From a virus (Duplodnaviria; Caudoviricetes), in IMG/VR virus record IMGVR_UViG_3300025016_000004: DNA of 64,000 nt. One strand, given 5' to 3'. Position numbers and translations under genes: made by a program. This document shows positions 1 through 64,000 of this stretch, piece by piece. A model generated the notes under the pieces. That model made no database searches and was not told the origin of the DNA. It worked only from the letters and a program-made list of their open reading frames with translations. How positions within the stretch are numbered: position 1 is the first letter of the stretch; each line of letters opens with the position of its first letter.

Positions 1-1
1 A

Positions 2-76
2 GGTAGAAATAACTATTGTTCATTAAAGTGTTCGGGTAAAAATAATAATAAACATCTTACAAGTAGTGTTACCTAA
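2..76 (+). CDS. 3' end of a truncated upstream ORF (GRNNYCSLKCSG...), CSxxC motif
   Basis: Open frame from the window edge to TAA at 74-76. Confidence 0.45.
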   Translation, partial: GRNNYCSLKCSGKNNNKHLTSSVT

Positions 77-104
77 CTAATGAGTATAACTTATAGATTT
101 TATT

Positions 105-134
105 AAAAAAGCCACAAGATATTGTGGCTTTTTT
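105..134 (+). terminator. Intrinsic terminator (bidirectional type)
   Basis: AAAAAA-GCCACAA-GATA-TTGTGGC-TTTTTT hairpin. Confidence 0.8.
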
Positions 135-168
135 GCGTTATAATAATATTTATTATAAAAACATTATT

Positions 169-414
169 ATGAGAATATTTAAAGATTTTAAGGACATGCT
201 TAGCTCTGATGATAGTAGCAAAATGTCAAGTAAGAGAGTAATAACATTTATGGCATTTTTATGCGTAACTGCTGCGTTTATCAGTAATTTATATTTTGAT
301 TTGACAGTAGATGATAACATGTATAACGGTATGATTCAAATCGTTTGGGCTGGATTAGGAGTAGTGGTAGGTGAGCATTTATTAAAGAAAAAAAATGCTG
401 ACCCTAATTCATAA
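169..414 (+). CDS. Small membrane protein with two TM helices, holin-like
   Basis: ATG at 169; two hydrophobic segments and a basic C-terminus. Confidence 0.6.
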   Translation: MRIFKDFKDMLSSDDSSKMSSKRVITFMAFLCVTAAFISNLYFDLTVDDNMYNGMIQIVWAGLGVVVGEHLLKKKNADPNS

Positions 415-426
415 ATAGTTAGACAA

Positions 427-534
427 TTAACTTCTCTTAATAGTCACACTAGGTTTTATAGTAGTGTTAGGTGTTGTCACCACTCTAGGAGTTGGTGGCA
501 TTACTGTTGTTGTTGTTTTTTTACATCCGCACAT
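427..534 (-). CDS. 35-aa Thr/Pro-rich micro-protein MCGCKKTTTTVMPPTPRVV...
   Basis: Manual translation; ATG at 534, TAA at 427-429. Confidence 0.5.
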   Translation of the reverse strand: MCGCKKTTTTVMPPTPRVVTTPNTTIKPSVTIKRS

Positions 535-624
535 AATATATTGGTTTTATTAATAAATATACGAATAAAACTAAAATGTTAAAGAGTTTTATTTACTTTT
601 TTAAAAAAAAACATAATTTAAATT

Positions 625-828
625 ATGTTTAGAACTAATTTTTTAATAGTAGATGAAGAGTGGAATTTAATTACCGAATATAAAAGTAGGGTTAAACCAG
701 ATGTTGGTGAATTTATATTCTTACAACCTAAATATTATAAGGTATTAAATGTTGTCCACACTTTTAAAGTATTACCAATCACTAGAAATATAACAGTAGT
801 TGTGAAGGAATGGAAAAATTTTAAATAA
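625..828 (+). CDS. Hypothetical protein
   Basis: ORF track. Confidence 0.6.
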   Translation: MFRTNFLIVDEEWNLITEYKSRVKPDVGEFIFLQPKYYKVLNVVHTFKVLPITRNITVVVKEWKNFK

Positions 829-981
829 AATTTTGAAAAAAACCTTTATTTTTCTAAAAAAAGTTATATATTTGCAGTGTAGGATGTTGAATTCGATTAA
901 ATTCAATGATGTTTTTTTTAAGGGCGTGGTATTTACCACGCCCTTTTTTGCTTTTATAAAGTATTTATAATAAAACTTAAT

Positions 982-1842
982 ATGAAAAAATTATCTAAGA
1001 TATATGAAGGTATTTTAAGGGAGTTCAAGAAAGACGGTGATGTTGATTATGAAATGTATGAAAGATATGAAAATTATTCATTAAGAATTTTACAGTTATT
1101 CTTAGAACAAAATAATGAGGATTACACAGCTAACATGCCTTGGTGATTAATTCCATATCCAAGATTAAAAAAAATATGGGAAGATTGGGCTAAATTCGGA
1201 TTTGTTAGAGATGAAAAAGGGTTAGAAGAAATTTGCGACGTAATGGAATCAAATACACTTAAAATTTCAGTTATAACAATGTTAGCTGGTCATACATCTG
1301 ATAGTCCAGATGATTATTATGAAGATGCTTTTGGATATCACATAGAGGGTGTAATTCAAAAATTCTATCAAAATCAACCAAGACCAGAAGATAACTATCA
1401 TAGTAACGACCCAAACCAATTAGAGTTTAATTGGGGGCACCCTGATGGTAAGAAAAAAGAACCAGTTAAAAAATCTAACGTTCAAATTATTGATGACCCT
1501 TATTTAGAAAATCTTTTAATTGATGTAGACCCAAAATCAGTTAGTTATGAAGACCTTAAAAAAATGTTGATGGATGAATTAATCAATAAATTCCTTTGGT
1601 ATTACATTGATGACCCAGCAATAGGTCAACCAAGACTTAGCGATTATGGATTAAAACCGTTAGTTGATTTAACGTCACAATTAAGAAGTACTTATGATTC
1701 AGCTGAAAAAGTAGTTATAGTAGATAAAATGCTAAATGTGGTACATCAAAGGTCAGATTTAGCATCATGGTATGTGAGAGGTGGCTCAAACGCATTAAGC
1801 GACTTATCATCTTCACCTAGTGAAAGAGAAACACAAGAATAA
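982..1842 (+). pseudogene. Hypothetical gene with one in-frame TGA at 1144-1146
   Basis: ATG at 982 is in frame with ORF 1243..1842; a single stop interrupts it. Confidence 0.7.
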
Positions 1843-1843
1843 A

Positions 1844-1993
1844 ATGAATAAAAAAAGAATACAACCGAAATTTACTGATATGACCGAGGAAGAAATAAAC
1901 GCTTGGTTAGAAAAAATGAAGTATCTTGAAGGTGATAGTAAAAATACATATGCAACCAAACAAATCAGAGATGGTAGGGGTTGGATATTTTAA
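1844..1993 (+). CDS. 49-aa hypothetical protein
   Basis: Manual translation MNKKRIQPKFTDM... Confidence 0.5.
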   Translation: MNKKRIQPKFTDMTEEEINAWLEKMKYLEGDSKNTYATKQIRDGRGWIF

Positions 1994-2186
1994 AATGTTA
2001 AAAAATGTTAAAATAAATAATGTCAGTTTTTTATTTAAATATTTGTGTAAGTTTTAAGGTTGTTTATCAAAAAGCTGTTACTGCAAGATGTGCCTAACCT
2101 GAAAAAGTGGTTTGTAGAAATATGCAAAGGAAACATAGGGGAGTATTGAGTTGACCCCTCACATCACTCAACTTTAAAACTGTAAT

Positions 2187-2258
2187 GGGATTATAGCTCA
2201 GGGGTAGAGTGATGACCTCTAAAACCAAAAGTCGTGGGTTCGAATCCCACTAGTCCCT
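2187..2258 (+). tRNA. Amber-suppressor-type tRNA (anticodon CTA) with a poorly paired anticodon stem
   Basis: Good acceptor, D and T arms; loop CT-CTA-AA; stem ATGAC/ACCAA is mismatched. Confidence 0.65.
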
Positions 2259-2281
2259 CTAAAATATTAAAATAAAGTAAA

Positions 2282-2410
2282 ATGAAAGACACTTAGATTA
2301 AAAACAACAAATTAATAATAATCACTAGACGTGATTTATCAATTGGTATTCAGGCAGTTCAGGCTGGCCATTGTTCATGCTATGGATGGTGGAAGATGAC
2401 ATCACGCATT
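2282..2410 (+). pseudogene. Remnant of a Pth2-like gene with an in-frame TAG at codon 5
   Basis: MKDT*IKNNKLIIITRRDLSIGIQAVQAGH resembles the Pth2-fold N-terminus. Confidence 0.5.
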
Positions 2411-2694
2411 ATGATTCGCTAGAGGTTCTGCTGAAAGCGGATAACGATGCCAACGTTATCAATAGGTATAGAGATACCATAGAACTGGTTCTGCCTTTCT
2501 TAAAGTTCTAATACCAAAAAGAGATAATTGTAAAAAATTGTCTCTTTTTTTTGTTTATTACATTTATTATTAGTATATTTGCAGAGAGTAAGTTGTAATA
2601 ATAAAAGATTAATAAATCAAACAATTGAATTAGTAAAGGTTTTATAGGATTTCCCTTTCTTTTATTTACAAAATTATGTTTTAAGAATTAGATT

Positions 2695-3120
2695 ATGGAA
2701 AATAAAGGGTGGAAAGATGTTAGAGAAATACCAGCCAGCGGTAAACGCAAATGGCATGGCGGTGCTTATACATTAGCTTTCGTATATTCAAATAAAGGTA
2801 ACTTCCTTTTAAAAGGTTATGGAGCTGAAATTAGAGAATATTTACAAGACTTAAAAAGTAAGGGTTATAAATATATACTTAATGAAACTCTATGGCATAC
2901 AGATAGTTGGACAGGTGAGAAAAACTTTAGAAGTATATGGTCAGTATCAAGTCAAAGTACTTATATAGATGAACCAGAACCAAAATCTAGATATAGAAAA
3001 GAGGATAAATTCAAATGGGTTATTAAACGGTTTGGTGAACACGGTGAAGATACTAAAACACTAAAATTTAAAAGGCTCCCAAATAAGTGGGTACCTGAAT
3101 ATGATACAATAATATATTAA
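2695..3120 (+). CDS. Hypothetical protein
   Basis: ORF track; upstream TAnnTTTG promoter motif. Confidence 0.7.
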   Translation: MENKGWKDVREIPASGKRKWHGGAYTLAFVYSNKGNFLLKGYGAEIREYLQDLKSKGYKYILNETLWHTDSWTGEKNFRSIWSVSSQSTYIDEPEPKSRYRKEDKFKWVIKRFGEHGEDTKTLKFKRLPNKWVPEYDTIIY

Positions 3121-3245
3121 TGTGTAAAGTGGGTTACTATAAAAAGCTTAATTGCCCCAGTAGTTCGGATAGTGAGAAAAACTAGACTGCATAATTACTC
3201 CGACAAAAATCTGAACTACAACACATTATTATATATTTATAAAAT

Positions 3246-3638
3246 ATGGAAAATAAATTAAAACTTTCCGAAATATTTCAGGAAGAACCTATAGTTGTTT
3301 ATCATGGTACATTAACCAAATTTGTTGATTCAATTAAAAAAAATGGATTAACTCATAAAAATTATTATGAACCAAAATGGTTTATGGTTTCTACTGATAT
3401 TGAAAGTGCTTTATATCATGCAACACCAGATGAGGGTGAAACTGCCTCAGTTATTGAGTTTAAAGTTCCTCTAACTAATGATAAATGGTATGGTTATCCT
3501 TATTTTTGGCCACCCTATAAAAGAGATGGTAATTCTATGTGGTTTGCATTAAAACAACCATTAGATGGTAATCTAATCAATAAAGTACACAACGTACCTT
3601 ATGCAACCTTTATTAAACAAAAATATAAGGGATATTAA
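3246..3638 (+). CDS. ADP-ribosyltransferase/Tpt1-like fold protein
   Basis: VYHGT...SIKKNGL...STDIESALYHA motifs. Confidence 0.5.
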   Translation: MENKLKLSEIFQEEPIVVYHGTLTKFVDSIKKNGLTHKNYYEPKWFMVSTDIESALYHATPDEGETASVIEFKVPLTNDKWYGYPYFWPPYKRDGNSMWFALKQPLDGNLINKVHNVPYATFIKQKYKGY

Positions 3639-3640
3639 AT

Positions 3641-3901
3641 ATGGAAAATAGAAAAATATTTGTTTGCAGTTGTCATTCACTAGAACACCAATTTGCGTTT
3701 TGGTATGACGAAGAATATAATGAGCTTTATTTTGAACCACACTTACATGATAATTCTTGGCCTTGGTATAAAATATTTTGGCAAAGGTTAAGATATGTAT
3801 TTGGAAACAAATCAAGATTTGGTGCTTGGGATGAAGTAATAATCAAACCAGAAGATGCTAAACAAATAATTGAATACTTAAATAAAATAAGTGAGAATTA
3901 A
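3641..3901 (+). CDS. Hypothetical phage protein
   Basis: ORF track. Confidence 0.65.
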   Translation: MENRKIFVCSCHSLEHQFAFWYDEEYNELYFEPHLHDNSWPWYKIFWQRLRYVFGNKSRFGAWDEVIIKPEDAKQIIEYLNKISEN

Positions 3902-4310
3902 AAAGAAGAACATATTATTTGAAGAAAGGGTTAAATCTAACATGGCCGTACCCAATGAGGTTAAGCAACTTCATTCTTTATTTGTAAAGAATGGGTTTCA
4001 ACTTTATATCGTTGGTGGTGCTGTGCGTGATACCCTTATGGGTAAACCAATCAAAGATTATGACTTAGCAACTGATGCTCCACCAGAAACGGTTGAGAAG
4101 ATGTTGAAAAGTGCTGAAATTAGAACTATTGGAACTGGCGCAGCATTCGGGGTTATTAACGCATATGTAAATGATGAAGAATACGAGATTGCCACATTTA
4201 GGTCTGACGGATTTGATAGTGATGAAGATGAATTAAAAAAATTTAAGGATTATTTGAAATCCTTAAATAATGGTTCTTTTGAAAAGTTTGAAAATAATTT
4301 AATGAAATAG
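3891..4310 (+). CDS. cca: CCA-adding enzyme, N-terminal fragment of a split gene
   Basis: VGGAVRD..GKPIKDYDLAT and EIATFRSD, followed by an unrelated 33-aa tail. Confidence 0.85.
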   Translation: MRIKKKNILFEERVKSNMAVPNEVKQLHSLFVKNGFQLYIVGGAVRDTLMGKPIKDYDLATDAPPETVEKMLKSAEIRTIGTGAAFGVINAYVNDEEYEIATFRSDGFDSDEDELKKFKDYLKSLNNGSFEKFENNLMK

Positions 4311-4343
4311 CGACTTTTAGACTTATTTCTCATATTTATTAAT

Positions 4344-5018
4344 ATGAGAAAAGGTTATATATATGAATTAGTTTGTCCTATTACGAATGAATGTAGGTAT
4401 ATAGGGCAAACAATACAAGAATTAAATAAAAGGTTATATAAGCATAAATATTGTATGCGAAATAACCCTAGTCATAAAAATAGTTGGTTAATCAAATTAT
4501 CTAATGAATCTTCATTAGATAATTTGATTATAAAATTAATTGAAGAATGTGATAGTGATATTTTAAATGAACGTGAAATTTATTGGATTGAAAAATATCA
4601 AAATGAAGGTTATCAGCTAACTAATATGACTGAAGGTGGTAATTGTGGTTCTAGAGGTTATAAACATACTAAAGAAGCCATTAAGAAGATTGCCGAAGCT
4701 GGGAAAAGAGTTGGTTATAAACATACTAAAGAAGCGAAAAAAAAGATATCAAATTCATTACTAGGTAAGAGAGGTAGGAATACTGGAAACAAACATTCAA
4801 TAGAAACCAAAAAAAAGATATCTGAAAGTAAGAAGGGAATTGTGAGTTGGAATGCACAACCAGTTTTACAATTAGATAAAGAAGATAAAATAATAAACGA
4901 GTGGAGAAGTGCTAAATATGCCGCTGAACAACTTAGTTTGAGTCAAGGTAATATTTGGGCGGTTACTAATGGTGATAGAAAAAGTTGTGGTGGATATAAA
5001 TGGATTTTAAAAAAATGA
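4344..5018 (+). CDS. GIY-YIG homing endonuclease with NUMOD3 repeats
   Basis: GYIYEL...RYIGQT, repeated HTKEA motifs, NUMOD1-like C-terminus. Confidence 0.85.
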   Translation: MRKGYIYELVCPITNECRYIGQTIQELNKRLYKHKYCMRNNPSHKNSWLIKLSNESSLDNLIIKLIEECDSDILNEREIYWIEKYQNEGYQLTNMTEGGNCGSRGYKHTKEAIKKIAEAGKRVGYKHTKEAKKKISNSLLGKRGRNTGNKHSIETKKKISESKKGIVSWNAQPVLQLDKEDKIINEWRSAKYAAEQLSLSQGNIWAVTNGDRKSCGGYKWILKK

Positions 5019-5200
5019 ATAAATTGAAAAGAAAAGTTGGAGATAAAGTTACTTTGAATGATAAATTTGGTAATGATGAAGGAAAAGAAGCAATAATTAA
5101 CTCAATAGAAACTTCTAAAAATGGTAGAGAGTGGTATCGACTAACTTATAAAGGTAAATTAGACCCATGGAATTGGTGTGATTCAGATTTTAAAAATTAA
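5015..5200 (+). CDS. Small hypothetical protein inside the cca insertion
   Basis: ATG overlaps the endonuclease stop (ATGA). Confidence 0.55.
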   Translation: MNKLKRKVGDKVTLNDKFGNDEGKEAIINSIETSKNGREWYRLTYKGKLDPWNWCDSDFKN

Positions 5201-5201
5201 T

Positions 5202-6086
5202 ATGAAAACTTGGAAAGATATAGCTAAAAAAACAGTACCTAATGAATTTAATACATTCATGAAGGGTAAAGGCAGAAGACCTGATTCTGTAATATTTTCT
5301 GATATTGAAACTGATGTTAAAAGACGTGATTTAACAATCAATGCATTATTCTACGATATTTCAACAAAAGAGATAGTAGATTTAGTTGGTGGCATAAAAG
5401 ACATTAATAATGGTGTTGTAAGGACCGTAGGAGACGCTGGAGAGCGTTTTGGGGAAGATAGACTAAGAATCCTTAGAGCAATTAGATTTGCGGGTAGAAC
5501 GGGTTCTAAATTAGACCCAGCAATTGATAAGTCATTAAGACAAGATAATTCATTAGAAGGTATTTCTGGTGAACGTATTATGGATGAGTTTGTTAAAGGT
5601 ATCAAATCAGCGAAATCAACTAAATATTTTTTATCATTAATTGATAAATATAATTTATTTGATTGGATTTTTAAAGGTATTTCACCAATTAACAAACAAT
5701 TCATTGAGTCTAATGACCCAATATTAGTTATAGCGGTATTACTAAAGGATGTATCATATGATACTATCAGTAAACAATTGAATGCGCTTAAGTATTCATC
5801 CAATCAAATAAAACCAATAGTATTTATGGTAGCTTATTACCAATATTTCTCTAAAGATACTTTTTATACGTTGAAAAAAATGTATAATACTTTTGAGGCA
5901 AATGGTAATACGTTTTTATCATTCATAGAGCTTATGGGTGGTAACACTGAAATTGCACGTAAGTTTATCAATTATCAGCTATCAATTACTGGTGATATGG
6001 TAAAACAAAAATACGGAATGAAAGATGGTCCTGAATTAGGGGCTAAGATAAAAGAGTTAGAAACTCAACAGTTTTTTAAAATATAA
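5202..6086 (+). CDS. cca: CCA-adding enzyme, C-terminal fragment of a split gene
   Basis: GRRPD..DVKRRDLTINALFYD, EDRLRILRAIRF, SGERI motifs. Confidence 0.88.
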   Translation: MKTWKDIAKKTVPNEFNTFMKGKGRRPDSVIFSDIETDVKRRDLTINALFYDISTKEIVDLVGGIKDINNGVVRTVGDAGERFGEDRLRILRAIRFAGRTGSKLDPAIDKSLRQDNSLEGISGERIMDEFVKGIKSAKSTKYFLSLIDKYNLFDWIFKGISPINKQFIESNDPILVIAVLLKDVSYDTISKQLNALKYSSNQIKPIVFMVAYYQYFSKDTFYTLKKMYNTFEANGNTFLSFIELMGGNTEIARKFINYQLSITGDMVKQKYGMKDGPELGAKIKELETQQFFKI

Positions 6087-6200
6087 TTTTCTATGTTCAT
6101 TGGTAATAAATGGTATGTGTATTTATTGCACATACCCTTTTTTTGTTAAAAACTTGTTTATATCATTTATCTTGTGTTATATTGTGCAAAATATAAAATC

Positions 6201-6824
6201 ATGAAAAAAGAATTTTATGAAAACATCCCAATAGTTGATATTACAACGGTATCTAAAGATGAAATGAAAATGGAACCATATATTGAAACGTACACTGGAT
6301 TAAGAGTATATTTTAATGACATACATAAAGATATAATATCGATACACGACATAGCACATTCATTATCTCAAATATGTAGATTTACTGGACATACAAAAGA
6401 ATTTTATAGCGTAGCACAACATTCAGTATTGGTTGCGGATGCACAAACTACGTTACCAGAAAAAAGAGCTGGGTTATTACATGATGCTACTGAAACTTAT
6501 GTGAATGACTTACCAAGCCCATTAAAAGCTTGCACAGATTTGGGTGATTATAAAAATTTAGAAAATAGATTTCACCATGTCATCAATCAAAAATATAAAG
6601 TTAATGATGGAATGACACCTAACATAAAGAAAGCTGATTTAGCAGCTTTATTCACTGAAAAGAGGGATGTTCTAAACAAACCTAGTGATTGGGGTTGGGG
6701 TTATGATATCATACCATTTGACGATATAATAATACCTTTAGGTCCTAAAGAAGCAAAAGCTTTATTCATTAAACGTTTTATAGAATTATTTCCAACTGAA
6801 GCAAAAAAAGAAGGTTTAATATAA
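6201..6824 (+). CDS. HD-domain phosphohydrolase (YfbR/YfdR-like)
   Basis: DIAHSLS..CRF.GH..YSVAQHS..LLHDA motifs. Confidence 0.85.
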   Translation: MKKEFYENIPIVDITTVSKDEMKMEPYIETYTGLRVYFNDIHKDIISIHDIAHSLSQICRFTGHTKEFYSVAQHSVLVADAQTTLPEKRAGLLHDATETYVNDLPSPLKACTDLGDYKNLENRFHHVINQKYKVNDGMTPNIKKADLAALFTEKRDVLNKPSDWGWGYDIIPFDDIIIPLGPKEAKALFIKRFIELFPTEAKKEGLI

Positions 6825-6845
6825 GGTTATACGATATTTATTATT

Positions 6846-7388
6846 ATGAAGAATATTTTAAGAATTGTCATAATAATAATATTAGTTTTTATAGGTCTAA
6901 AATTAATCTTTCCAAGTAAATACGGAGATAAATTAAAAGAGGTGTCTTTTGATAAAGATGCCAACATAATTATAAATTTTACCGATAATAAATCTTTAGA
7001 TACCATATACCATGTAGGGTTAGAAGTTTTAGGTATTAAAGGAAAAAAATTTGTTATTCGTGAAATTCAAGATAATGTAAAAACAGGGTATAAAGATGAA
7101 TTAATTCTTATTGGTTCAGTTGTTAAGTATAAGGAATATTATTTGATTTATACCAAATTAACCAACAATAAAAAGATGATAGATATTGCTTCTCATGAAT
7201 TAATACATGTTAAACAATATATGGATAATCGATTAGAAGTAACACCTAAAAACCTTAGATGGGAAAACAAATTTTATACATTACCTCTTACAGTAAGCTA
7301 TGAAGACGCACCATGGGAAATTGAAGCTTTTGATAAAGCTAAGGAATTTAAAGATTTAATGTATAATTCTTTATTAGTAAAAAAATAA
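6846..7388 (+). CDS. Membrane-anchored HExxH metallopeptidase-like protein
   Basis: N-terminal TM; SHELIH; PWEIEA. Confidence 0.7.
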   Translation: MKNILRIVIIIILVFIGLKLIFPSKYGDKLKEVSFDKDANIIINFTDNKSLDTIYHVGLEVLGIKGKKFVIREIQDNVKTGYKDELILIGSVVKYKEYYLIYTKLTNNKKMIDIASHELIHVKQYMDNRLEVTPKNLRWENKFYTLPLTVSYEDAPWEIEAFDKAKEFKDLMYNSLLVKK

Positions 7389-7739
7389 TTATTGTACAGC
7401 AGCAGTCGCTAATCCTTTATCTTTATGACCTAATTTAAGTACTTGCAAATCTTTATCAGTATATTCAACACCATCAATCACTAATAGAACTAATTTATCT
7501 TTTGAATATTTAGCTTTACTTATTAATTCACCATTGATATAATGTTTCCATTCGCCATCACGAAGTAATTCACCTTTAACTAGAATATAAAAACCAGTTT
7601 GGTATATATCATCATTAATTGAGTTTTCAGTATAAGCAAAATAGTTATCTGAAATTTGTTTTAGCTTATCTTTTGATTGTCCGTTTACTACAGAGATGTA
7701 GCAAAATAATGCGATAATTGTAATAATAATTCTTTTCAT
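7389..7739 (-). CDS. Exported protein with a short beta-hairpin repeat
   Basis: Signal peptide; RDGEWKHY motif. Confidence 0.6.
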   Translation of the reverse strand: MKRIIITIIALFCYISVVNGQSKDKLKQISDNYFAYTENSINDDIYQTGFYILVKGELLRDGEWKHYINGELISKAKYSKDKLVLLVIDGVEYTDKDLQVLKLGHKDKGLATAAVQ

Positions 7740-7892
7740 AATTAGTTCCTTTTTAAATAAATATGCAATGTTAACTTAATGTTACGTAATTGTTAAGGTA
7801 ATTATACTAAATTTTTTTTATAAAAGCAAGGAAATTTTAATAAAAATTTGTTTATACCACATATTTTTAATATCTTTACGTAAAATATATGT

Positions 7893-8423
7893 ATGAAAAA
7901 TATAAAAATGAAACTTTTGAAGGTAACTTTATTAATTATGTTTGGTTGGGTAATTGGATTAATCATTTCAATAAAGGGAATTTCAAGGGATAATGATAAT
8001 CTAATTATCAATTGTACTAACCAAAAATATTTAGACACTATAATTCATTCTGGGTTAAATATGTTAGAGATAAAAAAAGCTCGAATTATAATTTCAGATA
8101 TCCCAAGTTATTTTAAACCTAACAATGATGCGAAAGAACCGATAGTAGGTAATACTCTAGGTTATATTACGCATATTTCAGGTAATTACTATTCAATTCG
8201 TATTATTAAAGCAGATAAAAATGAGTCTATTAGAATTCTATCCCATGAATTAGTTCATTTATACCAATATCACCATAAGCTGTTAATTAATAACGATGAT
8301 TATTATGTTTGGGGATATGATACTATATATAAACCAACAAGTTACACTTATTTTGATAGACCTTGGGAAGTCCAAGCTAGAAGAGCTGGCGATATGTTAG
8401 AATATTTATTGAAAACTAATTAA
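7893..8423 (+). CDS. Membrane-anchored HExxH metallopeptidase-like protein, paralog of 6846
   Basis: SHELVH; RPWEVQA. Confidence 0.7.
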   Translation: MKNIKMKLLKVTLLIMFGWVIGLIISIKGISRDNDNLIINCTNQKYLDTIIHSGLNMLEIKKARIIISDIPSYFKPNNDAKEPIVGNTLGYITHISGNYYSIRIIKADKNESIRILSHELVHLYQYHHKLLINNDDYYVWGYDTIYKPTSYTYFDRPWEVQARRAGDMLEYLLKTN

Positions 8424-8466
8424 ATTTCTTTAAAATAGAGTTTTCAACGCTAATTTAAATATTTAT

Positions 8467-8514
8467 AAAGGTGAGCGTAAAACCCACCCATCGGAACGTG
8501 GGTGGGTAGTTCAC
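8467..8514 (+). mobile_element. IS200/IS605-derived mini-MITE
   Basis: TTTAT immediately 5'; GAGCGTAAAACCC...GGGTGGGTAGTTCAC fused ends. Confidence 0.8.
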
Positions 8515-8644
8515 TACGTAAGTTAATGTATTTGGATTTAATTTGCAATATGAAAATGAAAAATACGTTAATTTAATTTCACAATATTTCATTCATAATT
8601 AATTAAAAATCAATTAGTTAAAAAATAATTAAAAAAAAAAGTGC

Positions 8645-8702
8645 AAAAAAACTTGTTTTATATTGAAACATTATGTATATTTGCACTATATATTAATAAC
8701 AA
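8645..8702 (+). promoter_or_regulatory. Bacteroidota sigma-type promoter P1, one of four near-identical copies
   Basis: TTG 8653-55 and TATATTTG 8676-83. Confidence 0.8.
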
Positions 8703-8731
8703 GACGGGTGAATACCCTAAAAAATTAGAAA

Positions 8732-8839
8732 ATGCAAGCAATAAGTATTATACATATTATGAGTTCGATAAATTGGAGACGTAATTCTTCAGTAGTGTCA
8801 GGTATGTCTATACTTAATAGTGGAAATTGGTTTGGTTAA
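8732..8839 (+). CDS. Leader peptide 1: MQAISIIHIMSSINWRRNSSVVSGMSILNSGNWFG
   Basis: Codons 4-20 are all I/S/H/M/N/W/R; contains antiterminator TGTCAGG at 8796-8802. Confidence 0.85.
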   Translation: MQAISIIHIMSSINWRRNSSVVSGMSILNSGNWFG

Positions 8840-8867
8840 CAAATTAATAAAACAAAAAGATAAGATG

Positions 8868-8901
8868 AAAATCCTGACAGAAATGTCAGGATTTTTTTTT
8901 T
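8868..8901 (+). terminator. Attenuator terminator 1
   Basis: AAAATCCTGACA-GAAA-TGTCAGGATTTT plus U-tract. Confidence 0.9.
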
Positions 8902-8906
8902 AATAT

Positions 8907-9002
8907 GGTATCTGTAGCAGAATTGGTAAGTAGTACCCTTATCGGGGAACATGCACTAGATTGTGGCTCTAGAGGATGCGGATTCGAGTTCCGTCTGATA
9001 CC
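8907..9002 (+). tRNA. trnH: tRNA-His(GTG) with a ~20-nt insertion in the D-loop
   Basis: G-1:C73; stem CTAGA/TCTAG; loop TT-GTG-GC. Confidence 0.8.
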
Positions 9003-9035
9003 CAAAGGTTTCAATTGTACCTTAAACAATTAAAT

Positions 9036-9110
9036 GGTGTGCGTAGCTTAACTGGTTAAAGCACTAGATTGTGAGTCTAGGGGATGTGATTTCGAATATC
9101 ATCGTACACC
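9036..9110 (+). tRNA. trnH: tRNA-His(GTG)
   Basis: Canonical cloverleaf with G-1. Confidence 0.9.
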
Positions 9111-9116
9111 CAAAAT

Positions 9117-9195
9117 GGTCGTGGTCGGGATGACCCCACTTCAGAGGTGAAGTGAATACATGTTTGGTTAGGGTTCGAGTCCCTTTCACTGACCC
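9117..9195 (+). pseudogene. Degenerate tRNA-like element, anticodon ambiguous (TCA or CAG)
   Basis: T-arm AGGG-TTCGAGT-CCCT; GGTC/GACC ends; remainder irregular. Confidence 0.4.
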
Positions 9196-9218
9196 AAGTA
9201 ATTGAGAGTAATATCAAT

Positions 9219-9234
9219 GTTCATTGACATATTG
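9219..9234 (+). promoter_or_regulatory. boxA-like motif
   Basis: GTTCATTGACATATTG; similar copies at 57863 and 59712. Confidence 0.45.
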
Positions 9235-9276
9235 GAAGTAAATTAACGCAACTCATAATCAAGGGGTTGCGTACAC

Positions 9277-9345
9277 ACAGGTCAGGCTATGGTAGCCAAA
9301 CGCTCTCCAAAAGCGTAGGACAGAATTCGATTTTCTGGGCTTGTG
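9277..9345 (+). tRNA. trnW: tRNA-Trp(CCA) with a short D-arm
   Basis: ACGCT-CTCCAAA-AGCGT; T-arm present. Confidence 0.75.
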
Positions 9346-9440
9346 CGAAGTGAGTGTCGTCCACGAGATGTACGCCCTAACATTCATTGATTTGTTCGGT
9401 GACAGCCTCGGAATAGGATGTTGAGTAGGGAACGACAAAT

Positions 9441-9513
9441 ACAGATATAGTGTCAATGGCTAACACAACGGGTTCCAACCCCGTAAATCTGGGTTCGAAT
9501 CCTAGTATCTGTG
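9441..9513 (+). tRNA. trnW: tRNA-Trp(CCA)
   Basis: Canonical cloverleaf. Confidence 0.9.
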
Positions 9514-9518
9514 CAAAT

Positions 9519-9600
9519 ACGGATATAGTTCAATGATAGAATGGCCCCAGCGAAGGGGTTGATGGGTTCCTAGGTTTTGGTTTGATTCCCCCTGTCCGTG
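9519..9600 (+). pseudogene. Degenerate tRNA (CGA-like loop)
   Basis: Acceptor and D arms intact; 6-nt anticodon loop; broken T-arm. Confidence 0.5.
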
Positions 9601-9606
9601 CAAATT

Positions 9607-9674
9607 GTGATGATTCTCAGATAGCTATATGGAGAGACATATTTGAATATGGTGGTTCGAAACCACACATCGCA
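9607..9674 (+). pseudogene. Degenerate tRNA-like element
   Basis: GTGG-TTCGAAA-CCAC T-arm; shrunken anticodon arm. Confidence 0.4.
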
Positions 9675-9751
9675 TCAACTACTAACTTATACCGAAAAGT
9701 ATGTAAAGTATCTTGTATATAATATTTACTATACAAATATGTGTTAGACTA

Positions 9752-9841
9752 GGAGAGGTGGCAGAGTGGTCGAATGCGGCAGTCTTGAAAACTGTTGACC
9801 CCTTTCGGGGTCCGTGGGTTCGAATCCCACCCTCTCCACCA
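9752..9841 (+). tRNA. trnS: tRNA-Ser(TGA) with encoded CCA
   Basis: Type II cloverleaf. Confidence 0.92.
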
Positions 9842-9887
9842 GATGTACGTTTTTTGTACTTTACATTATTTTCCCATATTTATATAC

Positions 9888-10541
9888 ATGGGAAGAAAAC
9901 AAAAAAAGTATCATTATATTTATAAGACCGTAAATACATTGAGCGGTAGATATTACATTGGGATGCATTCAACTGATGATTTGAATGATGGTTATCTTGG
10001 TAGTGGAATTAGATTGAGAAGAGCAATTAATAAGCATGGCAAGGAAAATTTTAAAAGAGAAATATTGGAATTTTGTGAATCAAGAGAGTTATTAAAAGAG
10101 CGAGAAATTGAAATTGTTAATTTGAATGAGATAGCCAAGGTTGGATGTATGAATTTGAAAGTTGGTGGTTATGGTGGGTTTATTAGTGATGAACACCAGA
10201 AATTTCGTTCAGAATGTGCAAATAAAGCTTTAAAAGAAAAAAGGGAAAGGGATAAAGACTTCAATAAAGAATGGTTAAAAAAGATGAAAGAGGGGGTTCA
10301 AAAAGCTATGGATAGTGGTAAAATGACTAACATTAAAGATAATTATGATTGGACTGGTAAAACTCATAAAGAAGAAACGAAAAAGAAAATGAGCAAACCT
10401 AAGAATAAAGGTGATAGTAACTCCCAATTTGGGTCTTGTTGGATAACTAATGAAAAAATGAATAAGAAAATAAATCGAGATGACGTTATACCAGAAGGTT
10501 GGCGATTAGGTCGAGTAATGAAAAGTATCATTGGAAGGTGA
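9888..10541 (+). CDS. GIY-YIG (Seg-like) homing endonuclease with NUMOD3
   Basis: YHYIYKT...YYIGMH...GYLGSG; true start at ATG 9888. Confidence 0.85.
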   Translation: MGRKQKKYHYIYKTVNTLSGRYYIGMHSTDDLNDGYLGSGIRLRRAINKHGKENFKREILEFCESRELLKEREIEIVNLNEIAKVGCMNLKVGGYGGFISDEHQKFRSECANKALKEKRERDKDFNKEWLKKMKEGVQKAMDSGKMTNIKDNYDWTGKTHKEETKKKMSKPKNKGDSNSQFGSCWITNEKMNKKINRDDVIPEGWRLGRVMKSIIGR

Positions 10542-10582
10542 TACCTAAACAGTGTGATAATATCGATTAAAGCGCACAGTTT

Positions 10583-10655
10583 TGTAATATAGCTCAGCGG
10601 TCAGAGCAGCCTCCTGATGTGGGGAAAGTCGATGGTTCGAATCCATCTATTACAA
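10583..10655 (+). tRNA. trnI: tRNA-Ile(GAT)
   Basis: Canonical cloverleaf. Confidence 0.88.
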
Positions 10656-10732
10656 CAAACCATCGCAAGATATAGTTGCAACATTTATTGATAATGGTCT
10701 AGAACGTTATCTTTAGATATATCAAACGATGG

Positions 10733-10805
10733 TCCGATGTAGCTCAGTGGTTAGAGCATCCCCCTCAGAAGGGGAAGGTCGGGGGTTCAAATCCCTCTGT
10801 CGGAA
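10733..10805 (+). tRNA. Type I tRNA with anticodon CAG on an Ile/Met-like body
   Basis: TCCCC-CTCAGAA-GGGGA; 5-nt variable loop. Confidence 0.8.
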
Positions 10806-10868
10806 CAAAGTATCATCGGAAGGTGATACCTAAACAGTGTGATAATTACGTATAAAGCGCACAGTTTT

Positions 10869-10940
10869 TGCGAGATAACTCAGAGAGTAGAGTGGCCCCG
10901 TGCAAGGGGAGAGTCGGGGGTTCAAGTCCCTCTCTCGCTA
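10869..10940 (+). pseudogene. Degenerate tRNA (TGC-like loop, no G3:U70)
   Basis: Anticodon loop one base short. Confidence 0.55.
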
Positions 10941-10947
10941 CTAATAT

Positions 10948-11031
10948 TGCGGTGTAGTCAGTAGATGGAAGCTTGCGAGGCTCATAACCTCGTGCCGAAA
11001 GGCCCCACGGGTTCGAGTCCCGTTGCCGCTA
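10948..11031 (+). tRNA. trnM: tRNA-Met(CAT), initiator-like, with an extra variable-arm hairpin
   Basis: 1:72 mismatch; CGAGG-CTCATAA-CCTCG; GCC-GAAA-GGC variable arm. Confidence 0.85.
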
Positions 11032-11037
11032 CTAAAT

Positions 11038-11070
11038 TGCGTTAAAGTGTAAAGGTTGCATTTCGACCAA
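11038..11070 (+). pseudogene. 5' half of a tRNA
   Basis: TGCGTTA-AA-GTGT-AAAGGTT-GCAT. Confidence 0.5.
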
Positions 11071-11130
11071 TAACGTTAAATAATATGAACTTTTACATAA
11101 TTCTTTATATTTATATAAAAAGTTTAAATT

Positions 11131-11760
11131 ATGGAATGTTTAGTGTGCGAGTTAAAATTGGGTAAGGGTAGAAGAAAATTCTGTTCAGATGATTGTAGAA
11201 AACAAAATAGAATTTTACAATATAAAAAAACTGGTAATCCTAATTCTTATTCAAGACAAGTGTCTAAACATAGGTTTCGTAAATTTAATCTTATTGAGTT
11301 ACGTAATAATAAAGGGTGTGAAGAATGTGGTTATATTAAAAATATAAGTGCGTTAGATTTTCATCACTTAGTTCCAAAAGAAAAAGATTTTACGTTAGAT
11401 GCTAGAAATTTAGCTAATAGGGGTTGGGAAGAAATTTTAGTCGAATTTAGTAAATGTAAAATTCTTTGTGCTAACTGCCATAGAGAAGAACATAACCCAG
11501 ATTTAAATTTTAAGGATAGGATTAAATTTGATGAAATTGGTGAAAAAATAAAAAAAGAATCTAAATGTGTGGAATGTAATGTGAAAATTCATAATACCGC
11601 AAGTAGATGTAAAAAATGTTTTGACATGTCAAGACGAAAAAATGATAGACCAAGTAATGTAATATTGCTTGAAGATATTAAAGAATTAGGGTATAGTGGT
11701 ACTGGTAGAAAATATGGTGTTAGTGATAATACTATAAGAAAATGGGTTAAAAACTCATAA
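11131..11760 (+). CDS. HNH homing endonuclease with zinc ribbons and a C-terminal HTH
   Basis: LDFHH...KCKILCANCHREEH; stop lies inside the tRNA anticodon loop. Confidence 0.88.
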   Translation: MECLVCELKLGKGRRKFCSDDCRKQNRILQYKKTGNPNSYSRQVSKHRFRKFNLIELRNNKGCEECGYIKNISALDFHHLVPKEKDFTLDARNLANRGWEEILVEFSKCKILCANCHREEHNPDLNFKDRIKFDEIGEKIKKESKCVECNVKIHNTASRCKKCFDMSRRKNDRPSNVILLEDIKELGYSGTGRKYGVSDNTIRKWVKNS

Positions 11761-11794
11761 ACTCTACGGGGTGGTTCGAATCCACGATACGCTA
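11754..11794 (+). pseudogene. 3' half of tRNA-Met(CAT)
   Basis: CTCATAA...GTGG-TTCGAAT-CCAC...CGCTA. Confidence 0.65.
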
Positions 11795-11892
11795 CTTTGG
11801 AAGTTTAGTAAGTTTTTCCTTAAAAACAACTTACAAATTATATATCGATAAGTAATTGCCTTGATGGTTGGCTGTAAATAAATTATCATTAT

Positions 11893-11979
11893 GGGTGAGT
11901 AGCTCAGTGGGCCAGAGCGGTTGATTGTTAATCAAAGGGCCTTTATAGGTTTACGTGGGTTCGAATCCCACCTTGCCCT
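11893..11979 (+). tRNA. trnN: tRNA-Asn(GTT) with a long variable arm
   Basis: GTTGA-TTGTTAA-TCAAA; 18-nt variable region. Confidence 0.8.
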
Positions 11980-12167
11980 CAAATCTTAATAATTATGGAA
12001 AAATGTAGTTAAAGAATTGGTTCAAAATTTAAGAGCCAGTGGGATTAACGTCACATATTATGATAATCCAAGTAAAGAAAAGATTGAACGTATTAATAAA
12101 CGTTTGGTAGAATTAAGAAAAAGAAATTCCTTTTAGTCCCTGAAGAAATTCAAACTTTAAGGTGCAA

Positions 12168-12193
12168 TCTTCAATAGCTCAGTTGGTTAGAGC
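12168..12193 (+). pseudogene. 5' fragment of a tRNA (Asn-type)
   Basis: TCTTCAA-TA-GCTC-AGTTGGTTA-GAGC. Confidence 0.6.
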
Positions 12194-12199
12194 TAAAAT

Positions 12200-12271
12200 T
12201 CTTCTCTCGTATAAAGGTTATTACGGGTGACTGTTAATCACTTTATCTAGGTTCGAGTCCTAGGGGAAGAG
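12200..12271 (+). tRNA. trnN: tRNA-Asn(GTT)
   Basis: Canonical cloverleaf with G73. Confidence 0.88.
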
Positions 12272-12345
12272 AGTTGTCGATATTAATCCACTTCCACGTA
12301 GTGACAACTGGTAATAGATGAATTCATCTAGCTAGGAGGTTAATA
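12272..12345 (+). ncRNA. HDV-like (theta-type) self-cleaving ribozyme candidate at the tRNA-Asn 3' end
   Basis: P1 AGTTGTC/GACAACT, P2 TATTAATC/GGTTAATA, P3 ACT/AGT, L3 TCCACGT, P1.1 GG, P4 TAGATG/CATCTA, J4/2 GCTA. Confidence 0.72.
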
Positions 12346-12588
12346 AACGTTCATTAAGTATCTTGGTGATTATATCAAGATACTTTTGGGATGTCTTAGG
12401 TTTAACATAAGTTTGGCTACTTGTATCGATAATACATAAATCAATCTTTAAATCATGACAGGCTTTTGATTTAGATATATCATTCTCTTGAATCTTTTGT
12501 AATTTATTGTTACCATATATAGGTTCATAATGAAAGATACCATTGTTTTAGAGTTGTTAAATTCTTCTTGGGTATATAATGGTTTCAT
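12332..12588 (-). pseudogene. Internally deleted PD-(D/E)xK-type endonuclease remnant
   Basis: MKPLYTQEEF... joined out of frame to GIFHYEPIYG..KLQKIQEND. Confidence 0.55.
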
Positions 12589-12632
12589 AAAGTTATTTAT
12601 TTATAAATATGTTAACATTTATAAAAGACGTT

Positions 12633-12652
12633 TTCGAGTCCTAGGGGAAGAG
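12633..12652 (+). repeat. 20-bp duplication of the tRNA-Asn 3' end (other copy at 12252-12271)
   Basis: TTCGAGTCCTAGGGGAAGAG. Confidence 0.85.
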
Positions 12653-12658
12653 CAAAAT

Positions 12659-12746
12659 GGAAGGGTGACAGAGTGGTAATTGTGCCAGTTTGCTAAACTG
12701 AGGCTGGGCGTGAAAACCCACGAGGGTTCGATTCCCTCTCCTTCCG
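12659..12746 (+). tRNA. trnS: tRNA-Ser(GCT)
   Basis: Type II cloverleaf with G73. Confidence 0.92.
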
Positions 12747-12989
12747 CAATTATAATGGAAAATATTCTACTAAAAACACGTTATAGTGGAAAATATTTGT
12801 AAATTATTATAAATTTTACCGTTATAACGGAAAAAATTCTATAAAAAGTGCATTATAATGGTAAAAAATGCAAATTATTGCACTTAAATACCATTATAAC
12901 AGTATAAAGTGCAACTTATTGCACTTAACGATGTATAATATCTCATTCATAGATATTAATATTATAAAATAGTGAATGTCATTCAAATT

Positions 12990-13063
12990 GCCTCCGTAGC
13001 ACAACTGAATAGTGCAACACCCTTCTAAGGTGTCGGTTATAGGTTTGAATCCTATCGGGGGTA
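12990..13063 (+). tRNA. trnR: tRNA-Arg(TCT)
   Basis: Canonical cloverleaf. Confidence 0.9.
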
Positions 13064-13129
13064 CAAATTATGTTTCATAGTCGAATAGTAAGTTTTAACC
13101 TGTCATAGGTGATATGAAACATAACAAAA

Positions 13130-13206
13130 TGGGGTATAACCAGCATGCCTGATACGCATGACCAAGGTAGCGGTTGAAAACGAGGGTTCGAATCCCTCCG
13201 CCCCAA
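13130..13206 (+). ncRNA. Non-canonical tRNA-like RNA, no D-arm, anticodon GAT
   Basis: CATGC-CTGATAC-GCATG; long 3' segment containing TAGCGG; intact T-arm. Confidence 0.65.
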
Positions 13207-13212
13207 CAAAAT

Positions 13213-13301
13213 GCTGGTGTAGCGGTGGGAGCTTATATCTCCTATACCCGTAGAGGTTCTTGAGATAGCATCAAACAAGGGTTCGAACCCCTTCTCCAGT
13301 A
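13213..13301 (+). ncRNA. tRNA-like RNA with an expanded ~20-nt anticodon loop
   Basis: TATCTC/GAGATA stem; T-arm AAGGG-TTCGAAC-CCCTT. Confidence 0.5.
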
Positions 13302-13306
13302 CAAAC

Positions 13307-13383
13307 GGGTCCATATCGGCTCTGGCTCATAACCAGTTGAAACCGTAATTGGTCACATGTGGGTTCGATTCCCTCTGGGCCCA
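13307..13383 (+). ncRNA. Non-canonical tRNA-like RNA, no D-arm, anticodon CAT
   Basis: CTGG-CTCATAA-CCAG; CCGTAATTGG segment; T-arm. Confidence 0.65.
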
Positions 13384-13425
13384 CTTTATTAAATTTGTTG
13401 ATATTTATATAAAAACAATATAAAT

Positions 13426-14028
13426 ATGGCAAATTTAAAAATTTCTGAAGAAGAATTTAAAACAGCAGCTGACTTAATCGGTTGTGAAGTAGCAGTTATA
13501 AAAGCTGTTGCAAAGATTGAAAGTAACGGAAGCGGTTTCAATGCAGATGGTACCCCAAAAACACTTTTTGAGGGACATTGGTTTCATAAATTAACAGATG
13601 GTAAGTACTCAAACGATTCTAGATATGAATCTATTTCATACGCAAAATGGACTCGTAAGTGGTATGGCAATCAAATAGTTGAAAAACAAAGATTAGATTT
13701 AGCTGGTTCTTTGGATAGAGATGCAGCGTTACAATCAGCAAGTTGGGGGGCATTTCAAATTATGGGATTCAATTATAAGTTATGTGGATTTAATACAGTT
13801 CAAGAATTCATTAATGCAATGTATAAAGGTGAGGGTACGCAATTATTAGCTTTTATAAATTTCGTTAAATCTAAAAAATTAGATGATGAATTACGTGATA
13901 AAGATTGGGCCAAATTCGCTTACTACTACAATGGTTCAGGTTATGCAATAAATAAGTATGACGAGAAAATGAAAGCGGCTTACATAAAATTTAAAGCTGA
14001 AGAGGTGGAAGAATTAAAAAAAAAGTAA
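13426..14028 (+). CDS. Endolysin, N-acetylmuramidase (DUF3380-like)
   Basis: AVAKIESNG..F...PKTLFEGH; SASWGAFQIMGFN; YNGSGY. Confidence 0.88.
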   Translation: MANLKISEEEFKTAADLIGCEVAVIKAVAKIESNGSGFNADGTPKTLFEGHWFHKLTDGKYSNDSRYESISYAKWTRKWYGNQIVEKQRLDLAGSLDRDAALQSASWGAFQIMGFNYKLCGFNTVQEFINAMYKGEGTQLLAFINFVKSKKLDDELRDKDWAKFAYYYNGSGYAINKYDEKMKAAYIKFKAEEVEELKKK

Positions 14029-14256
14029 AAGCGAAAGCTGAAGCTTTAATTATTGTTAAACCAAATGTTAATTGGATTAAAAAATTCTGGGAATCAATAT
14101 ATAATTGGAAAAGATAGAAATATAAGTGGAATCAAAAATTAGATAGAATAGTAAATTTTGATGATAATAAAAATAATTCAATCAGAATTCTATACCTGTT
14201 AAAATAAAAAGATAAAAATACTTTGTTTTTTAAAAAACATTTCGTATATTTGCATC

Positions 14257-14448
14257 ATGAGAATAAAAGAAGATTGTCAAGTAATTTATTTGGATAAGGA
14301 TGATTTAACAGCACATGGAGCTATTATGGTCTTTGATGACGTAGGTCTTTTTGATTTTATATTCACAACTAAAAGCCCTATCTTGAAGGCTGATATAGTT
14401 ATCTTCAAAAATAATGGTAAATACAGAGTATTAAAAAGTAGATATTAA
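14257..14448 (+). CDS. Hypothetical protein
   Basis: ORF track; upstream promoter motif. Confidence 0.55.
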   Translation: MRIKEDCQVIYLDKDDLTAHGAIMVFDDVGLFDFIFTTKSPILKADIVIFKNNGKYRVLKSRY

Positions 14449-14519
14449 AATGATAATAATTAAATACGTAACTTTAAAAAAACATGAGCGATTTTAGGTA
14501 CACCTAAAATTAATCATGA

Positions 14520-14756
14520 ATGAAAAAAGTAAAACAAAGTAAAAAAAGATGGGCTTGGACTGAGGCGCAAATAAGAAGATATTGGTCAAGAGGTAGTTGG
14601 TATACACCACCAAGTTGGTTTAGAGAAAATTATCATAGAGCTAACAGGGCATATGAAAGAGCTAAAATAAACAAAATTTTAAATGGTCATATCGATGAGG
14701 ATTCTTACATAGGAACCAAATATCACCCTAGTAGTGCTAAATGGGACTGGACATGA
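14520..14756 (+). CDS. Small basic hypothetical protein
   Basis: ORF track. Confidence 0.6.
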   Translation: MKKVKQSKKRWAWTEAQIRRYWSRGSWYTPPSWFRENYHRANRAYERAKINKILNGHIDEDSYIGTKYHPSSAKWDWT

Positions 14757-14971
14757 GCATCCATCGAAACCGAGCCAAATTTAATAAGGCTTTAACCAGT
14801 ATGGAATATACTAGGTTAATGAAAATGGAAAATGTTTATTGCATAATCTGTGTAAAAAGAGCTGGTAATTATAACGCATCATGTCACCCATCAGTATTCA
14901 ACCCTAGAGGTTGGAGGTGGCGTAGAAAAAGAAATTGGAAAAATAAAAGAAAAACACAATGGAAAAATTAA
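14741..14971 (+). CDS. Small basic hypothetical protein
   Basis: ORF track. Confidence 0.5.
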   Translation: MGLDMSIHRNRAKFNKALTSMEYTRLMKMENVYCIICVKRAGNYNASCHPSVFNPRGWRWRRKRNWKNKRKTQWKN

Positions 14972-15008
14972 TAGATAACACTTCATAGGATTCAATTGCG
15001 ACAAGTAA

Positions 15009-15251
15009 TTGAAGAGTATGAATGCCAAATTAAGAATATGGAGAGTAGTGCCTACCAGTAAGACTGGTGCCAAAGCTCCCTACTTCTTTGTAGAAACAGA
15101 GAAGTTCGAATTGGAAGACGCAGTGATAGAAGCTAATAATTTAGCTAAACAAAACTGCACTTTATCTAGGTTTGATAACTGGAATTTTTCCGTTACCAAA
15201 CAAAGGGTGAGAAAGGATGTTTTAGGAAGATACTGGAAGTATCACCAATAA
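15009..15251 (+). CDS. Hypothetical protein
   Basis: ORF track. Confidence 0.6.
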   Translation: MKSMNAKLRIWRVVPTSKTGAKAPYFFVETEKFELEDAVIEANNLAKQNCTLSRFDNWNFSVTKQRVRKDVLGRYWKYHQ

Positions 15252-15465
15252 AATGTCAGACTGGGTGGGGCAAACCAGCTAAAAAACCCCCGATATTAAA
15301 CAGGTAATATTCCTGAGTAAGTGTGGCGGTGAAACATCTACCATAAGTGTATCTACAAATACTCCACTCTCAGGGTCTGTTTTTTTATGATAAATATAAG
15401 AGAATTTGGTAAAAGTCGTTTTCGAATCCCATTCTCTCTGCTTAACATTTTTAAAAAAGTTTTAA

Positions 15466-15954
15466 ATGAAAGTATTAAAAGAATTTAAAGAACCAACAAA
15501 TGTAGTGATTACAGGTCAATGGGTAGGTGGCGAAGTTGAACCATCATTATCAATTACTGATGATGAATGTATATTAACAGTTAGAAATTTCAAAGGTAAA
15601 AAATTTAATTTAGCAGCATTAGGTAGTATTACGATATTAACCGAAGAACAATTTAATTGGTTTATAGATTCTGACCATTATAAAATGTATTGTGATGATG
15701 ATTTTGGTAATATTGAAGATATGTACATACCCATTAAAGGTTATGTTGGTAATATTGAAGCGGTTGGGGTTACATATGATGGTGATGAGACTGTAGAATG
15801 GGAAATTGAAGATTATTTCTATCACCAAGTTGAAGATGCAAACCTCATACTTGATATTAAAGGTGAATACAATTTCGATTCTATGAATGTGAATGAAGCT
15901 AAGAAGTTTTTGAAGTCTAATGAAATAAGTAAGACTATGATTAATAAACTATGA
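15466..15954 (+). CDS. Acidic hypothetical protein
   Basis: ORF track. Confidence 0.65.
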   Translation: MKVLKEFKEPTNVVITGQWVGGEVEPSLSITDDECILTVRNFKGKKFNLAALGSITILTEEQFNWFIDSDHYKMYCDDDFGNIEDMYIPIKGYVGNIEAVGVTYDGDETVEWEIEDYFYHQVEDANLILDIKGEYNFDSMNVNEAKKFLKSNEISKTMINKL

Positions 15955-16277
15955 CCAACATTAGAAGAAAAGATTAACATCCTTGAGAGAAAAATAGAAA
16001 TCCAAGCGCAACAAATATCGCAACTTTCAAACGCAGTTGATTGGTGTGAAAGAAATATAAAATTAAATTAAGATATAGTAATAGTGAAATTTGGACTGAA
16101 TCAACCAAAGATAAAACAATAGCTAAATTAAAGGATAATGGTGATATAATCAAAATCAAAATCAATGATAAAAAAATTGAATTAGATTATGATGAATTTC
16201 TTGAATTACTAACTATTATGGAAATTAAAAAAAGTAGTGATAAACAATTAAATATAGGCCAAAGTTGGTCTTAATAT

Positions 16278-16313
16278 TACAAGATAGAGCAGAGGTAGTT
16301 TGCGGGACTCATA
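16278..16313 (+). pseudogene. 5' half of an initiator-like tRNA-Met
   Basis: TACAAGA-TA-GAGC-AGAGGTA-GTTT-G-CGGGA-CTCATA. Confidence 0.6.
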
Positions 16314-16328
16314 CAGTTTTAAAAGACT

Positions 16329-16517
16329 ATGAAAAATTATAAATTAGAAAGATTAATGAATGGTGAATCATTCATCACACATGAAAAAGGAAATTCAATG
16401 GTACCACTGATTAAATCAGGACAAGACCATAAATTGGAACCATGTACAATCGATGAAGTGGGTATAAACGACATTGTTTATTGTAAAGTGAAGGGTAAGT
16501 TTTATAAAGGAGCGTAA
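16329..16517 (+). pseudogene. S24/S26 peptidase-like gene truncated by a MITE
   Basis: KGNSMVPLIKSG...DIVYCKVKGKFY, then MITE sequence. Confidence 0.6.
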
Positions 16518-16554
16518 AACCCATTCATCGCTTTAGCGTGGGTGGGTAGTTCAC
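16506..16554 (+). mobile_element. IS200/IS605-derived mini-MITE
   Basis: TTTAT 5' flank; ends in GTAGTTCAC. Confidence 0.82.
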
Positions 16555-16588
16555 ATAGTCCAGATAAAGTTCATACCCACACTTAAAT

Positions 16589-16656
16589 TGGGATAGTTAT
16601 AGGAATACACCATAGGCTCATATCCAGTGGCAAGGCGGTTCGACTCCGCTTATCCC
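16589..16656 (+). tRNA. Degenerate tRNA-Met(CAT)-like gene
   Basis: TGGGATA/TATCCCA acceptor; CT-CAT-AT loop; T-arm; reduced D-arm. Confidence 0.5.
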
Positions 16657-16702
16657 AACAAACACTTTTCAAAATTATTTTATATTTATATAAAAACATA
16701 TT

Positions 16703-17098
16703 ATGGAAAAGTTTATGAAATATTGGCAATTGATTGTAGGTGTACTTGGCGGTACATTAATAGCTGTGTTTGGATGGTTTTATACCCAAGGTCAACAAAG
16801 CAAAGAGTACGAAGGTAGAACATTTGATACCCCAGAACAAAAAGTTTATACAGTTAAAAAAGTAGAAAATTTACCAAGTCCAAAAGAAGAATGGCAAAAA
16901 TATTATTTAGATAGTATAAATAATGTTAGTGCAATTAAATCTAGAAAGGTGAGGGATTCTTTAATGATAGTAGAAAGAAAAGCTAGAGAATATACAGATT
17001 CAATTAATTTATTAAATGCCGACCAGTTGTATCAAACAAAAGAAGAAGTAAAACAAATAAAAAGCGTTTTACAACGATTAGAAAATAGAAGTAATTAA
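16703..17098 (+). CDS. Membrane-anchored coiled-coil protein
   Basis: N-terminal TM helix. Confidence 0.65.
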   Translation: MEKFMKYWQLIVGVLGGTLIAVFGWFYTQGQQSKEYEGRTFDTPEQKVYTVKKVENLPSPKEEWQKYYLDSINNVSAIKSRKVRDSLMIVERKAREYTDSINLLNADQLYQTKEEVKQIKSVLQRLENRSN

Positions 17099-17180
17099 TT
17101 GCGCTTCCCAACGACAGTTTACGGTATTTATTGATTATAGGTGATTTAGATTTATACTATTGCGATGAAGGAAAATAAAC

Positions 17181-17252
17181 GGACTTGTAGTTTAATTGGA
17201 AAAATCTGGCTTTCCTAAAGCTAAGACCTCAGTTCGACTCTGGGCGAGTTCA
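17181..17252 (+). tRNA. trnR: tRNA-Arg(CCT), followed by a 3'-half tRNA remnant
   Basis: TGGCT-TTCCTAA-AGCTA; extra T-arm at ~17262-17288. Confidence 0.75.
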
Positions 17253-17308
17253 CAACTCTAGATTCAGGTTCGAAGCCTGATGGAGTCACTAATATTAACA
17301 AAGTTTTT

Positions 17309-17611
17309 ATGAAGAAAAAAATTTTCTATAGGGTGGGTAATATTACCACTAATCAGGGGTTATGGTATAATATAGATGGTGAGTTCACAGGTCTTATTCA
17401 TAAAGAATTTAATTTTTGTAGAAATAATCTATTACCGATGCCATTTGATGAAAACATTATTGGTTATTTATCGTGTACTGATACATTAGAAAATTTATTT
17501 GAATGGTTTCCAAAAGAGGATATCGTTAGATTAGAAGAACATGGGTATTATCTTAGGGTTTATGAGTCAAAAGATTATAAATTTTACAATAACCATTGGA
17601 TATTTAATTAA
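17309..17611 (+). CDS. Hypothetical protein
   Basis: ORF track. Confidence 0.6.
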   Translation: MKKKIFYRVGNITTNQGLWYNIDGEFTGLIHKEFNFCRNNLLPMPFDENIIGYLSCTDTLENLFEWFPKEDIVRLEEHGYYLRVYESKDYKFYNNHWIFN

Positions 17612-17671
17612 TATAATGCAAAACTAATAAAAACGATTCCAATGGAATTACTTAAAACAAATTAATGAAAT

Positions 17672-18010
17672 ATGTACGAATATAAAGCAAAAATAACATC
17701 AGTTTATGATGGTGATACAGTTACAGCTGAAATAGACTTAGGGTTTAATGTAAAGATAACTGAAAAAATTAGATTACTTAGAATCAACACACCAGAAATA
17801 CGTGGCGCAGAGCGTGAACTTGGTTTAATAACTAGAGATAGGCTTAGAGAATTAATTCTAGATAAGGATGTGGCGATTCACACAATTAAAGATAAACAAG
17901 GTAAATATGGTAGGTATTTGGGTGAGATATTTTTAAGTACTGATGTGGAAACTATAAACATTAATGATTTGCTAGTAACTGAAGGGTTAGCTGAATATAA
18001 AGAATATTAA
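17672..18010 (+). CDS. Thermonuclease (SNase-like)
   Basis: VYDGDT..IRLLRINTPE...GKYGRYL. Confidence 0.88.
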   Translation: MYEYKAKITSVYDGDTVTAEIDLGFNVKITEKIRLLRINTPEIRGAERELGLITRDRLRELILDKDVAIHTIKDKQGKYGRYLGEIFLSTDVETININDLLVTEGLAEYKEY

Positions 18011-18083
18011 AACGTATGGTTGACCACAATACCTTAATTGTGGTAAATGGCGGCATAGCCGAGGGGGTCTTTATAAAATAAAT

Positions 18084-18162
18084 GCGGGTGTAGCCCCGTT
18101 GGTTTTCTAAACCGATAAGGGTAGCGGAGCTGAAAACGTGGGTTCGAATCCCACTGTCGTTA
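18084..18162 (+). ncRNA. Non-canonical tRNA-like RNA, no D-arm, anticodon TCT
   Basis: GTTGGT-TTTCTAA-ACCGAT; TAGCGG segment; T-arm. Confidence 0.6.
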
Positions 18163-18196
18163 CATATTTATTATTAAATAATTTACTTCCAAAAAT

Positions 18197-18234
18197 GGCG
18201 ATGTATTCCCCTAGTCTTCGAAACTAGAGAAGGA
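18197..18234 (+). pseudogene. 5' part of a non-canonical tRNA-like RNA (TCG)
   Basis: CTAGT-CTTCGAA-ACTAG flanked by TCC/GGA. Confidence 0.5.
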
Positions 18235-18244
18235 TTTTAAAAAT

Positions 18245-18324
18245 GGCGGTGTAACCGAGGTGGTCTTCGAAACCATTAAACGTAATTGGAGTTGTAAATA
18301 AGAGTTCGAATCTCTTGGCCGTCA
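18245..18324 (+). ncRNA. Non-canonical tRNA-like RNA, no D-arm, anticodon TCG
   Basis: GTGGT-CTTCGAA-ACCAT; CGTAATTGG segment; T-arm. Confidence 0.68.
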
Positions 18325-18374
18325 CAATAGTTATATCGAGTGCCTTAAACCGAATGTTAATCACAACTATTTAT

Positions 18375-18447
18375 GGCTCTATAGCATAGCGGATAATGCC
18401 ACTGGTTACGAACCAGTAGAGCGGGGGTTCGAATCCCTCTAGGGTCA
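18375..18447 (+). tRNA. trnR: tRNA-Arg(ACG), followed by a duplicated 3' half (~18455-18492)
   Basis: Canonical cloverleaf. Confidence 0.9.
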
Positions 18448-18508
18448 CTACAATAAACCAGCAATGGGGTTCGAATCCCTCTAGAATCACTATGGCACAT
18501 TTATTGGT

Positions 18509-18590
18509 ATATTATTACTACTATGAGAACACTTAGAGCACTTTTAGTAATATTATTACTACTATGAAAACACTTAGAGCACTTTTAGTA
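18509..18590 (+). repeat. 41-bp tandem duplication spanning a gene start
   Basis: ATATTATTACTACTATGARAACACTTAGAGCACTTTTAGTA x2. Confidence 0.9.
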
Positions 18591-19163
18591 ATATTAACAA
18601 TTAGTATGATGACTTCATGTGCATCATTTCAATTGGCTACCGAACCAGTTAATGTAACCTATGGTTTTGGTTATTATGATTATAACGCAATTCATAGTTT
18701 ATATATAACAAACCCATATTATTTTTACGATAATTATTATTTCGACCAATATGGTGTTAGAAGGTATTATTACAATCACCCATATTTTGTGAGGTATTGT
18801 AATACAAGGAATTTTACCCCCAACCATCATTATTATATTAATAACTCACATAAAAAAGCTTATGTGAATAGTAGAAGAACAACCATTAATAGAGATATTC
18901 CCGTTAGAAGAGTAAATAATAACAACTCAGCTATTAGACAACAAAACTCAACAGTTAGAAGAAATACACCTATTAATAATAATTACACAACACGAAATAC
19001 TAATATTAACACAACACGAAATACTAATATTAACACAACACGAAATACTAATATTAGTACACCTACGAGAAACGCTGTTAATCGTAGTACAGCACCTAGG
19101 GCTAATATTCGTACAGCACCTACGGCTAGTAATCGTCCAACATCAGTCAGACGAAAAAATTAG
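18564..19163 (+). CDS. Lipoprotein with an Asn/Arg/Thr-rich low-complexity tail
   Basis: Lipobox TSC; TTRNTNIN x3 (24-bp tandem repeat). Confidence 0.75.
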   Translation: MKTLRALLVILTISMMTSCASFQLATEPVNVTYGFGYYDYNAIHSLYITNPYYFYDNYYFDQYGVRRYYYNHPYFVRYCNTRNFTPNHHYYINNSHKKAYVNSRRTTINRDIPVRRVNNNNSAIRQQNSTVRRNTPINNNYTTRNTNINTTRNTNINTTRNTNISTPTRNAVNRSTAPRANIRTAPTASNRPTSVRRKN

Positions 19164-19171
19164 TAAAAAAA

Positions 19172-19579
19172 ATGAAGAACTACTTGGTAGTTCTTTTTTT
19201 TTGTCGTATATTTGCGGATAAGTCTATATTTATTAATATCATGGATACAGCAATATTTAAAAAAATTAACGGAGTTATGGCGATATTATGTTCTAAATGT
19301 GGTAGGGTTGTTAAAACCGAGCCAGATTTTAACATAATAGAGAAGTATGCGTTAGAGGGAGAGATTACTTTATCTCCTGAATATTGCCCTAAGCATCAAT
19401 ATATTGATATGGTTGGGAACGACAAGAAAATGGAGAAACTTAGACTAGGAATTAAAGAAAAACTTAGAGAAGCTATTATGAAGAAAAATATATTAAATGT
19501 ACCAATAACTAGACCAAACCAAGAATTGATTATTATGAGAGGAATTCCAGGTTCTGGTGCTTCTGATAAAGAAGAGTAA
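19172..19579 (+). pseudogene. ORF ending in a truncated P-loop kinase N-terminus (LIIMRGIPGSG)
   Basis: Walker A is cut before KST. Confidence 0.65.
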
Positions 19580-19637
19580 TTTATTTTGAGGGAATTACGT
19601 GATTTTGGAATTATTAACATATTTATGATAAAAGAAT

Positions 19638-20483
19638 ATGGAAAAATATATTAGAAATTGCCCAAAATGTAACTCAGAAATCCATTATAGTACAAAATAT
19701 GTAAGAATTAACGCTGAAAAAAATAATAATGTTTGTAGAAGTTGTGCTTCATCTGGCGAAAATAATGCGATGTATGGTATGAAAGGTGATAAAAATCCTT
19801 TCTTTGGCCAAAAGCATAGTGAAGAAACAAAAAAGCGTCAATCTAAAATTAAAATTGGTAAGACTCATTCTGATAAAACTAAAGAAAAGTTATCTAAATT
19901 ATCAAAAGGTGTTAATAATGGTATGTATGGTAAATCATTTTATAATGTATGGGTTGATAAATTTGGTAAAAGTAAAGCTGATGATAAACTTAGTAAATAT
20001 AAAAATAAGCAAAGTTTATTAAATAGTGGTGAAAATAATAATATGTATGGTAAACCGTCACCTAAAGGTTCTGGTAATGGTTGGTCTGGTTGGTATAAAG
20101 GTTGGTTTTTTAGGTCGTTAAATGAATTAACTTTTATGGTTAATGTGATTGAAAGGTTTGGTTTTAGTTGGGAAAGTGGTGAGGAAAATAAATGGGTAGT
20201 TAAATATGTTGATTATAATGGTGTTGAAAAAACTTATTTTTCAGATTTTGTTCTTAACAATAAATATATGGTTGAAAGTAAACCTAAAAAATTGTGGAAT
20301 TCTGATAGTGTAATTAGAAAAAAAAATGGAGCAATCGAGTTTTGTAAAAAAAACAACTTAAAATATAAAATGGTTGATATTGGGAGATTAAAATTTAATC
20401 AAATTGAAAAATTATATAATAATGGTGATTTGAAATTTTTAGAAAGATATGAATTAAAATATAAGGAATGGATAAAAAAATAA
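19638..20483 (+). CDS. Homing endonuclease, NUMOD3 plus PD-(D/E)xK (TnsA-like) domain
   Basis: HSEETK repeats; YFSDF...VESKPK. Confidence 0.75.
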   Translation: MEKYIRNCPKCNSEIHYSTKYVRINAEKNNNVCRSCASSGENNAMYGMKGDKNPFFGQKHSEETKKRQSKIKIGKTHSDKTKEKLSKLSKGVNNGMYGKSFYNVWVDKFGKSKADDKLSKYKNKQSLLNSGENNNMYGKPSPKGSGNGWSGWYKGWFFRSLNELTFMVNVIERFGFSWESGEENKWVVKYVDYNGVEKTYFSDFVLNNKYMVESKPKKLWNSDSVIRKKNGAIEFCKKNNLKYKMVDIGRLKFNQIEKLYNNGDLKFLERYELKYKEWIKK

Positions 20484-20491
20484 AAATAAAA

Positions 20492-21060
20492 ATGAAACTT
20501 TTAGAAAGTCTAAAAGGGTATAATTGTTTAGGTGTAAAAATTTCTCGCCCCTCTCAGGTATTGATTATCATGAGAGGGGTACCGTGACAGGTTCTGGTAA
20601 ATCAACGAAAGCAAAAACATTGGTTGGTGAAGGTGTTGTTCATTCAACAGATGATTTAATTGACGCAACTGGTGACTATAATGGTTACTTTAAAAAAATG
20701 GTAGATTCAGGTGATTGGTCTGAACATGGTAGGATGCATAATAAGAATTTCTTAAATGCTAAAAAATCTATGGAATCTGGTATTACACCAGTTATCGACA
20801 ACACTAATCTAAGATTAAGGGAAGTTGAAAATTATATTATTGAAGCTCTTGAATTAGGTTTTGATGAAAACAATATTAAAATTGTAGATGTAGGTTTGGG
20901 TGGCCAAACTGCCGAAGTATTGGCAGAACGTAATTCACATAACGTACCGTTAAAAACAATTCAAAAAATGATACAAACTTATAATTCAGTAGGTGAGATA
21001 ACTGTATCTAGGGTTGTTGAAAACTATTTAAATAAACAAAAGAAAAGGGCTAATAATTAG
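20492..21060 (+). pseudogene. AAA_33/polynucleotide-kinase-like gene with two frameshifts near the P-loop
   Basis: LIIMRGVP[+TGACA]GSGKST...IDNTN...RNSHNVP. Confidence 0.7.
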
Positions 21061-21751
21061 CCCTTTTTTCGTTTCTATTAACATAACTACACAATGGTTG
21101 AAAATTTGTATAATGATTTAATTTAATTATATCTTCTTTACATGTTGCTGAGGCAAGTGGTATGATATGGTCTAAATCCCAACCAAAATTATATTGATAA
21201 TTATATAAACCATGATTATCCCAATTCATCCACGGTTCCCATTGAGATTCGATATGTTTTTTAAATTCTTTATAAGTACACCCCAATATTTCATGACTCC
21301 TAGATTTTTTATCATAACCACCCCTTTTAATCGATTGTCTAATTATACCACCTACAGTGTGTTTTAATTTATAAATGATGTCAGTCTTTCTCTTATATTT
21401 AATTTGTTCATAAATAGTATCTTTATTTTTATAATAATACTTTTTACGCATCTTTTTATACTTTTCACGATTATCTTTATAAAACTTCTTGGAATATTTT
21501 AAACGTTCTTCTTTATTATCTTCATAATAATTAGAAATATAAGTGGTGCGCTTTTCCTTATTTTCTTTAACCCAATTCTGAACCCTAATTTTATTAACTT
21601 TTTTAACTTCAGGATTAGCCCTATATTTTTTACCAGCAATAGATATACACCCCTTACATTGTGATTTTAAACCACTTTTAATTCTAGAACATTTACTAAA
21701 TTCTTTTACAGGTTTATAGACACCACATTTACTACAAATCTTAGTTTCCAT
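21050..21751 (-). CDS. HNH endonuclease with an N-terminal zinc finger
   Basis: KICSKC; WDLDHIIPL...NHYTNFQPLC. Confidence 0.85.
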   Translation of the reverse strand: METKICSKCGVYKPVKEFSKCSRIKSGLKSQCKGCISIAGKKYRANPEVKKVNKIRVQNWVKENKEKRTTYISNYYEDNKEERLKYSKKFYKDNREKYKKMRKKYYYKNKDTIYEQIKYKRKTDIIYKLKHTVGGIIRQSIKRGGYDKKSRSHEILGCTYKEFKKHIESQWEPWMNWDNHGLYNYQYNFGWDLDHIIPLASATCKEDIIKLNHYTNFQPLCSYVNRNEKRANY

Positions 21752-21902
21752 GATTAATGGTATTAAAATGTTGGTCTAATAACCAATTGATTAATTTAGA
21801 CTTATTGATTCCGTCATCAACTAATTGTTGGTAGTTGTCTGATGATATGGTAATGGATAACTTACCTTTCTTGTTTTCTTCTTTATATGCTTTTCTTCCC
21901 AT
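21741..21902 (-). CDS. Ribbon-helix-helix-like micro-protein
   Basis: MGRKAYKEENKKGKLSITIS...INKSKLINWLL. Confidence 0.6.
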   Translation of the reverse strand: MGRKAYKEENKKGKLSITISSDNYQQLVDDGINKSKLINWLLDQHFNTINHGN

Positions 21903-21966
21903 AATACTTATTTGTTTATATTAATAAATATCTAGAAATAAAGTAAAAGTCGCCTAAATACGAATT

Positions 21967-22101
21967 TTATTTAGATTTATTTTTGAAGTGTTCGGTAAGT
22001 AGTGAATCAATTAATTTAGATTTATTGTAATTACCTTCATCTAATTTATTAAGAAGGTTTTTATCTAAAGCTACCGATATTTTAGTTTTCTCATGTTTCA
22101 T
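21967..22101 (-). CDS. Ribbon-helix-helix-like micro-protein
   Basis: MKHEKTKISVALDKNLL...NKSKLIDSLL. Confidence 0.6.
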   Translation of the reverse strand: MKHEKTKISVALDKNLLNKLDEGNYNKSKLIDSLLTEHFKNKSK

Positions 22102-22223
22102 ATTGGTAAATATAAGTAAAATGGTTAATAAAGTCAATAATTAATTTGTTTATTAGGTATAAATTCAGTATTTTTGTATTAAATTAATAAAAATAAAGGA
22201 TAATATAAATATATTTATATTTT

Positions 22224-22886
22224 ATGAAACTGAGAAAAATATACGATGATATGATTAATGAAGATAATACAAATATCAAAGCTTCTGAGCCTAAAAAATA
22301 CGTAGAAGCTGCATTAAAATTAGGTTTTGATGAGAATAATATAAAAATTATTGATGTTGGTGATGGTGGAGTTTCTGCTGAAGATTTGGCTAAAAGAAAT
22401 ACACATAACGTACCATTGAAAACAATTCAAAGAATGATGGCATCACATAAAGGTGTTGGCCTATTAACTGTAGATAAGATATTACAATCAGAAGGCGGTT
22501 TAAAAAACAATAAACCTGAAAAGATTTTATATGCGGCAGTAGTTTTAGATAATGAATCTAAAAATAAATTATTAAATTCTTTAGAAATCCCAGAAGGGTG
22601 GAAAGCTTTTGCGCATCATATGACAATAGTTTTTGGTAAAGGATTGGATGATAAAAATGAAGTTGGTAGAACGGTTTATTTAAAAGCAACTGAAGTTGGT
22701 TATAGTAATTTAGCTATGGCTGTTAAGGTTATTGGCTATCCATCAACCAATGACATACCACACATAACAGTAGCGGTAAATGTTGCGGAAGGTGGTAAAC
22801 CGTTTCTTTCAAATAAGATAACTGATTGGAAAACTCTTGATAGTCCAATTCATTTAAGTGGGGTAGTTGAAGAATTAAAGTCATAA
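22224..22886 (+). CDS. Kinase C-terminal part fused to a 2H cyclic phosphodiesterase (Trl1 CPD-like)
   Basis: DNTN...RNTHNVP, then HHMT and PHIT motifs. Confidence 0.75.
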   Translation: MKLRKIYDDMINEDNTNIKASEPKKYVEAALKLGFDENNIKIIDVGDGGVSAEDLAKRNTHNVPLKTIQRMMASHKGVGLLTVDKILQSEGGLKNNKPEKILYAAVVLDNESKNKLLNSLEIPEGWKAFAHHMTIVFGKGLDDKNEVGRTVYLKATEVGYSNLAMAVKVIGYPSTNDIPHITVAVNVAEGGKPFLSNKITDWKTLDSPIHLSGVVEELKS

Positions 22887-22931
22887 CTTGTTTATTTGTA
22901 ATTTATTTAGTATATTTGTAACTAACATTTA

Positions 22932-24291
22932 GTGAACTACCCACCCACGCCAGAGGCGATGGGTTGGGCTTCTGATTTCACAGACTTGTGCTTCTTTATA
23001 GAAGTCTTATTTGAGTCTCCATCAGTGTTATCGAGCATCCCACCCGATATTATTTTTAAACCTTCTTTGAGAATATTTCTACTTGCATTTACATCTCTGT
23101 CGTGTATTACACCGCACGAGTTACAAGTCCATTCTCTATCAGAAAGTTTTAAATTTTGATTTATCCAACCACAGTCTCCACAAGTCTTCGAGCTAGGATA
23201 GAAACGATTAACTTTTACAAGTTCTTTTCCATACCAATCACACTTATATTGAAGTAATGTAACAAAATTACCCCAACTTGCATCGGCAATATGTTTTGAT
23301 AATTTGTGGTTTTTAATCATACCTTTTACATTTAAGTCCTCAACTGATATTAAATCATATTGATTAACCAGTTTATGTGAAACCTTATGTAAAGTGTCTA
23401 ATCTACAACTTGCAATTTTCTCGTGAATTTTAGCAACTTTGAGTTTTTGTTTTTCAAACCCATTACTACCTTTTTGTTTACGAGAAAGATGTTGTTGTGC
23501 TTTTTTTAATTGTTTTGCATATTTTTTTGTATATCTATTATTTTTGAATTTAGCATTATCAGAAGTAATTACAAAATCCTTTAAACCTAAATCTATTCCA
23601 ACTTGTTTATTTGTTTTAGGTAATTCTTTATTCTGTTGTTCTGTAAATATTGAAACATAATATTTACCTGTTGGTGTTTTGGTAATTATCATTTTACCAA
23701 TCTTACCTTTGACTTCTCTGTGAAGTTTAACTTTAATACCTTCTTTAAATTTTGGTATATTAATTTTATCTCCTTCTATACTACCAAATTGAGGTATGGT
23801 AAAAGTATTTTTATGTTTACGAGATTTAAACTTTGGGAATTGTGCATTACCTCTAAAAAAGTTTAAAAAAGCTGTATCTAAAGAGCGTAGAGCGAATTGT
23901 AAAGTTTGACTATTAACTTCTTTCAACCACATAGTCTTTTCTTCTTTTTTAAGTTTTGTCAAAGTGGCAGCTTGTTTGTAATAATTGTCAGACTTTTTAT
24001 CCGCTTGGTATTGTTCTTTGCGTTCATTTAGAAAATGGTTATACACCCAACGAGAGTGACCAAAGTGTTGATTTAATAGCACTTCTTGCTCATTTGTTGG
24101 AAAAAGACGAAACTTATATGTCTTATTAATCATTTTCATACCTATTATACATCAAAATTTATGCCAAAATATAGTTTTATGTAAATTTGTCATACTTAGC
24201 CGTTCAATATATTTTAAGCCAAGGTTAATCATACCTTTGTCGCTTACATCCCATCCACGCTTTGCGATGAATGGGTTTTACGCTCCTTTTT
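22932..24291 (-). mobile_element. tnpB-only IS200/IS605 (IS1341-like) element
   Basis: Left end after TTTAT, right end GTAGTTCAC, subterminal hairpins. Confidence 0.88.
22937..24139 (-). CDS. tnpB: TnpB RNA-guided nuclease, apparently intact
   Basis: HTH, GIDLG, VEDL, zinc finger, DRDVNA. Confidence 0.95.
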   Translation of the reverse strand: MKMINKTYKFRLFPTNEQEVLLNQHFGHSRWVYNHFLNERKEQYQADKKSDNYYKQAATLTKLKKEEKTMWLKEVNSQTLQFALRSLDTAFLNFFRGNAQFPKFKSRKHKNTFTIPQFGSIEGDKINIPKFKEGIKVKLHREVKGKIGKMIITKTPTGKYYVSIFTEQQNKELPKTNKQVGIDLGLKDFVITSDNAKFKNNRYTKKYAKQLKKAQQHLSRKQKGSNGFEKQKLKVAKIHEKIASCRLDTLHKVSHKLVNQYDLISVEDLNVKGMIKNHKLSKHIADASWGNFVTLLQYKCDWYGKELVKVNRFYPSSKTCGDCGWINQNLKLSDREWTCNSCGVIHDRDVNASRNILKEGLKIISGGMLDNTDGDSNKTSIKKHKSVKSEAQPIASGVGG

Positions 24292-24369
24292 ATAAAGTTA
24301 TTTGAAAAAAAATAAAGTAATTGGATTTATTCAAGAAATTCAAAATATTTATAAATAAATTATAAAAAT

Positions 24370-24879
24370 ATGAATTTAGAAAGATTATTAAACAGATTAT
24401 TTAAATACGATTTATCCGCAGCGTTAGCTTGTATTTTATTACCTTTTGTATTATGGATAGGTGATGGCCCTAGAAGTAGTATTAGTGATTACGCATATGG
24501 TGACATTAGCTTCATATATGTTTTTTTATTAACAGTAGCTGCAACACTTATAACAACAATTGGAGTTAGAAAGGACCAAACGTTCACTTGGATATTAGGG
24601 TTGAATTTAATGTTAATTCCATTAACACCACATTTAACCTACCCAACCTTACATACGATAACTTCTGTTATATTTTTTGGTGGTATGTCATATCATATTA
24701 TTAGATATAGTGATGAATTTAAGAGTTTTAGGTGGTTTTTAGTTGGCGCAATGGTATTAGGATTTGTTTTACATTATTTAATTAATATAATTTCCTTATT
24801 TGCGGCAGAATCAATAGCTATGGTTATTTTTGGGGTTAACTTTTTGGTAGATTTAATCGAAAATAAAAATGAATTATAA
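24370..24879 (+). CDS. Multi-pass membrane protein
   Basis: Five to six hydrophobic segments. Confidence 0.7.
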   Translation: MNLERLLNRLFKYDLSAALACILLPFVLWIGDGPRSSISDYAYGDISFIYVFLLTVAATLITTIGVRKDQTFTWILGLNLMLIPLTPHLTYPTLHTITSVIFFGGMSYHIIRYSDEFKSFRWFLVGAMVLGFVLHYLINIISLFAAESIAMVIFGVNFLVDLIENKNEL

Positions 24880-24953
24880 CTAAAAAACTATAGTTTTATA
24901 AATAAAAAGTGATAATAATTTGGTTATCACTTTTTTTTTTGTACATTTGCATT

Positions 24954-25477
24954 ATGAATTTCTAAAAACTCTAATGGTTATAATGTAGCAAAAGGTGGGG
25001 ATGGTGGTGATACAATATCTAATCATCCAGATATTGAACTTATTAAAGAGAACGTTTTCTAAATTTCATTCAGGTAAAGTTTTATCTGATGAACATAAAC
25101 AGAAAATTAGTGATGCTCATAAAGGAATGAAAAAACCTTGGACTAAAAAAACAGCTAAGATGATGGCTGAAGGTAATATAGGTAAAGAATCTCCATTAAA
25201 GGGCACTACTTTAACTGAAGAGCATAAACAGAAAATTAGTGAAGGTAATAAAGGACAGAAAAAAGTTTTTACCGAAGAACATAAAAAAAATATTGGTAAA
25301 GCAAATAAAGGGAAACATTCACAATTAAAAGGTAAATCTTACGAAGAAATTTATGGTGTGGAGAAAGCACGAGAAATGAAATTAAAGCAGAGTAAGAAAA
25401 GAAAGAATAGAGTTGTTAGTGAGGAAACTAAAAAGAAGATTTCTGAATCAATGAAAAAAAGAAAAAATGGGAAATGA
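24954..25477 (+). pseudogene. NUMOD3-repeat endonuclease remnant
   Basis: GYNVAKGGDGG is out of frame with the EHKQKIS repeats. Confidence 0.65.
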
Positions 25478-26057
25478 ATTAAGTATAGTTAAGTACATTA
25501 AAGAGTATGGCTTGGATAATGCAGTTAATACATTTAAATTAACTTGTAAGGATTATGGATACAAGATTTTACTCAAATACAATCAAATAGAATCTGACAT
25601 GTCTTTACCTGAAGTACAAGATTGTAGAGGTCTTATACTTGAGAAAGATACTTGGAAGGTTATGTCTTTGGCATTCAGAAAATTCTTTAATTCAGCTGAA
25701 ACACATGCGGCTAAAATAGATTGGAACACAGCACTTATTTTAGAAAAATGTGATGGGTGTTGTCACGGGGATACCATATTGATAACTGAGGGTGGTGAAA
25801 TGACAATTCGTGATATATGTGAAACGGAATATTCTGGTAAAGTTTTATCATTTGATTTAGAAACTAATGAGCCAATATATGATGAAATAGTGGATTATTC
25901 AATTAAAAAGAATATTAATAATTGGTTTGAGATTGAATTAGAAAATGGTACTATTATTAAGTTAACTGGTAATCATAAAGTATGGTTACCTAATTTAGAG
26001 TGCTATCGTAGGGTTGATGAATTAACCGAAGATGATGAATTCTTACTAATTACTTAA
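25467..26057 (+). CDS. RNA ligase (Rnl1-like) N-extein plus split intein N-part
   Basis: FRKFFN...EKCDG | CCHGDT...LTGNHKVW. Confidence 0.88.
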   Translation: MGNELSIVKYIKEYGLDNAVNTFKLTCKDYGYKILLKYNQIESDMSLPEVQDCRGLILEKDTWKVMSLAFRKFFNSAETHAAKIDWNTALILEKCDGCCHGDTILITEGGEMTIRDICETEYSGKVLSFDLETNEPIYDEIVDYSIKKNINNWFEIELENGTIIKLTGNHKVWLPNLECYRRVDELTEDDEFLLIT

Positions 26058-26093
26058 AAAACTTGACACCTATCAAACTTTTCTAATAGTATA

Positions 26094-26369
26094 AATATTA
26101 GTAATGGATTAAAAGAGGTTTGGTCTAATTTATCTGATGATGAATTTAATAAAAGAATGATTAGATTACATAAAAATTTTGTATCGAAATTAGAGGTTAG
26201 AGTTAGGAATATATTAACTAATTTGAACATATCATTCACGCCACAATTTCCATTAAATAATCGAACATATGATATTAAAATTGATAATACTAATATATTG
26301 ATTGAAGTTAATGGTGATTTTTGGTATGCCAACCCATCGCCTTTGGCGTGGGTGGGTAGTTCACAGTAG
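26094..26369 (+). pseudogene. Endonuclease remnant between the intein halves, fused to an IS right end (26330-26364)
   Basis: IEVNGDFWYANP, then GGGTGGGTAGTTCAC. Confidence 0.65.
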
Positions 26370-26451
26370 GGGGTGTAAAAGCCATTCATCGTTATTTGTA
26401 GGGCCGCTGTGAGTTAGTGGGGAGTCTAACAAGTATAATAAATAATAGAAT

Positions 26452-27414
26452 ATGAAAATAGTTAAGGTAAAACATATTAAAGAGATAGAATGTGACTCTA
26501 AGAGGTATGATATTCAAACCAAAGAAACCAATAATTTCTTTGCTAATGGGATATTGGTACATAACTCATTGATTCAAGTATATTGGGATTGGGTAGCTGA
26601 AAAATGGTGTGCTGGCACATCTGGTATGGCCGAAGGTGAAGGTGAAGTAAATGATAAACCAAATACTAAGTTTTCTGAATTATTTTGGGATACAATTACA
26701 TCACCAAAATATGGTTTTAATTGGGATAGAATGGTTAGAGGTAGAACATATATGTTTGAATTAATGACACCGTATAATATTGTTGTTTGCCCACATGGAG
26801 AATCAAAAGTATCATTATTAGGTGTTAGAGATTTAGATACGTTAAATGAGTATGGTTTTAATGATTTATATACAATATCTACTGATATTGGGTTACCATT
26901 AGTTAAATCTTTTAACATTAATGCATCAAATGCTGGTCATTTAATGGCGACATTTGAAGGTATGTCATTCTCTGAAGAAGGTTATGTTGTAGTTGATGCT
27001 AATTTCAATAGAATCAAGTTAAAAAACCCAGCTTATGTTGCAATGCATTATACTAAAAGTAAATTAGGTAATCACCATATATTAGAGGTGTTAAAAACTA
27101 ATGAAGTTGATGAATGGATTGCAACGTTCCCAGAAAGGTCTGAAGAAATAATTCAACTTAAAGAAGGGTTAGTAAAATTGACTGATGATTTGGAAAATGC
27201 TTGGGTAGAATTAATACCATATAAACCTAAAAACATAACTAAACAAGAACAAAAGAGGTTTGCGATGAAAGTATTTGAAGTATCTAATAAACACTTCAAA
27301 AATACTCGTCACACTGGATTGTTTTTTGGGTTAAAAGATGGTAAAATTAACACGATTAGAGAATATATAATCAATATGAATAATAAAGATTTATATGAAA
27401 TATTAACAAAATAA
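26452..27414 (+). CDS. Split intein C-part plus RNA ligase (Rnl1-like) C-extein
   Basis: YDIQT..NNFFANGILVHN | SLIQVY; EEGYVV; RIKLKNP. Confidence 0.88.
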   Translation: MKIVKVKHIKEIECDSKRYDIQTKETNNFFANGILVHNSLIQVYWDWVAEKWCAGTSGMAEGEGEVNDKPNTKFSELFWDTITSPKYGFNWDRMVRGRTYMFELMTPYNIVVCPHGESKVSLLGVRDLDTLNEYGFNDLYTISTDIGLPLVKSFNINASNAGHLMATFEGMSFSEEGYVVVDANFNRIKLKNPAYVAMHYTKSKLGNHHILEVLKTNEVDEWIATFPERSEEIIQLKEGLVKLTDDLENAWVELIPYKPKNITKQEQKRFAMKVFEVSNKHFKNTRHTGLFFGLKDGKINTIREYIINMNNKDLYEILTK

Positions 27415-27435
27415 AAGGCCCTCATGGGGCCTTTT

Positions 27436-27870
27436 TTATCCAATTTCTATTCTTCTATTGGGTGAATCTTTATTATTGCTTTTAGGAATGGATATTTTAA
27501 GGATTCCATCAACATAATCAGCTGAGATTTTATCATGCTCAACGTTTTTTGGTAAAGAAAAGCTTCTTTTAAACGATGAATAAGAAAATTCTCTTTTCTT
27601 ATAATTTAAATCATCTTGATTATTTTCCATTGATGATTCAGCTGACACTTCTAATTTATCACCATTAATCTCAATATTAAAATTGGATTTGTTAAAACCT
27701 GGGGTTGCCACATCAATAAGATAAGCTCCCTCATTTTCAATAACATTAACCGAAGGGGTTGTTATTAATCTACTGTCAAAAAGATTATCAAACCAAGGGT
27801 CTAATTTTGGAAATTCAAATAAGCTTGGTGATAACTGACCGTTTTTTTTAATTGGTACTAAAGTTTTCAT
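27436..27870 (-). CDS. Hsp20 small heat-shock protein
   Basis: PSVNVIE...REFSYSSFKRSF.LP...ADYVDGILKISIPK. Confidence 0.92.
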   Translation of the reverse strand: MKTLVPIKKNGQLSPSLFEFPKLDPWFDNLFDSRLITTPSVNVIENEGAYLIDVATPGFNKSNFNIEINGDKLEVSAESSMENNQDDLNYKKREFSYSSFKRSFSLPKNVEHDKISADYVDGILKISIPKSNNKDSPNRRIEIG

Positions 27871-27987
27871 AAGTTCTAAAAATTTTTATTTGTTATTATT
27901 TGTTTGTATGTAGACAAATTATATACCATTAGAAAAAACCTGAAAAAATGTCAGTTTATTTGTTTATCTTAAATATTATTCGTATAT

Positions 27988-28311
27988 TTGCGTATTAAAC
28001 ACAGTATTATGAAAAAACTAGAGATATATAGAAGGGTGTTATTTTATAAAGTAAGGAGTTATCAAGGTGGTGAATATGACATGTTTACAAATTATGAAAC
28101 AATTTTTTATGTATACAAGGGTATTGAAAAAAGAAAGAAATTTTGGCTATTTGGGTCTGAATATGATTATGAAATTTATGAAGAAGTTTTTACTCTAGGT
28201 TTTAATATCGAAAGCAAACACTTCTCAAAGAAAGAGGTTAGAGATAAAATTTACGAACAAGTAAAGTTGTTAGAAAGACAAGAAGAAATCAAAAAAGGAG
28301 AATTAATATAA
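27988..28311 (+). CDS. Hypothetical protein
   Basis: ORF track. Confidence 0.55.
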   Translation: MRIKHSIMKKLEIYRRVLFYKVRSYQGGEYDMFTNYETIFYVYKGIEKRKKFWLFGSEYDYEIYEEVFTLGFNIESKHFSKKEVRDKIYEQVKLLERQEEIKKGELI

Positions 28312-28414
28312 CTTACATAGGAAAAAGATTATAGAGAAGCGAGAATGGTGTCGGTAAAAACCAAAAGGGTAAATAAAGTTTGTTTATTTAAAATAAATTA
28401 CGTATATTTGCATT

Positions 28415-29029
28415 ATGAAATTAACATTAGATACAATTTTAAGTGAATTGAAGATAACTGGAGAAGTTCTAGCGGTTTTTGGGTACGGCTCTCAAATATA
28501 TGGTACAGCGACTGAAACTTCTGACCATGATTTTATTATAGTCATGAAAGGTGCTATGTTAGATAATGGTGCATTTAAGAATAATGCAATTTCTAATGAA
28601 GATTATTCAATTCAAGGTACAGTATACTCAAGAGGTGGATTCTTAGACGCTATTAATAGGTATGATATAATCGCATTGGAGTGTTTATCATTGGATGATT
28701 CTCAAGTGGTATTCAAGAAATGGCCCTTTAAGGTAACCAATTGGAATACCAAAGAAATGATTAAACAAGTTATCAGAAAGGCATCTGATAGTCGTCACTA
28801 TGCTAATATGGCATCAAAGAATGGTGATGGTGAACATGCAATAAAGAGTATGTTCCATGCTTTGAGGATATTACAATTTGGATTACAATTAAAAGAGCAT
28901 AAAAAGATTATTGATTTTCAAGCATGCAATAATTTATATGCGGATTTTAAAAAAATACTTCCAGAAAATTTTGATTCTAGAAATTATTTTCGTATCTTTG
29001 ACAAACTAATGAATAATTTAAAAGAATAA
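28415..29029 (+). CDS. Pol-beta-family nucleotidyltransferase
   Basis: YGSQIYG...SDHDF. Confidence 0.75.
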   Translation: MKLTLDTILSELKITGEVLAVFGYGSQIYGTATETSDHDFIIVMKGAMLDNGAFKNNAISNEDYSIQGTVYSRGGFLDAINRYDIIALECLSLDDSQVVFKKWPFKVTNWNTKEMIKQVIRKASDSRHYANMASKNGDGEHAIKSMFHALRILQFGLQLKEHKKIIDFQACNNLYADFKKILPENFDSRNYFRIFDKLMNNLKE

Positions 29030-29030
29030 T

Positions 29031-30449
29031 ATGACAATTAAAGCAATATTTGATGAAATAAGTAACACAGCTGGTGATAATGCCAAAATGGATGTATTAC
29101 GCAAGTATAAAGACAACGACTTACTTAAAGAAGTTTTGTATCGAATAAAATCTAAAAGAGTGAAGTTTTTTATTAAACAAATACCTGAATATATTTCATT
29201 AAATAGTTCAATCCCAGCTTCATTAGAGTGGGGTTTAAATAATCTTGATGAAATTTCTGACAGAAAAATTAGTGGACAAGCGGCTATAAATCATTTAAAA
29301 TTCATATTAGAAAGTGTATCACCAGATGATGCTTATATCATTGAGAGAATTATTGATAAAGACCCTAAGAATGGTTTAGGTAGAACCTACATTAATAAAG
29401 TCTATGGTGATTTGATTGAGAAAACGCCATATCAAGGTGCTAAATCATATGATGAAAAATTAGCTAAAGATATTTTTAAGAAATATGGTTACGCTTATAG
29501 TGACGTTAAAATGGATGGTAGGTATGCTAACGCAATCATTCAAGGTGGTGAAGTTGAGTTAGAGTCTAGACAAGGTGAAACAACTCATATTCCAAGTGAC
29601 TCATTATTATTTGAGGAATTATCAAAATTCCCTGATGGTGTATTAAATGGTGAGCTTACAATGGAGAATTTAGACCGATACACAAGTAACGGTATTATAG
29701 CTTCAATTGTCGATATTGAGGGTCGTGGTAAAATGGGTGATAGAAGTGATGAAGAAACCGCTAAAAAATTAGTGGCATTCGAGAAAAAGCATGGTAGTTT
29801 TAAAGAAGCTGTTGATAAAATCAGATATACTGTATGGGATTCAATTACATTAGATGATTATTTTAATAAGAAATCTGATATTGAATATAGACATAGATTG
29901 GATTTCTTATTTAAAAAGACTCCAGTTTTAGAATGTGATAGAGTATCAGTAGTTGAACGTAAGAAAGTATATTCTTATGATGAAGCAATGAGTCACTTCC
30001 AAGAGATTTTAAATAGAGGTGAAGAAGGTACCATCCTTAAAGCACCAACAGCTGGATGGTTTGATGGTAAGAAAAATCACCAAATAAAAATGAAATTAGA
30101 AATGAATATTGACCTTAGAGTTATAGGGTTTGAATATGGTGAAAAAAGAAGTAAAAATGAAAATGTTTATTCAACAATAAACCTTGAATCATCATGTGGT
30201 AAATTAAGAACCAATGCTTCTGGTATGACTGAGAAGATGATGAAAGATATTACTGAAAGAGGTGATGAACTTATGGGGACAATAGTAGAAATACGTTGTT
30301 GTGGTTTATCTCAAAACTCTAATGGTGATTGGTCAACTTTACATCCTTCAGTTGTTGAATTGAGAGATGATAAAGATACTTGTGATTCATTAGAGTCATG
30401 TCAAGAGATTGAAGCAATGGCTAAAGGATTAGGTAAAGAAGTGGGATAA
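29031..30449 (+). CDS. ATP-dependent DNA ligase
   Basis: KMDG, NGEL, EEGTILK, IKMK motifs and an OB domain. Confidence 0.92.
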   Translation: MTIKAIFDEISNTAGDNAKMDVLRKYKDNDLLKEVLYRIKSKRVKFFIKQIPEYISLNSSIPASLEWGLNNLDEISDRKISGQAAINHLKFILESVSPDDAYIIERIIDKDPKNGLGRTYINKVYGDLIEKTPYQGAKSYDEKLAKDIFKKYGYAYSDVKMDGRYANAIIQGGEVELESRQGETTHIPSDSLLFEELSKFPDGVLNGELTMENLDRYTSNGIIASIVDIEGRGKMGDRSDEETAKKLVAFEKKHGSFKEAVDKIRYTVWDSITLDDYFNKKSDIEYRHRLDFLFKKTPVLECDRVSVVERKKVYSYDEAMSHFQEILNRGEEGTILKAPTAGWFDGKKNHQIKMKLEMNIDLRVIGFEYGEKRSKNENVYSTINLESSCGKLRTNASGMTEKMMKDITERGDELMGTIVEIRCCGLSQNSNGDWSTLHPSVVELRDDKDTCDSLESCQEIEAMAKGLGKEVG

Positions 30450-30739
30450 TGGGAAAGTTATTTATAATTATTACAATAATTTTGGTTTACGTTATTGGGT
30501 ATGTAATATCATTAATTACATTGAAGAGGTGTGCTAAACAACTTGGGTTAGACCATTACGATGATAATGATAGAGGGTATGTAATGATGGATGATTATGA
30601 ATCAAATGAATCAGCTTGGATATCTTTTAGTTTTGTTTGGCCAGTGTTCTGGTTTATAATTGGAATCATTGGATTCTTCAAATTCATTTCAAATCAAAGT
30701 GAAAAATTTTTAAATAAATTAAATAATGAAAAAACATAG
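30449..30739 (+). CDS. Small protein with two TM helices
   Basis: Two hydrophobic segments. Confidence 0.6.
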   Translation: MGKLFIIITIILVYVIGYVISLITLKRCAKQLGLDHYDDNDRGYVMMDDYESNESAWISFSFVWPVFWFIIGIIGFFKFISNQSEKFLNKLNNEKT

Positions 30740-31190
30740 TGCATTCCCGAAAATCGGGCAATATAGACAAGTAGTAAAAGAAGCTAGAGATAGAGCCGCA
30801 TACATAGGTAAAGATGAGAATGGTGATGCAATTTTTGACTATTCTAAAGTTGCACCAACCATTAAATTTAAAGGTACTGTGAAACTTCATGGGTGTTTTG
30901 ATAAAAACTCTTTAGTTACTTTAAGTAATGGTGAAGAAATACCAATTAGTGAAATTAATGTTGGTGATTCTATTTTGAGTTATGATTTTGAATTTAATAG
31001 GTTTGTGGATAAAAAGGTTGTAAATACTGAAAACTTTAAATCAAATAAAAATTGGGTTGAGCTAGTATTTGATAATAATTCTTCAATAAAATGTACTGAA
31101 GACCATAAAATTTACACAAAAAATAGAGGGTGGGTTGAAGCCATTAACTTAACTGAAGAAGATGTTTTTTTAGAAAATGACCAAAATTAA
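30726..31190 (+). CDS. RNA ligase (Rnl2-like) N-extein plus split intein N-part
   Basis: GTVKLHG | CFDKNS...CTEDHKIY..GWVEA. Confidence 0.88.
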   Translation: MKKHSAFPKIGQYRQVVKEARDRAAYIGKDENGDAIFDYSKVAPTIKFKGTVKLHGCFDKNSLVTLSNGEEIPISEINVGDSILSYDFEFNRFVDKKVVNTENFKSNKNWVELVFDNNSSIKCTEDHKIYTKNRGWVEAINLTEEDVFLENDQN

Positions 31191-31234
31191 AGTTAGTTTC
31201 ATGAAACGCTACATATTTATATTAAAAAGTAAAT

Positions 31235-32062
31235 ATGGTAATTACAACATGGTGTGAATTAGTAAATGGTAGGTGGGGTTACTCAAAACACCTATCTAAG
31301 ATAAAATTTCCGATTAATATGGTTAAATGTGATGATTGTAATCACATATATAATGAAAGGTTTGATAAAACAAATAAAAGGTTTGAAAAAAATGAAAAAG
31401 ATTTGTGTAAAAATTGTGTTAAAGAGAAAGAAGCTAAAAGACTTTCAGAGGTAGGTAAAAAAGCTTTAAGTAAAATATCAAAAAAAGATAGAACCAAAAA
31501 TGCTAAATTGGGTGGTGAAGCATCATCTTTGAATCATAACAATTCTGGTAGATTTTCAACGGAAAGGTGGGAGTCTATGAGTAAAAAAGAGCAAAATAAA
31601 CAAGTAACAAGAGCAAATAAGGCATTACACGATAAATTAAATTCAGATGAAGAATTTAGATTAAAACATTATTTAAAGATTTTTAAAAATTCTAAAATTG
31701 GTTTTACATCTAAAGGTCATAATGAATTACATGATTTTTTAAAAGAATATGGATTTAAACAGCACCATGTAATAGATAAACTTGAGGTTGATGAATGTAA
31801 TGTTAATAGAAAAATCGTTGTGGAATATAATGGGGATTTATATCATTGTAATCCTAGAAAATATGATGGTGATTACTACAACACAGCAATTAAAATGATT
31901 TGCTCTGATAAATGGGAAAAGGATAGAAAAAGAACTTGGTTATTAAAAAGAAAGGGATATAAAGTTTTTGTTGTTTGGGAAGATGATTGGTATAAAAATA
32001 GGGAAAAAATTAAAAATAGATTAAATAAATTTATTAATAATGAAATTAAAAAAGATAAATAA
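31235..32062 (+). CDS. Free-standing Vsr-like/DUF559-type endonuclease between the intein halves
   Basis: VDECN..VEYNGDLYHCNP...D..R..L...GY.V..VWE. Confidence 0.78.
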   Translation: MVITTWCELVNGRWGYSKHLSKIKFPINMVKCDDCNHIYNERFDKTNKRFEKNEKDLCKNCVKEKEAKRLSEVGKKALSKISKKDRTKNAKLGGEASSLNHNNSGRFSTERWESMSKKEQNKQVTRANKALHDKLNSDEEFRLKHYLKIFKNSKIGFTSKGHNELHDFLKEYGFKQHHVIDKLEVDECNVNRKIVVEYNGDLYHCNPRKYDGDYYNTAIKMICSDKWEKDRKRTWLLKRKGYKVFVVWEDDWYKNREKIKNRLNKFINNEIKKDK

Positions 32063-32999
32063 AATAAAAGAAAGAAGGTCATTTGACCTTACGATACAAG
32101 ACACAAATTGTTTTTTTGTAAATGACATTTTGGTGCATAATTCAAATGCGGGTATTGGACATACTGAAAATGATGGTATTTGGGCACAATCTAGAAGTAA
32201 TATTATAACTCCTGAAAATGATAATATGGGGTTTGCAAGGTATGTTGAAGATAATAAACAAGCATTCCTTGAATTGGTTGAACATGTTAGATATGTAAAC
32301 CATAAGATTAACCCAAACGATACTGTTATTGTATTCGGTGAATGGGCTGGTAAAGGCATCCAAAAAGGAGTTGCAATATCTCAAATAGAAAAGTCATTTT
32401 TCATATTTGACGTAAAAGTTGTACCTGAAGATAGTACTAAACCATATCATTTAGCTTCTCACTATTTAAGAGATATTGACCATAGAATTTATAATGTTGA
32501 AGATTTCTTATCTTATGAAATCGAAATTGATTTTAATAGACCTGATTTGGCTCAAAATGAATTAAGTGAGATTACCATTGCAGTTGAAGAATTATGCCCC
32601 GTAGGTAAAGCTTTTGGTATTGAAGGAATTGGTGAGGGTGTGGTTTGGTGTGCAACGGTTGATGGTCATGATTACCGTTTCAAAGTGAAGGGTGAACGAC
32701 ATAGCGCATCTAAAGTTAAGACTTTAGCTAAAGTTGATACTGAGAAAATAAATTCTATCCATGAATTTGTTGGTTACGCTGTAACTCAAAATAGATTTGA
32801 ACAAGGTATGGGCATTATTTTCCCTAACGGAGATATTGACATTAAAAAAATGGGTGATATCATTAGATGGGTTGTGAATGATATTATGGCCGAAGAAAAG
32901 GATGTTTTAGAAGATAATAACCTCCAATCAAAAGATGTCAACAAATACATTTCAACAAAGGTTCGAGAACTCTTTTTAGAGGAATATAATAAACTTTGA
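32040..32999 (+). CDS. Split intein C-part plus RNA ligase (Rnl2-like) C-extein
   Basis: FDLTI..FFVNDILVHN | SNAG; FGEWAG; GEGVVW; FKVK. Confidence 0.88.
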   Translation: MKLKKINKIKERRSFDLTIQDTNCFFVNDILVHNSNAGIGHTENDGIWAQSRSNIITPENDNMGFARYVEDNKQAFLELVEHVRYVNHKINPNDTVIVFGEWAGKGIQKGVAISQIEKSFFIFDVKVVPEDSTKPYHLASHYLRDIDHRIYNVEDFLSYEIEIDFNRPDLAQNELSEITIAVEELCPVGKAFGIEGIGEGVVWCATVDGHDYRFKVKGERHSASKVKTLAKVDTEKINSIHEFVGYAVTQNRFEQGMGIIFPNGDIDIKKMGDIIRWVVNDIMAEEKDVLEDNNLQSKDVNKYISTKVRELFLEEYNKL

Positions 33000-33030
33000 T
33001 AATAAAACCACCGAAAAGTGGTTTTTTTTT

Positions 33031-33300
33031 TTGCTAAAAACTTGTTTTTTTCCTTTTTTTGTAGTTACATTGCACAAAGATTATAAAATTATGAAAAACA
33101 TACAAAACGGAGTTTTTAGATTAACAAAAGATTCAAGCCCAATGGAAGGTGTCGAATTTAAAGCTGGTCAAGAATTTGAACTTATTGGTGGTGTTATTTA
33201 CATGGGTGGATTCCCATTACAACTTAATTTCCAAAATTTAATAAAAACGTGGATGGATAAAAACCCAACATTATTTGAAAATGATACAAGAGACTTTTAA
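33031..33300 (+). CDS. Hypothetical protein
   Basis: ORF track; probable ATG at 33091. Confidence 0.55.
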   Translation: MLKTCFFPFFVVTLHKDYKIMKNIQNGVFRLTKDSSPMEGVEFKAGQEFELIGGVIYMGGFPLQLNFQNLIKTWMDKNPTLFENDTRDF

Positions 33301-34015
33301 GAATATGGAAACCGAACATACATTATATGAGTGGTGTTTAGTTAATAATATTAGAATTTTAGATTTAGAAGAGAGTGAGTATGATGAATATATGTTGGAT
33401 AAACTTAGTCTTGAGAGATTTAAATCTGTTATAGAAGAGTATAAAGTAGTTTATAATTCTACACCAGGAAAACCTGAAAAATTCTTAGAATTAAGAATGT
33501 ACGGTTTAGTACCATATAACCTTTCACCAATTCAACAAGGAATTCAATTTAATCACGCAAATGATGTTTATAGTCTTGAATGGGGAACGAATAACGAAAA
33601 ATATGATTGGTTCAGAACTGAATGGATGACCAATATTTTATTGAATGGCGGTACATCTAATGAAGGTCATGAGGTAAGACATGGATTTAAAACTGAGTTA
33701 TATGTTGGCACAATGCAACAACATTTAGCTGATTTAACATTAAATGGCATCAAGGTTTCAAGATTTTATGAACCTGATTTAAACTCTATGTTAACAGCGA
33801 TAGTATTTCTTGTTGACGAAAGAGTGTTTAATAAAAATTTATACCCTGATTTTTCACCAATGCCAGCATTAGATTACGTTGGGGATGTTAGTGATGACCA
33901 AATAGCTTCATGGGTTAGAGTTAATGATGAGCAATATAATAAATGGGTTGAAAAAGTTGGTGGCCCTAAGAATGTCTTTTTAAGAGAATTCTTAAAAGAT
34001 AAAAAATTAGCATAA
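33275..34015 (+). CDS. Phage protein with a Pth2-like fold region
   Basis: LSPIQQGIQ..HA; LNGG; FYEPDL...TAI. Confidence 0.5.
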   Translation: MKMIQETFKNMETEHTLYEWCLVNNIRILDLEESEYDEYMLDKLSLERFKSVIEEYKVVYNSTPGKPEKFLELRMYGLVPYNLSPIQQGIQFNHANDVYSLEWGTNNEKYDWFRTEWMTNILLNGGTSNEGHEVRHGFKTELYVGTMQQHLADLTLNGIKVSRFYEPDLNSMLTAIVFLVDERVFNKNLYPDFSPMPALDYVGDVSDDQIASWVRVNDEQYNKWVEKVGGPKNVFLREFLKDKKLA

Positions 34016-35650
34016 ATGAGTAAAGATAAAACAAACAAAGTTAAATTTAAAGATTTAACAGACGAGAATAAGGACTATATTAGAATGACTTATTATGATG
34101 AGGAATTAACCCATAAAGAAAAAATGGAAATTCTCACAAATAAATTTGGTGTTGAAGGTAGGACGATAAGAAAATGGTGGTTAGAAAAAATGGACTTACA
34201 AAAAGTCTCATCAAAATTACCACCACAATTATTAGAAGCTCGTGATAGAAATCTACCATTAAATACAAAAGTTTTAATGGTAACATCAGCTCAAAATGAA
34301 ACTCCAATTAACCACAAGCAATTAGCTTCAATGTTAATTTATAAGGATTTTATTACCAATAAGTTAAATAAGGAGACCAATATTGTGGTTATACCAGTTA
34401 GGTACCGTAATCCAACAACACCAACGGAAGACCAGAATAAGAAAAAAGACATGTGGTGGGTTGATGAAATAAAGGATAATATCTATTATAATAAAGTTGA
34501 ATTTGGTGATACTACCATAGCAGCTGACACACATATTTCACCAACAGCTAAAATGCCATTAACTGGATTAGATGCATTGAGTGATGATGGTCATTTGATT
34601 TTAGGTGCATTTAGAATTCATTTTAAAACTCAAGCTAGGCTTAGAAATACACCATTAAGAACTATGAGTACGACTGGTGCGATTACTAGGAAGAATTACT
34701 CTAGAAGTAAAGCTGGTGACACTGCCGCTATACATCATTCATATGGTTTTAGTATCATTGAGTTGAGAGAAGATGGTACATGCCATATTCCTAGAAATAT
34801 CTATGTAACTGATGATGGTGAATTTACTGATTTATGTTATAAGGTAACCCCTGAAGGTGTAACTAAAGTTAAAAATGTTGAAGCTATTGTTTGGGGTGAT
34901 ATCCATAATGAAGTTATTGATGAAGCGATATATGAGAAAACCAAAGAGTTGTGTGATATTTTAAAACCTAAAGTTCACGTATTGCATGATTTATTAGATG
35001 GGGCCAGATTTAACCCACATGAAAGGTTAGATATGTTTAGCTTACGAAGAAAAATCGTTAATGGTAAATACCTTATTGAAGATGAAGTAGATGAAGCTGT
35101 TAAATTTCCTAAAAAGGTATTAAAAGAATGTGGTGGTGATAAAGTGTATGTGGTTCAATCAAACCATGATGAATTCTTAGATAGACATATCAACGATATG
35201 AATTGGAAAAGAGATTTACATAATTCACCAGCTTATTTGAAATATGCAATGATTCATCAAACTATTGATTTAGAGCTTTATGGAAATATATTTGGTTATT
35301 TACTAACCGAAAAATATGGTAAAAAGAAAAAAGTTAAATATCTTAAATTCGGTGACCACTTAACTATCAAAGGTTTTAACCTAGCTATGCATGGTGACCA
35401 TGGTACAAATGGTTCTAGAGGTAATATAACGCAATATAAGCGTATGAACTTTAAAATGATACACGGACATAACCACTCACCTATAATAATGGATGGTGTG
35501 ACTTCTGTGGGTCTTACAGGGCATGTTAAACAGTTCTACACTAGAAAGGGTGTTAGCACTCACGCATACGGACATTGTTTGGTTCATGAGAATGGAAAAC
35601 GTCAATTATTGGTGTTTGATGATAATGGAGAAATAACAGATTTAATATGA
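34016..35650 (+). CDS. Calcineurin-like metallophosphoesterase with an N-terminal HTH
   Basis: GDIH, HDLLDG, SNHD, MHGD, HGHNH. Confidence 0.8.
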   Translation: MSKDKTNKVKFKDLTDENKDYIRMTYYDEELTHKEKMEILTNKFGVEGRTIRKWWLEKMDLQKVSSKLPPQLLEARDRNLPLNTKVLMVTSAQNETPINHKQLASMLIYKDFITNKLNKETNIVVIPVRYRNPTTPTEDQNKKKDMWWVDEIKDNIYYNKVEFGDTTIAADTHISPTAKMPLTGLDALSDDGHLILGAFRIHFKTQARLRNTPLRTMSTTGAITRKNYSRSKAGDTAAIHHSYGFSIIELREDGTCHIPRNIYVTDDGEFTDLCYKVTPEGVTKVKNVEAIVWGDIHNEVIDEAIYEKTKELCDILKPKVHVLHDLLDGARFNPHERLDMFSLRRKIVNGKYLIEDEVDEAVKFPKKVLKECGGDKVYVVQSNHDEFLDRHINDMNWKRDLHNSPAYLKYAMIHQTIDLELYGNIFGYLLTEKYGKKKKVKYLKFGDHLTIKGFNLAMHGDHGTNGSRGNITQYKRMNFKMIHGHNHSPIIMDGVTSVGLTGHVKQFYTRKGVSTHAYGHCLVHENGKRQLLVFDDNGEITDLI

Positions 35651-35686
35651 AAGCTAAAATAAAAATTTGATTTTTTAAAAAAATTA

Positions 35687-36244
35687 TTGTATCTTTGTAT
35701 TGTGAATACAACATTTAAAATAAAAGGTAAGATAGTTTTTGACCCACCAGACATCACTTCTAAACATAAGAAGCAAGCTGATTGGAAGAAAGTCGCATTT
35801 GTAGAATTTGATGGTGACATCAAAGCTTACTACAGATGGTTTGTGAAAAAAAGATATAATCTTATTTTAGGAGAATCAATTAGAAAGGCTCATGTAACAT
35901 TTATAAACGACAGTCATAGAGATATGGGTGATAATGTTAAGAAATGGGATGATGTTAAGAAGAAATGGGATGGAAAATCAATTGAAGTTAACTTATCAGT
36001 TGATGTTAGGTCCGATGGTATCAATTGGTGGTTGGTTGTACCAGAAGAAGGTAGGGAAGAGTTACATGCGATTAGAGCTGAATTAGGGTTAGGTAGACCT
36101 TATTTTGGTTTACATATGACATTTGGTATCGCTAGAGATGCCAAAGATGATGATTTTGAAGGTAACGGTGTGAGAGCTGTTAGACAAAATGAAGAACATT
36201 CAAGATACATTCTTGGATTAATAGATAAAGGATTGATAACATGA
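35687..36244 (+). CDS. 2H phosphoesterase-like protein
   Basis: Two HxT motifs (AHVTF, LHMTF). Confidence 0.65.
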   Translation: MYLCIVNTTFKIKGKIVFDPPDITSKHKKQADWKKVAFVEFDGDIKAYYRWFVKKRYNLILGESIRKAHVTFINDSHRDMGDNVKKWDDVKKKWDGKSIEVNLSVDVRSDGINWWLVVPEEGREELHAIRAELGLGRPYFGLHMTFGIARDAKDDDFEGNGVRAVRQNEEHSRYILGLIDKGLIT

Positions 36245-36332
36245 AAAGATTTAGATGGAATTTAGGGGTACTTATTTTAAAAATAGGTTATTGGATTAGA
36301 CAAGAAATCCCACAAAAACCTTATTTTAAGAA

Positions 36333-36584
36333 ATGAGAATAAAGGCGATATATAAGAAAAACCTTAAAATGCCTGAAGGTAAGGTTGCAGCGCAAATAGC
36401 ACATGCAGTTAAGAATCTAGGTATAACACCACTTGATTCAGATATAGTTGTTTTAAGAGTTTCTGATAAGAAATTTGATGAATTAGTGGTTGAGCATCCA
36501 GATTGTTATGTACAAGTCGATAAAGGGCTTACAGTAGTTGAAAAAGGTACTGCAACAGCTGCCGCTTGGATAGAAAGTAAGTAA
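36333..36584 (+). CDS. Peptidyl-tRNA hydrolase type 2-like protein
   Basis: LKMPEGKVAAQIAHA...DKGLT. Confidence 0.8.
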   Translation: MRIKAIYKKNLKMPEGKVAAQIAHAVKNLGITPLDSDIVVLRVSDKKFDELVVEHPDCYVQVDKGLTVVEKGTATAAAWIESK

Positions 36585-36635
36585 AAATACCCCATTTGTT
36601 GTGTGGGGTATTTTGTGTTTTAGGGTAATTATCTC

Positions 36636-36824
36636 TTATTTAATCTTTTGGATTAACTCTTTGATGACTGCATAGTTGAAATATACGAATAATCCCGCAC
36701 AAGCTCCCGCTAAGAAAGTCCCAAGACCACCTCCAATAAAAATAAAAGAACCAGCACAAGCTCCCGCCCATCCTAGATTTCCTAATCCTGTGGCTTTAAT
36801 CCACTCTTTAATTTTGTTTACCAT
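36636..36824 (-). CDS. Small Gly-rich membrane protein
   Basis: Two TM segments. Confidence 0.55.
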   Translation of the reverse strand: MVNKIKEWIKATGLGNLGWAGACAGSFIFIGGGLGTFLAGACAGLFVYFNYAVIKELIQKIK

Positions 36825-37145
36825 AATATATTTGTTTTTTATATATATAAATATGCCGAAAATTTGGAAAATCAGACAAAATGTAGTATAATTGCGTTAA
36901 GAAACAATTAAATTACAACAAATTAAAAAAAAAGTGGGGATTTCATTTGGTAATCCCAGATTTTATTTTTATGGTTGTACCAACACCTCATGATAAAATA
37001 TTAGAAAATAGTAGAAAAGATTGTAGTTGTAGTAATGTTAAGACCGAAAGGTTTATGTATATAGATGCAATTAAATATTAAAAATTATTTAGTTATTTAA
37101 AATAATTTACATACCTTTGAAGAGTTAATATAAAATTTTTTGAAA

Positions 37146-38429
37146 ATGATTACTAAAGAAAATGGTTTAAGGTATGCAAAATTAGTCCATGTATCAGTTG
37201 ATAATGGGTTAACATCTCAAAGTAATAAGGTGTATATAATGGAAGAACAACCTGATGGTAGAATCAAATGTGATTATGGTCGAGTTGGTAAAGATTTAGT
37301 GACTGTCTACAAGCGGTCACACGAATGGAATAAAGTTCTTCAAAGTAAAACAAACCCTAGAAAGGGTTATCAAGATGTTACAGACCTTATTGCTGAAACC
37401 ACAACAACCTCTTCAAATAGTACATCATCAAAAACAGCTGATATTAAAGATAATCAAGTAAAACAATTATTTGATGATTTAATGGCTTATGCAAATAAAT
37501 CAATCCAAAGAAACTATAAGGTTACACAAGATGCTGTAACTCAAGCACAAATTGATGCCGCTCAAGAAGTTTTAACAAAAGCTTCAGGATTGGCTAAAGT
37601 TGGTGTTAATGTTAAAGAAATCAACGACTTATTAATAAGACTGTACACCATCATTCCAAGAAAAATGAAAGATGTTCGTGATTATTTGATTGATGCTGCG
37701 GATGATAAAGATGATTTAGATAAGATAAAAAACTTCTTAGCTAACGAACAAGATACATTAGATACAATGGCTGGTCAGGTAAAACTTATTAGTCAACAAA
37801 AGGGTTCAACCATTGATGATGATTTAGATGGTGATGGGGAAATTACCTTATTAGAACAAATGGGGTTAGAGGTGTCTGTTGAAACTGACCCTAAACAATT
37901 AGAATTGATAGATAGATTGGTTGGACCAACTAAAGATAGACTTAAAAAGGTTTATAAATGTGTTAATAAGAAAACACAAGCTGTATTCGATAAACATTAC
38001 GGTAATGCTAGATTTAAAGACAGAAAATTATTCTGGCATGGGTCTAGAAATGAAAATATTTTTAATATAATCCAATCAGGATTATTAATTAGACCTTCAG
38101 GTGCAGTTCATACGGGGTCAATGTTTGGTGATGGAATATATTATGCTAATAAGGCTCAAAAATCATTAGGTTATACTTCAGTAAGAGGTTCTTATTGGGT
38201 AAATGGTAGTTCTAATAAGGGTTATTTATTGTTATATGATGTTTATCATGGAAAACAAAAAGATATTTATAAACATGATTCTAGTTGTTACTCATTATCT
38301 CAAAAAGTAATGGATGATGAAGGTTATGATTCAGTTTATGCACATGGTGGAGCGGATTTAAGAAATGATGAATTCATTATTTATAACCCAAAACAGTGCA
38401 CTATTAAATATATAATTGAGATAGTCTAA
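37146..38429 (+). CDS. PARP-like enzyme: WGR, regulatory and catalytic domains
   Basis: YGRVG; FWHGSR..N; GSMFGDGIYYA..AQKS; NDEFIIY (H-Y-E triad). Confidence 0.9.
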   Translation: MITKENGLRYAKLVHVSVDNGLTSQSNKVYIMEEQPDGRIKCDYGRVGKDLVTVYKRSHEWNKVLQSKTNPRKGYQDVTDLIAETTTTSSNSTSSKTADIKDNQVKQLFDDLMAYANKSIQRNYKVTQDAVTQAQIDAAQEVLTKASGLAKVGVNVKEINDLLIRLYTIIPRKMKDVRDYLIDAADDKDDLDKIKNFLANEQDTLDTMAGQVKLISQQKGSTIDDDLDGDGEITLLEQMGLEVSVETDPKQLELIDRLVGPTKDRLKKVYKCVNKKTQAVFDKHYGNARFKDRKLFWHGSRNENIFNIIQSGLLIRPSGAVHTGSMFGDGIYYANKAQKSLGYTSVRGSYWVNGSSNKGYLLLYDVYHGKQKDIYKHDSSCYSLSQKVMDDEGYDSVYAHGGADLRNDEFIIYNPKQCTIKYIIEIV

Positions 38430-38433
38430 ATTA

Positions 38434-38920
38434 TTTTACGCTCCTTTTTATAAAAATTTTAATAGAGATGTTAAGAATGTTTATTCTATTGATAAAATTA
38501 TCAAAAAATATATCCCCAAAGAAGAAGAAAATGAAATAAAATTTAAGATAAAATCAAATAATAGTAAAAATAGGCGTGAGACTGAAGAAAGTAAAATTAA
38601 TCGCTCTAAAGGTCAGGTAGGTAAAACACTTTCTGAAGAAACTAAAGAAAAAATAAGGTTAAGTAAATTAGGTAGTAAACATACAATTGATTCTAAAAAT
38701 AAAGTAAAAAAAAATAATAAACGAACTATTAAATTTAGTAGGATAGAAATAAAATTTATTTTAAAATCAATTAAAAATAAAAATAGTAAGAGAAATACAA
38801 TATCTATTTTAAACGATAAATTTGGTTATAATATAAATTTATCTAGTACTAGTGTTATTGATAGAGTAATTAAAGATTTTACTAAAAAATTTGGTAGTTA
38901 ATTTTATTTTACGTATCTTT
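38434..38920 (+). pseudogene. IS left-end scar followed by a NUMOD3 endonuclease remnant
   Basis: TTTTACGCTCCTTTTTATAAA; GKTLSEETKEKIR. Confidence 0.5.
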
Positions 38921-38937
38921 GTAGAAAATATAATAAA

Positions 38938-39204
38938 ATGAAAAGAGAATTATCGGATTTAGAAAGAAATGAAATCGATATCAATGTAGTTGGTTATTCA
39001 GCTACAGGTAAAAGCACAATTCAATATTTAATTTAATAAGTTTTAAAAGACTATGGTTTTAATGTTGTAGTTCGTAGTAATGACCATGAATGGATTATAT
39101 CCCAACCATATAGGGAATTAGAAAAAAGGATGGATATTGTAATAAAAAGTAATAGAGTTATTAATATCAACGAAGTACAAGCCGTTAAAAATATTAAACA
39201 ATAA
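38938..39204 (+). pseudogene. Small P-loop-like gene with in-frame TAA TAA
   Basis: GYSATGKSTIQYLI**VLKDYG. Confidence 0.55.
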
Positions 39205-39416
39205 TGGATGGATTAAGTGATTGTGTAGAAATTAAAGAACCAGTAACTGTTGGTCAAGAATTTATTGAATGGGCTGAGAAGTATTGGTTATTAGATAAAT
39301 TAACAAAAATCGACACTCCTGATAATTTTGCTGGTGAGGTTTGTGATTATCAGTATATGCGTAAAATTTTCATTGAAAAAATAAATGGTATTATCAATAC
39401 TAGATTAAGAAATTAA
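39204..39416 (+). CDS. Hypothetical protein
   Basis: ORF track. Confidence 0.5.
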   Translation: MDGLSDCVEIKEPVTVGQEFIEWAEKYWLLDKLTKIDTPDNFAGEVCDYQYMRKIFIEKINGIINTRLRN

Positions 39417-39436
39417 TAATTTAAAACTTAGAAATC

Positions 39437-40444
39437 ATAGGAGGTAGAGCACTTAAAAACACCTTTACAAGAAGGTACGAAAGACAAGAATTTGAAGATA
39501 TCAAGAATGAAATTTTTGATGTTCTTTCAAAAACATTCTTAAGATACGACATACCACGATTCTTCGCTAAGAAAGAAACGTTTGGTGATATCGATATCAT
39601 TATATCAATGGATGGTTTTTATGGTAACATGAATGACTATATTGATGCAACATTTAAACCAAATGAAATTTTTCATAATGGTAACGCATGGTCATTTGAC
39701 TATAAGGAGCTTCAAGTGGATTTCATTACATGTGCCGATGAGGATTATGATTCTAATTATCACTACTTAGCGTTTAACGATTTAGGAAATTTTCTGGGAA
39801 GATTAGCCCAATCAATTGGATTTAAAAGTGGTCAAGAAGGGTTATGGTATAATTATTTTAGTGATGCTAATACCAAAACTAAAATTATGGTATCAAAAGA
39901 CTACCCTAAGATTTTTCAATTTTTAGGTTTAGATTACCAAAAATGGTTAGATGGGTTTGACACGCTTGAAGATATATTTGAATATACAATGACATCATCA
40001 TTATTCAACCCTGAAATGTTTCAATTAAGTCAATTAAATAAGATTAACCGTGAGAGAAATCTTAAACGAGCATCTTATATGGCTTTCTTAGATTACATTG
40101 AAGATAAACCAGCACATCCTGAGTATAATGAGAATGTGGTTAAATATGCTAAGAATAATATTATTGAGGTTATTAGAAGTTGGTTTCCAGAGGCTAATAT
40201 TGATATAAGATTAGCTGAAATTGAATATAAAGCTGCCAAGAAAAAGCTGGTTAATATGAAGTTCAACGGTAAAACCGTAATGGAGAGATATGGTCTTCAA
40301 GGTAAAGAATTAGGTGAAGCTATATATACTTTTAAAGATTATGTATGTACTGTGTATTATGGTAATGATTTTGATGATATTATAGTTGATAGTGATGTAG
40401 AATATATCTATGCTTTATTCGAACAAGCCAACAATATTAAATAA
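39437..40444 (+). CDS. Nucleotidyltransferase-fold protein; start codon is ATA
   Basis: (I)GGRAL...KETFGDIDII is in frame with ORF 39608. Confidence 0.7.
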   Translation: MGGRALKNTFTRRYERQEFEDIKNEIFDVLSKTFLRYDIPRFFAKKETFGDIDIIISMDGFYGNMNDYIDATFKPNEIFHNGNAWSFDYKELQVDFITCADEDYDSNYHYLAFNDLGNFLGRLAQSIGFKSGQEGLWYNYFSDANTKTKIMVSKDYPKIFQFLGLDYQKWLDGFDTLEDIFEYTMTSSLFNPEMFQLSQLNKINRERNLKRASYMAFLDYIEDKPAHPEYNENVVKYAKNNIIEVIRSWFPEANIDIRLAEIEYKAAKKKLVNMKFNGKTVMERYGLQGKELGEAIYTFKDYVCTVYYGNDFDDIIVDSDVEYIYALFEQANNIK

Positions 40445-40745
40445 AAGGATTGCCTGATTGCTCCAAAAACTCGAAATTGTTATGTAAAGATTGACATTCA
40501 GAAATAAAATTCTGGATGTCTTTTTTTTCTAATACAAACCATTCACCCTTCAATCGCTTGGTTCCATAACGCTTATGCAACGCACCTTCAATTTTATTAT
40601 TGTATTTAGATTCAAATTCAGCCACAACATCAATCACATCACCATTTCCTGTCTGCAAATTCTTGATTCTCTTTTTACCGTTATATTTGGTAATACCAAT
40701 CTTATATTGGTCATTGTTGTTCGTTAATAAATAAATTACTCCCAT
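40437..40745 (-). CDS. GIY-YIG/T5orf172-domain protein
   Basis: IYLL..YKIGIT...LQTGN...EGALH...GEWF. Confidence 0.82.
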   Translation of the reverse strand: MGVIYLLTNNNDQYKIGITKYNGKKRIKNLQTGNGDVIDVVAEFESKYNNKIEGALHKRYGTKRLKGEWFVLEKKDIQNFISECQSLHNNFEFLEQSGNPFI

Positions 40746-40833
40746 ATTTTAATTTTATGGAAATATGGAAAAAATAATCCATTAAGTAAAGGTAAAACTT
40801 TGATTTATCATTAATTTTTAGTATATTTGTACT

Positions 40834-41265
40834 ATGAATAGAATGTTTGCTACATTTGATAGATTCATCAACTATCAAACCGTAAGTCGGAGATTGGTTT
40901 TTAATAATTTAGTTAATGAATTGGGTGAAAAAATCGATGGTGAAGTTTATATTGATAACCAAATGGTTATTGCATATATGAAGTTGAAATTTGGTGATAG
41001 GTACTTCATTAAATTTGGCGATATCCAAGATGGGGTTCTGATTAATATTAGTGAAACCAAACATATTAATAAAAAGGTTAAATGCGACATTTTCAGACGT
41101 TTTAAGGACGAAATGCATTTTATTGGTGGCAAACATCAAGGAAAGAAAGATAGTGACTTAGATGAAGCTGAATTGAGTAATTATTGCATCTGGTTGGCCA
41201 GACAGTCATATAACGAAGCAACAATAAAGAATTGTTTAATAATATTAAAAAAATTACATGGATAA
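40834..41265 (+). CDS. Hypothetical protein
   Basis: ORF track; promoter motif. Confidence 0.6.
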   Translation: MNRMFATFDRFINYQTVSRRLVFNNLVNELGEKIDGEVYIDNQMVIAYMKLKFGDRYFIKFGDIQDGVLINISETKHINKKVKCDIFRRFKDEMHFIGGKHQGKKDSDLDEAELSNYCIWLARQSYNEATIKNCLIILKKLHG

Positions 41266-41482
41266 GCATTTAAAAGAGTATTTAGACGAAAAATTAGACC
41301 TAGAGGAAAGATTAAGAATGTTAAATGTTATTATAGAAGGCATTCAAGATAGATGTAATTATGACCAACATAAGGATAAGGATGGTAATGGTTATATGAC
41401 ACTCCAATTTAATACAGATGATAGGCGTTTTATAAAATGGAGCGTAAAACCCATCCATCGCTTTTGCGTGGATGGGATGTAA
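41258..41482 (+). pseudogene. Small gene truncated by an IS left end (41434-~41490)
   Basis: TTTAT then AAAATGGAGCGTAAAACCC hairpin. Confidence 0.6.
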
Positions 41483-41610
41483 GCGACAAAGGCTAACCTT
41501 GGAACAACAATATGGTATGAAAAAGGTTGATGACGCTTTCTTGTATGACCAAGCATGTAATTCTGTAGGTTCCAGTTGGGAATGCAGAGATTGTATAATA
41601 AAATAAAGTT

Positions 41611-42492
41611 ATGAAAGGAATTATATTAGCTGGCGGTGCTGGAACAAGGTTGCACCCACTCACAATTAGCGTTAGTAAACAACTAATGCCAATATACGAT
41701 AAACCAATGATTTATTACCCATTATCAACGCTTATGTTGGCTGGAATTAATGAAATACTTATAATTACAACCCCAGAGGACCAACACTTATTTAAAAAAT
41801 TATTGGGTGATGGAACTCATTTAGGTTGTAGATTTGAGTATGCTGTTCAAGAACAGCCCAATGGGTTAGCTGAAGCATTTATTATAGGTGAAGAATTTAT
41901 TGGAAGTGATAGTGTAGCATTGATATTAGGTGATAATATATTTTATAGTGGTGGTTTATCTAAAATTTTACAGCAATGCGTTGAAGATATTGATACTGGT
42001 TTTGAAGCTGGAATTATTTTTGGGTACCACGTAAAAGACCCTGAAAGATTTGGTGTTGTGGAATTTGATTCTGAAGGTAGCGTAATATCAATTGAAGAAA
42101 AACCTGAAACCCCTAAATCTGGATATGCAATACCAGGTTTATATTTTTACCCTAATAGTGTGATTAATATAGCTAAAACTATACAACCTAGTGATAGAGG
42201 TGAATTAGAAATATCTTCAATTAATCAAGTATACTTAGAAAATAATTCTTTAGCCGTTGTTAAATTAAATAGAGGTACTGCTTGGTTAGATACTGGGACA
42301 TTTGATTCATTGAATGAAGCTAGTGATTTTGTCAAAGCAACCCAAAATCTTCAAAACCTTAAAATAGGTTGTATTGAAGAAGTTGCTTGGAGAATGCGAT
42401 ATATTGATTCACAACAACTCGTTGAACTGTCACATTCGTTGGGTAAAAGTGGATACGGTCAATATTTAACAGATATTATCAAAGAATATTGA
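41611..42492 (+). CDS. rfbA: Glucose-1-phosphate thymidylyltransferase
   Basis: GIILAGG.GTRLHP.T..VSKQL.PIYDKP; RGELEI; WLDTGT. Confidence 0.96.
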
Positions 42493-42544
42493 TATTTATT
42501 TGTGTAAGACTTAATAAATTCATATATTTGTACTATAAAAATTA

Positions 42545-43126
42545 ATGATGGAAGACGAGCAATTTGAGAAAGCTAAAAGATTTTTAAATGAGAAAAAAAT
42601 TCCCATATCTGAGGAAATTTTAAACTTATTTTTTAATGGTATTGAAAATGTGACAATAATCACTGAGGAAGACCTTAAAACAATTGATTTTAAAACTCTA
42701 GGTGATGCTGATGATATTAAAACAATATCAGGTACTGAGTGGGTAGCTTCTAGATTAATCTGGAATACCCTTGATGGACCAATATGTAGCGTTAATTTAA
42801 TTAAAATAGGCCAATTTAACCTTAAAAACCCCTTTGATATTATGAATGGATTATATTCCAATAAACCAAATTACCCATACGGTAAAGAAAATGTTATAGA
42901 TATTGATTACGAAGATATATTACCTTTACCATTTACAGAACAGTTAGCACTTGCAATAGAAGTTGAAGATTTTGAAGAAGCGGCAAGATTGAGAGACTGG
43001 GATACTGGTCTTAAAAATTTATTATTAAAATTAAAACCCCTAATACTAGACGCACTTAAAAAAGAAGATGTTACAAAATTAGACGATTATTTAACTCAAA
43101 TTAGGGATTACCGAAAAACATTATAA
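42545..43126 (+). CDS. Hypothetical protein with a UVR-like motif
   Basis: AIEVEDFEEAARLRD. Confidence 0.6.
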   Translation: MMEDEQFEKAKRFLNEKKIPISEEILNLFFNGIENVTIITEEDLKTIDFKTLGDADDIKTISGTEWVASRLIWNTLDGPICSVNLIKIGQFNLKNPFDIMNGLYSNKPNYPYGKENVIDIDYEDILPLPFTEQLALAIEVEDFEEAARLRDWDTGLKNLLLKLKPLILDALKKEDVTKLDDYLTQIRDYRKTL

Positions 43127-43485
43127 TGAAAGTTAGTTTTGATTTTGATAGTACGCTATCAACACCTTTAATTCAAAGGTTGGCTAAACGTCATATTAAA
43201 TATGGTGACGAAGTTCATATTACCACCACTAGGCAACATGAAGATGATAGTCTAGGGTTTACAAATGAGTATTTATATAAAGTGGCCAATAGATTAGGGA
43301 TTAAAAAAGAAAATATACACTTTACCAAATTTCAAGATAAAGTTCATTTTCTTAAAACATTCGATATGCATTATGATGATGATGAGCATGAAATCGATTT
43401 AATCACAAGGTCAGACCTACCATGCTTAGGTATTCTTATAAATTATAAGAATTATTACCTTGATAATGAGGAAGTTAAAAAATAA
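43126..43485 (+). CDS. HAD-superfamily-like protein
   Basis: SFDFDSTL; HYDDD. Confidence 0.7.
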   Translation: MKVSFDFDSTLSTPLIQRLAKRHIKYGDEVHITTTRQHEDDSLGFTNEYLYKVANRLGIKKENIHFTKFQDKVHFLKTFDMHYDDDEHEIDLITRSDLPCLGILINYKNYYLDNEEVKK

Positions 43486-43500
43486 TTTAAAAAAAAGTAT

Positions 43501-43557
43501 AAAAAAACTTGTTTTTTATTTAAACAATTACTATATTTGCACATATATATTAACAAG
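43501..43557 (+). promoter_or_regulatory. Promoter P2
   Basis: TTG 43509-11; TATATTTG 43532-39. Confidence 0.8.
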
Positions 43558-43626
43558 AGATAGGATAATACATCTGGACAAACCCAAATGGGAAAGGATT
43601 GAATCTGAACAGTCTCTTAAATAAAA

Positions 43627-43710
43627 ATGAAAATGAAAACTTTAGTAACTTTATTATCTTTATGTCTGTTGGTCGTGTGTACTGACACATCGAGTTATGT
43701 AATTACTTAA
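43627..43710 (+). CDS. Leader peptide 2: MKMKTLVTLLSLCLLVVCTDTSSYVIT
   Basis: 11 of codons 6-18 are L/V/C; antiterminator ACATCGAGTT at 43687-96. Confidence 0.85.
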   Translation: MKMKTLVTLLSLCLLVVCTDTSSYVIT

Positions 43711-43742
43711 AGGATTTATTTATATATTTTTTAAATTGTTAT

Positions 43743-43775
43743 AAAAGCTCGATGTTAACGCATCGAGCTTTTTTA
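43743..43775 (+). terminator. Attenuator terminator 2
   Basis: AAAAGCTCGATG-TTAACG-CATCGAGCTTTTTT. Confidence 0.9.
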
Positions 43776-43776
43776 T

Positions 43777-43861
43777 GCACTAGTGCTCCGAGTGGTCGAA
43801 GGGGGTGGTCTGCAAAACCGCCAGAGAAATCTCAACGTTGGTTCGAATCCAACCTAGTGCT
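43777..43861 (+). tRNA. trnC: tRNA-Cys(GCA) with a long variable arm
   Basis: GTGGT-CTGCAAA-ACCGC; U73. Confidence 0.9.
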
Positions 43862-43873
43862 CAAAATAAAAAT

Positions 43874-43959
43874 GCGGCCATAGTTCAGTAGGTCAAGAGC
43901 ACCACCCTTACAAGGTGGGGGCGAATAGTATAACGGGGGTTCGAATCCCTCTGGCCGCA
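43874..43959 (+). tRNA. trnV: tRNA-Val(TAC) with a long variable region
   Basis: CCACC-CTTACAA-GGTGG. Confidence 0.85.
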
Positions 43960-44019
43960 CAACAATTGTGAGGCCATCTGTTATGTTGCAACATAAAATG
44001 ATGGTCTGAATATCTAAAT

Positions 44020-44151
44020 GAGCGTATGGTGAAATTGGTAGCCACGGGGACCTAACCGTCTTAATGACTAGCCGCAGACTTGCCATCTGGGTTGAAGGGT
44101 GAACCCTCTGTTATAGGCATATACGTATAGGTTCGAATCCTATTGCAGTTA
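44020..44151 (+). pseudogene. tRNA-Leu-like gene with a ~55-nt structured insertion
   Basis: Leu-type D-arm and T-arm; inserted hairpins. Confidence 0.5.
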
Positions 44152-44164
44152 TTTAGATGATAAT

Positions 44165-44250
44165 GGGGATGTGGTGGAATTGGTAGACACGCTGGTTTTA
44201 AGCATCAGTGCCTCGAAAGGGGCGTGTGGGTTCGACTCCCACCATCCCCA
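44165..44250 (+). tRNA. trnL: tRNA-Leu(TAA)
   Basis: Type II cloverleaf. Confidence 0.92.
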
Positions 44251-44255
44251 CAATT

Positions 44256-44329
44256 GGCCCCATAGCTCAGTGGTTTAGAGCGTCTCTTTTACACGGAGAA
44301 GGTCTTAGGTTCGATTCCTAATGGGGCTA
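44256..44329 (+). tRNA. trnV: tRNA-Val(TAC)
   Basis: Canonical cloverleaf. Confidence 0.92.
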
Positions 44330-44493
44330 CATGAAAAATTGGAATAAAATAATAGCACCAAAAGTTGAAATGTCTATGAATGAATTGGTTAAAACAAAGT
44401 CATCAAATATAGAAGGTTATTTTGAAATAATAGAAAAATTAACATGTAGTAAAATAATAAAAAACGATAATAATATATCAATTTTTATGTAAG

Positions 44494-44570
44494 CACCCCC
44501 ATGGTGCACGTTGGAATGCACAACAGGTTTAAGCCCTGTCGTTTCGTGGGTTCGATTCCCACTGGGGTAC
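44494..44570 (+). tRNA. tRNA with anticodon TAA (Leu) but a short variable loop
   Basis: ACAGG-TTTAAGC-CCTGT; 6-nt variable loop. Confidence 0.78.
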
Positions 44571-44910
44571 AAAATTAAAATTATGGAAATTAGAATAACA
44601 AAAACTCCGTATTCAATATTTAAAGATGTTCCAAAAATTAACTATTTTTGGGTATATAGAAAATATAAATATGTGAAAGGGTTTCGTTTTAGGTTTTTTG
44701 GTTATAATTTTAACGTAACTGAAAATTTTGCAACATATAAATTAATCAATAAGTTTAAAAACAATGAAAACGCATACAATTGAAGTTTCGGAAGTTGACA
44801 TGAAAGGTTCTAAATATGAAATTAGTGAATGGCATAAACGAGTTGATGTTGTTAGGTGGGAACATGACTATGAAGATAAAATATATAGAATTACAATTAG
44901 AATAAAATAA

Positions 44911-44947
44911 CCCTCTATGCTGTACGTTGGAATTCAGCGTGGCTTTT
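44911..44947 (+). pseudogene. 5' half of a split tRNA-Leu
   Basis: CCCTCTA pairs with TAGAGGG at 45181-87. Confidence 0.75.
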
Positions 44948-44961
44948 ATTATTATTAAACT

Positions 44962-45048
44962 GCCCTTATGAGCAAAATGGCAAAGCTTGCTGGTTTAGAC
45001 CCAGTGGAAAACATAAGAAACGTTCTCAGTTCGACTCTGAGTAAGGGT
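44962..45048 (+). tRNA. trnL: tRNA-Leu(TAG)
   Basis: GCTGG-TTTAGAC-CCAGT; long variable arm. Confidence 0.88.
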
Positions 45049-45099
45049 ACAATCCGAAGTATTAATTTTAAAGTAAAAATAATTTAATTTTTCCTAACT

Positions 45100-45188
45100 G
45101 TTACGGATAACGCAATTAGAAAATGGATTAAAAGTTCTTTAAGTAAGTAGACCCCACGATTTCGTCAGTTCGATTCTGACTAGAGGGA
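45100..45188 (+). pseudogene. HNH C-terminal remnant (VTDNAIRKWIK) fused to the 3' half of tRNA-Leu(TAG), 45148-45188
   Basis: The remnant stop codon TAG is the anticodon. Confidence 0.75.
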
Positions 45189-45221
45189 CTTTGGAACTTT
45201 TGTACCTTTCTACATATTTAT

Positions 45222-45268
45222 ATTTTGGAGCGTAAAACCCATTGGTCTTTAGCTAATGGGTAGTTCAC
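45222..45268 (+). mobile_element. IS200/IS605-derived mini-MITE
   Basis: TTTAT flank; GAGCGTAAAACCC...GGGTAGTTCAC. Confidence 0.75.
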
Positions 45269-45538
45269 TGAAAATCTACACGCAATGGCCAAAGATTTAA
45301 ACATCAAACGATGTTGATTCCATAAGAATCACTATGATATACCAAAAAAACGTATTGAAGAAATTACCAAATAATGCACATTGGTATCCCCTAGAGATAT
45401 TCATAAAATAATACATAATCTATAATACTGGTATTTAGTCGAATAAGTTTTGTAGCTAAAATAATAACAATTATTTTAGCTAAACTATTGATTAATACTA
45501 TTTATTGAATATATTAGGTATATAAAATAATTAATATT

Positions 45539-45733
45539 ATGACACAAACAGAAAAAGCTGAAAGATTTGAAAGCTTAACAAGAGAAAGTGATGTTATCCA
45601 AAGGGAGATATCAAAATTACAATCAGCAAATGCTGGTATTAACACAACATCCGAAGAATACGATAATAAACTTAATCATTTAAGACATAGGTTATCAATT
45701 TTAGAACAAGAGATGGTAAAATTATTTATATGA
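45539..45733 (+). CDS. Small coiled-coil protein
   Basis: ORF track. Confidence 0.6.
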   Translation: MTQTEKAERFESLTRESDVIQREISKLQSANAGINTTSEEYDNKLNHLRHRLSILEQEMVKLFI

Positions 45734-46044
45734 ATCTAAATGAAAATTTAAACGAAGAATTAGTTGAAGCATTAAAAAATATCTACCCAATTAGAGAAAA
45801 TCTAAGGAAGGAGTTGTTAAAAACTTATGATGAAGAATTATTAGATAAATTAAATGCTTTGAATAAAATGATTGAGAATGCTGAAATTTTAATCAACAAA
45901 TCTCAAGATGTTAAAAAGTTTTATGCTGAACAATACCCTGATTATGTCGATGAAAACAATCATATCAACGAAATAGGTATAAATAGAATAAGCATTTTGA
46001 AAAAAAAATGGAAAAAATTAGGCTATCTAAAAAAGAATTCATAA
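45730..46044 (+). CDS. Hypothetical protein
   Basis: ORF track. Confidence 0.6.
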   Translation: MNLNENLNEELVEALKNIYPIRENLRKELLKTYDEELLDKLNALNKMIENAEILINKSQDVKKFYAEQYPDYVDENNHINEIGINRISILKKKWKKLGYLKKNS

Positions 46045-46070
46045 ATTAGCCGAATTAAAATTAGAAAAAC

Positions 46071-46520
46071 ATGAAAAAAACAGCCCTACTTGTATTATTA
46101 ATGTTGACATTAACCTTTAGTTTTGGACAAACCAATGGGTCAGTAATTATGAACGATTCACTTATTGTTCAATATCTTGAGGAATTCGTTGACGAAGCCG
46201 CCCAAAATGGCTACGATATTCAAGAACAATTATTAAGTAAAGTTAGTTATATACTAATAGCAAAAGAGGATAAGCAAATTGAAGGTTTATCTGAAATTGA
46301 TTTGAATAACAAATTAATCTTATTGGACCCCAAAGTTCGTTTAGATAGATTAATATTAAAAGCAAGGCTATATAGAGAGTTATGTCACGCTTTAGGTGTA
46401 CCATATGACACTGGTAGTGTTATGATGGATAGGGTTAAAGAAAAAGGTTTTTCTTATGTGGCATTTGATGATTCTGAAATACTTAGCATTGAATTAGGTA
46501 AAGTTCTGAAATTAATTTAA
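46071..46520 (+). CDS. Exported protein
   Basis: Signal peptide. Confidence 0.65.
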   Translation: MKKTALLVLLMLTLTFSFGQTNGSVIMNDSLIVQYLEEFVDEAAQNGYDIQEQLLSKVSYILIAKEDKQIEGLSEIDLNNKLILLDPKVRLDRLILKARLYRELCHALGVPYDTGSVMMDRVKEKGFSYVAFDDSEILSIELGKVLKLI

Positions 46521-46580
46521 AAAATCAAGGTTTTAATTAATTGAAAATCAAATAATTTAAAAATAATTTAAAAATAATTG

Positions 46581-46638
46581 CAAAAAAATTTGTTTTATAT
46601 TGAAACATTTACTATATTTGCACTATATATTAATAACG
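46581..46638 (+). promoter_or_regulatory. Promoter P3
   Basis: TTTG 46589-92; TATATTTG 46613-20. Confidence 0.8.
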
Positions 46639-46668
46639 GTATTAATAAAGTACCACAAAATAAAAGTA

Positions 46669-46764
46669 ATGAGAAACTTAATTAACATATTTGAAAACGA
46701 ATTTTTCGCAGCCGAGGCAGATTTTAGCTTGGGTAGGATGAGAATTGTCAAAAATGAAAGTTAA
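46669..46764 (+). CDS. Leader peptide 3: MRNLINIFENEFFAAEADFSLGRMRIVKNES
   Basis: 11 of codons 8-19 are F/E/A/D; antiterminator GGATGAGA at 46736-43. Confidence 0.85.
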   Translation: MRNLINIFENEFFAAEADFSLGRMRIVKNES

Positions 46765-46796
46765 GTTATTTAAAAAATAATAAAAACAATAAGACA

Positions 46797-46829
46797 AAAT
46801 CTCATCCAAATCGGATGAGATTTTTTTTT
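46797..46829 (+). terminator. Attenuator terminator 3
   Basis: AAAATCTCATCC-AAATC-GGATGAGATTTTTTTTT. Confidence 0.9.
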
Positions 46830-46838
46830 GTTATAAAC

Positions 46839-46911
46839 GGATGTGAGGTGTTGTAGGTAACATGCTTGACTGTCACTCAAGCGATTGCGGGTTCGACCCC
46901 CGTGACATCCG
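46839..46911 (+). tRNA. trnD: tRNA-Asp(GTC)
   Basis: CTTGA-CTGTCAC-TCAAG; G73. Confidence 0.9.
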
Positions 46912-46995
46912 CAAAATTAAATTTGATTATCATGGGATAAATAAAGAAGTGATTAAGAATTTCCTACTTAATCGAGATGAAACTGGAAGAGAGAT

Positions 46996-47254
46996 AATGT
47001 TCTATCCAGAAACAGGAAAAAAGTATTATATTGAATGGATAGGTGATGGTTATAGTAAATGGGGAGATTTCGACCCAGTAACTAAAAAATTCACTGGTAA
47101 TTATGGAACTAAATATAGAGGTTCAGTAACACCTAAAGAATCTGTAATCACTAAAGAGAATGGATTCAATGATATTCATGAAGGTAAAGGTTCAGCGTAT
47201 GAACACGTAAATTGGTTGCATAACCAATGGAAAAAAGAAAATGGTTATGGGTAA
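46996..47254 (+). CDS. Hypothetical phage protein
   Basis: 3' part of track ORF 46862; start placed after the tRNA at about MFYPETGKKY. Confidence 0.55.
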
Positions 47255-47423
47255 GATTGATAAAAAGAGAAATAGATTAATTGAGAGAATCAAAATGTTA
47301 GAAGATGAATTAACTTTATCTTTAACTAAAAAAACCTCTAATACTGTGGAAATTAATGTACCACTTCAACAAAGAAAGATTCAGGAGTTGAAAGAACAAT
47401 TAAGAGGGTTAATGTAACCCTCA

Positions 47424-47514
47424 AACAGTACCAGCGCATAACGGTTGGTGTACCTGACTGTCACTCAGGTTTGGTTTATCCATGTAGCGGGTTCGACTCC
47501 CGTTGTAGTTGCCA
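47424..47514 (+). tRNA. trnD: tRNA-Asp(GTC) with a long variable arm and encoded CCA
   Basis: ACCTGA-CTGTCAC-TCAGGT. Confidence 0.7.
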
Positions 47515-47575
47515 AAAATAAAACAAAGAATCATTGTTTTAACCCTTGTCGGGGAGGTTTTTAAATGGTTCATAA

Positions 47576-47646
47576 GGGGACTTCGAATAATGGTAGTTCG
47601 TATGGTTGAAGCCCATAAGGTAAGAGTTCGACTCTCTTAGTTCCCA
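47576..47646 (+). tRNA. trnF: tRNA-Phe(GAA)
   Basis: TATGG-TTGAAGC-CCATA. Confidence 0.85.
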
Positions 47647-47653
47647 CAAATTT

Positions 47654-47727
47654 GCTGCCGTAGTATAGCGGTCAAGTACACAAGGCTTTCAACCTTGCAG
47701 ACGCCAGTTCGAATCTGGTCGGCAGTA
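47654..47727 (+). tRNA. trnE: tRNA-Glu(TTC)
   Basis: CAAGG-CTTTCAA-CCTTG. Confidence 0.88.
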
Positions 47728-47738
47728 CAAATAATAAT

Positions 47739-47752
47739 GGTCGGGTAGAGCA
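47739..47752 (+). pseudogene. 5' fragment of a split tRNA-Phe
   Basis: GGTCGGG pairs with TCCGACC at 48446-52. Confidence 0.6.
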
Positions 47753-47830
47753 TAATAAGTTATTTGACATTTTGGTAGAATTTATTTTTTAAAAAATGTG
47801 TCTTTTAATAAAAACTTCATATTTATTAAT

Positions 47831-48322
47831 ATGAGTAGAGACGAAAAGATTATAGAAATGTATAACGCTGGTGAAACAGCCACAGTTATATCAAAAGAAT
47901 TAAAAATAGGTAGGAAAACAGTTTATAGAACTTTAGATAAGTTTAATATAACATTACATAAAAATAAACCTAATAATTGTCTAGTGTGTGGTAAGACATC
48001 TAAAAAGAAGTTATGTGGTACGTGTAACACTAATCTAAGGAGATATAGAGTCAAGAAATTAGCTGTTGAATATCTAGGTGGTGAATGTAAAAGATGTGGT
48101 TGGGAGGGTGATGTATCAGGATTTGATTTTCATCATAAAGACCCAAATCAAAAAGATTTTAATCCAAGTGGTTTAAACTTGGCTAATAAATCTTGGGAAA
48201 GGGGTAAAGAAGAATTGGATAAGTGTGAATTATTATGTGCACTGTGTCACAGATTAGAACATAGCACTTATGGGATTTTAGAAAAAATAAATTTAGAGTA
48301 TAAAGGTAAAACCTTTCTATAA
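47831..48322 (+). CDS. HNH homing endonuclease with an N-terminal HTH
   Basis: GFDFHH...LDKCELLCALCHRLEH. Confidence 0.88.
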   Translation: MSRDEKIIEMYNAGETATVISKELKIGRKTVYRTLDKFNITLHKNKPNNCLVCGKTSKKKLCGTCNTNLRRYRVKKLAVEYLGGECKRCGWEGDVSGFDFHHKDPNQKDFNPSGLNLANKSWERGKEELDKCELLCALCHRLEHSTYGILEKINLEYKGKTFL

Positions 48323-48395
48323 GGCTTGGTAACTCAGTTGGTAGAGTAGTGGACTGAAAATCCATATGTCACTGGTTCGATTCCAGTTCAAGCCA
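48323..48395 (+). tRNA. trnF: tRNA-Phe(GAA)
   Basis: Canonical; abuts the HNH stop codon. Confidence 0.92.
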
Positions 48396-48411
48396 CTATA
48401 CCAAAAAGTTA

Positions 48412-48453
48412 TTGAAGAACCATGTGTCGTTGGTTCGATTCCAACTCCGACCA
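48412..48453 (+). pseudogene. 3' half of a split tRNA-Phe(GAA)
   Basis: TT-GAA-GA-ACCAT...T-arm...TCCGACCA. Confidence 0.75.
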
Positions 48454-48545
48454 CAAATTGTGATAGTTAATCCTCTTATCTATGAAGTCTTAGGTAATGA
48501 AACTAGTCTCGGTAGACAATGTGCACATTGATTCTACCCAAATAT

Positions 48546-48617
48546 GGCCCATTCGTCTAATGGTTAGGACGACAGGTTTTCGACCTGTAAACGAGAGTTC
48601 GACTCTCTCATGGGCTA
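48546..48617 (+). tRNA. trnE: tRNA-Glu(TTC)
   Basis: ACAGG-TTTTCGA-CCTGT. Confidence 0.9.
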
Positions 48618-48649
48618 CAAGTTTGCAAACTAAGGTTATTAATTTCCTT

Positions 48650-48715
48650 GGGGGTATCGTCTAACTGGTTAGGATAGCTATTGGTAAGATATGGGTTCGA
48701 GTCCCATTGTTTCCA
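48650..48715 (+). pseudogene. Glu-type tRNA with a deleted anticodon arm
   Basis: D and T arms intact. Confidence 0.6.
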
Positions 48716-48726
48716 AAAAATTAATA

Positions 48727-48801
48727 TGGTTTATCGTCTAAATGGCAAAAGATACTGTGCGTGTCAGTACAGAGATGGAGGTTCGAGCCCTCCGAAAACC
48801 G
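48727..48801 (+). pseudogene. Asp-type tRNA with an 8-nt anticodon loop
   Basis: CTGTG-CGTGTCAG-TACAG; G73. Confidence 0.6.
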
Positions 48802-48808
48802 CAATATG

Positions 48809-48844
48809 GGGGGCACATGTACCAAGGCAAGGCGTTGGACATTT
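48809..48844 (+). pseudogene. 5' half of a split tRNA-Ala
   Basis: GGGGGCA pairs with TGTCTCC at 49622-28; GGACA pairs with TGTCC. Confidence 0.75.
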
Positions 48845-48891
48845 ACCTAAACTTATGTGGTCGTTTCGATTATTTTGTGATATTTATTAAT

Positions 48892-49533
48892 ATGAAAGAA
48901 TGTCCAAAGTGTGGTAATAACCACCATAAAAAGGGTAAGTTTTGTTCTAGGTCTTGTGCTAATAGTAGAACTTGGTCCAAAGAAGATAAAAGTAAAAAAT
49001 CTGAAATCGCTAAAAAATCTGAAAAAGTTTTATTGGCCAATCGTGACCCTGAAAGAAGAAAGAATCTCTCAATATCAGCAAAAGCCCAAGCAAAAGTTGG
49101 TAACATTAATTGGAGTAAATTACATACTAAAGATGTTATTAACAAGGCCTTAAAAACTAAAAAGCTTAAAAGGGAACTATGGTTAGATTCATTTGATAGG
49201 AGTGATAAAATTGAATACCGTAAAGCTTGTAAATTTAAATTTAGTCTTAATTCATACCCAGATAAATTTGATTTTTGGTTGATTGAAGAGTATGGCTGGT
49301 ATAAAGCTAAAAATATGGGTGACAATCCAAATGGGATAAGTAGAGACCATATGTACTCAATTAGTGAAGGATTTAAAAATGGTGTTGACCCGTATTATAT
49401 TAGTCACCCAGCCAATTGTAAATTAATGAGGCATGGTGAAAATAATAAAAAAGATGGTAAAAGTAGTATTAATCTAGAAGATTTAATAAAAAAAGTTAAT
49501 AAATGGGATAATAAATATGGGCCGTTAGCATAA
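48892..49533 (+). CDS. HNH homing endonuclease
   Basis: CPKC..FCSRSCA; SRDHMYS...HPANC...N; true start at 48892. Confidence 0.82.
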   Translation: MKECPKCGNNHHKKGKFCSRSCANSRTWSKEDKSKKSEIAKKSEKVLLANRDPERRKNLSISAKAQAKVGNINWSKLHTKDVINKALKTKKLKRELWLDSFDRSDKIEYRKACKFKFSLNSYPDKFDFWLIEEYGWYKAKNMGDNPNGISRDHMYSISEGFKNGVDPYYISHPANCKLMRHGENNKKDGKSSINLEDLIKKVNKWDNKYGPLA

Positions 49534-49591
49534 ATGGCAAATGCTCTTCATTTGCAATGAGGAAGATTGGGTTCGAATCCCAGCGTGTCCA
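49519..49591 (+). tRNA. trnA: tRNA-Ala(TGC), overlapping the HNH stop; acceptor stem imperfect
   Basis: CTTCA-TTTGCAA-TGAGG; G3:U70. Confidence 0.75.
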
Positions 49592-49629
49592 CAATGTCCG
49601 AGAGAAGGATTCGATTTCCTTTGTCTCCA
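49592..49629 (+). pseudogene. 3' half of a split tRNA-Ala
   Basis: CAA-TGTCC...AAGGA-TTCGATT-TCCTT-TGTCTCCA. Confidence 0.75.
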
Positions 49630-49765
49630 CAAACATTCTTTACTTATGAATATAATTTATTATATTATATTTATGAGTAAGGATTATCGAAAATTATACG
49701 AAACTACCCACGGTGAACTACCCACACACTAAAAAGATGTGTGGGCTTCCTGCACAACGCACAGC

Positions 49766-50884
49766 CTAATGGCTCACGTTAGCGTACAAAGGGTTGTCCC
49801 TAACCCCGAAATTCTTTATGTTATATGCAGCGTTTACATCTCTATCAATTGAATTACCGCACTTATCACAATCATAAGTTCTATCTAAAAGTTTTAAATC
49901 TTTCTTGTGGTTTCCACAGTTAGAACATACTTTACTGCTTGGTTCAAACCTTCCAATTACAACAAGATTTTTACCTTGCCATTCAGTCTTATATTCAAGC
50001 ATTGTTCTTAATTGTCGCCAACCCATATCAGATATTGCTTTAGCTAAATTATGGTTCTTAACCATATTACTAACAGACAAATCTTCCAATACAATTGTAT
50101 TATAAGATTTAACTAATTCAGTAGATATTTTGTGCAAGTAATCAGTCCTTTGGTTACGAATTTTTTCTTGCAGTAATGCTACTTTTAATTTTTGTTTTTC
50201 TCTATTTATTGAGTCTTTCTGTTTTCTTGCAAGGCTTCTTTGTTCAACTCTTAATCTTCTTTGTTGTGATTTAAAGAAGTTTTTATTTTCATATACTACA
50301 CCATCAGAAGTAATAGCTAAATCTTTAATTCCAAAATCAATACCAACAGATGTTTCAGTTTTAATTGATTTTTTCTTTGGTTTTTCGGTTTGAGTATCAA
50401 CCAATATTGAAACAAAATATTTACCAGTTACTGTTTTAGTTAATGTAACTCTTTTAGGTAAACCTTTAAATTCTCTGTGGTAATCAATAGCAACTTCTTT
50501 TAATTTAGGTAGCTTTAGTATTCCCTCTTTAAACGATATTTCAAATCCTTGTGGAAACGTAATTGACTGTTTGGAATACTTATTTTTAAATTTAGGAAAT
50601 TGACCTTTACCCTTAAAAAAGTTTTGATATGCTGTATCTAAATTGATTATGCTATGTTGTAATACTTGACTTGGACATTCTTTAATGTAGTCAAATTCTT
50701 TTCTCAATTCTGGAAGTTGTTTTATTAAATCATATTTAGATATTGATTTTTTATTTGAGGCATACGCAACAGTCTTGGTTTCCAACCCCAAATTATAGAC
50801 AAGTCTATTTACACCAAAATACCTTTGTAGTTGGTCTTTTTGGTCATCTGTTGGAAATATTCTGTATTTGTATCCTTTAAGCAT
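49766..50884 (-). CDS. tnpB: TnpB, apparently intact
   Basis: GIDFG, LEDL, zinc finger, DRDVNAA. Confidence 0.95.
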   Translation of the reverse strand: MLKGYKYRIFPTDDQKDQLQRYFGVNRLVYNLGLETKTVAYASNKKSISKYDLIKQLPELRKEFDYIKECPSQVLQHSIINLDTAYQNFFKGKGQFPKFKNKYSKQSITFPQGFEISFKEGILKLPKLKEVAIDYHREFKGLPKRVTLTKTVTGKYFVSILVDTQTEKPKKKSIKTETSVGIDFGIKDLAITSDGVVYENKNFFKSQQRRLRVEQRSLARKQKDSINREKQKLKVALLQEKIRNQRTDYLHKISTELVKSYNTIVLEDLSVSNMVKNHNLAKAISDMGWRQLRTMLEYKTEWQGKNLVVIGRFEPSSKVCSNCGNHKKDLKLLDRTYDCDKCGNSIDRDVNAAYNIKNFGVRDNPLYANVSH

Positions 50885-51030
50885 ATATTATTAAATAGTC
50901 TAAACTTTTGTAAAAGTACAATATTTTTATCTAAATCACAAACTTTGGTTAAAATTAATTTATTTCATACCGTATTTTGTTTAAATCATTCCGTCTTTGG
51001 TTGTAAATAATTTAAACAAAATACTACATT

Positions 51031-51435
51031 ATGCAATCAAATTACATTTCTACAAACCATTCAAAACATTATCTTAAAGCACATATTATATTGGTTACAA
51101 AATATCGTAAACCATTATTAGTTAATCAACTTAAAGAAGATATGTATGTAATATTCAACAACATCATAGATAATTCAGATTTTAATGTAGAGGTATTTCA
51201 AAGTGATATAGACCACATACATTTCTTAATTAGGTACATACCTCGTTTGTCTATATCTCAAATTGTACGTAGGTTAAAACAACAATCTACATATCATATT
51301 TGGCAATTACATTCAACATTGCTTCGTAGGGAGTATTGGTACAAAAGTATGTTTTGGTCAGCAGGGTATTTCGTTTGCTCTATTGGTGAAGCAAGTCCAG
51401 ATACTATTCGTCAATATATTTTAAGTCAAGGTTAA
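51031..51435 (+). CDS. tnpA: IS200-family HUH (Y1) transposase
   Basis: DHIHFL; FWSAGYFVCSIG; IRQYI. Confidence 0.95.
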   Translation: MQSNYISTNHSKHYLKAHIILVTKYRKPLLVNQLKEDMYVIFNNIIDNSDFNVEVFQSDIDHIHFLIRYIPRLSISQIVRRLKQQSTYHIWQLHSTLLRREYWYKSMFWSAGYFVCSIGEASPDTIRQYILSQG

Positions 51436-51535
51436 TTACTACATTTGTCGCTTACATTTTGTGAATTTAAACAAATATTTGGTTTTGTCAAAATAATATT
51501 GTATTTTTGCAAAAGTTTAGACTATTTAATAATAT

Positions 51536-52703
51536 ATGCTTAAAGGATTTAAATATAGATTATACCCAACAAACTCACAAAAAGAGTTGATTGCCAAACA
51601 TATTGGTAGTAGTCGTTTTGTGTATAACCTTGCATTAGAAACAAAAATACAGCGTATTTAGGTTCTAAACATAATTTTTCTCCTTTTGACTTAATCAAAC
51701 AACTACCAGAACTTAAAAAAGAATGTGAGTGGTTAAAAGAAGTCAACAGCCAATCATTACAACAATCTATACAAAATATGGATATTGCATTTAAGAAATT
51801 CTTTAAAGGTGCAGGTTTTCCAAAATTCAAATCTAAACATAAAGGAAAACAATCTTTTTCAATTCCACAAAACGTAATAGTTGAAAATGACCTTTTGATT
51901 ATTCCTAAATTCAAAGAAGGAATTAATATAGTTTTGCATAGAGAAATTAAAGGAACAATTAAAAGTGCTACCATAAGTGTTACCCCAACAGGTAAATATT
52001 TTGTTTCAGTATTGGTTGATACTAATACTGAAATGCCTATTAAAGCACCTATTAAAGAAAACACAACATTGACTTGGGTATTAAAGATTTTGCAATTACA
52101 TCTGATGGTGAAGTATTTGAAAATCCAAAGAACTTACGAAAAGCACAAAGTAAACTAAAATATGTACAACGTAAATATTCAAAAAACAAAGGTAAACACA
52201 CTAAACACCGTCTTGCCTTACTACACGAAAAAGTAGTAAACAAACGTAAAGATTTTCTGCATAAAACATCCACTAAATTAATTCGTGAGAACCAAACAAT
52301 TTGTTTAGAGGATTTGGCAGTAAGTAATATGGTCAAAAACCACAATTTAGCACAAGCAATAAATGATGTAAGCTGGTCAACTTTTGTAACTATGTTGGAA
52401 TACAAGGCTGAATGGTATGGTAAAAACATTCTACGTATAGGACGTTTTGCACCATCATCCAAGACTTGCAACTGTTGTGGATACATAAATAAAGAACTGA
52501 CACTAAAAGATAGGTCTTGGACTTGCCAAAAGTGTAATTCTGTTCTTGATAGAGATGTAAACGCTGCCATAAATATTAAATTATTTGCATTAAAAAATAT
52601 TTTGAGTGGGGAACACACTCTTAAAAATCATGATGAACTGCCCACATTAGTGAGAGTGCTGACTCATGAAGCCCATCCCATCGGCTCTGCCGTGGGTGGG
52701 TAG
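51536..52703 (+). pseudogene. tnpB: TnpB with two frameshifts
   Basis: MLKGFKYRLYP start; frame breaks near 51650 and 52070. Confidence 0.85.
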
Positions 52704-52955
52704 TTCACGTTTTCCACATGATGGTTATATGGTAAATTTTGATAAATATCAATTATTAATGAAATAAATGGATAGCGAATCTTTAATAGAAGAGTTAAAA
52801 TTTAACGATAAATGGCTTACTGATGAATATAAGCAAAGTGCGTATTATCGGGAATATTTGCATTTAATCTTTAAAAAGTTAGAAAATTTATATAAATAAT
52901 TTGTTTATGTAAATTTTTTTTTGTATCATTGCTTAAATATTAAAAATAACAAATT

Positions 52956-53624
52956 ATGAAAAACAAAAACATTATTTATGCAATCGGAGTCATATTGTTA
53001 ATAGCGCAAATAGGCTTCATGGTAACCAAATGTCAACCAGATAACTGTACTAAAACAGTTTATAAACAAAAAGTAACAGCTGGAATGACACTTAAATCTT
53101 CATCCAGTAAAGCATATACAGCTGAAGGATTCATTCCTAGTACAAAAGAAACACCAGTTTGGATGGATTGGGAAAGTAGAAATATTGATATTAATAACCT
53201 TAGTGGGAGATATTTTTCGGGGATGATTAAAAATGACATAGACCAAACTTATTCTGTAGGCCCATGGATTGGATTCCAAAGTTCAATTACAATACCTGAA
53301 GGTAAAGAACTTCATATGAGGTCAGTAAATTGTATAATTAAAGGTGATATAAATGGAAGCGGTACGTTAATATTTGAAAGCTATCAAGAAGATAAAGCTT
53401 ATAACACTCCAGTTGGTGCCAAATTGATAGTTGAAGGTACTGTTGCGAGTTCAATAAATCTAGTATTAAATGCCAATGCAACAGTTGAAACTGGAATTAC
53501 ATTAAGTGATAATGATACTGGAATAAGTAATAAAATTAAAGTAGACGTACCATGTGATTGGCCTATGAATGAGCCAATTAAAGATGAGAATGGTGTGTTA
53601 TGGATATATACTGAATATAAATAA
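52956..53624 (+). CDS. Exported protein
   Basis: N-terminal signal/TM segment. Confidence 0.65.
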   Translation: MKNKNIIYAIGVILLIAQIGFMVTKCQPDNCTKTVYKQKVTAGMTLKSSSSKAYTAEGFIPSTKETPVWMDWESRNIDINNLSGRYFSGMIKNDIDQTYSVGPWIGFQSSITIPEGKELHMRSVNCIIKGDINGSGTLIFESYQEDKAYNTPVGAKLIVEGTVASSINLVLNANATVETGITLSDNDTGISNKIKVDVPCDWPMNEPIKDENGVLWIYTEYK

Positions 53625-53805
53625 ATATGAGAATAGGGCCGTTATATATCTATACAGGTAATGGCATATTCTGGTTTCGAATATGGGGTAAAGGGTTAGC
53701 TTTTAGAAATAAAAACCATAAAAACTTTTATGGTAAATTTTCGGAAAGAATGGGCAAGTCTAAATATTTAGACTTGCTTTCTTTTCGTATAACATTATTA
53801 AAATA

Positions 53806-54258
53806 ATGGAAGATAAATTTAGAGTTATAATTGCTGGTGGTAGGGACTTCGATGATTTTAGAACGTTATCTGAATTCTGTATGCACATACTTCAAAATAA
53901 ACAAAATGTTGAAGTGGTTTCTGGTAAAGCAAATGGGGCTGATAAATTAGGTGAACAATTTGCTAGATTTATGGGTTATCCAATAAAAGAATTTCCAGCA
54001 AATTGGGACAGTGTTGAAGATAAACCAGAAAGTCAAATTGGGTGTGATAAATCAGGCAAACCTTATTGGAAAATCGCTGGAATGGTGCGTAATAAAGAAA
54101 TGGCTGAATATGCTGATGCGTTGATTGCTTTCTGGGATAAATCATCTAAAGGCACAGCCCACATGATAGATTTAGCAAAAAAAATGAATTTAAAGGTTAG
54201 AATATACAAATACGAACAACCAATAAAAGAAGAAGATATACCTTGGTGGAAACAATAA
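53806..54258 (+). CDS. SLOG-family (YspA/DUF2493-like) protein
   Basis: IIAGGRDF; VSGKANGAD; RNKEMA..ADALIAFWD..SKGT. Confidence 0.85.
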   Translation: MEDKFRVIIAGGRDFDDFRTLSEFCMHILQNKQNVEVVSGKANGADKLGEQFARFMGYPIKEFPANWDSVEDKPESQIGCDKSGKPYWKIAGMVRNKEMAEYADALIAFWDKSSKGTAHMIDLAKKMNLKVRIYKYEQPIKEEDIPWWKQ

Positions 54259-54259
54259 T

Positions 54260-54724
54260 ATGGAGATAACAAATGGTGCGTTTATAATAGATAGTTTAGG
54301 GAAGATATTGGTTACTCATGCAATGGGTCATACATTAGCTGTATGGTCAGTACCTAAAGGATTATACGAAGAAGGTGAAACTTCAAAAGAAGCTGCAATC
54401 AGAGAAGCTTTAGAAGAAACTAATTTAGATTTGAAACTTTATGAGAATATTACATTTTATAAAGATTTAGGAATAGAATCATATTCTAGTAAGAATAAAA
54501 AGATACAAGGTCACTTGTTTTTAGTCGATTTCCCGCTGTCTGAATTGAATTTAGACTTGACATGCGTTAGCATGTTTGAATGCACCTATACGGGCATGCA
54601 ATTACCTGAGAACGATATTACTATATGGGAGACGTTAGACTTCGCAGAAAGGTTATTACATGAGTCTCAAAAAAAGTTTTTAAAAAAAATAACAAAATTA
54701 TTTGTTAGTAAACAATTAAAATAG
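54260..54724 (+). CDS. NUDIX hydrolase
   Basis: PKG...GET..EAAIREALEETNL. Confidence 0.9.
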   Translation: MEITNGAFIIDSLGKILVTHAMGHTLAVWSVPKGLYEEGETSKEAAIREALEETNLDLKLYENITFYKDLGIESYSSKNKKIQGHLFLVDFPLSELNLDLTCVSMFECTYTGMQLPENDITIWETLDFAERLLHESQKKFLKKITKLFVSKQLK

Positions 54725-54750
54725 TATATTTGCTTAAATAAAAAGAAACG

Positions 54751-54960
54751 ATGGCGAACAAAAAAATTAAATTGAGTAAGCCTAGCAAATCTTGTGCTGG
54801 GTTAAATTTTAAGGTTAGGTTTAAATTTGATAACAAAAATGGTTATTTTATTGTAACTAACAGTAAGGGAAAACAAATAGATAGTAAACAATTTAACAAC
54901 CATGATGAAGCATTAGTGTTCGCTAAGGGGTTAAATGATAAAACAATTAATGATGAGTAG
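54751..54960 (+). CDS. Small hypothetical protein
   Basis: ORF track. Confidence 0.5.
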   Translation: MANKKIKLSKPSKSCAGLNFKVRFKFDNKNGYFIVTNSKGKQIDSKQFNNHDEALVFAKGLNDKTINDE

Positions 54961-56290
54961 AAAAATAACGTCAAATAAAGATTTCGAAGGTTGGGATGAA
55001 GAGGTCAACGAAGCAACTGCTATAGATATGGGTGAAGATTTTTATTATGATGAAGAGGTCACTTCAAGAAATAATTATAAATCGAAGGTTAGTTTTTATG
55101 ATGAAGTAAATAAACCAATCATGGCGATATTTTTTAACTTCTTTAATCTGTTAAGTCATAAACGAACTAATGAAGGAGTCGAATCTTATGAAGGTGTTAA
55201 ATTTAAAGGTATCTTAAATATAGATAATAACTATATTGATTATTTACCTGATTATCCACCTGTGGTGTTTGAATATACTGTTTTAATTAGTATTAATGGT
55301 AATAATATGACTTTTGTTTTATTAGCGTTTAGAGAAGGTGGTCAAGTTAGAAATTTAGTTAGATTAAGTAGCTTAGATGATGATGATATTAAATCTCATG
55401 TAGTATATGATAAGTTATTTAAATTAGCTGTTGATAGTTCCAACTTAAAAGGTAGTTATTTAACAATCGCTGATGAGTTTTTAGAGTGGAAAATACGTGA
55501 CCTTAAAGAATTATCTTTTGATAATGTATTCTTACCTGAAGATTTGATGGATGATTTAAATATGTACATTAAGTTATTCGAGAAGAAAGGGGTGCTACCT
55601 AGATACATGTTTAGTGGTGCGCCAGGAACGGGTAAAACCGAGTCAACTAGGGCGATTAGTAAACTTTTGAATAATCAAAATGTTACAATCATTAAAACAA
55701 ATATCTGTAAAATCATTAAAGACAAATTTGAATTGGCTAAAATTTTAGCACCTTGTGTGTTGATATTAGATGATATTGATTTATATCTAGGTGATAGGAA
55801 TCATGGTTCATATAGCCCATTATTAGGTGCTTTCTTAGATATATTAGATGGTGTTGACAAATTACCTGATAATGTAGGTGTTATTGCAAGTACAAATGCG
55901 CCACATTTAATTGATTTAGCCGCACAGAGGCCAGGCCGTTTCCATAAATTATTATTCTTTGATGAATTGACAAATGAAAATGTTAAGTCGATAATTATTA
56001 AATCATTAGAAAATTTAGATAAAAAATATAATTCAGTAAGTGAAGAGGATATAAAAATATTAACTGATGAAATGTTGGTTAATTTCTTTAAATCAGAAGG
56101 GTTTACTGGCGCATTTATTTATGAAGCAATTCAAGATTTTAAAAATAAATCTGAAATTTTAGAAACTCCGTTAGACTTAGCTAAAATTATAGCTGAAATC
56201 AGTAAAAAGAATACGACGTTAGAAAATAAATTAAAGAGTGCTACCATCGATAGTAAACTTAAAAAAAGTAGTAAAAAACTAGGTTATTAA
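54935..56290 (+). CDS. AAA+ ATPase
   Basis: GAPGTGKT; LILDDID; STN; RPGRF. Confidence 0.9.
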   Translation: MIKQLMMSRKITSNKDFEGWDEEVNEATAIDMGEDFYYDEEVTSRNNYKSKVSFYDEVNKPIMAIFFNFFNLLSHKRTNEGVESYEGVKFKGILNIDNNYIDYLPDYPPVVFEYTVLISINGNNMTFVLLAFREGGQVRNLVRLSSLDDDDIKSHVVYDKLFKLAVDSSNLKGSYLTIADEFLEWKIRDLKELSFDNVFLPEDLMDDLNMYIKLFEKKGVLPRYMFSGAPGTGKTESTRAISKLLNNQNVTIIKTNICKIIKDKFELAKILAPCVLILDDIDLYLGDRNHGSYSPLLGAFLDILDGVDKLPDNVGVIASTNAPHLIDLAAQRPGRFHKLLFFDELTNENVKSIIIKSLENLDKKYNSVSEEDIKILTDEMLVNFFKSEGFTGAFIYEAIQDFKNKSEILETPLDLAKIIAEISKKNTTLENKLKSATIDSKLKKSSKKLGY

Positions 56291-56456
56291 AAAAAGTTAA
56301 AAAATATTTGGTAGTTTAAAATATTATTCATATCGTTGCGACATCAATAACATTAAAAATTTTAAAATGACAAAATCAAAAGGATTATTCGGCAAGTTAA
56401 TGGCCTTGGTGTACCAATTAGTTTTAGACAAGCTTTAAGCCCAACAAGTAATTTAT

Positions 56457-56669
56457 AAAGGAGCGTAAAACCCATTCATCGCTTTAGCGTGAATGGGTTG
56501 TAAGCAACAAAAAGATTTGACTTTTAAAAATAAAGTCGTATATTTGTATTAACTCTGGTTTTGGGATGCAATCGGAGTATAAACAAAAACAAGTGGAGGC
56601 GTTGACATTGGTCGAGTCAATGAAACTTGAAGCCCAACCCATCGGCTCTGGCGTGGGTGGGTAGTTCAC
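56457..56669 (+). mobile_element. 213-bp non-autonomous IS200/IS605 element retaining both ends and an omega-RNA-like region
   Basis: TTTAT flank; left-end hairpin; right end GTAGTTCAC. Confidence 0.85.
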
Positions 56670-56815
56670 ATGTAGGTTACACACATTATTATGATGTAGA
56701 TGATGATTATAGCGGTGATTGGACGCCAACCCTAACATTAGCTATTGAATTTTTATAAATAAATTTGTTTTTTTTGTTTTAATTATGTATAATTACACAA
56801 TTAAAACCAATCATT

Positions 56816-57394
56816 ATGAAAAAAGTATTACTATATATAATCGTTTTATTAACATTTAGTATATCTTCAGCGCAAGTTGCTGGAGAAGACCCTAGGCTAT
56901 CTTTTAGTCTTTATCAAGATATTAAGTTAGCAATGACTATAGATGATTATGGTAATGAACCTTTTACTCCAGATGTGAGATTTGAATTTATGATGGAAGG
57001 TGATTATGATGGAACTGGTAGTCTTGTAATTGGTTTGACTTTTGAGTATGCTGATTTATATGAATTCAATTTCACTCGTTATGGCCTTCAAGGGGGTTAC
57101 AATTTTAGAAATAATAAATTGCCTTTTAATTTAGGTTATTTTGATAACGCAATTTATGGTGGTGCTGGGGTTATTATAAGAAATTTCCCTGAAGATAACT
57201 TAAGTTATATAAGTCTTGAAATCACTGATGATTTTGCTATATTCTTAACCAAGTGGTTAAGTCTTAATTTAAAAACAACATTAATGCAACGAGGGGATTT
57301 GGCCGCCAAATATGATGACCCCTCTGGTTCTTACAGACCTTGGGAATGGAGACTCAATGTTTATGGTGGTTTAAAAGCGTATATTAATCTTTAA
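56816..57394 (+). CDS. Outer-membrane beta-barrel-like protein
   Basis: Signal peptide; alternating aromatic beta strands. Confidence 0.65.
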   Translation: MKKVLLYIIVLLTFSISSAQVAGEDPRLSFSLYQDIKLAMTIDDYGNEPFTPDVRFEFMMEGDYDGTGSLVIGLTFEYADLYEFNFTRYGLQGGYNFRNNKLPFNLGYFDNAIYGGAGVIIRNFPEDNLSYISLEITDDFAIFLTKWLSLNLKTTLMQRGDLAAKYDDPSGSYRPWEWRLNVYGGLKAYINL

Positions 57395-57862
57395 AATAAT
57401 AATATTATGACAACTATGACAATTCTAAAAAACTTCCATATGGGAACCATAAAATGTTTTCCATGGAAAATAAATTTCTTGCACATGTAGATACCAAACG
57501 TATGAATTGGTATCTAGATAGGGATTTAGCTATCATGTTAAACGAATATAGATACCAATCATTTTTAAAAGGGGCTATCCAAATCACCTGGTTCACCAGC
57601 CGAAGAGAGAAACTTCAAGCCCTTTTTATTTTTTAAATGCTGAAAATCAAGTAGTTAAAAAAAGTTTAAAATTTTTTGTTATTTTACTTGTTTTTTAAAT
57701 ATATATTATGTACATTTGCAGAGTAAAAATAGGAAAGTTATAATGAGGCGAAATCATTATAAAACAACTTTAAGTGAGGCTCTTAAAACTTTTTTAAAAA
57801 AAATCGCAAAAAACTTGTTTAATTAAAAAATAAGTTGTATATTTGCACAAGAATTAAAATAC

Positions 57863-57878
57863 GTTCATTAAAATATTG
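57863..57878 (+). promoter_or_regulatory. boxA-like motif downstream of tandem promoters
   Basis: GTTCATTAAAATATTG; TATATTTG at ~57838. Confidence 0.45.
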
Positions 57879-57886
57879 AAAATAAT

Positions 57887-58706
57887 GGGGTGCTTATGCT
57901 CCTTCCTTCGGGAAAAGATAAACCTAGTGATAGGTATAAAGTGATGTCCAAACAAGGCATTGCGTTGAGGGCTTTCGGGTCAACAATCTGTGTAAGCATA
58001 TTAACTACGAACAAGGGTCAATGGCTGAATGGCTGAGATTAACGAGTTCACTCCCTAGCTTCGGGGAGTTGAGATAGAAATATCAATAGGCGGTTAGTAG
58101 ATTTCGGTTGAAACGTGTAAAAAGCGGATAGGCTGATTTCATCATGATTTGTTATGGAATGTTTAATAATGATGCTTCATTATAATCTTGGGAAACCAAG
58201 CGTTATATTAAGTTAAGTTAATTTGTAAATCTAAGTAATGAAGAAATGATGTGGTGGTAAAACACTGCAACGGGGTGTCGTAAACTAAACTGGTCAAAAG
58301 CCAGCACGTTTGTCAACTGCTAGACACATCCTGTAAGAGAGAGCATCGCTAATCAATTAGGTGGGGCGATAGCCCAACCACTTTTATGTTAAAAAAGCAA
58401 AGATAAGTAAAAGTTCTAGCGGTCACGGATACAAAATTAAGTTATCCCACTGAAATATGTGGGCAGTTATTAACCTCACAAGGGTAACGCTGAAACGGAG
58501 ACTAGGTATCGTTAGTAGGAGGGTCGCACCTTCTCATCCTCGCAAGGGAGCTAGGTAGTGAAATTGGTTTATATCAATCTGTGGTAAAAGAGTTTGCAGT
58601 CACTCCAAGACTGTCTTAATGATGCCTACCAAGTGGAAACATGAGGTGTGTGAAATAGGGAAACCGAAAGCAAAAGGTATTACAAGGGCCCAACACTCAA
58701 GCCTTT
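57887..58706 (+). ncRNA. Giant structured ncRNA, GOLLD-like
   Basis: ~820 nt with no ORF, GC-richer than its flanks, many GNRA/UUCG hairpins, adjacent to tRNA-like genes. Confidence 0.62.
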
Positions 58707-58708
58707 AA

Positions 58709-58780
58709 CGGAGATATCGTCTAATTTGAAGACACTTCCTATTGCTGGAAGGTAATGTAGTATCAAATCTACCATTCCGA
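58709..58780 (+). pseudogene. Degenerate tRNA
   Basis: CTTCC/GGAAG stem; aberrant loop and T-loop. Confidence 0.5.
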
Positions 58781-58844
58781 CTATAAAATGAATATGTGAA
58801 TACATGACGATATGAGTTGCCTACCACACATATTCATTTTGAAA

Positions 58845-58934
58845 GGCGCAGTAGCTCAATTGATAGAGCGTGTTGAAACATCCGATAAACGGTTGAAGTA
58901 GGCAAGGTTGGTGGTTTGAGTCCATCTTGTACCA
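58845..58934 (+). ncRNA. tRNA-like RNA with an expanded anticodon loop
   Basis: Canonical acceptor, D and T arms; CCG-ATAAA-CGG insert. Confidence 0.55.
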
Positions 58935-59015
58935 CTAAATGGGGAGTGTAGCCAGACCAGCATTGAGTTGGTATCTGTAACCAAGCTGAAAATGCAATTG
59001 TGAATGTTGCCACTT

Positions 59016-59168
59016 CCATAAAATCATGGAAAGCAAATGAAAAGAATTTTCATGTCTGAATGTGGGACGCATTTCGGACAATAAACAAAAACAAGTGGAG
59101 GCGTTGTCGTTGGGCAAGTCAATGAAACTTGAAGCCCATCCATCACGAAGTGTGGATGGGTAGTTCAC
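59016..59168 (+). mobile_element. Orphan IS200/IS605 right end with an omega-RNA-like region
   Basis: Near-identical to 56570-56669; ends in GTAGTTCAC. Confidence 0.75.
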
Positions 59169-59178
59169 AGTCCCTAGA

Positions 59179-59403
59179 GTGATGATTAGAACTAAATATA
59201 AATGTGAGAATGAATTATCATACATTCCAACTGAGTTAGCTTTAATGGATGCTTTTGATAAAAATGATATTGTCGTTCAAGTAACTTATAAGGCGAAAAC
59301 TAAATATAATGTTGAATTATTATATACTGAAGTATATCGTATCAGTGAAAATTTAGAAATTGATGAATTATATAAAAAAAATATAAGACTGATAATCAAG
59401 TAG
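59179..59403 (+). CDS. Hypothetical protein
   Basis: ORF track. Confidence 0.45.
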   Translation: MMIRTKYKCENELSYIPTELALMDAFDKNDIVVQVTYKAKTKYNVELLYTEVYRISENLEIDELYKKNIRLIIK

Positions 59404-59429
59404 TTAAAAAATAATTTAAAAATAATTGC

Positions 59430-59487
59430 AAAAAAACTTGTTTTATATTAAAACATTTACTATATTTGCACTATATATTAATAACAA
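59430..59487 (+). promoter_or_regulatory. Promoter P4
   Basis: TTG 59438-40; TATATTTG 59461-68. Confidence 0.8.
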
Positions 59488-59511
59488 GGGTAAATCCCAA
59501 AATAAGAAATA

Positions 59512-59610
59512 ATGAGAAATTATACAACATATACGAAACAGTATCAACCGAAGGGCGGGAAGTCCCAAGGTCAACTGAGTATACGTTGTAGTGACATAAC
59601 AGAATTCTAA
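59512..59610 (+). CDS. Leader peptide 4: MRNYTTYTKQYQPKGGKSQGQLSIRCSDITEF
   Basis: Codons 4-17 are all Y/T/K/Q/P/G; antiterminator TCAACTGAG at 59571-79. Confidence 0.85.
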   Translation: MRNYTTYTKQYQPKGGKSQGQLSIRCSDITEF

Positions 59611-59640
59611 TGTAGAATATAGTTATATAAACAATATATA

Positions 59641-59678
59641 AAAACCCAGTTGATAAAACAATTTCAACTGGGTTTTTT
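59641..59678 (+). terminator. Attenuator terminator 4
   Basis: AAAACCCAGTTGA-loop-TCAACTGGGTTTTTT. Confidence 0.9.
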
Positions 59679-59711
59679 GCGTTTAATAGTTTCCAAATCT
59701 ATAAAATTGGA

Positions 59712-59727
59712 GTTCTTTGAAATATTG
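59712..59727 (+). promoter_or_regulatory. boxA-like motif
   Basis: GTTCTTTGAAATATTG. Confidence 0.5.
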
Positions 59728-59736
59728 TATTTTTAT

Positions 59737-59823
59737 CTAGGGGTTAGAGCAGATGGCTAGACTCGCTTGCCTTGGGTGCAAGAGTTAGAAATAACATCGT
59801 GGGTTCGAATCCCACCCCTTAGA
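59737..59823 (+). tRNA. trnP: tRNA-Pro(TGG) with a long variable arm
   Basis: CTTGC-CTTGGGT-GCAAG. Confidence 0.85.
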
Positions 59824-59892
59824 CATGAAAATTTTTTGGATTTTGGTTCAAAATCTTTACTTATGTATAAATTAAAAGAATATATTAAAAAA

Positions 59893-59975
59893 CGGGAAAT
59901 GACCAAGGTAGAATGAAAAAAGGCTACGGGGCCTTGGAAGCTTCAGTATGGTCGGTTCGATTCCGACTTTCCCGA
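59893..59975 (+). tRNA. trnP: tRNA-Pro(TGG) with an enlarged D-region
   Basis: GGGGC-CTTGGAA-GCTTC. Confidence 0.75.
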
Positions 59976-60151
59976 CGACCAGACTGTTACTAATTCATAG
60001 AAGGAGAAACGTATCCTAGCATAAAATTAGATTTATTGGGGCATCGTCTAGATTCCAGAAGGATTTAGATTAGGTCGTAAAATGAAATAAGAGAATAGTG
60101 AACCTAAGAAATACGTGGTAGCATGGTTAACAATGTCTTGTCTCTTATAAT

Positions 60152-60224
60152 GACCTCGAAGCTCAAGTGGACGGGCATCTCCCTTTTAAGGAGAGGGTTA
60201 CGGGTTCGAAGCCCGTGGGGGTCA
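60152..60224 (+). tRNA. trnK: tRNA-Lys(TTT)
   Basis: TCTCC-CTTTTAA-GGAGA. Confidence 0.88.
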
Positions 60225-60314
60225 CAAAGTTCAGTTGATAGTCTGAACTGAACCAAAATTATCATTTGCCTATATCGCATACCAACATATAAAGCACTTA
60301 ACACTGGATGATAT

Positions 60315-60393
60315 GCACCATAGACTGAATAGGAGAAGGTACTGGATTTGTAACCCAGAAGGCTGGTCGGTTCGATTCCGACATGGTGCCCCA
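60315..60393 (+). tRNA. trnT: tRNA-Thr(TGT) with encoded CCA
   Basis: CTGGA-TTTGTAA-CCCAG. Confidence 0.82.
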
Positions 60394-60537
60394 CAAAAAG
60401 AGGATATTATTTGGTGAGTAGACTATCGAGCCAGTTATAGCGAGTATAGTTAAAGTGACAAGTAAGATGACAGGGCATATTGGGTATGTTTATAACAAAC
60501 CTGAACTTAGCGGTTTTGGTGTCGTCCTCTTTAAAAT

Positions 60538-60618
60538 TGGGAAGTAGGTAAGCGGTCAAAACGGCCTGACTGTAAATCAGGTGCTTAGGCTTCGGGGGTT
60601 CGAATCCCTCCTTCCCAA
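60538..60618 (+). tRNA. trnY: tRNA-Tyr(GTA)
   Basis: CCTGA-CTGTAAA-TCAGG; type II. Confidence 0.9.
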
Positions 60619-60767
60619 CTATACATGTAGAAAGCAATTATTGATGTCTAGCTTCAGCTTCGTGGAGAGGTCAGGCTACAATCTGGTGATAAGATTAATT
60701 ACCTTAAGTCAGATACATTATGAATTGTGACATATCGCATATTACGATATGGAATATTAGTAAATAT

Positions 60768-60841
60768 TGCCCCATGGTGTAATTGGTTAACACGTCTGGT
60801 TTTGAGCCAGAAGAGTCTAGGTTCGAGCCCTAGTGGAGTAA
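60768..60841 (+). tRNA. trnQ: tRNA-Gln(TTG)
   Basis: TCTGG-TTTTGAG-CCAGA; U1-A72. Confidence 0.88.
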
Positions 60842-60954
60842 CTTTGGAACTTTTGTACTTTTTGATATATTATATATAAAAGATTAGGTCGCAAAATGAA
60901 ATAAAGATAAAGAGGGAGATGTTTTAACCTAACATCTTTAAAAAATAGGTTAAT

Positions 60955-61041
60955 GGCCCCGTAGCTCAGTTGGTTTGGAGAAATCCTTAGAGCTTTCCGC
61001 TTTTAACGGAAATGTCACAGGTTCGAATCCTGTCGGGGTCA
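60955..61041 (+). tRNA. trnK: tRNA-Lys(TTT) with a GGA-GAAA-TCC hairpin inserted in the D-loop
   Basis: TTCCG-CTTTTAA-CGGAA. Confidence 0.85.
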
Positions 61042-61150
61042 CAAAAATTACCAGATGTTACCGTTAAGGTGGTATAAAAAGTGTAATTAATTGGTTTACA
61101 ATGGATTGATTTTATAGAAAATCACAAAACGTTACCGTTAATTACCGAAT

Positions 61151-61223
61151 GCACCCATAGTTTAAGTGGTTAGAATTTTGGATTGGTATTTCAAGGGTCT
61201 CGTATCGTGTACGAGTGGGTGCT
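61151..61223 (+). tRNA. trnT: tRNA-Thr(GGT) with a degenerate T-loop
   Basis: TTGGA-TTGGTAT-TTCAA; T-loop ATCGTGT. Confidence 0.65.
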
Positions 61224-61346
61224 CCGAGCCATTTGGATTGTGAAACTTGTGGTACAAGATATTGTGACCAAAGTTGTTAAATTATAAGGTATGATTTGGT
61301 TATTACATTAATATTTCGTATCTTTGTAGTAAATTAAAAATAAGAT

Positions 61347-62222
61347 ATGAGAGAATTAGTGGTAACACCATCGATAACAGATAGAAGTTCACCTTCATTA
61401 CAAATGTACTTCAATGACATTCAATCAATTAAGATTTTAACACCTGAAGAAGAGTATGAAATTGCGGTAAAAGCGTTTGATGGTGATGAAAAATCTAAAG
61501 AATTATTAGTAAAACATAACCTAAGATTTGTAATAAGTGTTGCAAAACAATATCAAATATATGGGATTAAATTTGAAGATTTAATCAATGAGGGTAATAT
61601 AGGGTTGCTTAAAGCGTCAGAAAAGTTTGACCCATCAAGAGGTTTTAAATTTATATCATATGCTGTATGGTGGATTAGACAAACAATAATAGCACACATA
61701 CAAGCAAACAGTAAAATTGTTAGACCACCACTTGGTAAATATATTAAATCATTTAAAATGAAAAAAGAATATACCTTGTTGGAGCAAAAGTTAGAAAGAA
61801 CTCCAGCTTACAATGAATTGGTAGACCATTTAGGTAATGAGTTTAGTGATTCTGAAATAGAGTTTTTTATTGATAATTTAAGTAATAAGGTACAATCATT
61901 AGACGCACCTTTAGGAGAAGATGATGATTCTATAACGTTATTAGATTTGTTAAAAGATTCAAATGATTTCGATTCAAATGACTTAGTTAAGTTAGGTGAT
62001 TCTGACATTAGAACTGAAGTATTACTTAGTAGGTTAAATGATGAAGAGAAAACCATATTAATATTATTATATGGCTTAGATGGTAGAGAACCAGTAAGTA
62101 TCAAAGAAGTATCAAATATGTTAGAACTTAGCAAAGCAAGAATTGCTTTGATTAGAGATAAGTCTTTACGTAAATTAAAATTCCAATTGCTTCATAAGGG
62201 TAATTGGTTGAAAGAAATATGA
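61347..62222 (+). CDS. RNA polymerase sigma-70 factor (RpoD-like, no region 1.1)
   Basis: HNLRFVISVAKQY; DLINEGNIGL.KA.EKFDP.RGFKFISYAVWWIRQ; SLDAP; region 4. Confidence 0.93.
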   Translation: MRELVVTPSITDRSSPSLQMYFNDIQSIKILTPEEEYEIAVKAFDGDEKSKELLVKHNLRFVISVAKQYQIYGIKFEDLINEGNIGLLKASEKFDPSRGFKFISYAVWWIRQTIIAHIQANSKIVRPPLGKYIKSFKMKKEYTLLEQKLERTPAYNELVDHLGNEFSDSEIEFFIDNLSNKVQSLDAPLGEDDDSITLLDLLKDSNDFDSNDLVKLGDSDIRTEVLLSRLNDEEKTILILLYGLDGREPVSIKEVSNMLELSKARIALIRDKSLRKLKFQLLHKGNWLKEI

Positions 62223-62325
62223 GGTAAAACAACCCCAGCAACTGTATAAGTAATATATTGTTGAGAGCTGACTCAACACTCCTTAGTGAACTGCTAGGTG
62301 TGAAAGGTAGTTGAGACACCGACTT

Positions 62326-62399
62326 GCGGGATTGGTGTCCAATGGCTAACATGTGACCCTTCCAAGGTTGAGCTGTCGGTTCGAATCCGACATTCCGCA
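62326..62399 (+). tRNA. trnG: tRNA-Gly(TCC)
   Basis: TGACC-CTTCCAA-GGTTG. Confidence 0.9.
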
Positions 62400-62413
62400 C
62401 AAAAATACAACAT

Positions 62414-62809
62414 TTAAATTGAATCTTTAATTCGTTTAAGTAAATCAATCTTATTCTCAAATAAGGTTTCTTTTAAGGCTTGTCGTTCATCTTCAAGTCT
62501 ATCTCTTACGATACTTTTAACCTTTTCCGTAAATGATAAACCTAATTCCACAGTAGTACTAAATTTATGGTTAGCCAATATTATTTTATCATGGCCAATA
62601 ACCATACAGTATTCATTTACCCTATCTATTAGAAAGTATTCATCTGATTTAGGTGAAATCATTCTTTCAACATCAGTTCTATCTAATAACTTATTAACAA
62701 TTTCAATTGTTTCTTTAGCTTCTTCATTATCTTCCAATTTACTCTTAAATGTCCAATTCATAATTTTTATTTTTGAGTTAATCTTACAAAGATACAACAA
62801 ATAACCCAA
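62414..62809 (-). CDS. Hypothetical protein
   Basis: ORF track; probable ATG at 62761. Confidence 0.6.
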   Translation of the reverse strand: MGYLLYLCKINSKIKIMNWTFKSKLEDNEEAKETIEIVNKLLDRTDVERMISPKSDEYFLIDRVNEYCMVIGHDKIILANHKFSTTVELGLSFTEKVKSIVRDRLEDERQALKETLFENKIDLLKRIKDSI

Positions 62810-62908
62810 TTATCAAAGTATTTCGACATTCTACCTATAATATCGTTAAAGTGTAGATTAAAAGAAAATCATAGTTTTATTTGTGTAATTAAAATATTTT
62901 TCATATCT

Positions 62909-63316
62909 TTGTATTCTAATATAAAATATAGAATTATGAGTTATTGGGATGATTGTGACGAATATTGGTTTGGGCAAGAATTTGGTAGCAAGAATAAAAA
63001 TGCTCCTGAAGGTGTTCATATAATGAACAAAGACGAAAGTAAGTTACTTCGTAGGCTTATGTCTGAAAATGGAATGACTGAGGAAGAAGTGCGGAGTCAC
63101 AAAAAATATCGAAAGATGTTATCTAATGCACAAAAGGAAGGTCAAAAATGTCATAGAAGTAAAAATCAAAAGGTTAAGGACGGTATTATGAAAGAAATAA
63201 CTAAAGAGTTAAAACTTCCGAAAGAACATCCAGATGTTGTTGAAAGATACAATGCCAAGATAAAGGAAATTATGAGCGGTAAAGATATTTGGAATAGATA
63301 CTATTTGTTCCATTAA
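62909..63316 (+). CDS. Hypothetical protein
   Basis: ORF track; probable ATG at 62937. Confidence 0.6.
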   Translation: MYSNIKYRIMSYWDDCDEYWFGQEFGSKNKNAPEGVHIMNKDESKLLRRLMSENGMTEEEVRSHKKYRKMLSNAQKEGQKCHRSKNQKVKDGIMKEITKELKLPKEHPDVVERYNAKIKEIMSGKDIWNRYYLFH

Positions 63317-63366
63317 CTGATGATGAATTTTAAGAAATTAGCTGATGATGAATTTTAAGAAATTAG
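63317..63366 (+). repeat. 25-bp tandem duplication spanning a gene start
   Basis: CTGATGATGAATTTTAAGAAATTAG x2. Confidence 0.9.
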
Positions 63367-63776
63367 CTGAAAGAGTAATTAAACGTTTAAAAGCGGAAGG
63401 GGTTGAATGTTATTTATGGCATGCGGCCACCACTGGTAGTGCTTATATACGTTTTAGTGATAGTAGAATAGGTTCAGTTAGATTTGGTGACCATAAAGGT
63501 AGAGCTCAATATAGCTACCGATGGAATGTTAGAAGTGATTTTCCAGTTGGCCACAGCAAATGGCATAAGATAGAAGGTAGATGGAGATATTATACGCACA
63601 CAAAGAATTGGATTGATATGATACCTTTAATTATTGAACAAAAAAAGAAGGTTGAACAATGGGGACCTAACCCATATGAGTATTATGTACCTGAACATAA
63701 AAGGAAAAATGAAATAAAATCAACAACTAAAATAAAATTAACGGAAGTCGAACTTAATAAATTAATAGATGGATAA
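63345..63776 (+). CDS. Hypothetical protein
   Basis: ORF track. Confidence 0.65.
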   Translation: MMNFKKLAERVIKRLKAEGVECYLWHAATTGSAYIRFSDSRIGSVRFGDHKGRAQYSYRWNVRSDFPVGHSKWHKIEGRWRYYTHTKNWIDMIPLIIEQKKKVEQWGPNPYEYYVPEHKRKNEIKSTTKIKLTEVELNKLIDG

Positions 63777-64000
63777 TTCAAAAGAAATTAAAGAACAAAA
63801 TGAACTTTTAAAAAATAAGTAATGAATAACAAAGGTAGAAAAATATATATTAGGAAAGACTTAGTTGGTGTTGATGAATTAAGTGAATTGGATTTTGAAC
63901 TACAGGATAGTTTTGGGTATGATTATGAAAATGATGAAATATACATTATAGATTCAATTAAAAATGATTCAATTAGAAAGAAAGTACGATACTATGTTGA

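Follow-up and report, generated by a model that had tools for sequence, protein, structure and literature searches.

The closest described counterparts of the locus analyzed in this study are the leader-peptide attenuators of enterobacteria. The thr (Thr/Ile), ilvGMEDA (Leu/Val/Ile), trpL, hisL, pheL, and leuL leaders likewise consist of a short open reading frame (ORF) with a run of regulatory codons, and they share with the phage unit described below a 1:2 hairpin and a 2:3 antiterminator that excludes the 3:4 terminator, the multivalent leaders sensing several amino acids. What the his and trp attenuators sense is the amount of charged tRNA, also when this is lowered by reduced tRNA gene dosage (hisR mutants). 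In Escherichia coli pheST, which is preceded by the pheM leader, attenuation acts on part of the decoding machinery, as it would here, and not on a biosynthetic pathway, and the T-box riboswitches of Gram-positive bacteria likewise act by antitermination upon shortage of charged tRNA. Leader-peptide attenuation has also been indicated in the likely host family of the phage examined here (PMC9723704).

How phage tRNA genes are controlled is largely unknown. These genes have been described as counter-measures to tRNA-targeting host defences (PMC10264068; PMC11464382), and it is debated whether the near-complete tRNA sets of large phages serve codon compensation or escape from such defences.

We analyzed a stretch of 64,000 nucleotides (hereafter the window) of AT-rich phage DNA, derived from a contig of ~315 kb, whose sequence is present in metagenomes of groundwater and aquifers; small shares of its sequence words in three metatranscriptome runs do not count as evidence of expression. 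Among cultured phages, Tenacibaculum jumbo phages are the nearest relatives, with an A1-like protein 49-52% identical. ARAGORN and Rfam identify 33-40 tRNA genes in the window, all on the plus strand and in four main clusters. A preliminary description had interpreted the region ahead of the last cluster as an attenuator sensing Tyr, Thr, Lys, Gln, Pro, and Gly, and our computational analysis supports this claim by anatomy and comparative evidence. We consider it likely, with a probability of about 0.8, that this unit (U4) is a ribosome-mediated, leader-peptide attenuator gating a phage tRNA operon, with read-through when the cognate tRNAs are scarce. This reading is inferred from sequence; function in vivo remains untested, and there is no RNA or experimental evidence. 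The sequence anatomy, statistics, conservation, and covariation of the unit are shown below.

The whole U4 control unit (59437-59678) comprises a promoter, a 32-codon ORF, and a strong intrinsic terminator. An A/T-rich block with a Bacteroidota sigma-A-type promoter, recognized by a 35-nt pattern and a four-unit alignment, occupies positions 59404-59471 on the plus strand; its -33 TTG lies at 59438-59440 and its -7 box, TATATTTG, at 59461-59468, and transcription is inferred to start at ~59473. In Flavobacterium, the -7 box TAnnTTTG is located at -12 to -5 (PMC9723704), and the promoters of the window combine a -33 TTG with a TAnnTTTG -7 box, as Bacteroidota sigma-A promoters do (PMC9723704). 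The 35-nt pattern occurs exactly four times in the window, against none expected, and every occurrence precedes a leader, a terminator, and tRNA genes; when these four units are aligned, ~95 nt are near-identical.

The leader ORF of U4 (59512-59610, plus strand; 32 codons, MRNYTTYTKQYQPKGGKSQGQLSIRCSDITEF, then stop), recognized by its conserved start, frame, and length, begins ~39 nt past the inferred transcription start. An A-rich context with A at -3, as this leader has, suits translation in Bacteroidota. That the leader is translated is inferred, without RNA, ribosome-profiling, or reporter data. Codons 4-17 (59521-59562, plus strand; YTTYTKQYQPKGGK) form the putative regulatory run, TAT ACA ACA TAT ACG AAA CAG TAT CAA CCG AAG GGC GGG AAG, in which all 14 residues fall within the set {Y,T,K,Q,P,G}, that is, the amino acids of the downstream tRNAs. 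Among 337 control small ORFs taken from the six frames of the window, none reached 12/12 or 14/14 for the U4 set (maxima 10 and 11), and the run is therefore beyond chance; the preliminary claim of a leader at this position with 14 of 14 residues in the operon set thus held upon reading of the ORF and comparison with these controls. The residues belonging to the set are concentrated ahead of region 2 (15/16, vs. 3/13 behind it). The anticodons encoded downstream can read 13 of the 14 codons of the run; for GGC, the window has no GCC tRNA, which is present in relatives.

The fold of the whole U4 leader is stable (z = -5.3) and consists of three elements, namely hairpin A, a small hairpin B, and the terminator. 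Hairpin A (1:2; 59523-59590, plus strand; minimum free energy [MFE] folds) has the regulatory codons in its 5' arm and includes region 2 in its 3' arm, and a fold of this type was seen by MFE in 20/20 intact units folded, including those of the window and all orthologues. Region 2 (TCAACTGAGTAT; 59571-59582, plus strand), identified by pairing and covariation, is a copy of the terminator 3' arm and is able to pair with the terminator 5' arm, forming an antiterminator (2:3) that excludes the terminator. The pairing of a leader segment with the terminator arm, claimed previously, was confirmed: TCAACTGAG (59571-59579) and CCCAGTTGA (59645-59653) pair at 8/9 positions. Extended to 10-12 nt, the 2:3 duplex has a dG of -11.2 kcal/mol, which was reached by 22/1000 dinucleotide shuffles. 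Hairpin B (59596-59626, plus strand) holds the stop codon (59608-59610) in its apical loop and keeps the same shape with a different sequence in 9/9 U4-type units. The intrinsic terminator (59642-59678, plus strand), supported by folding, pairing, and alignment consensus, has the arms AAACCCAGTTGA (59642-59653) and TCAACTGGGTTT (59664-59675), which form a 12-bp stem closed by a 10-nt loop and followed by a T-tract extending to 59678 (dG -13.1). This layout is the classic one of 1:2, 2:3, and 3:4 structures. MFE folding of a transcript ending at region 3 yields 2:3 pairing even without a stalled ribosome, and imposing a stalled-ribosome constraint does not discriminate, with 2:3 forming on thermodynamic grounds as long as region 4 is missing. 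This implies that the switch is a kinetic one.

The putatively regulated operon (59737-62400, plus strand) was delineated using ARAGORN and Rfam and contains, in order, tRNA-Pro(UGG) at 59737, a tRNA-like element, tRNA-Lys(UUU) at 60152, tRNA-Thr(UGU) at 60315, tRNA-Tyr(GUA) at 60538, tRNA-Gln(UUG) at 60768, a weak Glu(UUC)-like match at 60963, tRNA-Thr(GGU) at 61151, a sigma-70-family gene, and tRNA-Gly(UCC) at 62326, all on the plus strand. The preliminary list of two Pro, two Lys, two Thr, and single Tyr, Gln, and Gly tRNAs held only in part: both Thr, the Tyr, Gln, and Gly, one Pro, and one Lys tRNA were found, the supposed second Pro tRNA is an aberrant Pro-like, tRNA-like RNA with a 6-nt anticodon loop (59893-59976), and neither ARAGORN nor Rfam detects a second tRNA-Lys in the operon. 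The sigma-70-family gene (61347-62222; regions 1.2, 2, 3, and 4) lies between tRNA-Thr and tRNA-Gly, a place within the tRNA operon that is kept in several relatives, and it would therefore be co-regulated by the attenuator.

Between the terminator and tRNA-Pro lies a further hairpin (59691-59712) followed by the conserved motif TTCTTTGAAATATTG (59713-59727; whole element 59691-59727, plus strand), the former a co-varying stem and the latter invariant in the alignment. The motif is located ~10 nt ahead of tRNA-Pro and recurs ahead of the first tRNAs in relatives; more generally, a co-varying hairpin and then the conserved motif TTCTTTGAMRTMKTG are found ~10 nt 5' of the first tRNA in some operons (window 59691-59727 and 9220-9234; L226 9758, L228 5375, L236 3018). 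This element is possibly a processing or protein-binding site. We rejected it as a second promoter between the terminator and tRNA-Pro: TTCTTTGAAATATTG has no properly spaced TAnnTTTG box, and on a sigma-70 reading of the region the start would fall inside the tRNA.

Three sister units in the window (U1-U3) share the U4 promoter, and their leaders match their own tRNA sets (HWSIMNR, CVL, and FEDA, respectively). Behind each copy of the promoter come, in order, an ORF of 27-35 codons, a strong intrinsic terminator, and a cluster of tRNAs. U1 (8652-8896, plus strand), with its leader at 8732-8839 (starting MQAISIIHIMSSINWRRNSS), region 2 TGTCAGG, and its terminator at 8868-8895, precedes His, Trp, Ser, Ile, Leu, Met, Asn, and Arg tRNAs. 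U2 (43508-43769, plus strand; leader 43627-43710, containing TLVTLLSLCLLVVC) precedes Cys/Val/Leu tRNAs, and U3 (46589-46824, plus strand; leader 46669-46764, containing IFENEFFAAEADF) precedes Asp/Phe/Glu(/Ala) tRNAs. The terminator end is separated from the first tRNA by only 7 nt in U2 and 14 nt in U3, so that read-through is the only way in which the tRNAs there can be transcribed. For its own tRNA set, each of the four leaders scores at least as high as the best of the 337 control small ORFs, and the 4x4 matrix of leaders by tRNA sets is strongly diagonal, with U4 scoring 14/14 for its own set vs. 2-7 for the others. Hairpin A, the stop region, and the terminator constitute a fold common to the four units, in all of which 7-8 nt at codons 20-23 exactly repeat the terminator 3' arm (shuffle P of 0.055, <0.001, 0.002, and 0.022 for the four units); across all intact units this copy is located at codons 20-26.

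The U3 cluster includes tRNA-Ala(UGC, G3:U70), matching the Ala codons of the U3 leader. The acceptor stem of this tRNA (49519-49591) has three mismatches at its base, and ARAGORN offers as an alternative a tRNA interrupted by an insert of 687 nt, which overlaps an ORF of 263 aa (48742-49533); such an insert could be an intron or a homing element, although this is no more than a possibility. Other irregular tRNAs include a His(GUG)-like one with a 23-nt D-loop insert (8908-9002) and tRNA-Pro at 59737-59824 with an extra arm of ~14 nt; for many amino acids, the window holds one canonical and one odd tRNA copy. A 68-nt non-coding repeat (56572-56639 and 59074-59141, 90% identical), for which no Rfam family matches, lies within larger similar blocks 5' of U4, and an odd 90-nt tRNA-like match is located at 58845-58934. 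Two TnpB/IS605 OrfB-like genes with a Cas12f-like TNB domain are found on the minus strand (22937-24139 and 49766-50884); one of the two falls within the U3 tRNA region. Further genes of the window specify a CCA-adding enzyme, an ATP-dependent DNA ligase, an RNA ligase, and a PARP-like protein, and two ORFs have weak N-terminal intein-splicing matches, suggestive of genes split by inteins (loci of these enzymes and intein-like ORFs together: 5178-6086, 29031-30449, 32040-32999, 37140-38429, and 26452-27414).

Orthologous units were identified in at least 10 related uncultured jumbo phages. Searches with sigma-factor homologues, together with pattern scans of IMG/VR and of metagenomes, yielded 7 distinct U4-type leaders, and three complete phage genomes of 353-362 kb (G002-G004) added two more intact U4 versions and one truncated version; the contigs of two close sigma-factor relatives (L003 and L004) end too early upstream to include the leader. 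Conservation of the U4 unit extends to phages with a sigma factor of only 40-53% identity. Over 9 distinct orthologues, the leader ORF has the same start, frame, and length (31-34 codons), and indels within the ORF are of 3 nt, whereas those past the stop are of any length. The peptide core TYTKQYQPKGGK[SP]QGQL is conserved and the C-terminal third is not; the core is conserved at the nucleotide level, and constraint on the peptide cannot be fully separated there from constraint on the RNA. Substitutions in the run mostly remain within the set (K to T, S to P, Q to T or K, S to G), with the exception of K to N in one relative (L224). Downstream of the terminator, all U4 relatives whose sequence reaches that far have Pro, Gln, Tyr, Thr, and Gly tRNAs, and all but one (L020) also have Lys.

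The RNA structures are conserved by compensatory change. In the RNAalifold consensus of the U4 orthologues, both hairpin A and the terminator reappear, with 8 pairs showing compensatory changes. In the 2:3 helix, 90% of cells are paired over the 9 orthologues, and 4/10 pairs are compensatory with both sides changed; none of 500 shuffles reached the observed values, and slid registers gave only 16-47% pairing. The three complete genomes share the four-way tRNA partition of the window (HWSNIMR, CVL, FEDA, and PQYTGK), and in their orthologous leaders region 2, the terminator 5' arm, and the 3' arm change together, as exemplified by the region 2/arm pairs of U1-type units: TGTCAGG/CCTGACA, AGTCAAGG/CCTTGACT, GGTCAAG/CTTGAC, and AGTCGGG/CTCGACT. 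Among 15 terminators, its own is the best or near-best partner of each leader (mean dG -11.9 for own terminators vs. -6.7 for those of other unit types), and in-set leader residues are confined to codons 5' of region 2.

In one of these genomes (G004, 353 kb), the U1 and U4 leaders have no start codon. The promoter there is fused to mid-leader (L226 9310-9448 and L229 1737-1877); the ATG and region 1, i.e., the 5' half of the leader, are missing, and region 2 and the terminator are retained. It is conceivable that these are natural constitutive read-through variants. The U1-type units of G002-G004 (L232, L226, and L236) also contain a conserved ORF of ~60 aa (MEE..LVRKLGSEK..) between the terminator and the first tRNA, so the attenuator there would control a small protein as well.

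In more distant phages (G007, G008, G010, and G011) the tRNAs are grouped differently, and the leaders differ correspondingly. A leader starting MVNITINIQQQQQQQT carries seven consecutive glutamines (QQQQQQQ; Q7) and is followed by four tRNA-Gln, whereas one with VIKKKKKPW (K5) is followed by five tRNA-Lys. The leader containing TNTSHNHFNKSTFSN precedes Phe, Ser, Asn, His, and Thr tRNAs; that containing WPVMPTTVGAICIIMAGDY precedes Gly, Met, Val, Trp, Tyr, Pro, Ile, Asp, Ala, Thr, and Arg tRNAs; and a merged L/C/A/D/V/F leader (ILLDSLCLAADVDF) stands before a merged Cys/Val/Leu and Phe/Asp/Ala operon. Over 14 units, the true pairings of leaders with operons give a summed z of 59.4, vs. -0.9 ± 7.7 for shuffled pairings, and 0/20000 shuffles reach it; one G007 leader is an exception, matching its own operon only weakly (8/24).

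Among cultured phages, Caulobacter phage phiCbK has an analogous unit (L250 4307-4503; NC_019405.1 ~51306-51502), with a sigma-70-like promoter and a nearly leaderless 32-codon ORF starting MSKTYRQFVRQIQVVRNIR. This ORF holds a copy of the terminator 3' arm and is followed by an annotated terminator and then by Phe, Val, Ile, Ile, Val, Gln, and Gln tRNAs. No convincing leader was found in phiCbK ahead of the Glu/Asp tRNAs, and that ahead of the Pro/Lys/Leu/Ser tRNAs shows a moderate match only. The U4 unit itself had no match in cultured phages by megablast or blastn; the nearest of these, Tenacibaculum phages pT24 and PTm1, have 4 and 0 tRNAs, respectively, and are uninformative. In IMG/VR, the window promoter pattern gave 0 matches, and the U1 terminator pattern 3 chance matches, none with tRNAs; for a relaxed promoter pattern, the loci examined were unrelated and none adjoined tRNAs.

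We propose the following mechanism, in which both the role of stalling in driving read-through and the physiological trigger are inferred. Host RNA polymerase would start at the strong sigma-A-type promoter and transcribe the 32-codon leader. Upon fast reading of codons 4-17, the ribosome would pass over region 2 to the stop codon, or hairpin A would re-form; the 3:4 terminator would then form, and transcription would end ahead of tRNA-Pro. When charged tRNA runs low for at least one of the six amino acids (Tyr, Thr, Lys, Gln, Pro, and Gly), the ribosome would stall on the 5' arm of hairpin A, leaving region 2 free to pair with the terminator 5' arm, and the polymerase would continue into the operon and transcribe its Pro/Lys/Thr/Tyr/Gln/Gly tRNA genes together with the sigma-factor gene embedded among them. 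Without translation, termination would be expected, as with fast decoding. The choice between the structures would be kinetic. The anatomy of U4 fixes the direction of this predicted switch, in that stalling gives read-through, and since the regulated tRNAs are the molecules sensed, the product would feed back on its own synthesis. Together with the three sister units, the whole phage tRNA set would be split into four demand-sensing channels.

The natural trigger is a matter of inference, and possible candidates are depletion of host tRNAs by defence nucleases, host shut-off, or codon demand. The defence scenario is plausible, although not proven, because genes for a CCA-adding enzyme and an RNA ligase are present in the window and because phage tRNAs have been linked in the literature to tRNA-targeting defences. 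The preliminary description had put forward tRNA-Lys cleavage by the PrrC anticodon nuclease as a test case, which is a reasonable proposal rather than evidence; nothing shows that an anticodon nuclease is the natural trigger. Several observations speak against the attenuator reading, namely the lack of a cognate GCC tRNA for GGC, the start-less leaders of G004, the weak match in G007, and the failure of MFE folding to discriminate between the two states.

Other explanations were weighed against the attenuator reading. The unit could be a real attenuator that acts as a general gauge of translation or amino-acid starvation and couples tRNA and sigma-factor transcription to ribosome activity or infection timing. 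In favour of such a gauge, stalling reports charged tRNA, so amino-acid starvation would also trigger the switch, six amino acids per leader give a broad signal, and the sigma-factor gene would be co-regulated. However, codon matching would be superfluous in a general gauge, whereas in every lineage examined the leaders follow the tRNA content of their operons, the single-amino-acid Q7 and K5 leaders included, and we regard this explanation as unlikely. We give still less credit to the view that the promoter-to-terminator unit produces a stable small RNA or micropeptide, with the tRNAs arising from constitutive leak-through or other promoters and the alternative pairings being incidental. It is true that a strong promoter and an efficient terminator would by default give an RNA of ~200 nt, that the U4 peptide core is highly conserved, and that a conserved hairpin and motif lie 3' of the terminator. 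This view nevertheless leaves unexplained the composition match over at least 14 non-identical units, the threefold covariation among region 2 and the two terminator arms, and the short distance (7-14 nt) between terminator and first tRNA in U2 and U3; moreover, the C-terminal third of the peptide is not conserved.

Direct, ribosome-free sensing of tRNA by the leader RNA, as in a T-box, can be all but dismissed. The regulated genes do concern tRNA and the leader is highly structured (z = -5.3), but there is no Rfam match to the T-box (RF00230) or to any other non-tRNA family in 59400-62500 at E ≤ 1, nor in the whole window at the gathering score, the start codon, frame, and stop are conserved with indels in threes, and six tRNAs would require six specifiers. 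Ribosome-mediated attenuation remains the preferred reading. A bolder version of it, which we consider slightly less likely than not, is a four-channel tRNA homeostat, in which the tRNAs for all 20 amino acids would be distributed over four operons, each switched on only when exactly those tRNAs run short. To this joint reading, and held with no greater assurance, belong the on-demand replacement of host tRNAs depleted by anticodon nucleases or by the phage's own host shut-off, and the rebuilding of the same logic with other groupings across jumbo phages of several bacterial phyla, including phiCbK.

If the attenuator reading is true, a leader that reads the tRNAs it controls would represent direct product feedback on tRNA supply and would add a new class of target to one of the longest-known mechanisms of regulation. 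The debate on the tRNA sets of large phages would become testable, with the leaders revealing which tRNA shortages the phage expects, and the units would be natural sensors of codon-specific decoding speed, compact enough to be used as reporters. The analogous unit of phiCbK offers a cultured, genetically tractable system.

Compared with known systems, U4 meets the sequence-level criteria of an attenuator, i.e., promoter, short ORF, codon run, 1:2 and 2:3 structures, and 3:4 terminator, but not that of a classical target (genes of amino-acid biosynthesis, transport, or aminoacyl-tRNA synthesis), its targets being tRNAs and a sigma factor. The Rfam amino-acid leader models (His, Thr, Trp, Leu, and Phe) do not match the phage unit, and in the literature searched, which did not cover subscription-only papers, we found neither attenuation of tRNA operons nor demand-sensing control of phage tRNA transcription. 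The studies of phage tRNAs that replace lost host tRNAs (PMC10264068; PMC11464382) have the tRNAs themselves as their topic, whereas the present unit concerns the control of their transcription. The T-box binds uncharged tRNA directly, without translation, through a specifier loop and the T-box motif, and regulates synthetase and amino-acid genes rather than tRNA genes. In pheST, a synthetase gene is controlled and one amino acid is sensed, in contrast to tRNA genes and several amino acids in the phage unit. Unlike the enterobacterial leaders, which act on biosynthetic enzymes, the phage unit would act on tRNA genes and a sigma factor, so that the sensed molecule is the product itself, and the phage units would sense up to 6-11 amino acids per leader behind a Bacteroidota-type promoter. 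The unit thus likely works like a member of the leader-peptide attenuator family, with tRNA genes as a new class of target.
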